In this document: positions 1 to 28,528 of the stretch, in pieces
Layout of the letters: the number at the start of each line of letters is the position of its first letter
Position numbering within the stretch: position 1 is the first letter of the stretch
Assembly: GCA_041483195.1 (NCBI GenBank)
Contig: JBGPFC010000044.1
Coordinates: 1 to 28,528, forward strand
Source: Candidatus Eiseniibacteriota bacterium
Lineage (GTDB): Bacteria > Eisenbacteria > RBG-16-71-46
Reading direction: 5' to 3'
DNA: 28,528 nucleotides
Program-made: the position numbers and the translations under genes
The notes under the pieces: model-generated
The model's database searches: none
Told to the model about the DNA's origin: nothing
What the model saw: the letters and a program-made list of their open reading frames with translations, nothing else

Positions 1-213
1 CCCGACCTATTCATGAACGCGACGTCGTCAGGGTCTGGGGACGAGATCGCGGTGACCGACGCGATCGAGAAGGTACTCCGAGGAGCTTCGCAGTGGTGAG
101 GAGTATCGCGACGCGACGAACGGTGAGCGGCGATGAGCTCACGGCAGCGTTGCAGGCAAGGCTCCGCCCCGAGGCGTGACGAAGGGAGCGCGATGCGAAC
201 GAGGTGCGCGGAC

Positions 214-1584
214 TCAGCCGGGACTTGCGCCGCTCTGCAGGGCGATGCGACGCCAGCCGTCGCGGAACGGGAACGTCTCGGGCAGCCGCAGCACGAGCCG
301 GCGCACCGAGGCGACGACCTGCACGCCGATCTTGAGCAACTCGAGGCGCAGGGTGGCGACCTGGGCGCGCGCCCAGGCGGTGCCGCGGGCGGCGAGCCGC
401 AGCTCCTGGAGCAGCGCGTAGGCGGCCGCCGCGAGCAGGACGCGCAGCTGGTTGGCGCGGAAGCGCGTGCAGCTGGTGCGGTCGATCGCGACGTCGAACA
501 GTTCCTTGATGCGGTTCTCGATCTCGCCGCGCATGCAGTAGAGCCGTTCGTAGATCCGGCGGGGCGAGCGCTGGAGGTTGGTGACGACGAAGCGCGGGTT
601 GTCACGCATCTCACGGCCCTCGAGCTGCACCACCTCGGCCTTGAGAATGACGCGACGCTCGCGGTCCCAGGTGCCGGCGGCGTAGGTGAGCTCGGTGTAG
701 ACGTGTTCGGTCTGTCCGGAGGCGAGGCTCCGCTCGCGGGCGGTGAGCATGTCGAGCGCGGCGAGCCGCACCAGCACCTCGTTCTGGGGCAGGCCGACCA
801 CGTAGTCGACGTCGACCTCATCGAGGAAGGTGAACAGTTCGGTCTCGGCGAAGCCGCCATCGAGGCGCACCAGGATGCGCGCCTGCGGGAACCGTTCCTG
901 CAATCGTTCGAGCAGGGGCTTGAGGATCGCGAGCGCGCCGCGCTGGGTGGGGGCGTTGCCCGGGCGCAGGACCGCCGCGCACAGGTACTGCTCGCACTCG
1001 TGGTCGAAGTTGAGAAACGCCAGCATCGGCAGGTAGCACCAGGTGCCGTAGAAGCCGTTGAAGAAGCTGAGCTGCTGGGCGCCGTGGGTAGGATCGTCGG
1101 TGATGTCGAGGTCCACCGTGATGCGCCGCACCTGGCGACGACGGCGAGCGTGGCGCTCCAGCACCGCTTCGAACAGCGCCTCGCTCATCCCCAGCAACTC
1201 GCCGCGGGTGACGCCGTTCTCGAAGCGCGACAGCGTCGGCTGCGAGGCGAGCGCGTCGCCGGCGACCGGATCACGACCGAGCAACAGCTTGTGCATCGGG
1301 TCTTCGGCGAGCCGGGCCGCGTCGTTCGCATCCTCGTAGCCCAGCGCGAGGCCGAAGATGCGCTGGCCGAGCAGGTCCTCGAGCCCGTGGCGAACCTTGC
1401 CCGCTTCGCGCCCGTCGTCGAGCGCCGCCGCCAGTCGCGCGATCAGGCCGAGCCGGCGATCGGCGGCCTTGAGCAGCACGGCGCCGCCGTCGGAGCTGGC
1501 GTGGGGGACATCGAACCTGGCGGTGAGGGGCTTCCCGAAAAGATCCGGGAACAGTACACAGGGTGTCGTGGTAGAGTGCGACAC
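214..1584 (-). CDS. IS1380-family transposase (DDE_Tnp_1_4)
   Basis: Motifs SSDGGAVLL, GYEDANDA, LASQPTLSRFEN, DLDITDDPTHGAQQ, VRLDGGF and RGEIENRIKE. Probable GTG start at 1584 with GGAGG 7 nt upstream; the ORF track starts at 1623. Confidence 0.95.
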   Translation of the reverse strand: MSHSTTTPCVLFPDLFGKPLTARFDVPHASSDGGAVLLKAADRRLGLIARLAAALDDGREAGKVRHGLEDLLGQRIFGLALGYEDANDAARLAEDPMHKLLLGRDPVAGDALASQPTLSRFENGVTRGELLGMSEALFEAVLERHARRRRQVRRITVDLDITDDPTHGAQQLSFFNGFYGTWCYLPMLAFLNFDHECEQYLCAAVLRPGNAPTQRGALAILKPLLERLQERFPQARILVRLDGGFAETELFTFLDEVDVDYVVGLPQNEVLVRLAALDMLTARERSLASGQTEHVYTELTYAAGTWDRERRVILKAEVVQLEGREMRDNPRFVVTNLQRSPRRIYERLYCMRGEIENRIKELFDVAIDRTSCTRFRANQLRVLLAAAAYALLQELRLAARGTAWARAQVATLRLELLKIGVQVVASVRRLVLRLPETFPFRDGWRRIALQSGASPG

Positions 1585-1585
1585 G

Positions 1586-1650
1586 CGAAGACCTCCGTCC
1601 GTGGAAGAGAGTGGCGTCGACAACCGCTTTCTACCACACGGAGGTCTTCG
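1586..1650 (-). promoter_or_regulatory. Hairpin occluding the transposase RBS
   Basis: Perfect 13-bp inverted repeat CGAAGACCTCCGT (1586-1598) / ACGGAGGTCTTCG (1638-1650) with further internal pairing. One arm contains the RBS. Confidence 0.65.
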
Positions 1651-1833
1651 TGTTCCTCACTTCTTGTGAATAATCCGGGTTAGGAATACCAGCGACCACA
1701 CATCAAGACCCAAAACCCCGGTGGGTGCGACGCTGCTCGGCCACGGAGTCTTCTTGCCCGCAGCGGGGCCAGATTACGTACCGCCTCGGCCTGAAGCCGC
1801 GGCCGTTGTGACGTCGGAGCCACCAAACCGACC

Positions 1834-4200
1834 TCATTCGAGCACGACTATCTTGCGTGTCACGCTCACACCTGCCGCCTCAAGTCGGCAGAAATAGCAA
1901 CCTGCCCTCCATCCGTCAGTTCTAATTGTCACGTCGTAGGCACCCGCGGGGCGCAGCTCACCGTCGAGGAGCACTGCGACCCGGCGACCCTGGAGGTCGT
2001 ACACGACCAGCGATACGGGCGCGCGAGACGGGAGCGTGAAGCGGATCAGAGCCTTCGATGTCGCTGGGTTGGGGACCGCCTGCCCCAGCGACAGCGAAGG
2101 GGCCACTTCGCGCAAGGGAACGTCGACCGTGGTCGAAGTGATCGCCGCCAGATAGGACTGTGGCTGCCTGCCGATAGACGCGAAGTCACCTCCTGCATAG
2201 ACTCTAGCCCCGACCGCCGACACGGCGTACACATGCCAGTCGGCGTCCGGGTTCCACGGGGTAGCAAGACCGGTTGTGGCGTCCAACGCGGCGATGTAGT
2301 TGCGCTGCTGCCCGCCTATGCTCTGGAATTCACCGCCCACATAGACTGTGTTTCCACTCGCCGACACGACGTGCACCCAGCTGCTCGCATTCGGGTTCCA
2401 CGGTGTCAGGACATCCGTTCGGGTGTCCAATGCGGCGATGTGGTGCCGAGACTGCCCAGCGAGAGTGTTGAAGTAGCCGGCGATGTAGACCGTAGTTCCG
2501 CTCGTGGCCAAGTGGTAATACTGGCCGAATGTAGTCGGGTTCCAGGCGGTCGCGGCCCCCGTTATCGTATCCAGGGCCGCGAGGTGGGAGCGGGATTGAC
2601 CGCCGATCCGCGCGAAGTCTCCGCACGCGTAAACCTTGCCTCCACACACCGCCACATCGTGCACCTCCGAGCTCGCGTCCGGGTTCCAGCCCGTCGCGGC
2701 GCCCGTCGTGGCATCCAGTGCGGCGATGCGGTGGCGTACCTGCCCGCCGATACTGGTGAAGAACCCGCAGGCGTACAAGACATCCCCGGACGGCACCACG
2801 CGGTCCACAACATTGTCCGCATCCGGATCCCACGCCGTGGGCGCGCCGCTCGCGGCATCCAGCTCGGCGATTCGGTTGCGAACCTGCCCACCGATGCTGG
2901 TGAAAGACCCGCAGGCGTAGATCCGGCCCGCATTCACCGCGAGATCGTAGACAGGCCCGTTGGCGTTTGGGTTCCAGTCGGTCGGCGCGCCCGTCGTGGC
3001 ATCCAGGGCGGCGAGCCGGTTGCGCGTCAATCCGCCGAACATGAACTCTCCACCGAGATAGATCCTGCTCCCGTTCAGTGCCGCGGAATAGACAACCCCA
3101 CTCATGTTTGGATTCCAATCAGTCACGAGGCCGGTCGCGACGTCGACCGTGGCAATGCGATTTCGCGCTTGCCCGCCGATGTGCCACATGTTCCCGGAGA
3201 CGAACACCGTGGATTCACTCGCCGTCAGGTCGAACACCCAATCATCCGGGTCCGGATTCCAAGCGGTCGCGCCCCCGGTCGCAAGATTCAGCGCCGCAAG
3301 ATAGTTGCGCGCCTGCCCGCCGATGTTCGTGAAGATGCCACCGGCATACACCGCGCTGTCGTTCAACGCAATAGCAGACACGATGTCATCGGCGTTCGGA
3401 TCCCAGGAGGTGGCAAGCCCGGTCGAGGAGTCCAGCGCGGCGATGTAGTTGCGCTGCTGCCCGCCAATGTTCTTGAAGTCACCACCGACGTAGAGTGTGT
3501 TGCCCCTCGTGACGATGGCACGCACCTCGAGATCCGGATTTGGGTCCCAGGGCCTCGCCGCACCGGTTGCAAAATCCAGTGCCGCGAGCCAACTGCGCGC
3601 CCTCCCACCAATGATCGAAAAGAATCCCGAGGCATAGATGGTGTTTCCGTTCACGGCCAGCGCTTCGACCAGGCCACTCGCGTTTGGGTTCCACGCGCTA
3701 GCCGCGCCCGTGGTGGCATCTAGCGCCGCAAGCTTGTTGCGCGTCTGCCCGCCGATGCTGGTGAAATCCCCGCCCACGTACACCGTTGATCCGCTCACCG
3801 CGAGGGCGAGGACCACGTTGTCGGCGTTCGGGTTCCACTCCGCCACGATGCCGTTCGCAAGAATGTGACCCAGGTTGGAGCGAGCGAGCCCTCCTGCGGA
3901 CGCAAAGTCGCCGCCGATGTACCAGCCTCCCGAGCCATCCGGAGCCACTGCAAGAACCCGGCCCGCGATTTTGGGGAATAGTTGCGAGATCGCGCCACTC
4001 GACAGGTCAAGTTGCACGCCCCCACCTGTGGCGCGTCCCACCCGCGTGAAATATCCACCAATGTAAATAGTGTTATGGTCGCGCACGATTGCTGACACGG
4101 TGCCGTCCGTCACCCACAGTCTCGTATCAATGGCCTGGGCACAGACCGTCGTCGCCCCAATAAGCAGAGCGCACGATGCTCTCAATACGAGCGACGTCAT
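1834..4200 (-). CDS. Secreted repeat beta-propeller protein (about 14 x 48-aa W[ND]P repeats) with C-terminal T9SS-CTD/FlgD-like domain
   Basis: Repeat consensus WNPNAD..V.ALAVSG..VYVGG.F.SIGGQ.RN.IAALD.TTG. C-terminus PNP...F.LP...VYDLQGRRV...RKIVVLE. ATG at 4200 has a GGAGGAGG RBS and a signal peptide (MTSLVLRASCALLIGATTVCA-Q). The frame stays open to 4413. Confidence 0.88.
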   Translation of the reverse strand: MTSLVLRASCALLIGATTVCAQAIDTRLWVTDGTVSAIVRDHNTIYIGGYFTRVGRATGGGVQLDLSSGAISQLFPKIAGRVLAVAPDGSGGWYIGGDFASAGGLARSNLGHILANGIVAEWNPNADNVVLALAVSGSTVYVGGDFTSIGGQTRNKLAALDATTGAASAWNPNASGLVEALAVNGNTIYASGFFSIIGGRARSWLAALDFATGAARPWDPNPDLEVRAIVTRGNTLYVGGDFKNIGGQQRNYIAALDSSTGLATSWDPNADDIVSAIALNDSAVYAGGIFTNIGGQARNYLAALNLATGGATAWNPDPDDWVFDLTASESTVFVSGNMWHIGGQARNRIATVDVATGLVTDWNPNMSGVVYSAALNGSRIYLGGEFMFGGLTRNRLAALDATTGAPTDWNPNANGPVYDLAVNAGRIYACGSFTSIGGQVRNRIAELDAASGAPTAWDPDADNVVDRVVPSGDVLYACGFFTSIGGQVRHRIAALDATTGAATGWNPDASSEVHDVAVCGGKVYACGDFARIGGQSRSHLAALDTITGAATAWNPTTFGQYYHLATSGTTVYIAGYFNTLAGQSRHHIAALDTRTDVLTPWNPNASSWVHVVSASGNTVYVGGEFQSIGGQQRNYIAALDATTGLATPWNPDADWHVYAVSAVGARVYAGGDFASIGRQPQSYLAAITSTTVDVPLREVAPSLSLGQAVPNPATSKALIRFTLPSRAPVSLVVYDLQGRRVAVLLDGELRPAGAYDVTIRTDGWRAGCYFCRLEAAGVSVTRKIVVLE

Positions 4201-4387
4201 ATACCTCCTCCAATGGCCCTGGTCACTACGTGTGATCACCTCGCTCGTGCCCCTGGCAATGCGACGGCCGTGTCGCAACAGCCACGGGCGCTGGGGAATC
4301 ACCGAGGCACCGATCACGAAAGGGGCGAATGTGGAGACACTCGCGACGCGGCGGGGAAACGCACCGCACGGGCGCGGTATGACATTG

Positions 4388-4575
4388 CGATTGAACATGA
4401 GCCACCTGCTCATGCCGCAGGAGCATCACGTCTCGCGTGCGGAGCGGCTCACCCCACGCGGGGCGCGCGCGTCGAAGCCGATGGCGTCAGAGGGTGGGTT
4501 CCGGTGAGCGCCACGATTCCAGCTGTGGCGTGCCTCAGACACGGAGAGGGTAGCACTCCCCCATGGCGAGTCCAG
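4388..4575 (-). repeat. Conserved promoter/5' leader element, copy 1
   Basis: 4388-4560 matches 7084-7256 at 167/173 nt, plus a shared GAGTCCAG block at 4568-4575. Confidence 0.95.
4547..4574 (-). promoter_or_regulatory. Putative sigma70-type promoter TGGACT-N16-TACCCT with extended -10 TG
   Basis: Both boxes are identical in the second copy (7243-7270) while part of the spacer differs. Confidence 0.55.
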
Positions 4576-4595
4576 TGCGCGTCTACCGGCTGCCC

Positions 4596-7109
4596 CTAAC
4601 GGAGCATGACCAGCCTCTTGACCGCGACCTCACGCCCCGCGCGGACTCGCAGGACGTAGACGCCCATACGCGTCATCGCGCCCGAGTCATCCCGCCCGTC
4701 CCAGCGGATTCTGTGCTCGCCCGGCGTCTCGAGCCCCCCGGACACCAGTGACCGAACCTTGCGTCCGGCGAGATCGAACATGCTCAAGTCCACGGTGCAC
4801 GCGATCGGCAGTGCGTATCGAAACTCGTTCGTTCCGTGAGAAGGATTGGGAATGGGTGCTGCAAGCTGAAGAAACTGCGAAGCGACGAATGGCGCTTGAT
4901 TCACATCGAGTGTTCCAGGTCCGATGTTCATGAGCACCACAACTCGGTTGTAGGTCGCCACCGCCAAGTCGGGCCTTCCGTCTGCGTTGAGATCCCCGAT
5001 CGTTACCGTGGAGGGTCCGGCTCCAGCTCCGAAGTCCGTCTTCTTCCCAAAGCCCCCGTCACAGTTCCCGAGCAGCACCGAGACCGTGTTGGAGCCGTTC
5101 GCTACAGCTAGGTCGGGTTTTCCATCCACGTCGAGATCCCCAATCGCCACGGAGCTGGGCTGGCTCCCCGTGCTGTATTCGGTATTCACTCCGAAGCTCC
5201 CGGCGCCGTTGTTGAGCAGTACCGAAACCGCACTCGAGTAGGAGTTCGCTACCGCCAGGTCGGGGTTGCCGTCGCCGTTCATGTCGCCGATCGCCACGAA
5301 GCTGGGATAGTCCCCCGTGCCGAAGTCGGTCTTCGCCCTGAAGGTTCCGTCGCCGTTTCCGAGCAGGACCGAAACCGTATTGGAGCGGCAGTTGGCCACG
5401 GCGAGATCGGCTTTCCCGTCCGCGTCGAGGTCGCGGATCGCCACGTACGCCGGGACTTGCCCCGTTCCGAAGTCGGTCCCCATACCGAAGGTGCCGTCCC
5501 CACGACCGAGCATCACCGACACCGTGTTTGAGGTGGAGTTCGTAACCGCCAAGTCAAGCTTGCCATCCATGTTGAGATCCCCGATCGCCACGGAGAAAGT
5601 GACCCCCCCAGCCCCGAGGTCAGTCTTCTCCCCGAAGGTCCCGTCGCCACGGCCGAGCAAAACTGACACTGTGTTAGAGAAGTAGTTTGCCACCGCCAAG
5701 TCGGGGCTGCTGTCGCCGTTGAGGTCCCCGATCGCCACGGAGATTGGACCATCCCCCGTCCTAGAGTCCCTCTTCGTCCCGAACGTCCCGCCACCGCTGC
5801 CGAGCAGCACGCACACCGTGTTGGAGTCCGAGTTCGCTACCGCCAGGTCTAGTTTCCCGTCCGCGTTGAGGTCCCCGATCGTCATGGGGCCGAACCCACC
5901 GCCCGTCTCGAAGTTTGCCTGCGTCCCGAAGCTCCCGGTGCCGTCGCCAAGCATCACGGACACGGCACTCGAGGTTGCATCCGCCACAACCAGGTCGGGT
6001 TGCAGATCGGCGTTCAGATCCCCGATCCGTACGGATTGGGGGGTAACCCCCGCCCCGAAGTCGGTCTTTGCCCCGAAGGTCCCGTCGCCGTTGCCGGGCA
6101 ACACCGACACCGTGCTGGAGGCTGAGTTCGCCACCGCCAAATCGGTGTTGCCGTCGCCGTTGAGATCCTCAATCGATACGAAGGTGGGAGATCCCCCCGT
6201 TGCGTATTCGTGCTGAATGCTGAACGTGCCATTGCCATTGCCAATGAGAACCGACACCGCGCTGGTACCGTAGTTCGCCACCGCGAGATCGGGGTTCCCA
6301 TCCGAGTCAAGGTCCCCGATCGTCACGGAGAACGGCAGGCTACCCGTTCCGAAGCCAGTCCTCGCCCCGAAGGTCCCATCACCATTTCCGAGCAGTATCG
6401 ACACCGTGTTGGCCCCCCAGTTGGTCACCGCCAGGTCGGGTTTCCCGTCGGCGCTGAGGTCCCCGATCGCCACAGAGGTGGGTCCACTCCCCGCCCCGAA
6501 GTCGGTCTTTGCCCCGAAGGTCCCGTCGCCATTGCCGAGCAGCACTGACACGGTGTTGGACCCGCGATTCGCGACTGCCAGATCGGGCTTCCCGTCCATA
6601 TTCAAGTCCTCGATCGCGACCGAAAAGGGCTGGGCAGCCGTGTGGAAGTCGGTCTTGCCGCCGAAGGTCCCATCGCCATTGCCGAGCAGTACTGACACTG
6701 TATTCGAGCTTCCGGTCGCCACCACCAGGTCGAGCTTCGCATCGGCATTGAGATCCCCGACCGCCACCGAGTAAGGCTCGCTCCCGGTTTGGAAGTCCAT
6801 CCTTGCCTGAAATGTCCCGTCCCCGTTGCCGAGCAGCACCGACACCGCATGGGAACCAGCGTCCGCCGTCGCGAGGTCGAGCTTTCCATCCCCGTTGAGG
6901 TCCGCCATCACCATGGCGAAGGGCTCCCTGCCCGTGTCAAACGATAGGAACGGTGCGGCGAACAAGGGAGCCGCGACAGCGACTCGCAGTTGAGCTGTGG
7001 AGATGACGACTGCGCACAGGGGGAGCGAAGAGATCATGGCGACGCCGCGGGCGAACCCACCGCGCGTGCGTTGTGTCGCTTTTCGATTGAACATGAGCCA
7101 CCTGCTCAT
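4596..7109 (-). CDS. Secreted FG-GAP/VCBS repeat protein (14 x 49-aa repeats) with C-terminal FlgD-Ig/T9SS-CTD-like domain
   Basis: 14 GDLNxDGKxDLAVAN...VSVLLGNGDGTF repeats. C-terminus PNPS...DLAGRKVRSL...WDGRDDSG...KRLVMLR. The start could be the second ATG at 7094. Confidence 0.92.
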   Translation of the reverse strand: MSRWLMFNRKATQRTRGGFARGVAMISSLPLCAVVISTAQLRVAVAAPLFAAPFLSFDTGREPFAMVMADLNGDGKLDLATADAGSHAVSVLLGNGDGTFQARMDFQTGSEPYSVAVGDLNADAKLDLVVATGSSNTVSVLLGNGDGTFGGKTDFHTAAQPFSVAIEDLNMDGKPDLAVANRGSNTVSVLLGNGDGTFGAKTDFGAGSGPTSVAIGDLSADGKPDLAVTNWGANTVSILLGNGDGTFGARTGFGTGSLPFSVTIGDLDSDGNPDLAVANYGTSAVSVLIGNGNGTFSIQHEYATGGSPTFVSIEDLNGDGNTDLAVANSASSTVSVLPGNGDGTFGAKTDFGAGVTPQSVRIGDLNADLQPDLVVADATSSAVSVMLGDGTGSFGTQANFETGGGFGPMTIGDLNADGKLDLAVANSDSNTVCVLLGSGGGTFGTKRDSRTGDGPISVAIGDLNGDSSPDLAVANYFSNTVSVLLGRGDGTFGEKTDLGAGGVTFSVAIGDLNMDGKLDLAVTNSTSNTVSVMLGRGDGTFGMGTDFGTGQVPAYVAIRDLDADGKADLAVANCRSNTVSVLLGNGDGTFRAKTDFGTGDYPSFVAIGDMNGDGNPDLAVANSYSSAVSVLLNNGAGSFGVNTEYSTGSQPSSVAIGDLDVDGKPDLAVANGSNTVSVLLGNCDGGFGKKTDFGAGAGPSTVTIGDLNADGRPDLAVATYNRVVVLMNIGPGTLDVNQAPFVASQFLQLAAPIPNPSHGTNEFRYALPIACTVDLSMFDLAGRKVRSLVSGGLETPGEHRIRWDGRDDSGAMTRMGVYVLRVRAGREVAVKRLVMLR

Positions 7110-7271
7110 GCCGCAGGAGCATCACGTCCCGCGTGCGGAGCGGCTCACCCCACGCGGGGCGCGCGCGTCGAAGCCGATGGCGTCAGAGGGTGGGTTCCGG
7201 TGAGCGCCACGATTGCGACTGTGGCGCGCCTCAGACCCGGAGAGGGTAGCACTCCCGCGGGGAGAGTCCAG
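7084..7271 (-). repeat. Conserved promoter/5' leader element, copy 2
   Basis: Direct repeat of 4388-4575 at an offset of 2696 bp. Confidence 0.95.
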
Positions 7272-7316
7272 GGTGACCAAAGGGACCGGGGCCCCGCCCG
7301 CCCCATTCGCGAGGCC

Positions 7317-10175
7317 TCACCTCAACACGACGGACTTGGCCGAAAGCGCTCGGCCCGCCTGCGTGAGACGGATGACGTAGACCCCGCCCTGGAGCGCGCG
7401 CCCGGCGGCGAGATTGACTTCGTGCCAGCCCGGGCCCAGTCGCCCGCATTCTCTGGAGGCGATCCTTCGACCGGCGACGTCGAACAGCTCGAGCGTCGCA
7501 GCATCGTCGGTCGGCAGCTCGACCGAGACGACGATCGCATCGCCGCTCGAAGGATTGGTCTGCGGCCGCGCCGATAGCACGAGCTGCGCCACGTGCACCC
7601 GGGCCCCCACGATGACGTCGGCTCCGTCGATGCTCGCGCGCAGGCGGTACTCGTAGTCGCCCGGGGACACGCTGCTCTCTTCGTACACCCACCTCCCGCT
7701 CGCGTCCGATACGACCCTGCCGACCTGCTGCCACGGGACATCAAGCGCCCTTCGATCCACTTCGGCCTCCGCCCCCGACCCGCGCGGTCCGGCCCAGGTC
7801 AGTTGCACCCGGCCGCCGCGAACCTCGGTCCCGACCAGTGAGATGTTGGTGGCCGTGATCGTCCCGCTCCGCACGAGCGTCGAGCAGGTGTCCTGGTATC
7901 CGGGAATGAACGGGTCGCGAGCGGTGAAGCGGACCACGGTCGAATGTCCGTCGGAGCCCGCGGGCGGGTGGAGCGTCGCCGACACGTTCAGCGTTCCCCC
8001 GTTCGCGGCGAGCGTCTGCGATCCCGACATCGCGGGGGCGGCGCCGGTGATCCAGCCCGCGTCATCCGAGAGCGTCCACTCCAGCGGCGTATCGAAGTTG
8101 CACCCGTTCGCCAGGGAGAAGTCGATCGCCGTGTTCTGATCCGCGGGGATCGTGCGCGCTCCGGGGCACACGACGGTCGTGCTCAACACCGAGGCGTCCA
8201 CGAACACGTCGGGATCGCCCAGTCGAGAATCCGTGAAGGCGGAGTAGAGATGGTCGCCATCGATCGCCAGCTCGGCGAAGTCTCCCTGGTTGTTGCTATT
8301 GCACGAGGCGAGCGCCCCCCACAGAGATGACGCATCCGAGAGCCTGCGATTCGCGCCCCATGTCGTCCCGCCATCGCCGGACGAAGCCAGGTACTGGTCG
8401 GAGGTCGCGCCGCACGACGGATCGCCGCGGTAATCCATCCAGAAGCAGTGCACGCGCCCGCGGCCGTCGACCGCGATCGACTCGAGGTGTCCGTCGAACC
8501 CTACCGCGCTGTCGTTGATGCGCACCGGCGCGCTCCAGGTCAACCCGTCATCCGAGTGCGCCACGAACTGGTCTCGGATGTCGCGGGCGAGGTCGCCCGG
8601 GGCCGGCGGGTCGAGGCCCGTGACGAACGTGTAGGTGCCGACGTTCGCGAATGGAGACTGGATCTGAAGATAGTAGCGGCCGTCGTACGGCAGCCCGGCG
8701 ACGAAGCCGTACGGATAGGTGGCGAGGACGTGGTAGTTGGCCAGCGTCGAGGTATCGGAAGGACAGATGAGACGCACGCGCAACGTGAGAGTCTCGGGGT
8801 TGAGCGAATCGGCGAAGATCGAGATCACCTGGCCGTGCTTGCCGGTGAACGTGAACATGTCGTTCTCGACCCCGGGAACTGAGCCGCGAAGCTTCACGCC
8901 GGGCGTGAAGGGCGTCGGCGATGCGAAGAAGTTGTTGTTCTCCCGCTCGACCACGACCGTGGATGAGTCGAAGACCGTGTCGAACACGTCGGGCATCTCG
9001 TTCCAGGTCAGATAGAGGCGCCCGCGATGCGGGCCGTGGCTCATGTCGACCGCCATGGACATCAGCGGCTCGAAGAATCCCCGCTGGTCTCCCGGCGGAA
9101 TGGCCTCCACGTTGAAGCTGAACGTGTGCGCCACCGCGACCGGGCCGAACGTGGCGCCGAAGTCGTCAGAGCGCACGACCTCGAACGCGCTCGAAGTCGG
9201 GGTGGTCCCGTCGGTCGTGGCGCCCCAGCCGACGTACACCCTGCCGTCGGGGCCGGCGACCCCGTAACTGCCCTGCACGTCGAACTGAGGAATGGCGTTC
9301 GATCGAAGCACCTGACGCGAGCCGAGTGGGGCGAGGTTCGCGTCCAGCCGCTGGAGCTCGATGCCCTCTGAATCCGTCGCGAAGTTGAAGTTCGTCCACG
9401 TGACGTAGACATCTCCGGAGAGCGAATCGACCGCCACCCACGGCTTGTCGTGGAGTTCGTCCGGGGTGGAGAGCGAGACGACGGTGCGAACGTCGATCGA
9501 GAAGGTGTCCGCCACGAAGTGCCCGCGCAGTGCCACGACGCCGCCGAAGGTGCCGCTCGAGCCCGACTTCATCAGCCCCGTGATATAGAACGCGCCGCTC
9601 TTGCGATTGACCGCCACCGAGGGATCACCGGCGAAGAGGTATTGCGAGGAGGGACCGTACAGCAGTCCCCCCTCGCGGAACGTGGCGCCGAAATCCACGG
9701 AGTATCCGAAGCTTTGCCCCGGATTGGTCCCGCTCATGCAGCGTCCGCGCGGCTCGTTCCAGCTGACCAGCACGTAGCGGCCCCAGGCGTCGACGGATTC
9801 CTCCGCCTGGTTGAGCGGCCGGCCCGAACAGGTGCAGATGCTCAGGCTCCGATTGTTGACGATGGCGTCGGGCCCCAGCGCCGGCGGCGCGCTCAGGCCG
9901 ATGATCGAGGATTCGGTGGAGACGCGTTCGGCGGGCGCCGCCTCCCGCAACGCATCGAGCGCCTCGAGGCGCTCGATGTGCGCGCGTACGCTGGGAATGT
10001 GGTGATAGGCCCCGGCGTCCCACAGATCGAGCAACAGGCCTTCGCCGGCGGATGAGAGCGGAACGAACGCGTCTGGGGGTCGCGCGCGGGGACCGAATCG
10101 CGCGGAGGCCGCAGCCGGAAGGAGGGCCAGCCACGCGAGGATGAGCACGGCCGGGGCAAGCGCTCGACGTGGCAT
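7317..10175 (-). CDS. Secreted sialidase-like (BNR/Asp-box) propeller protein with PPC-like insert, Ig-like domains and T9SS-CTD-like C-terminus
   Basis: Asp boxes YSVDFGATF, RSDDFGATF, HSDDGLTW and SSGDGGTTW. Signal peptide MPRRALAPAVLILAWLALLPAAASA. GGAG precedes ATG 10175. C-terminus LFDVAGRRI...KSVVLR. Confidence 0.85.
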   Translation of the reverse strand: MPRRALAPAVLILAWLALLPAAASARFGPRARPPDAFVPLSSAGEGLLLDLWDAGAYHHIPSVRAHIERLEALDALREAAPAERVSTESSIIGLSAPPALGPDAIVNNRSLSICTCSGRPLNQAEESVDAWGRYVLVSWNEPRGRCMSGTNPGQSFGYSVDFGATFREGGLLYGPSSQYLFAGDPSVAVNRKSGAFYITGLMKSGSSGTFGGVVALRGHFVADTFSIDVRTVVSLSTPDELHDKPWVAVDSLSGDVYVTWTNFNFATDSEGIELQRLDANLAPLGSRQVLRSNAIPQFDVQGSYGVAGPDGRVYVGWGATTDGTTPTSSAFEVVRSDDFGATFGPVAVAHTFSFNVEAIPPGDQRGFFEPLMSMAVDMSHGPHRGRLYLTWNEMPDVFDTVFDSSTVVVERENNNFFASPTPFTPGVKLRGSVPGVENDMFTFTGKHGQVISIFADSLNPETLTLRVRLICPSDTSTLANYHVLATYPYGFVAGLPYDGRYYLQIQSPFANVGTYTFVTGLDPPAPGDLARDIRDQFVAHSDDGLTWSAPVRINDSAVGFDGHLESIAVDGRGRVHCFWMDYRGDPSCGATSDQYLASSGDGGTTWGANRRLSDASSLWGALASCNSNNQGDFAELAIDGDHLYSAFTDSRLGDPDVFVDASVLSTTVVCPGARTIPADQNTAIDFSLANGCNFDTPLEWTLSDDAGWITGAAPAMSGSQTLAANGGTLNVSATLHPPAGSDGHSTVVRFTARDPFIPGYQDTCSTLVRSGTITATNISLVGTEVRGGRVQLTWAGPRGSGAEAEVDRRALDVPWQQVGRVVSDASGRWVYEESSVSPGDYEYRLRASIDGADVIVGARVHVAQLVLSARPQTNPSSGDAIVVSVELPTDDAATLELFDVAGRRIASRECGRLGPGWHEVNLAAGRALQGGVYVIRLTQAGRALSAKSVVLR

Positions 10176-10271
10176 CGCGGTCTCCAAATGTGCTACCGGC
10201 GGGGGTGTGCCACGATTTTATCACGAGCGCCGTGCGTGCGGCCACGCCCCGGCGGCCACGCCGCCCGTCGC

Positions 10272-10730
10272 CTACGGCAGCCACCTCGCGAGCAGCCACC
10301 TGCCGAGGTGCAGGGTGCCCAGCGCGGTCGCGCCCGCGATCACGTCGTCGATCACCACGCCGATGCCGCCCGGCAGCTTCTGCGCCTCGCGCGCGCCGAG
10401 CGGCTTCCACACGTCGTAGATGCGGAACAGCACGAACGCCACGCCGAAGTAGATCCATTGATGCGGCACCGCGATCAGCGCGAGGCTCTGGCCCACCACC
10501 TCGTCGGCCACGATCGGATGCGCATCGTGACCGAGTTCCTTCTCGGCCTCGCCGCAGATCCAGATCGCTGCGGCGGTGCCGGCGACGAACAGCGCGACGG
10601 TCACAGGCCAGGCTGGCACCGGCAGGAACCATCCGATGAGCGCCACGACCAGGCTCGCGACGGTGGCGGGGACGATCGGCGAGAAGCCGATGCCGCCCAG
10701 CGTCGCGAGCGCGCGGACCAGCGCCTTCAT
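10272..10730 (-). CDS. pgpA: Phosphatidylglycerophosphatase A
   Basis: HDAHPIVADEVVGQ, FVLFRIYDVWKP and GGIGVVIDDVIAG. ATGA overlap with the mglA stop. Confidence 0.9.
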   Translation of the reverse strand: MKALVRALATLGGIGFSPIVPATVASLVVALIGWFLPVPAWPVTVALFVAGTAAAIWICGEAEKELGHDAHPIVADEVVGQSLALIAVPHQWIYFGVAFVLFRIYDVWKPLGAREAQKLPGGIGVVIDDVIAGATALGTLHLGRWLLARWLP

Positions 10731-11350
10731 GCGCTCGCCGCTTGCGCTGGGACCGGCTGGGGGCCGGCGAGCCGCGCGAGCACCGCCTTGCATGCCGCGC
10801 GCAGCGTCTCGGTCACGCCGCGGCCCTCGCACGCGACGGCCTCGAATTCCGGAGCGCCCTCCGGATTGAGCGCGGCGCGCAACCGCTCGATCGGAACCGC
10901 GGACGCGAGATCGCGCTTGTTGTACTGGAACAATCGTGGCACGCGCCGTACCTGATCCGCATTCAGTCCGTTCGCGGTCAGGTGCTGTTCGAGATCGACG
11001 AGCGAATCGCGGTTCGCCCCTTCACGCGCGGGATGCGAGTCGGCAACGAACACCAGGCCGTCCACGCCCTGCAGCACCACGCGGCGCGAGAGCCGGTAGT
11101 AGACCTGCCCCGGCACGGTATAGAGATGGAAGCGCGTGGTGAAGCCGTTCACCTGCCCGAGGTCGATCGGCAGGAAGTCGAAGAACAGGGTGCGCTCGTG
11201 GTCGGTGGCGATGGAGATGAGGCGGCCGCGCCGCTCGGGCGGGAGCCGGTCGTGGAGCTGCTGGAGATTGGTGGTCTTCCCGCACAGACCGGGGCCGTAG
11301 TACACGATCTTGAAATGAATCTCGCGCGCCCGATGATTGATGAGCGCCAT
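10727..11350 (-). CDS. mglA: MglA-family small Ras-like GTPase
   Basis: KIVYYGPGLCGKTTNL, ERTLFFDFLP, FHLYTVPGQ, GVDGLVFVADS and NKRDL. Confidence 0.95.
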   Translation of the reverse strand: MALINHRAREIHFKIVYYGPGLCGKTTNLQQLHDRLPPERRGRLISIATDHERTLFFDFLPIDLGQVNGFTTRFHLYTVPGQVYYRLSRRVVLQGVDGLVFVADSHPAREGANRDSLVDLEQHLTANGLNADQVRRVPRLFQYNKRDLASAVPIERLRAALNPEGAPEFEAVACEGRGVTETLRAACKAVLARLAGPQPVPAQAASA

Positions 11351-11396
11351 CTCGCCCCCGTGGCGGCCGCGCGATCCGCCGCGGCGGGCCCGCGCT

Positions 11397-11882
11397 TCAG
11401 TCGCCGAACAGCGCGTCCACCTCGCGTCCGGCGGCGTCCGCGAACTCGGGCGAGGTCTCGGCGGTCTCGCCGATGCCGATCTTCTCGAACAACCCGCGGA
11501 ACACCTCGTCGAGCTGCCCGCCGGCACGCCGCGCGCGGAAGCGCACCAGGCCGAGCGTGCTGCGCTTGTCGAACACGGTGCACATGATGACGCGATCCGC
11601 CAGCAGGCACGAGTGCACCGATCGGGTCTTGCCCTCGCTCACCACGGCTTCCACGCCACGCTCGCCCAGCAATTGCGACAGCTCCGCATTCGCCGTGAAA
11701 TCCGCGGCGACCAGGCTGGCGAATGCCGTTGCGTCGAAGTCGCCCGTGCGCCCGGCCGTGGTGATCAGCTGGCCGGAGCGATCGACGAGGTGCACCGAGA
11801 GCGCGTTGGTGCGCTCCAGCAACTCGCTCAGGACGAGGTCGATGGCCCGAAAGTCATTTTCGAACAGAGTCCATTGAGGCAT
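11397..11882 (-). CDS. mglB: MglB roadblock/LC7 GTPase-activating protein
   Basis: LVDRSGQLI, FASLVAADFTANAELSQLLGE and FDKRSTLGLVRFR, with an acidic C-terminal helix. Directly upstream of mglA. Confidence 0.92.
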   Translation of the reverse strand: MPQWTLFENDFRAIDLVLSELLERTNALSVHLVDRSGQLITTAGRTGDFDATAFASLVAADFTANAELSQLLGERGVEAVVSEGKTRSVHSCLLADRVIMCTVFDKRSTLGLVRFRARRAGGQLDEVFRGLFEKIGIGETAETSPEFADAAGREVDALFGD

Positions 11883-11959
11883 GGCACCCCCCCCGCGCTC
11901 CGGCGGTGTGTGGGTTGGCCGAGGAGACTCCGTGGCACGTCCTTGTGAAGCCGCGGCAA

Positions 11960-12001
11960 TGGGTATCACGCGCGGGGCGTCGGGGCAAGGAAAGTTTTTT
12001 A
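11960..12001 (-). promoter_or_regulatory. Putative mglBA promoter: A-tract, then TTGCCC-N17-TACCCA with extended -10 TG
   Basis: A rare A-rich tract precedes sigma70-like boxes about 80 nt upstream of mglB. Confidence 0.45.
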
Positions 12002-12032
12002 TGGCAGCAAGTTGGAGGCGCCGGAGGGGGTC

Positions 12033-12074
12033 CGAAATGGTCGCGGCGGCCGCCGGAGCGGCCGCCGCATTTCG
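12033..12074 (-). terminator. Strong GC hairpin between the CBS gene and mglB
   Basis: 11-bp perfect stem GCGGCGGCCGC with a C(UCCG)G loop, extended by CGAAAT/ATTTCG. There is no U-tract. Confidence 0.45.
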
Positions 12075-12126
12075 CTGCGCCACGTGCACGAGCGAGGTGA
12101 AGCGCGCCCGAGCGCATCGTGGGGAC

Positions 12127-13251
12127 TTACCCCGCGGCGGGCCGGCGGGTTCCCGGCGGGGCGGGTGGGGCCTCCGCCCCCGTGCGCACGGCCGAACGCA
12201 CGTCGTGCTCGTCCTCGATCTCCCCCACGATCTCCTCGAGGATGTCCTCGAGGGTCACGATCCCCAGGAACCGGCCGGCCGCGTCCCGCACCGCCGCCAT
12301 CTGGCGGCGTTCGCGGCGGAACGTCTGGAGCAGCCACGCGACGCGCTGATCGGGGTGAACGAACAGGGCGGGGTAGGTCGCGTCCACCAGCAGCACCAGC
12401 CCCTTCAGGCTGAAGAGGTGGAACAGGTCCTTGGTGTTCACGATCCCGACGATGTTGTCGGGGTCGCCCTCCCACACCGGGAGGCGGGTGTGCGCCGTCT
12501 CCCGCGCGGTCGCGAGCACCTCCTCCTCGGAGGCCGCGATCGAGAGCGTCACCACCTTCTCGCGCGGGATCATCACCTCGCGCACGTGCTTGTCCGAGAT
12601 CAGGAGCACGTTCCGCACGTAGCGCGCCTGGTCCTCGGGGATGACGCCGGCGTCCTTGGTTTCGTCCACCAGCATTCGCAGCTCCTCGACCGAGTGCACC
12701 TGGCGCTCGGGCAACAGCGGCGGCAACCGCAGCGCGCGCACCACGGTGTTGCTCGAATTGCGGATCACGCCGATGAACGGGCCGCACAGCCGCCCGAACG
12801 CGAGCAGCGGCGCCGCGACCAGCAGCGCCACGTCCTCCGCGCGATCGATCGCGATCACCTTGGGCACCTGCTCTCCGAGCACTACGTGGAAATAGGTGAT
12901 GAGCAGGAAGCCGACCCCCACCGCGACGCCGTGCGTCACGACCACCGCCCAGTGCCCGGGCAGGGATTGAAACAGCGGCTCGAGCAGGCGCGCGATGACG
13001 GGCTCGCCCAGCCAGCCGAGCGCGAGGCTCGCGAACGTGATGCCGACCTGCGCCGCGGCCAGCGAGTCGTCGATCTTCTCGGCCGCCACCCGCAGCGGCC
13101 GCGAGCCGAAGCGGCCCTCGCGCACCAGCTCCTCAACGCGCGTCCAGCGCACCGTGACCAGCGCGAACTCGGCCGCGACGAAGAACGCGTTGAGCGCGAC
13201 GAACAGCGGGACGGTGATCAGCCGGAACAGATCGAGAGCGGTGTCGCTCAT
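12127..13251 (-). CDS. CNNM/DUF21 + CBS-pair membrane protein (TlyC/CorB-like, hemolysin family)
   Basis: LNAFFVAAEFALV, QVGITFASLALGWLGEP, GEQVPK, HTRLPV and GIVTLEDILEEIVGEIEDEHD. Confidence 0.92.
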   Translation of the reverse strand: MSDTALDLFRLITVPLFVALNAFFVAAEFALVTVRWTRVEELVREGRFGSRPLRVAAEKIDDSLAAAQVGITFASLALGWLGEPVIARLLEPLFQSLPGHWAVVVTHGVAVGVGFLLITYFHVVLGEQVPKVIAIDRAEDVALLVAAPLLAFGRLCGPFIGVIRNSSNTVVRALRLPPLLPERQVHSVEELRMLVDETKDAGVIPEDQARYVRNVLLISDKHVREVMIPREKVVTLSIAASEEEVLATARETAHTRLPVWEGDPDNIVGIVNTKDLFHLFSLKGLVLLVDATYPALFVHPDQRVAWLLQTFRRERRQMAAVRDAAGRFLGIVTLEDILEEIVGEIEDEHDVRSAVRTGAEAPPAPPGTRRPAAG

Positions 13252-13278
13252 GGGAATCCGCGGCCGCGCGCGGCGCGG

Positions 13279-13878
13279 CTACTCGACCTCGCGGCGGCCT
13301 TCGAGCGCCCGGGCGAGCGTCACCAGGTCGGAGTACTCGAGATCGGACCCCATCGGCACGCCGCGCGCGATGCGCGTCACCTTGACCCCGAGCGGGCCGA
13401 GCAGCTTCGAGAGGTAGAGCGCGGTCGCCTCGCCCGCCACGTTCGGATTGGTGGCGAGGATGATCTCGCGCACCTCGCCCGAGCGCAGCCGCTCGAGCAG
13501 CGGCTTGATGCGCAACTGCTCGGGATGCGTGCCGTCGAGCGGCGAGAGCGCGCCGCCCAGCACGTGGTAGCGGCCGCGATATTGGCCGGTGCGCTCGAAC
13601 GCGAGCACGTCGCCCGGCTGCTCGACCACGCACACCAGAGCACCGTCGCGCTCGGGATCGCGGCACAGCAGGCAGGGATCTTCTTCCGCGAAATTGCCGC
13701 ACACGCCGCAGAAGGACACGCGCTCCTTCACGGCCCGGATCGCGTCGGCGAGCCGGAGCGCGTCCTCGCGCGACACGCGCAGCAGGTGGAGCGCGAGGCG
13801 CTGCGCGCTCTTCTGCCCGATGCTCGGCAGCCGGGCCAGCTCCTCGATCAGGAGCTCGAGGTATTTCGAGCTGTACAT
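13279..13878 (-). CDS. recR: Recombination mediator RecR
   Basis: LPSIGQKSAQRLA, C4 zinc finger, YHVLGGALSP, EGEATA-like AGEATA and TRIARGVPMG. Confidence 0.97.
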   Translation of the reverse strand: MYSSKYLELLIEELARLPSIGQKSAQRLALHLLRVSREDALRLADAIRAVKERVSFCGVCGNFAEEDPCLLCRDPERDGALVCVVEQPGDVLAFERTGQYRGRYHVLGGALSPLDGTHPEQLRIKPLLERLRSGEVREIILATNPNVAGEATALYLSKLLGPLGVKVTRIARGVPMGSDLEYSDLVTLARALEGRREVE

Positions 13879-13894
13879 GCGGGGGCGGCGGCCG

Positions 13895-14200
13895 CTAGAA
13901 GGGCAGCTTGAAGCCGCCGGTGAGCTTGCCGATCGTCTCCTGCATCTGCGCCTCGGAGGTGCGCTGCGCCTCGCCCACCGCGGTGATCACCAGGTCCTCG
14001 ATCATGGTGACGTCGTTGTCCTTGAGCAGCTCGGGGCTGATCTTCACCTCTTTCAGCATCTGCTTGCCGTCCACCACGACCTTGACCAGGCCGCCCCCCG
14101 CGCTGGCCTCGAAGCGCTCCTCGGCGAGCTTCTCCTGAAGATCCGCCATCTGGCGCTGCATCTTCTGCGCCTGCTTCACCATGTCTCCGAAGCTCTTCAT
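13895..14200 (-). CDS. ybaB: YbaB/EbfC nucleoid-associated protein
   Basis: MVKQAQKMQ, ASAGGGLVKV and MIEDLVITAV. Lies between dnaX and recR with an ATGA overlap. Confidence 0.95.
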   Translation of the reverse strand: MKSFGDMVKQAQKMQRQMADLQEKLAEERFEASAGGGLVKVVVDGKQMLKEVKISPELLKDNDVTMIEDLVITAVGEAQRTSEAQMQETIGKLTGGFKLPF

Positions 14201-15975
14201 CCGTTCGCTCTCTCGGTTCGGGTTGGCTTGCGCTCGACCACGTCGCCTTCGAACCACGCGATCGCGCGATCGACCAGCGGCCGCACGTCCTCGATGGATG
14301 CGGCGCGGGGCGCGATTCCCCCGCCGTCGCCGCTCACGCAGCGCACCTCGAGGGTGCGCCCGAAGGCGCGGGAGATCTCGGCCGCGATCAGCGCGCGATT
14401 CTCGCTCTCCTCGACCACCGCGCGATGGAGATCGTCCATCGCGACGAGCAACCGCGCGCCGTCGATGCCGACGAACCGGCTCTCCTCGAGGAACGCGCCC
14501 AGCATGCGCTTCTTCGCGTTGATGCCGGCCAGCGCATCGCGCCAGCAGGCGGCGGTGCTCTCGTCGATCGCGGCGGCCGGCTCGGCGAGGCCGGTGGCGC
14601 CGCCCGGCGCCCGCGCGGCCGCGGTGGCCGCGGCGGGCGCGGCGCTCGCGACCGGCGGGCGCTGCGCACCCGGCGCCGGCGCGGTCGGCAGGCGCGGCGC
14701 GCCGGACTCCGCGCGTGGCGGGGTGATGGGCCCGGAGGGACGCGGCGCGGTCGATGCCGCGCGCCCCGCGGAGGCGGGCGATGGAACGGCGCCGGCCAGC
14801 CGCTGCTCGAGCGCTTCGAGCCGCGCGAGCAGCTGCGCGAGCGTCTCGCCCGGCTCGAGCGTCGCCATCTGCATGACGGCGGCCTCGAGATGGATGAGCG
14901 GCTGCGGGCTGTCGCGCATCGGCCACGGCGCTTCGGATGCGAGCTTCAGCAGTCTCAGCAGATCGCTCTCGCTCCAGCCTTCGCCCTGCGCCTTGAGGCG
15001 CGCGATGTCCTCGTGCCCGAGGGCGACCAGGTCGTCCCCCTTCGGATCCACCTTCAAGATGAGGATGTGACGGACGTGCTCGGCCAGACCCTCCGCGAGG
15101 TCGCGGGCGTCGAGGCCCTTCTCGAACGCCGCGTGCACCGCGCGCAGCGCGGCGGCCGGATCGCGCTTCACGATCGCCTCGGCGATCGCGAAGAACGCCT
15201 CGCGGTCGGCGAGCCCCAGCACGCGCCGCACCAGCTCCTCGTCGATGCCGGCCTCTCCCGCCGACACCACCTGGTCGAGCGCGCTCACCGCGTCGCGCAT
15301 CGAGCCTTCCGACTTGTGCGCGATCAGCAGCGCGGCGTCCTCGGTCAGCGTGAAGCGCGTGCCCTCGCGATCGGCGGCCTCGCGCTTCTGGATGTCGAGC
15401 AGCCGGTCCGCCACCTTGCGCAGCGGCACGCGCGCGAAATCGAACCGCTGGGTGCGCGAGCGAATGGTGTCGGGCAGCTTCTGCGGATCGGTGGTCGCGA
15501 AGATGAACACCAGGTGCGGCGGCGGCTCCTCGAGCGTCTTGAGCAGCGCGGCGAACGCGTCGTTCGAGAGCTGGTGCACCTCGTCGATAATGACGACCCG
15601 GAAGATTCCGCCGGTCGGGGAGAAACGCACCTTCTCGCGCAGTGCCTGCACGTCGGCGATGCCGCGGTTGGAGGCTCCGTCGATCTCGGCGACGTCGAGC
15701 GAGACCCCGGCCGTGATCTCGGTGCAGCTGGTGCAGGCGTTGCAGGGGTCGGGGCCCTTCTGGACCCCCGCGCGGCGGCGCTCGCAGTTGAGCGCCTTGG
15801 CGAGGATGCGCGCGCTGGTGGTCTTGCCCACCCCGCGCGCACCGGTGAAGAGGTACGCGTGGGCGATGCGCGCGCCCTCGAGCGCCCGGCCAAGCACGGA
15901 GCTCACATGGTCCTGGCCGATCAGATCGGCGAAGACCTGCGGCCGGTACTTGAGGGCGAGAGCGCGATGGGCCAT
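14197..15975 (-). CDS. dnaX: DNA polymerase III subunit gamma/tau
   Basis: LKYRPQ, GARGVGKTT, zinc-binding Cys cluster, EIDGASNRG, IIDEVH and LLKTLEEPP, followed by a Pro/Ala linker. Confidence 0.97.
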   Translation of the reverse strand: MAHRALALKYRPQVFADLIGQDHVSSVLGRALEGARIAHAYLFTGARGVGKTTSARILAKALNCERRRAGVQKGPDPCNACTSCTEITAGVSLDVAEIDGASNRGIADVQALREKVRFSPTGGIFRVVIIDEVHQLSNDAFAALLKTLEEPPPHLVFIFATTDPQKLPDTIRSRTQRFDFARVPLRKVADRLLDIQKREAADREGTRFTLTEDAALLIAHKSEGSMRDAVSALDQVVSAGEAGIDEELVRRVLGLADREAFFAIAEAIVKRDPAAALRAVHAAFEKGLDARDLAEGLAEHVRHILILKVDPKGDDLVALGHEDIARLKAQGEGWSESDLLRLLKLASEAPWPMRDSPQPLIHLEAAVMQMATLEPGETLAQLLARLEALEQRLAGAVPSPASAGRAASTAPRPSGPITPPRAESGAPRLPTAPAPGAQRPPVASAAPAAATAAARAPGGATGLAEPAAAIDESTAACWRDALAGINAKKRMLGAFLEESRFVGIDGARLLVAMDDLHRAVVEESENRALIAAEISRAFGRTLEVRCVSGDGGGIAPRAASIEDVRPLVDRAIAWFEGDVVERKPTRTERANG

Positions 15976-16003
15976 AGAGTTCCGGTTCCGCGGCGTGCAA
16001 GAA

Positions 16004-16101
16004 GGGCCAGGCGTACAGCGGCACACCCGAGGGATTGCTTACCGCTGCTACCTTCCGGTCCTGACGGGGTTCACAAGTTCGGGTTGCGCTGGGCCTGGCC
16101 C
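16004..16101 (-). ncRNA. ffs: SRP RNA (small, 4.5S type)
   Basis: Helix-8 signature GTCAGGACCGGAAGGTAGCAGC, complementary ends GGGCCAGGC/GCCTGGCCC, and position upstream of dnaX. Confidence 0.95.
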
Positions 16102-16109
16102 AAGAAAAA

Positions 16110-16185
16110 TGGTGGAGATGAGCGGATTCGAACCGCCGACCCCCTCGTTGCGAACGAGGTGCTCTCCCAGCTGAGCTACATCCCC
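16110..16185 (-). tRNA. tRNA-Ala(CGC)
   Basis: 76-nt cloverleaf, anticodon arm CCTCG-TTCGCAA-CGAGG, G3:U70 pair, encoded CCA. Confidence 0.97.
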
Positions 16186-16245
16186 ACGACGTTAGGGGTC
16201 CGGCCCGCGCGCCTCGGAGGAGGCCGCGCGAGCGACCGGGAGCGC

Positions 16246-16273
16246 ATACTAGCAGGCGACCGGGAGAGGTCAA
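16246..16273 (-). promoter_or_regulatory. Stable-RNA-type promoter TTGACC-N16-TAGTAT with extended -10 TG
   Basis: Near-consensus boxes, 16-bp spacer and GC-rich discriminator, 60 nt upstream of tRNA-Ala. Confidence 0.7.
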
Positions 16274-16788
16274 GCATTGGGTGGCGGCGCGGCCGCTCGC
16301 CCGCCTCATGCCTCGGCTGAAATATCTGCGCGGGCCTGGTCGCCCTCGGCGCGGCGTTCCTGACTGACGGATCGTGCAGTTCTGTCAGCCCGGGGCACGG
16401 ATCGGTTTCGCAGGCGTCCGGTCTCTGTCACGCCGCGCGCGCGCGCCCGGGGCACCCGTCCCGCTCATCCCGCAGACTGGACGCACGTTCCCGCGCGCGG
16501 CGCATTTCGGGACACCCTCGCGCGCGTCCCGGCACGGTCGATGCCCTGTGTCATGCCGGCAGTCGCACCTGATGTCACGGCGGAGATCCGTTCCCCGGCG
16601 GGTTGGCTTCGGGGCACACCGATCATGAGTCGCAGGATCTTCGCCGATTGTACCGGGCTCGCGGAGTTTCGCCCCGGAGGTTGGTCTTCTTCCGCCGTGG
16701 CGCAACCCGGCGCCACGCGCCGCGGGCCCGGCTTGGCATTCCGGTCGCGCCCCGCCCCGGGGCTCGCGGCAATCCGACCGGACGCCCC

Positions 16789-19467
16789 TCACCGCGCCGA
16801 GAGCCTGCCTAGCCAGTCGAGCACGACGGTGGTGGCGCCCAGCTTCGCCTCGCCCTCGGGCGTGACCATCAGGAATCGCTGGCCGTCGCGGGTCACGACG
16901 TAGCGATTGCGCGTGTTCGCGTCGACGACTACGGGCGCGTCGAACAGTCTTTCGGGCAGCGAGAAATGCGGGGGCGTCCCGGGCGTGACGGGCACCGAGA
17001 ACATCTTGCGATCGAGCCCGAGGTAGAACAGCTCGTGCCCGTCTCCGCGCCAGCGCGGCTCGGTCCCGCCATGGGTCGAGATCCGCCACTTGCCGCCCGG
17101 GCCCGGGAACGCCTGCACGTAGATCTCGGCGTCCCCGGACTCACGCGACACGTAGGCCATCCACTTTCCGTCGGCCGAGAGCTGCGGGTCGTATTCGGCG
17201 AACGGCGTGGCCACGATCGGCCGGGCCCGCACCGAGTCTCCGAGGATCAGCCCGTAGATGTCCCAGCGGCGGTTCGTCAGCCCGGATCGCATGATGTACG
17301 TGATGACCTTCCCATCGGGGGACCACATCTCCGCGAACTTCTGCTCGTTCGACGCGAGCAGCAAGGAGTCCGCCCCCGAGCCGCCGAGCGACTTCACGTA
17401 CAGATCGTTTCCCGTGCCGCGCGCCATGCTGTACGCGATTCGCGAGCCGTCCGGCGACCACATGGCGTCGTCCACGTCGCCCTGCGCGAATGTGAAGCGC
17501 GATCCCAGATCGCGCGAGAGATCCCACACCCAGATGTTTCCGTTGGCGCTCGTGGCCTCGGTCACCTTGACGGCGAGCTGGGTCTCGTCCGGCGACAGCG
17601 CGGGGTCGTCGTACCCATTGGGACCACCCACCGTACCGGTCCGCTCGCCGCGACGATTCACCCACGCGAGGCGCTCGGCCGCGCCGCTTCCGCCCGAGCG
17701 ATAGACGAGCGTGCCCTCTCCCGACGCCGAGAATCGCGCGCTCCCGACCGCGTCGAACTCGACGTTCTCCGCGACCGGGACCGGATCGCCGGTGGTCTTG
17801 AGCGAGCCGGGATCGAACGGCTGCGCGAGCAGCGTGCCTTGCCGCACGAACAGCAGATGCCGGGAGACGTACTCGGTGCGCGATCCGGCGGGCCCCAGCG
17901 ACTTGGTCTCCATCGAGCCGAGGCGTCCCACCTTGAGCGTGCGTTCGTCGCCGGTCGCGCCGTACGCGATGAAGAGAAAGTGCTGGCCGTCCGGCAGGAA
18001 CTGCGGCCAGGCCGTGAACACCTCCTGCTTGGAGCGATCCACGGTGGTCGCGCCGACCGGCACTCCCCCGAGCGCCGAGACCCGTTGCACGGTGTCCACG
18101 ACCGAGGAACCGTCGAACAGGATCACGTCGCCGACGCCCCAGCTGCCGTCGGCGCCGCGCGGCGCGTCGCAGACGGTCTGCGGCGGACCGCCCGCGATGT
18201 CGATCTTGTGGAGCTTGCCGCCCGAGAAGAACGCGAGGAACCGGCTGTCTGGCGACCAGAAGGGACGCGTCGCGCCCTCGGTGCCCGGCATGCGCTGCGC
18301 ATCGAGCGAGCTCATCTGCCGCACCCAGATCGCGCTCGCGCCGCTCGAGTCGGTGGCGTTGAACGCGAGGCGGCGTCCATCGGGAGAGATACGAGGCAGA
18401 TCGACCAGGCTCACCTGGTGCGGCGGGGTCAGCTCGAAGATCACCGACTTGGGCCCAGGACGCGGCCGGAGCGCGAGCCCGATGAATACGACCGCCACCA
18501 GGGCGGCGGCGGCGAACAGCGTCCACGCGAGCCGTTCCCGCCCGCGCCGCCGCGCGGCGAGCGGCGCTGGCACCCCGGCCTGCGAGCCGCCCTCGGCGAT
18601 CCACTGCAGCTGGAGCTTCACGTCGTGCGCCGTCTGGATGCGCTCGTCCGCTTCCTTCGCGAGACACGCGCGCACCAGCTTCTCGAGCCCGGGCGGGCTC
18701 ATCGGCGCGAGCTGCGAGAGCGGCGCGGGCTCGGAAGACATGATCGACGAGATGAGCGACGCCTGGCTCTTGCCCTCGAACGCGCGCTTGCCGGTCGCCA
18801 TCTCGTATAGCAGGCAGCCGAACGACCACAGGTCGGTGCGCGCGTCCGCCTCTTTCCCCTCGAGCTGCTCCGGCGCCATGTACTGGAAGGTGCCGACGAT
18901 CGTGCCCTCTGCGGTGAGCGGCGCCGCGACCGTCGGCGACTGGGTGAGCGCAGCGACCGACACGCCGCTCCCGCCGCCCGTGCCCGCCATCCCGGTCGCG
19001 CGCGCGAGGCCGAAGTCCATGAGCTTGGCGCCCGACTTGGTCAGCATCACGTTCCCGGGCTTCAGGTCGCGGTGAATCACGCCAGCGCGGTGCGCGCGAT
19101 CGAGCGCGTCGGCGATCTGCATGCCGAGCCGCAGCACCTCGGGAGCGGGAAGCGCGCCCCTCGCGATCCGCGCGGCCAGCGTCTCGCCGTCGATCAGCTC
19201 CATGACCAGGTAGTCGGTCTCGCCCTCGCGCCCCACGTCGTGCAGCGTGCAGATGTGCGGGTGGTTGAGCGATGAGACGGTCTTCGCCTCACGCTCGAAG
19301 CGGGTGCGCACCTCGGGGTTCGCGCTCAGGTGCTGCGGCAGCACCTTGATCGCGACGTCGCGCCCGAGCCTTGGATCGAGCGCGCGGTACACCTCTCCCA
19401 TCCCGCCCGCGCCGAGCGGCGCGAGGATCTCGTACGGACCGAGCTTGGTGCCGGCCTGGAGGGTCAT
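16789..19467 (-). CDS. Hanks-type Ser/Thr protein kinase with TM helix and TolB-like (PD40) propeller sensor
   Basis: GAGGMGEVY, VAIK, HRDLKPGN, DFG and GTFQYMAPE. TM segment LAWTLFAAAALVAVVFIGLAL, then multiple WSPDG/SPDG repeats. Confidence 0.95.
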   Translation of the reverse strand: MTLQAGTKLGPYEILAPLGAGGMGEVYRALDPRLGRDVAIKVLPQHLSANPEVRTRFEREAKTVSSLNHPHICTLHDVGREGETDYLVMELIDGETLAARIARGALPAPEVLRLGMQIADALDRAHRAGVIHRDLKPGNVMLTKSGAKLMDFGLARATGMAGTGGGSGVSVAALTQSPTVAAPLTAEGTIVGTFQYMAPEQLEGKEADARTDLWSFGCLLYEMATGKRAFEGKSQASLISSIMSSEPAPLSQLAPMSPPGLEKLVRACLAKEADERIQTAHDVKLQLQWIAEGGSQAGVPAPLAARRRGRERLAWTLFAAAALVAVVFIGLALRPRPGPKSVIFELTPPHQVSLVDLPRISPDGRRLAFNATDSSGASAIWVRQMSSLDAQRMPGTEGATRPFWSPDSRFLAFFSGGKLHKIDIAGGPPQTVCDAPRGADGSWGVGDVILFDGSSVVDTVQRVSALGGVPVGATTVDRSKQEVFTAWPQFLPDGQHFLFIAYGATGDERTLKVGRLGSMETKSLGPAGSRTEYVSRHLLFVRQGTLLAQPFDPGSLKTTGDPVPVAENVEFDAVGSARFSASGEGTLVYRSGGSGAAERLAWVNRRGERTGTVGGPNGYDDPALSPDETQLAVKVTEATSANGNIWVWDLSRDLGSRFTFAQGDVDDAMWSPDGSRIAYSMARGTGNDLYVKSLGGSGADSLLLASNEQKFAEMWSPDGKVITYIMRSGLTNRRWDIYGLILGDSVRARPIVATPFAEYDPQLSADGKWMAYVSRESGDAEIYVQAFPGPGGKWRISTHGGTEPRWRGDGHELFYLGLDRKMFSVPVTPGTPPHFSLPERLFDAPVVVDANTRNRYVVTRDGQRFLMVTPEGEAKLGATTVVLDWLGRLSAR

Positions 19468-19475
19468 GTGCGCGG

Positions 19476-20987
19476 CTACCGGAGCGCCGCGCGCATGAAC
19501 TCGCTCACGTCGTGCTTGAGCTTCGCCAGCTCGCCGGAGTGGATGTACATCATGTGACCGGCCTCGTACTCGCGCGTTGTGATGCGGGCGCGCTCCTCGG
19601 GCTCGAGGCCCAGGTGGGCGAGCGTGTACTGGGTGGCGAAGTAGGGCGTGGCGAGATCGTAGTGGCCGGAAGCGACGAACAGCTTCATCGCGGGGTTCTT
19701 CGCGAACGCGCTGCGCAGCGAGCCGCTCACGTCGGGGAATCCCGCGCGCGCCGAGCCCCAGTCCCACGGCCCGACGCCGCCGCCCAGGATGTAGTAGGTG
19801 AGATCGCTCTTGTAGTTCAGCTCGGTGCGCACGTACTGATTGAACGCCGCGGTGTAGGGCGGACGGATCGCGGCCATGCTCGGATCGAAGTCAGGGGTCT
19901 CGCTCACGCCGCTCTCGTCGATGCCCTTGAAGCGGCTGTCGAGCCGCCCCACCGTGCGATGCTCGCTCCGCAGCAGCTCCTTGCAGAAGTGCTCGATGTC
20001 CACGCGCAGGTTCGACTGGTCGAGGTAGGTCTTCGAGAGCCCGGTCAGGCGCGTGAGTCGCTCGATGGCGTCCGTGCGATCGACCGCGCTCAGCCGGTCG
20101 CCGCGCGCGAGCACGCGCGGGTATCCGTCCGCCGCCCACTTCTCGGACTCGCCGAGCGCCACCCCCAGGTCCTGGCTCTGCAGGTCGGGCGGCAGCTTCT
20201 TGTGATACCAGGCGGTCGCGGTGTAGGTCGGCAGGTAGAGCGAGTAGGGCAGCTCGTTGCCGCGCGTGAAGTCGGCGGTCTCGAAGTTGAGGATCGACGA
20301 CACCAGCAGGATGCCGTTGAACGCGATGCCCGAGCGTTCGACCAGGTAGCCCGACAGCCCCGCCGCGCGCGTGGTGCCGTAGCTCTCGCCGACCAGGAAC
20401 AGCGGAGAGGCCCAGCGCTCGTTGCGCGTGAGCCAGAGCCGGATGAACTCGCCAACCGACTCGACGTCGCCGTTCACGCTCCAGAATTTCTTCCCGAGCT
20501 CCGGCTTGATCGCGCGGCTGTATCCGGTGCCGACCGGATCGATGAACACCAGGTCGGTCTGATCGAGCCAGGTGTACGGATTGTCCACGAGCTGGTAGGG
20601 CGGCGATGGCATGCCGCCCTCGTCGCGCATCTTCACGCGCTGGGGGCCGAGCGCGCCCAGGTGGAGCCACACCGAGGCAGAGCCCGGGCCGCCGTTGAAC
20701 GAGAACGTGAGCGGCCTCGTCTGCGGCCCGCCGCTGCGATCGGCGATGTACGCCATGTAGAAGATGTAGGCCTCGGTCTCGCCGGTGTCGTTCCGGATCG
20801 GGAGCTTGCCCGCCGTGACCGTGTAGCGGAGCGGCTTGCCGTCGATCATGATCTGGTGGTGCGTGACGACCGGCGTGGTGTCGGCGGACGCCGCGACCGG
20901 CTCCTTCTTCTCGGTGGGCTTGTCGGCCGGCTTGTCTGCGGCGGCCGGGGCGGCGAGCAGGGCGGCGGTGAGCAGGGACAGGATCAC
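19476..20987 (-). CDS. Secreted S10-family serine carboxypeptidase
   Basis: FNGGPGSAS, FIDPVGTGYS, GESYG (Ser), GHYDLATP (Asp), AGHMMY (His) and a signal peptide. Confidence 0.93.
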   Translation of the reverse strand: MILSLLTAALLAAPAAADKPADKPTEKKEPVAASADTTPVVTHHQIMIDGKPLRYTVTAGKLPIRNDTGETEAYIFYMAYIADRSGGPQTRPLTFSFNGGPGSASVWLHLGALGPQRVKMRDEGGMPSPPYQLVDNPYTWLDQTDLVFIDPVGTGYSRAIKPELGKKFWSVNGDVESVGEFIRLWLTRNERWASPLFLVGESYGTTRAAGLSGYLVERSGIAFNGILLVSSILNFETADFTRGNELPYSLYLPTYTATAWYHKKLPPDLQSQDLGVALGESEKWAADGYPRVLARGDRLSAVDRTDAIERLTRLTGLSKTYLDQSNLRVDIEHFCKELLRSEHRTVGRLDSRFKGIDESGVSETPDFDPSMAAIRPPYTAAFNQYVRTELNYKSDLTYYILGGGVGPWDWGSARAGFPDVSGSLRSAFAKNPAMKLFVASGHYDLATPYFATQYTLAHLGLEPEERARITTREYEAGHMMYIHSGELAKLKHDVSEFMRAALR

Positions 20988-21014
20988 GGGCAGCTGGCTC
21001 CTCTGGAAGAAGAA

Positions 21015-21105
21015 TGGCGGAGAGAGAGGGATTCGAACCCTCGAGGCGGTATTAGCGCCTACACGATTTCCAATCGTGCTCCTTCAACCGCTCGGACACC
21101 TCTCC
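21015..21105 (-). tRNA. tRNA-Ser(GGA)
   Basis: Anticodon arm CACGA-TTGGAAA-TCGTG, long variable arm, G73 and CCA. Confidence 0.97.
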
Positions 21106-21144
21106 GCACTGCGTCCGCCCGCGATCCGTCGCGGCGGGCGGCTA

Positions 21145-21173
21145 CGCTTATCACGGCCCGCGCGGCCCGGCAA
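21145..21173 (-). promoter_or_regulatory. Putative tRNA-Ser promoter TTGCCG-N17-TAAGCG with extended -10 TG
   Basis: Sigma70-like boxes 40 nt upstream of the tRNA. A divergent TACAAT lies at 21243-21248 on the plus strand. Confidence 0.4.
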
Positions 21174-21328
21174 CCCCTCGCGCGGCGCGCGAGCGCGGCG
21201 CGCCGCGCCCGCGCCCGGCGCGACGCGCGGCGTCCGATCGCGTACAATGGTCCGCGTCCGTTTCGCCCGCCCGTCGCCGCTCCCCGCGATCGTGGGCGCC
21301 CACACCGCACTCACCTCAGGATGGTTCG

Positions 21329-22615
21329 ATGCCCGTGATCCACGAATTCGCCCCGCGCGGCCGCGCGTCACTCCCCCGCCCCGGCATGCTGCGCGTGGCA
21401 CGGCCGATCGCCGCGTGCATGGTGCTCGGCGCCGGGCTCGCGCTCGCTTCGGGCGCATCCTCCGCCGTGGCCGCGGGCAGGCAGCTCACGAGCACCGAGG
21501 TCCAGGAGTTCAACGCGGCCTCCGGCGACCCCGCTCGCGCGGAGTGGGCGATCTCGCGCATCCGCAGCTACCTCGCGACCGGGCCCGACAGCGGATACGC
21601 GCTGTTCGCGCGGCGCATGCTGATCCGCGCGCTCAACACCACGAACGCCACGGCCGATCGGATCGCGGCTTCGGCCGAGACCACCGCCGCGATGCTGCCG
21701 CACGAGCCACGCGTGACCATCTTCTTCTACGGAGAGGTCGCCGAGATCCTGCTGCGCCGCGGCGGGGCGTATCCGCGCGCGCTCGAGTACGCGCGGCGCT
21801 CGCTCGCCGACGTGCCCCAAGGGCAGCAGTACGAACCCCTGCTCGCCGCCGCGCTCGGCACGCTGGGCGAGGCGCAGTTCCGCGCCGGCCTGATCGACAG
21901 CGGGCTGGCGACGCTGCGCCGCGCGCTTCCGCAGTCGCCAGACAGCCAGGCGGTGCTGTTCCACATGGGGCAGATCCTCGAGCAGCAGAAGAAGCCCGAC
22001 CTCGCGATCGATCACTACGTGCGCTCGCTCGGCGTGTACATGGCGACCGACACTTCGGCCGCGGCGCCGCTGCGCTCGTTGTGGCGGAAGCGGCACGGAT
22101 CGCTTGCCGGGCTCGACGCGCGGGTGGCGGCTTCGCGCGCCGCCTCGCGCCGGCTGATCGCCTTCGACGCGCACCGCGACGAACGGCCCGCCCCGGGCTG
22201 GACGCTGCCCGACCTCGATGGCCGTTCCGTCCAGCTCGCCGACTTCAAGGGCAAGGTCGTGGTGATCGATTTCTGGGGATCGTGGTGCGGCCCCTGCCGG
22301 CGCGAGCTGCCGATCTTCCAGTCCATGTACGAGCGCTACAAGGACAAGGGCGTGGTGTTCATCGGCATGAACTGGGAGCGGCCGGTGGCGGGCAAGCAGC
22401 TCAAGGACGTCGCCCGCGAATTCGTCGTGCAGAACAAGTTCACCTTCCCGGTGATCCTGGATCACGACCACATCGCGACCGACGCCTACCACATCGAGGG
22501 CTTCCCCACGCTGTTCCTGATCGACAAGACCGGGACCATCCGCTACAAGAACGTGGGCGTGAGCGATGGCATCGAGACCATCTTCAAGGATCAGCTCGAG
22601 TCGCTGCTGGACTAG
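21329..22615 (+). CDS. Exported TPR-containing TlpA/ResA-like thiol-disulfide oxidoreductase
   Basis: Signal-like hydrophobic stretch, helical TPR-like repeats, then DFWGSWCGPCRRELP...GFPTLFLIDKTG. The start may be 21387. Confidence 0.88.
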   Translation: MPVIHEFAPRGRASLPRPGMLRVARPIAACMVLGAGLALASGASSAVAAGRQLTSTEVQEFNAASGDPARAEWAISRIRSYLATGPDSGYALFARRMLIRALNTTNATADRIAASAETTAAMLPHEPRVTIFFYGEVAEILLRRGGAYPRALEYARRSLADVPQGQQYEPLLAAALGTLGEAQFRAGLIDSGLATLRRALPQSPDSQAVLFHMGQILEQQKKPDLAIDHYVRSLGVYMATDTSAAAPLRSLWRKRHGSLAGLDARVAASRAASRRLIAFDAHRDERPAPGWTLPDLDGRSVQLADFKGKVVVIDFWGSWCGPCRRELPIFQSMYERYKDKGVVFIGMNWERPVAGKQLKDVAREFVVQNKFTFPVILDHDHIATDAYHIEGFPTLFLIDKTGTIRYKNVGVSDGIETIFKDQLESLLD

Positions 22616-22779
22616 GGCGCCGCTCGCGCCCCCCCGCATTTCGCGCTCCCTCGCGCGCCCGCCCCGGCCGATAACCCAGACGCTCCCTCGGGCCATGTCC
22701 CTCGGCACCACTACGGCTTAGCCGCCGGCCTGTGCCCAGCGAGGTCTTCTTCGGCGGCGCTTCGCTCGAGGAGAAGACC

Positions 22780-24828
22780 ATGCGTTCAGGTCGTTGTCCG
22801 CGCCGCGCCTGCATAGCACTCGCGTTCGCCTTCGCGATGATGGGCGCGGCGTCGTATGCCGCGGGATCGAGCCCGCCCGCCATCGCCGACAGCTCGAGTC
22901 AGCACGATCTGACCGGGGTCGCGATCGAGGACCTCATGAACATCGAGGTCACCTCGGTGTCGAAGCGAGTGCAACCGCTCTCGGAGACACCCTCGGCCGT
23001 GACGGTCATCGATCACGAGGAGATCCGGCGTTCGACCGCCACCTCGGTGCCCGAGCTGCTGCGGATGGTGCCCGGGCTCGACGTGGCCCAGATCGACGCG
23101 AACAAGTGGGCGATCAGCGCGCGCGGATTCAGCGGCCGCTACGGGAACAAGATGCTGGTGCTGATCGACGGCCGCAGCGTGTACTCGCCGTTGTTCGCTG
23201 GCGTGTACTGGGACGTGCAGGACGTGATGCTCGAGGACGTCGAGCGCATCGAGGTGATCCGGGGTCCCGGCGGCACGGTCTGGGGCGCGAACGCCGTGAA
23301 CGGCGTGATCAACATCATCACCAAGCCCGCGGAAGACACGCAGGGCGTGCTGTTCACCGGCGGTTCGGGGTCCGAGGAGCGCGGGTTCGGCGTCGCCCGC
23401 ATCGGGGCGGGCGCGGGCACGCGCGCGCCGTTCCGCGCGTCGCTTCACTATCGCAAGGTCGATCCCTCGATCGAGCTCGGCCCGTTGCTGGCGTTCGACA
23501 CCTCGCACCTGCTGCACGGCGGCCTGCGCACCGACTGGACGATCTCGGGTCGATCCTCCCTCACGTTGCAGGGCGACCTCTACGGCGGCAACGAGAACAC
23601 GACCTCCACCATCGCGATGCTCAGCCCTCCGTTCATGGCAGATCGCCAGTACGGCACCGACCTCGGGGGCGGTAACGCGCTCGCGCGCTGGAGCCACACG
23701 TTCTCCGATCGATCGGACGTCAAGCTCCAGATCTACTACGACCAGGCCGGACGCGACGCGTTCCTCTACCGCGAGCGGGTGCAGACGGCCGACCAGGACT
23801 TCCAGCATCACGTCTTGTTGGGCAGCCGGCAGAACGTCGTGTGGGGATTCGGGCACCGGTACATCCGGCTCGATCTGGGAGGCTCGCCCACCATCTCGTT
23901 CGCATCGCCGCGCCAGACCGTCCACCTCCTCGAATGCTTCGTGCAGGACGAGATCGAGGTGGTCGCGAACCGCCTCCGGGTCACGCTCGGCTCGAAGGGC
24001 GAGAACCACAGCGAGTTCGGGTTCGAGCTCTCGCCGACCGCGCGAATCGCCTGGACGCCCGACGCACACCAGACCCTGTGGGCGGCGGTCTCACGCGCGG
24101 TGCGAACCCCCGCACGGATCGAGAGCGATCTGCGCGCCGACTACGCGGCGTTCCCCGGCGGCGGCGGTCCCCCGAACGAGGTCGCGCTGTTCGGCAACAA
24201 GGACCAGCGCGCCGAGGTGGTGATCGCGAAGGAAGCCGGCTACCGCGTCGAACCGCGGCCTCATCTCGCGCTGGATGGGGCGCTCTTCTACAACAATTAC
24301 GACGACCTGCGCACCTACGAGCCCGAGACGCCATACCTCGAGATGACTCCGGCGCCGCCCCACGTCGTGGTCCCGCTCCGATGGGGCAATCTGATGAAGG
24401 GCCGCACCTATGGCGCCGAAGGCAGCGTGGCCTGGATGGCCACCTCCAACTGGAGACTCACCGCGCAGGCCACGGTGTTCCGGATGGATCTCATGGCCAA
24501 ACCGGCGAGCGTGGACACGGCGTCCTCGGTCAACGAGAACAACGATCCCGAGAGCAAGCTTTCGCTCTCGTCCAATCTGATCCCGGTTCGGAATCTGGAG
24601 TGCGACGCCACGATTCAGTACGTGGGCGGCCTGACGACGCAGAAGGTGCCGGCGTACACACGGATCGACCTCCGCGTCGGCTGGCATCTGATTCCCGGCC
24701 TGGAGCTGAGCGTCGCGGGGCTGAACCTGCTCGACGACCGCCATCCGGAATGGTCAACGGCCACCGAGCTGGCGATTCCGAGCGAGGTCGAGCGCAGCGG
24801 CTACGGAAAACTGACGTGGCGCTTCTAG
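22780..24828 (+). CDS. TonB-dependent outer-membrane receptor
   Basis: Plug motifs EVTSVSK, LRMVPGL, LVLIDGR and [11 protein letters not shown]...[15 protein letters not shown]-terminal NLLD...LTWRF. GAGGAG RBS. Confidence 0.95.
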
Positions 24829-25433
24829 CATTTCCGGCGAGAGTCGATGCGGTCGCAAGGCATCGGCTGATCGCCTTCGCCCGGCGCGTCGCGTCGGCGC
24901 TGATGCTCTGCGCCGCCGCGCTCGGCACTGTCGTGACGCCGGGCGCTTGCGCGGTCGCGTCCGCTCCCACCGAGTACGAGGTGAAGGCGGCGTTGCTCTA
25001 CAACTTCGCCAAGTTCGTCTCGTGGCCCGATTCCGCCTTCGAGGACGCCCGCGCACCGTTCATCATCGGAGTCCTGGGCGACGATCCGTTCGGCGACATC
25101 CTGGAACGGACGGTGAACGACCGGCGGGTCGGCGAGCGGCCGTTCGTGATCAGGCGATGGACCAGGGTCGAGGACGCGCGGCCCTGCCACATCCTGTTCG
25201 TGAGCGCGTCCGAGCAGAAGCGCGTGCCGCGCCTCATCCAGGGCATCGCGGGCGCGAACATTTTCACGGTCGGCGACGTCGAGGGCTTCGCGGAACGAGG
25301 CGGCATCGCCGACTTCGAGATGGACGGCAAGCGCGTGCGGATCGAGATCAATCCGAAGAGCGCCGATCGCGCGAAGCTGCATATCAGCTCCAAGCTGCTC
25401 GCGCTCGCGCGCATCGTGAAGGACGCGCACTGA
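24816..25433 (+). CDS. YfiR-family (DUF4154) periplasmic regulator
   Basis: [35 protein letters not shown] and [11 protein letters not shown]. Probable GTG start overlapping the receptor stop; the start is uncertain. Confidence 0.9.
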
Positions 25434-28273
25434 TGCACACCCCCGTCGCGCGCTGGCTTCGCGACAGCCCGATCCGGCGCAAGATGGTGGCGATCACCAT
25501 GTTCACCAGCGGCGCCGCGCTGCTGCTCACGTGCGCCGTCATGTTCGCCTATGACCTGCACGCCCTGCGAGCCGACACGCTGCGCCGGCTCTCGACGCTC
25601 GCCGACATCATCGGCGCGAACAGCACCGCGGCTCTGACCTTCGACGACGAGGCCGCAGCTCGCGAGGTGCTCTCCGCCCTCGCACATCAGCGTTCGATCG
25701 TGACCGCCTGCGTCTATTCCCGGACCGGCGCGGCGTTCGCCGTGTACCGGCGCGCAGGCGACGCGAGCGGGTTCGTCCCGCCGCCCGCCCCCCGGGCGCC
25801 GATCCACGTCGGCTCGAACGACCTCAGCGTCTTCCGCCCCATCCTGCTCGACGGCCAGGAGATCGGCGCCGTGTACATCGAGAGCGACTCGGCCGAGATG
25901 CGCGAACACCGGGTCCGCTTCGGGACGATCGTGCTGGTGGTGATGGCGTTCGCGCTCCTCATCGCCTTCCTGCTCTCGGACCGCCTGCAGCGCGTGATCT
26001 CCGGGCCGGTGCTGGCGCTTGCTCAGGCGGCCAACAGGGTCTCCGTCGAGAAGGACTATGCGGTGCGCGTCGTCGAGACCGGCGAGGACGAGCTGGGGCA
26101 CCTGGTCGAGAGCTTCAACGGCATGATCGAGCAGATCCAGCTGCGTGACGAGGAGCTGCGCAGCCATGGCGAGCACCTCGAGGAGGAAGTCGCGAAACGC
26201 GTCGCCGAGTTGCACGAGATGAACGCCCAGCTCATCACGGCCCGCGACCGCGCCGAGGAGGCGAGCCGCACCAAGAGCGACTTCCTCGCGAACATGAGTC
26301 ACGAGATCCGCACGCCGCTCAACGGCGTGATCGGCATGACCGAGCTGGCGCTCGACACCGCGCTCACCGACGAGCAGCGCGACTACCTCGAGACCGTGAA
26401 GACCTCGGCCGAGAGCCTGCTCTCGGTGATCAACGACATCCTCGACTTCTCGAAGATCGAGGCGGGCAGGCTCGATCTCGACAACATCGAGTTCGCATTG
26501 CGCGAGAGCGTGGACAAGACCATGCGTACGCTCGCGCTGCGCGCGCACCAGAAGGGCCTCGAGCTGCTGTGCGACGTCCGCCCCGAGGCGCCCGAGCACC
26601 TGATCGGCGATCCGGGCCGGCTGCGGCAGGTGCTGCTCAACCTGACCGGCAACGCGATCAAGTTCACGGAGGCCGGCGAGATCGTCGTGGCGGCCGAGGT
26701 CGAGCGCGTCGGAGACGGCGAGGTGACGCTGCACTTCAGCGTCTCGGACACCGGGATCGGCATTCCGGCGGAGAAGCAGCAGCGCATCTTCGAGGCCTTC
26801 TCGCAGGCGGACGCCTCGACCACGCGAATCTACGGCGGCACCGGGCTCGGTCTCGCGATCTCGTCGTCGCTGGTCACGATGATGAAGGGACGGATCTGGG
26901 TCGAGAGCGAGCCCGGTCGTGGCAGCACGTTTCACTTCACGGCCGTGCTCGGGGTGCCGGCCGCCGCGCCGGCCGCCGCAGCCGTCGCCGACCCCGCGCT
27001 GCGCGGCATGCGCACGCTGATCGTCGACGACAGCGCCACCAACCGCCGCATCCTCCACGAAATGCTGGAGGGGTGGCAGATGATTCCGGTGGCGGTGGAA
27101 TCCGGCGAAGCCGCGCTCGAAGCGCTCCGCGCCGCGCACGCAGCGCACCGGCCATTCCAACTGCTGCTGCTCGACCGTCACATGCCGGTAATGGGTGGCT
27201 TCGCGCTTGCCGAGCGCATCCGGCAGCTGCCCCATGTCACGCGGCCCGCGACCATCATGCTCAGCTCCAGCGGCCACAAGGGGGACGCCGAGCGCGGCCG
27301 CCAACTCGGCATCGGCGTGCATCTCACCAAGCCCATTACCAAGCTCGAACTCGAGCTGGCGATCCGCCGGGTCGTGGGAAATGCCCCCCAGCCCGCGGAT
27401 TGGCCGCAGTCCGCAGCCGAAGTCGGGGCCGACGGCGCCACGACACCCGCCGCGCCCGCGGCGCCGTCCGTCCGCAGGCGGGTGCCGGCGGTGTTGCCTC
27501 GCGTCGACCACCCGGGGAGCGTGCTGGTCGCAGAGGACAACCCGATCAACCAGCGGGTGACGCTGCGGATGCTCGAGAAGCTCGGACACACCGTGGTGCT
27601 CGCGGCGAACGGCGAGGAGGCGGTGGCCGCGTTCCGTCGCCAGCAGTTCGATCTGGTGCTGATGGACGTCCAGATGCCGGTGATGGGCGGGTTCGACGCG
27701 ACCGCCGCGATCCGGGCGATCGAGGCAGCATCCGGCGCGCACGTTCCGATCATCGCGCTCACCGCGCATGCGATGAAGGGCGATCGCGAGGCGTGCCTGC
27801 TCGCCGGGATGGACGATTACGTGAGCAAGCCCATCAAGCGCGAGGAACTGATCGAGGTCATGAATCGCGTGATGATCCGGCGCGCCGGCAGCGACGCCGA
27901 GACCGACGCGCAAGGCGTGCCCTCGGCGCCGCACTTCTCGGTCAGGGACCTGCTCGCTCGCCTCGATGACCACGAGGACTTCGCGCGGGAGCTGGTCGGC
28001 CATTTCCTCACGCACGAGCCGGCGCTGCTCGCGGATGCGCACGAGGCCATCACGAGCGGGGATTGCGAGCGGCTCGAGCGAGCGGGGCGCAGGCTCAAGG
28101 ACGCGCTGCGCGTCATCGCGGCGGGACCCGCGGCGGATGCGGCGGAGCGGCTCGAAGTGATCGGAGGCAGCGGGAAGCCCACCGGCGGCGAGGCCGGATG
28201 GACGACGCTGGTCGATGAGCTCGCTCGCCTCGACCCCGAGCTGGAGGCGTTCGCGCTGCGCAAGGCGGCGTAG
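25433..28273 (+). CDS. Hybrid sensor histidine kinase: TM, CHASE8-like sensor, TM, HAMP, HisKA, HATPase, REC, REC, degenerate Hpt
   Basis: [10 protein letters not shown] (YfiN-like sensor), [39 protein letters not shown] and GGTGLGL, then two receiver domains. TGATG overlap with the yfiR-like gene. Confidence 0.95.
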
Positions 28274-28343
28274 GCGCGGATGGTTGCGTCGGCGCGGATG
28301 GCGGCGCGGCGCGCGGCATGGGTCGCGGCGCGGGCGCGAAACC

Positions 28344-28433
28344 TGGCGGAGAGGGAGGGATTCGAACCCTCGAGGCGCTTACACGCCTAACGGTTTTCGA
28401 GACCGCCACCTTCAGCCACTCGGCCACCTCTCC
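28344..28433 (-). tRNA. tRNA-Ser(CGA)
   Basis: Anticodon arm GCGGT-CTCGAAA-ACCGT, long variable arm and CCA. Confidence 0.97.
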
Positions 28434-28528
28434 GCGCGAGTGTTTACACGAGTTTGCGGGGGTTCCGCAAGCGCGGCGGAGCGTGATGTAACGAGCAAGA
28501 CTATCTGTCCGGTTCCGGGCAGAACCAG

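Follow-up and report, generated by a model that had tools for sequence, protein, structure and literature searches.

A leader shared by two neighbouring secreted-protein genes in an Eisenbacteria genome and its relation to an FG-GAP gene family

The genes of the locus and the repeated block

The window, by which we mean the whole stretch of DNA analysed, comprises 28,528 nt of a contig from a Candidatus Eiseniibacteriota bacterium. The features relevant here all lie on the minus strand and are given below in order of position.

1..1679, minus strand: IS1380-family element downstream of gene A (NF033539, 371 bits), multi-copy and unrelated to the leader
1834..4200, minus strand: gene A, DUF5122 repeat protein (predicted beta-propeller) with a T9SS type A sorting domain; the frame is open to 4413
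4198..4211, minus strand: gene A's own putative ribosome-binding site GGAGGAGG and ATG (MTSLVLRA...), as read in the sequence
4300..4398, minus strand: signal-peptide stump of the FG-GAP family, 33 codons (MFNR...VIGASV), in frame with gene A
4388..4575, minus strand: leader copy 1, comprising predicted promoter, 5' untranslated leader and the first 11 coding nt; near-identical core 4388-4560
4396..4449 (copy 2, 7092-7145), minus strand: family-conserved leader core, from alignments A1-A3
4547..4555 (copy 2, 7243-7251), minus strand: extended -10-like site TGCTACCCT, a motif with predicted function
4574-4569 (copy 2, 7270-7265), minus strand: -35-like TGGACT, the last conserved island between the window copies
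4596..7094, minus strand: gene B, FG-GAP repeat protein with a FlgD_ig/T9SS-like C-terminal domain
7084..7271, minus strand: leader copy 2, which belongs natively to FG-GAP gene B; near-identical core 7084-7256
7317..10187, minus strand: gene C, upstream of the pair and lacking the leader; predicted to be secreted

The bodies of genes A and B belong to different repeat families, as the first-pass annotation had stated: gene A is a DUF5122 propeller (PF17164, E 1.2e-26), and gene B carries 13 stretches that match FG-GAP_3 (PF13517). Gene A resembles type A cargo of the T9SS in that it passes both TIGR04183 (35.5 bits, cut-off 23) and PF18962 (27.7 bits), and the genome has homologues over cut-off of SprA (403 bits) and of the PorV family (eight matches, six of them over cut-off on their own). 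In contrast, gene B scores over cut-off as FlgD_ig (PF13860, 29.5 bits) with TIGR04183 at 21.2 bits against the cut-off of 23, and gene C, which has several paralogues in the genome, has no match in Pfam or NCBIfam; export is a prediction throughout. Copies of the IS1380 element are also found at other contig ends.

The two leader copies, 4388-4560 and 7084-7256, lie at an offset of 2696 bp and differ at 6 of 173 positions (4433, 4519, 4521, 4522, 4531 and 4541 in copy 1). This recomputed count agrees with the earlier one, as does the spacing of 20-45 bp from the previous gene, since the homology begins 20 and 45 bp past the stop codons of gene B (4596) and gene C (7317), respectively. Identity peaks in a central tract, from which it declines in steps on both sides. 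The tract itself, 4388-4518, is identical at 130 of 131 positions, with one mismatch; the next segment upstream, 4519-4560, at 37 of 42 (5 mismatches); and 4561-4575 at 11 of 15 (4 mismatches), beyond which identity drops to a background of 27%. On the coding side, 4323-4387 retains 43 of 65 positions (22 mismatches, 66% identity) and 4290-4322 is 42% identical. An assembly artefact was considered and is ruled out by contigs from four public runs placed on positions 1-12000: contigs from two independent runs, X2 and X3, have an end 30 nt inside the shared stretches, at 4417 and 4489 in both runs, at 7113 in X3 and at 7185 in X2. Breaks of this kind are what two real copies, each with both of its flanks, would produce.

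A leader family in the order and its anatomy

In the 4.17-Mb genome, BLASTN found just two close copies of the leader. A third, diverged copy (G000:C36:36616-36888) is colinear with them, is 62-63% identical over the last 120 nt and heads the closest paralogue of gene B (56% amino acid identity), while the five other gene B paralogues and three gene A paralogues in the genome have no leader. A BLASTN-type search of 100 relatives gave nothing convincing (the top match outside, at 44.6 bits, spans 42 nt) and found the leader in none of the three same-genus genomes, a search too insensitive for the diverged copies found by later models. A profile built from the three copies detected the leader before FG-GAP genes of relatives, and a model made from 11 copies (R1) matched 17 of 102 genomes of the order at E<=0.05. 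Its 23 matches comprise the 11 training copies, six accepted as new, one that is doubtful (G035) and five dropped as chance matches, which lie inside or against other genes. Pattern scans added one metagenome locus (L255); the scan of genome contigs gave at least 120 stretches, which we rejected as chance matches, the best among the matches listed reaching E 8e-4 against the three-copy profile. In total 18 copies were accepted, three in this genome, 14 in 11 relatives and one on a metagenome contig, so that copy 1 has 17 homologues. A sequence-only model (R2) run on 151 genomes of the phylum returned 13 strong matches (>=42 bits), all known already and all in two families of the order (f1 and f3), followed by a gap down to 25.5 bits. 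The possibility raised at first pass that only two copies exist thus holds for near-identical copies, whereas diverged homologues are widespread in the order. A non-exhaustive search of the literature on Eisenbacteria and secretion, in the parts of the sources available, returned no account of this leader.

The same FG-GAP subfamily, with a mature start close to 'PLFAAPFLSFD', is headed by 15 of the 18 copies, a share inflated by the eight of 15 outside copies that were found through FG-GAP queries; among the seven copies found without such a query, five head the subfamily. The leader is present at 6 of 29 non-self FG-GAP loci and at 0 of 29 non-self gene A-family loci (30 fetched of 470 matches).

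Extended -10 sites are an established type of sigma-70 promoter. In both window copies a -35-like hexamer lies 16 nt upstream of the extended -10-like site, and as conservation between the copies ends with this hexamer, the start of the shared block coincides with the predicted promoter. TGCTAnnnT is found 138-158 nt before the start codon in 10 of the 18 copies; TGnTAnnnT has a genome-wide frequency of 0.049 per kb. The site fits an extended -10 promoter, a function that we predict from the motif, and would leave a leader of about 145 nt between promoter and start. A generic sigma-70 scan called no promoter-like site, the extended -10-like site included. The same scan called one terminator-like site, within gene B.

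The best-conserved part of the family is the core, some 55 nt that precede the start; its mean pairwise identity is 0.68 (153 pairs), whereas the 5' leader reaches 0.53 and the signal-peptide DNA 0.58. Its layout is AGCCGC, 25 nt, GCGGC, a purine-rich ribosome-binding region and the start codon. Because the reading frame differs between family members the core is non-coding, and coding constraint on the leader is ruled out. The first-pass annotation had placed the first codons, MSRWLMFNR, within the block. The start conserved across the family is instead the second ATG (MFNR), at 4398 in copy 1 and 7094 in copy 2; the first ATG ('MSRW') occurs only in the two window copies, where a change in the purine-rich stretch has created it, and the other 16 homologues have AGG or similar there. 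With the start at the second ATG, the coding part amounts to just 11 of the 173 nt.

Diverged signal-peptide sequences next to a probably homogenised leader

Between copy 1 and gene A lies the signal-peptide stump, which aligns with the signal peptides of the family up to 'VIGASV' and is followed by about 100 nt of unrelated DNA before GGAGGAGG. About 200 bp past the family start, gene A carries a ribosome-binding site and a start of its own; the ATG at 4200 opens a normal signal peptide, and gene A-family homologues align from about this ATG. The drop to about 70% identity in the coding tail, seen at first pass, is real, but the tail is an FG-GAP signal-peptide stump and not the N-terminus of gene A. 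The stump is likely the remnant of a lost tandem paralogue, to judge from its alignment with the family, and as the frame from 4398 is open into gene A, translation of gene A could begin at the family ATG or at its own.

For genes A and B the leader (last 120 nt) is 0.99 identical and the signal region 0.58, a gap of 0.41. Across the other 152 pairs the gap has a mean of 0.02 (sd 0.07) and a maximum of 0.21; in G067b/G064, the single close orthologous pair by which drift of leader and signal can be calibrated, it is 0.11 (0.91 vs 0.80). Tree distances between the two copies are 0.012 for the leader and about 0.88 for the signal region, and Fisher's test gives p 2e-9 for the 173-nt core compared with the 65 nt that follow it, the boundary having been set after viewing the data. 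Given that the gap of 0.41 is an outlier among 153 pairs, we believe that the 5' ends of two old paralogues have recently undergone gene conversion. The alternative that a young duplicate decayed fast was rejected. The stump has an identity of 0.68 with L255 and of 0.58 with gene B, and its end shares 12-13 of 18 nt with six family members as against 8 of 18 with gene B; it thus keeps family letters that gene B has lost, as expected of an old paralogue and not of a decayed recent copy. Nor does constraint explain the 99% identity, since within 80 columns copies 1 and 2 depart together 17 times from what most of the other 16 copies show. Other leader pairs within one genome are 55-68% alike: 68% for two tandem copies in G067 and 55-57% for the three copies of G108. 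The 99% identity would be explained if a tract of 130-190 bp had recently been copied from one of these nearby repeats to the other, although a single crossover that inserted gene B, combined with repair of the tract, would be indistinguishable from pure conversion.

We propose, with a probability of roughly 70%, that the block serves one FG-GAP family as predicted promoter, leader and start, that copy 1 sits on a captured stump and that the two leaders were homogenised by gene conversion. First, tandem duplication or insertion would have produced the arrangement [leader-B][leader-B']. A deletion or illegitimate recombination would then have put gene A about 33 codons into B', replacing its body, after which gene A would be transcribed from the promoter of the FG-GAP family. 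Later, RecA-type recombination between the repeats would have copied the 130-190-bp tract, in either direction. This order of events is a reconstruction from a comparison base of one genome per species, with three same-genus genomes that lack the leader. Under this proposal genes A and B would be co-expressed, and the repeats would permit rare deletion or amplification of gene B as a by-product, with no dedicated system. G067 offers a parallel: it has two tandem leader-FG-GAP genes, the second truncated, a layout that resembles the ancestor we infer for this locus. Ordinary gene-family evolution is likely to account for the locus, rather than a mobile cassette system.

Alternatively, gene B may have arrived as a circle or fragment with its own leader and entered leader-stump-A by homologous crossover, with heteroduplex repair then homogenising the leaders; in that case cargo genes would land at the leader in a RecA-dependent manner. 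A single crossover gives the layout [leader-B][leader-stump-A], identity peaks in the central tract and falls on both sides, family members occupy different loci in most genomes, some of them beside genes that resemble those of transposases or phages (as read from translations), and the G+C of genes A and B is about 63% against about 70% for the genome. However, same-genome leaders that are 55-68% alike are poor crossover substrates, leader-stump-A alone was seen at none of the 29 gene A-family loci, and among the 18 copies there is no other inserted gene between two near-identical leaders. On balance, we regard this route as unlikely.

Regulation, portability and comparison with known systems

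The conservation of a non-coding core raises the question of regulation. One broad proposal, also unlikely and slightly more so, sees in the core a translational switch not described before, in which a hairpin would cover the ribosome-binding site; the leader, captured repeatedly and kept alike by recombination, would act as a reusable expression-and-export head that places unrelated T9SS cargo under one signal and allows cargo genes to be swapped within the population. Under a narrower proposal the core would be a cis-regulatory RNA that hides the ribosome-binding site in a hairpin, or the site of a regulator, and selection for co-regulation would keep the copies alike. The excess of conservation over the signal-peptide DNA favours this, as do a 5-bp stem kept in 92% of cells and a long hairpin that covers the ribosome-binding site in the folds of several single sequences (z as low as -3.6). 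Yet the structure tests show no covariation, the 5-bp stem being reached by 93 of 500 shuffles and a 16-bp hairpin by 473-491 of 500; consensus folding gave just the 5-bp stem, with one double change per candidate structure. These tests have limited power with 18 sequences, and pairing with a ribosome-binding site cannot covary. Over the 18 copies the mean z is -0.93, the copy 1 leader folds no better than its shuffles (z 0.21), and Rfam has no match in the window or in five homologous loci. A regulatory role for the core is possible; it would not explain the 99% identity, as selection would not freeze 85 nt that vary freely in the family, and as an account of the repeat we find it improbable.

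The first-pass annotation had proposed a portable expression element or a recombination handle for surface-protein cassettes. A promoter-like leader at the head of T9SS-type cargo is supported by the C-terminal domain matches and by SprA and PorV; neither a free portable element nor a dedicated cassette handle is supported, given that 15 of 18 copies stay with one FG-GAP subfamily and that there is no fixed junction. Only three copies head bodies from outside the subfamily: the DUF5122 propeller of gene A, after about 33 codons of stump; a sortilin/BNR protein in G108 (G108b), fused in frame after about 55 codons; and an FG-GAP protein with ASPIC-UnbV in G013, after about 22. Three captures at three breakpoints are compatible with deletion or illegitimate recombination and argue against a site-specific joint.

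Integron gene cassettes with their attC sites, and MITEs or IS ends, likewise interpose short repeats between the unrelated genes of an array. The present block differs from these in being the 5' end of a gene, with a promoter-like site and a start codon, and the array differs from integron cassettes in that no site follows gene A, the crossover point is not fixed and no integrase match lies on the contig. That the block is a site-specific joint between cassettes, or a small mobile element (an attC-like integron site, MITE or IS end), is very improbable and largely refuted: the closely spaced array of three secreted-protein genes, the variable gene after pgpA and the tyrosine recombinases encoded elsewhere in the genome (14 PF00589 matches) are what speaks for it, whereas no terminal inverted repeats join the ends in both copies, close copies number two in 4.17 Mb with none in the plasmids searched or, by consensus pattern scan (0 matches), in viral contigs, none of the 14 PF00589 matches is on this contig, which ends at the IS past gene A, neither gene C nor the end of gene A has a leader copy, and the breakpoint is different in each chimera. 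The match to an IS end or MITE that the first pass had envisaged was likewise absent when the leader was compared with IS1380 and the other repeats of the genome.

Contig depth over gene B is like that of its neighbours in four runs, with summed contig depths of 10.4, 12, 8.6 and 4.8 for its unique part and 9.4, 7.1, 10.2 and 4.6 for gene C. Equal depth of the two genes is a weak sign against frequent excision, in contigs where the joint between copies 1 and 2 is invisible because 85 identical nt exceed the contig word length, as inferred from the break points. Among the joints listed, 15 of 94, none links the two copies. The gene after pgpA varies across the four genomes seen, being cinA-like in G001 and other genes in G004 and G005 (two of the five genomes searched have no pgpA match), so the site is variable, but no neighbour carries the leader.

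In its layout the locus can be likened to the erp genes of Borrelia burgdorferi (ospE/ospF/elp, with their 'upstream homology box'), for which the parts of the account available describe one promoter, leader and localisation sequence ahead of bodies of many origins, with frequent recombination (PMC10016077). Here too, one leader and signal start heads unrelated bodies, in 3 of 18 copies, and leader and adjacent coding DNA diverge discordantly (0.99 vs 0.58). In contrast, a cell has many erp genes, which encode lipoproteins and occupy a single allelic site of cp32 prophages, whereas the present loci are scattered with one homogenised pair, the leader is tied mostly to one FG-GAP family (15/18) and the cargo is of T9SS type. 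The likeness is one of layout and not of descent, and a sequence relation is not expected. Similarly, in the lpl genes of Staphylococcus aureus, tandem secreted-protein paralogues are reshuffled through homologous recombination at a conserved stretch and show discordant phylogenies within genes, according to the portion of the study available (Tsuru and Kobayashi 2008, PMC2568036). That stretch lies in the middle of the ORF and shuffling is described in many strains, whereas here the shared stretch is promoter and leader and the neighbours are of different families; the locus is not a member of lpl by descent.

No new mobile-element or cassette system is revealed by this locus, and the part with some novelty is the undescribed, lineage-restricted leader core alone. 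The motif defined here, which is conserved and has no Rfam match, is a candidate regulatory element. If the family-leader reading is correct, the start codons of genes A and B are fixed, and the locus would be an example, from an uncultured lineage, of a secreted-protein repertoire that grows through captured promoters and signals and through local homogenisation.

Leader copies and their relatives

In public sequencing run X1, 85% of which was read, no contig covered window positions 4001-4400 (within the stretch 3766-4800), and copy 2 of the 173-bp leader was spanned unbroken from 7084 by a single contig, unlike in run X2. At this coverage of the run, the X1 contig pattern is not evidence.

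The motif RR-E/G-F-x-RR is frequent within the first 20 codons of signal peptides in the leader family (loci L235, L250, L232 and L251), and it resembles a twin-arginine motif; the signal peptide of the FG-GAP gene behind copy 2 has lost the first RR. A possible fourth capture of the leader by a non-family gene lies in relative G035, where approximately 170 nt separate a weak match from a downstream secreted-type gene that is unrelated and has a ribosome-binding site of its own. This match was excluded from the counts of leader copies.

G035:C12:1128785-1128906, weak leader match L244 (34.7 bits)

The tandem genes of relative G067 (L235, L236) are separated, upstream of the leader, by approximately 600 nt containing an opposite-strand frame reminiscent of a serine-recombinase C-terminus, and DNA resembling this stretch also lies upstream of the leader copy in relative G064.

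IS1380 ends and FG-GAP paralogues

The window opens with a transposable element, the contig start being the element's end. Ends identical to its own occur at six other contig ends in the genome, and two related copies lie on C35 and C49; the flank is TTAG at the window element vs CTAG at the other copies. Three FG-GAP paralogues run into IS1380 ends, and the pieces on C62 and C50 may be two halves of a single interrupted gene.

1-1679, complete IS1380-family element
C59:8912-12631, FG-GAP paralogue
C62:120-1166, FG-GAP paralogue
C50:137-1642, FG-GAP paralogue

The pgpA neighbourhood and other genes

Directly after pgpA, relative G001 carries a cinA-like gene. In the genome under study that gene is on a contig other than pgpA's, where an apparent tRNA 3' fragment (judged by eye) precedes it together with DNA of foreign appearance; here the linkage between pgpA and cinA is broken. 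Upstream of pgpA, a gene pair resembling MglA/MglB keeps the same order in G001 and G005.

C48:2270-3744, cinA-like gene
10727-11877, minus strand, small GTPase-like and roadblock-like genes
16002-16185, 21018-21105, 28347-28433, small SRP RNA and three tRNA genes
22732-28273, plus strand, TonB-receptor-like, small periplasmic-type and hybrid sensor kinase genes in a row (from translations)

Direct repeats elsewhere in the genome

Direct repeats of 210-310 bp (89-97% identity) were found at four further places. At least three of these are gene ends duplicated around inserts of 2.9-3.6 kb, an arrangement that resembles integration-site duplications.

C3:166557-170462, direct repeats
C4:40699-43869, direct repeats
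C13:72695-75810, direct repeats
C13:75373-84123, direct repeats

Follow-up and report, generated by a model that had tools for sequence, protein, structure and literature searches.

The window analysed here is a contig of 28,528 nucleotides from a Candidatus Eiseniibacteriota bacterium. Its minus strand carries the same leader sequence twice, as a direct repeat of 253 nt (4323-4575 and 7019-7271) at an offset of 2696 nt. Copy A lies upstream of gene A and copy B lies directly upstream of gene B. The identities given for the arms are mean pairwise values across the leader family described below.

1834..4200, minus strand: gene A, a secreted DUF5122 beta-propeller protein with a C-terminal sorting-type domain
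4323..4385, minus strand: FG-GAP signal-peptide coding remnant of copy A, 67% identical to copy B without gaps
4396..4398, minus strand: family start codon of copy A, aligned to the start codons of homologues
4414..4418, minus strand: 3' arm GCGGC of copy A (identity 0.86; 5 parsimony changes in 5 columns)
4419..4443, minus strand: 25-nt spacer between the arms of copy A, of low identity
4444..4448, minus strand: 5' arm GCCGC of copy A (identity 0.95; 3 parsimony changes in 5 columns)
4449..4540, minus strand: 5' part of the predicted UTR of copy A, including hairpin (i) of the earlier note
4547..4555, minus strand: predicted extended -10 box TG-n-TACCCT of copy A, from the homologue motif
4569..4574, minus strand: predicted -35 box TGGACT of copy A, placed by its spacing to the -10 box
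4596..7094, minus strand: gene B, a secreted FG-GAP repeat protein with a FlgD_ig C-terminal domain
7092..7094, minus strand: start codon of gene B (copy B), from an alignment of the N-termini of 15 homologous proteins
7110..7114, minus strand: 3' arm GCGGC of copy B, offset by 2696 from copy A
7140..7144, minus strand: 5' arm GCCGC of copy B, offset by 2696 from copy A
7243..7270, minus strand: predicted promoter of copy B (-35 box at 7265-7270, extended -10 box at 7243-7251)

Gene A (PF17164, PF18962, and TIGR04183 above the cut-off) encodes a signal peptide, as read from the translation, and has its own translation signals, namely a strong Shine–Dalgarno sequence at 4204-4211 and an ATG at 4198-4200. 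This ATG lies 198 nt past the family start codon of copy A in the same frame, and the translation shows that the decayed signal-peptide remnant after 4396-4398 shares its frame with the true start at 4200. The additional ATG at 4411-4413 has no counterpart at this place in family members other than the two window copies. Gene B contains 13 stretches of PF13517 together with PF01839 and PF13860, encodes a signal peptide, and is the native gene of the leader family. Its nearest Atlas cluster is commonest in Ca. Eiseniibacteriota, and no solved structure matched it by sequence. A DDE transposase gene (PF13701) lies beyond gene A at 214-1623. Genes A and B, which adjoin this transposase gene, have GC contents of 0.59-0.69, below most of their surroundings. 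Three secreted genes with related C-terminal sorting-type domains stand in tandem across 1834-10187, and the host genome encodes dozens of such domains.

The two copies are 95.5% identical across 4386-4562 and 67% identical in the flanks (4323-4385 and 4563-4580); identity is at background past about 4580 and 24% across 4230-4279. The shared sequence starts just upstream of the predicted -35 box of copy A. Within 4396-4544 the copies differ at exactly the six positions listed in the earlier note (4433, 4519, 4521, 4522, 4531, 4541). Over the last 100 nt of the leader, copies A and B are 99% identical but their signal-peptide DNA is only 67% identical; other close pairs in the family show the same direction with a weaker contrast (93/76 and 83/70% for leader and signal-peptide DNA). 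We infer that the history of copy A was a duplication followed by decay of its signal peptide. Recent gene conversion of the leader may perhaps have occurred alongside the duplication, and the two are not separable here.

To collect homologues, a profile was built from the two window copies. This led to a third copy, diverged in sequence and located on a separate contig of the same genome before a paralogue 55% identical to gene B, and to further copies in two relatives. A BLAST-type DNA search of the same genome returned only the two window copies. Among 60 relatives this search gave 12 weak matches that proved to be short GC-rich stretches; the one examined in detail, in G010, falls within the coding end of a different gene. 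Scans for exact 20-mers in metagenome contigs and in genome contigs yielded three matches each, none similar beyond the pattern itself. Iterated profile searches, with every candidate judged in its context, led to 20 members; 34 of 50 profile candidates (18/28 and 16/22) were dropped as coding or unrelated. Profile matches in G184 and G106:C94 were set aside on the same grounds after reading their context, as were all five weak matches from 20 extra genomes. A profile of the protein N-terminus alone gave 73 matches, comprising 16 known members and 57 others. Six of these 57 carry the element, five of them clearly and one (G090) with both arms altered; the remaining 51 newly inspected upstream regions do not have it. 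These six were recognised by eye, as their scores with the DNA profile were low (best E 0.019). In the order (Ca. Eisenbacteria), the final model matched 26 sequences spread over 14 of 102 genomes. One of these was new, the other 25 having served for training; a further, weaker training member brings the leader set to 27. Samples of 151 genomes from the class and 151 from the phylum outside the order, in which a first-look filter passed 27-47 candidates per genome to scoring, contained no member.

In 23 of the 27 cases, the leader directly precedes a gene of one secreted FG-GAP subfamily, some of these genes being broken. The other four leaders (copy A, G013, G035 and G073b) are joined to other secreted genes. 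Eleven members come from a single genome, G073 (79% complete, 5% contamination), where they are found at L088, L113, L114, L147, L153, L185-L188, L190 and L243 and fall into two lineages. In the larger of these lineages the UTR is shortened, the -10 box lying 90-104 nt ahead of the start codon, and the -35 boxes are near-canonical.

The homologues also point to a promoter. Of 26 homologues, 20 carry the motif [TG][GT]nTAnnnT at 90-149 nt ahead of the start codon, compared with a mean of 4.4 and a maximum of 11 in shuffled sequences. Across 1712 upstream regions of the host genome, TGnTAnnnT is found 161 times in the sense and 53 times in the antisense orientation, and 44 times after shuffling. 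A strict scan with the E. coli consensus found no promoter and did not pick up the -35 box of copy A. We predict from these data that the leader family has a sigma-70-type promoter with an extended -10 box and a spaced -35 box. Transcription from it would start at about 4540 in copy A, and the predicted extended -10 boxes are in agreement with the start sites near 4540 and 7236 that had been guessed from the two copies. The -10 box lies at a variable distance from the first arm (38-100 nt).

Downstream of the promoter, the family shares an inverted repeat, GCCGC-N(24-26)-GCGGY, that ends 14-17 nt before the start codon. The spacer measures 24-26 nt in 26 of 27 members, and 31 nt in one member with both arms intact. 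With the arms serving as alignment anchors, which inflates these figures, mean pairwise identity is 0.95 for the 5' arm and 0.86 for the 3' arm. The spacer and flanks reach 0.39-0.53 (0.53 for the first 13 nt of the spacer, 0.39 for its last 8 nt), values to be compared with 0.54 at four-fold degenerate sites of the genes and 0.49 in signal-peptide DNA. By parsimony, the 10 arm columns together account for 8 changes, compared with about 7 for a single spacer column. Half-site positions 1 and 4 contain six of the eight arm changes, which read G to A in both arms. Beyond the arms, the only core columns with three or fewer changes are an upstream GG and two single C columns. The inner flanks of the arms are mirror-like (C opposite C) and not dyad-symmetric. 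This pattern is that of purifying selection on part of the leader, as judged from the alignments, covering the promoter and the 5-bp inverted repeat and leaving the spacer neutral. The earlier note had called the leader conserved, and in this it was right.

One could argue that the leader has no present function beyond its promoter, that it was inherited together with the gene, and that the arms look conserved as they served as search anchors. Members found by profile are indeed biased towards arm retention, G035 most of all. Overall identity of the leader is 0.60 and that of signal-peptide DNA 0.57 in a separate measurement; the distribution is patchy (14/102 genomes), covariation and a regulon are absent, and 11 of 27 members stem from one incomplete and partly contaminated genome. 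Yet five paralogues retrieved by protein similarity alone, all four new top matches and a weaker one, carry both arms although the DNA model played no part in finding them, which argues that the arm signal is real. Moreover, the majority base exceeds 0.9 in just one of 37 four-fold degenerate columns, whereas in the ten arm columns it accounts for 21-25 of 25 sequences. We consider the absence of function unlikely.

The earlier note had proposed a riboswitch or attenuator formed by a bulged 5' hairpin (i) and two alternative structures over the ribosome-binding site and start codon, a local hairpin (ii) and a longer-range pairing (iii). These pairings can be drawn in both window copies. Hairpin (ii), at 4396-4414, forms all of its 7 pairs when folded alone. 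Its z score of -3.61 belongs to a hand-picked 19-mer, which is the only piece of the leader that stands out against shuffled sequences. The pairing of 4443-4452 with 4397-4406 (iii) does appear in the minimum-free-energy fold of the 60-nt fragment 4396-4455 (z -0.53), with an interior that differs from the three-way junction described. Structures (ii) and (iii) are mutually exclusive, as claimed, because both use strand 4397-4406. Hairpin (i) can be drawn, folds no better than shuffled sequences (z 0.00 for A, -1.21 for B), and, owing to the difference at 4541, retains its outer CCGG arm in copy B alone. The complete leaders do not fold better than dinucleotide shuffles either (copy A: z -0.13, 85 of 200 shuffles as good; copy B: z -1.33, 19 of 200). 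For the full UTR with 20 nt of coding sequence, the predicted probability of (ii) is 0.04 in copy A and 0.02 in copy B, and that of (iii) is 0.00 in both; forcing (iii) would cost 7.2 and 8.6 kcal/mol.

The homologues weigh further against these structures. In an alignment of 20 members, (iii) is 64.3% paired, a value equalled or exceeded by 474 of 500 shuffles, and its 10 pairs are complete only in the two window copies, the other 24 sequences retaining 2-8. Hairpin (ii) is 72.5% paired (28 of 500 shuffles as high), and its covariation score is borderline (8 of 500), a level often reached by related sequences that have no structure; 13-18 of 20 members retain the inner three pairs, and all seven are present only in the two window copies (2/26). 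The 5' part of the UTR is variable in length and sequence and gave no consensus pair among ten long-UTR members, hence none for (i); its first 50 nt have a mean z of -0.27, with 2 of 20 below -1.64. A small upstream CCCG/GGG hairpin was also considered and dropped, since it is 68% paired and lacks any two-sided change. When all column pairs of 26 sequences were compared by a G-test against a tree-based null, in our own implementation and with bases dropped from over-long spacers, none was significant (best E about 5.7).

Known regulatory RNAs offer no better match. No Rfam family matched the leader at gathering score, three chance matches within 4300-4650 having E values of 1.1-9.3, and the 20 homologous loci gave no match at all. 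Conserved unpaired nucleotides that could form a ligand pocket or junction were not found in the spacer (identity 0.39-0.53). The leaders do occupy the 5' UTR of functionally related genes, a position that they share because these genes are paralogues. Translational riboswitches and RNA thermometers sequester the Shine–Dalgarno sequence and sit in the 5' UTR by the ribosome-binding site. The leader resembles them in its location, and about a third of the members can form a hairpin that covers the Shine–Dalgarno sequence; unlike them, it has no covariation-supported structure, conserved junctions or Rfam match, and the covering hairpin is missing from the diverged clade of leaders. Attenuators that depend on a leader peptide or a terminator use a leader of 90-150 nt before a gene. 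The present leaders have this length. Unlike attenuators, they show no intrinsic terminator in the two window copies, runs of four or more U in only 3 of 26 members, and no conserved upstream reading frame or leader peptide in the homologues. Folding at the level of shuffles and lack of covariation had both been counted beforehand as refuting the switch, and the homologues largely refute it; a ligand riboswitch or attenuator that toggles between (ii) and (iii) appears very improbable. The proposal grew from two near-identical GC-rich copies, and the switch vanishes when diverged homologues join the alignment, a useful negative result.

A different RNA-based explanation deserves more weight. 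The repeat may be an RNA element at the translation start that is bound by a protein or a small RNA. The 3' arm would pair either with the first GCCGC or with a tandem second copy located 9 nt downstream of it; the second register would create a long hairpin over the Shine–Dalgarno sequence, and a protein or small RNA on the invariant 5' arm would shift the balance. Several observations are consistent with this proposal. The distance of 14-17 nt to the start codon is fixed, the arm-arm helix shows one path from G-C through G-U to A-U (G043/G040), one pair in the second register is compensated (G073b), and the 3' arm variants GUGGC and GCGGU retain G-U pairs. In two of three copies with a broken pair, an exact complement of the mutated 3' arm occurs nearby (6-9% by chance for each). 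One member tolerates a 6-nt insertion in its spacer. When the segment from arm to arm is folded alone, the arm-arm helix forms in 18 of 26 members, a result biased by cutting at the arms, and the 55-nt core has a z score below -1.64 in 8 of 26.

In full UTRs, by contrast, the arm-arm helix is not predicted: its probability is at most 0.05 in all 27 predicted UTRs, with a median cost of 6.9 kcal/mol, and forcing it barely alters access to the ribosome site (0.38 versus 0.40 unpaired). Four arm changes break the pairing. The helix is 93% paired with one compensatory change, and its covariation is matched by 208 of 500 shuffles, although it varies too little for this score to be informative. With so small a number of substitutions, the lack of covariation does not count as a negative (PMC7214042). 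The long hairpin over the Shine–Dalgarno sequence that was derived from the consensus is 63% paired, with compensations below the shuffled level (as high in 496 of 500). The diverged G073 clade of eight members has lost the second GCCGC copy, and there the spacer folds worse than shuffled sequence (mean z +1.0). Finally, the element is cut off from a working start codon in copy A and G035. On balance we consider an RNA element possible, though doubtful. Its most specific form, a helix-slippage switch that would open and close the ribosome-binding site as a single GCGGC strand changes partner from one tandem GCCGC copy to the other, seems distinctly improbable. If true, it would represent a new class of small cis-regulatory RNA for secreted FG-GAP surface proteins, controlled by some protein, small RNA or ligand, on a portable promoter-leader-signal-peptide module that had moved onto new passenger genes. 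With regard to partners in trans, the host genome contains 188 complements of the 5' arm region, 20 of them non-coding.

Read on opposite strands, the two arms are one and the same GCSGC site, which might make them methylation targets in an epigenetic switch. Paired GATC sites are methylation targets in phase-variable surface genes, and two sites at fixed distance upstream of surface-protein genes recall this arrangement. A C5 methyltransferase (PF00145) was, however, found in just two of the 14 carriers and not in the 96.8%-complete host genome, and in 10 of 26 members an arm departs from GCSGC. This scarcity of PF00145 and the frequent departure of the arms from GCSGC leave C5 methylation with a very small probability.

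We tentatively favour a reading in which the inverted repeat is a DNA operator for a putative regulator. The repeat is part of a cassette of promoter, 5' UTR and signal-peptide start that travels with the secreted FG-GAP subfamily in one Ca. Eisenbacteria order. The arms would act in DNA as two half-sites about 30 bp apart from centre to centre, or roughly three helical turns, and a putative regulator bound to them would block or modulate transcription from the upstream promoter. Copy A is a second copy of this cassette that would now drive a different gene, one with a ribosome-binding site of its own and a start codon 198 nt further on. The inverted half-sites are conserved at near-constant spacing around a neutral spacer, as expected of a transcription-factor operator. 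We prefer DNA over RNA as the probable substrate because the arm helix is improbable in full UTRs and leaves the ribosome site unopened when forced, because the half-site distance corresponds to about three turns, and because the tolerated arm changes are largely symmetric between the half-sites. The spacer, in addition, is neither selected to fold (mean z +0.12, controls +0.02) nor strand-preferring (10 of 26 favour sense). Lastly, the G035 copy has lost its start codon yet keeps both arms unaltered, along with a promoter at the usual distance; it could be found only by the arms that it kept.

Some observations speak against the operator. That the repeat sits at a fixed distance from the start codon but at a variable one from the promoter would fit translational control better; a spacer with a 6-nt insertion is tolerated once with the arms intact; and the site lies far downstream of the predicted transcription start for a classical repressor. 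A regulon is not apparent either, as non-coding DNA of the host genome shows no excess of the dyad at spacers of 24-26 nt (84 occurrences at 25 nt compared with 45-103 elsewhere). The mirror-like inner flanks and the lack of a regulator gene common to the neighbourhoods examined also count against it.

A precedent for widely spaced paired half-sites, and so a point in favour of DNA, comes from MocR-family regulators, with GabR binding ATACCA-N20-30-ATACCA and DnfR binding GGTCTG-N17-GGTCTG (PMC13689441). Compared with the sites given there, the leader repeat is alike in having two short conserved half-sites and a long spacer free of sequence constraint and of comparable length. It differs in its arms, which are inverted, 5 nt long, made of G and C alone and placed far downstream of the promoter, with no adjacent regulator gene. 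A MocR link was looked for and not found; the GntR-family genes of the host have no such dyad upstream, and the likeness to these sites is one of geometry only. More broadly, five GntR-family genes from four of five carriers have no such dyad upstream, and the fifth genome, G040, gave no GntR match. The upstream regions at L274 and L275 (G022 and G102) precede MocR-sized GntR regulators and contain repeated CCAAT/ATTGG, likely an autoregulatory site unrelated to the leader element.

We see the leader repeat as a new cis-element, restricted to one lineage, of a kind that is already familiar. Its 10 arm nucleotides offer a concrete handle on the possible control of secreted repeat proteins in an uncultured lineage, and its promoter-leader-signal-peptide unit has been re-used before other secreted genes in 4 of 27 cases, including copy A. 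Its reach is limited to one gene subfamily, carried by 14 of the 102 genomes in a single order. Should it be an operator, it would add a further site to a well-known class, and only as an RNA switch would it attract wider interest. A literature search on Eisenbacteria FG-GAP proteins, RNA motifs, type IX secretion and riboswitches found no description of the element, though an unnamed motif listed in an RNA-motif survey may have escaped it; a match for FG-GAP and riboswitch was an unrelated paper on rice.

The four re-used leaders take two forms. Window 4198-4398 and L257:8720-9070 (G035), from different genomes, both contain the promoter, the element and a decayed signal-peptide remnant, followed by an unrelated secreted gene with its own Shine–Dalgarno sequence and ATG about 180-210 nt past the 3' arm. 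In G013 and G073b the old signal-peptide start is fused in frame to new passenger domains (ASPIC/FG-GAP and BNR/sortilin, respectively). We considered whether the leader might be a mobile-element end or a gene-cassette site, and found no support for this idea: by eye, no sequence was shared beyond the stop codons of 17 genes, nor above the -35 box in 20 members. No regulator gene is common to the 22 neighbourhoods examined, which are mostly unrelated.

Transposase-like genes or remnants, recognised by eye from translations, occur in or just upstream of several member loci, namely L253:351-2205 (G043), L261:744-2236 (G073), L263:823-2127 (G073) and L080 near 4400 (G022). The one in G043 appears to truncate the FG-GAP gene. 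Elsewhere in the window, 7317-10187 is a 956-residue reading frame with no Pfam or NCBIfam match and at least eight long paralogues in the genome (28-51% identity). At 10275-11882 stand a Roadblock/LC7 gene and a small Arf-like GTPase gene, which we take to be an MglB/MglA-like pair, and after them a PgpA gene. A tRNA gene lies immediately 5' of the small SRP RNA and dnaX (16002-16185), and two further tRNA genes are located at 21018-21105 and 28347-28433.
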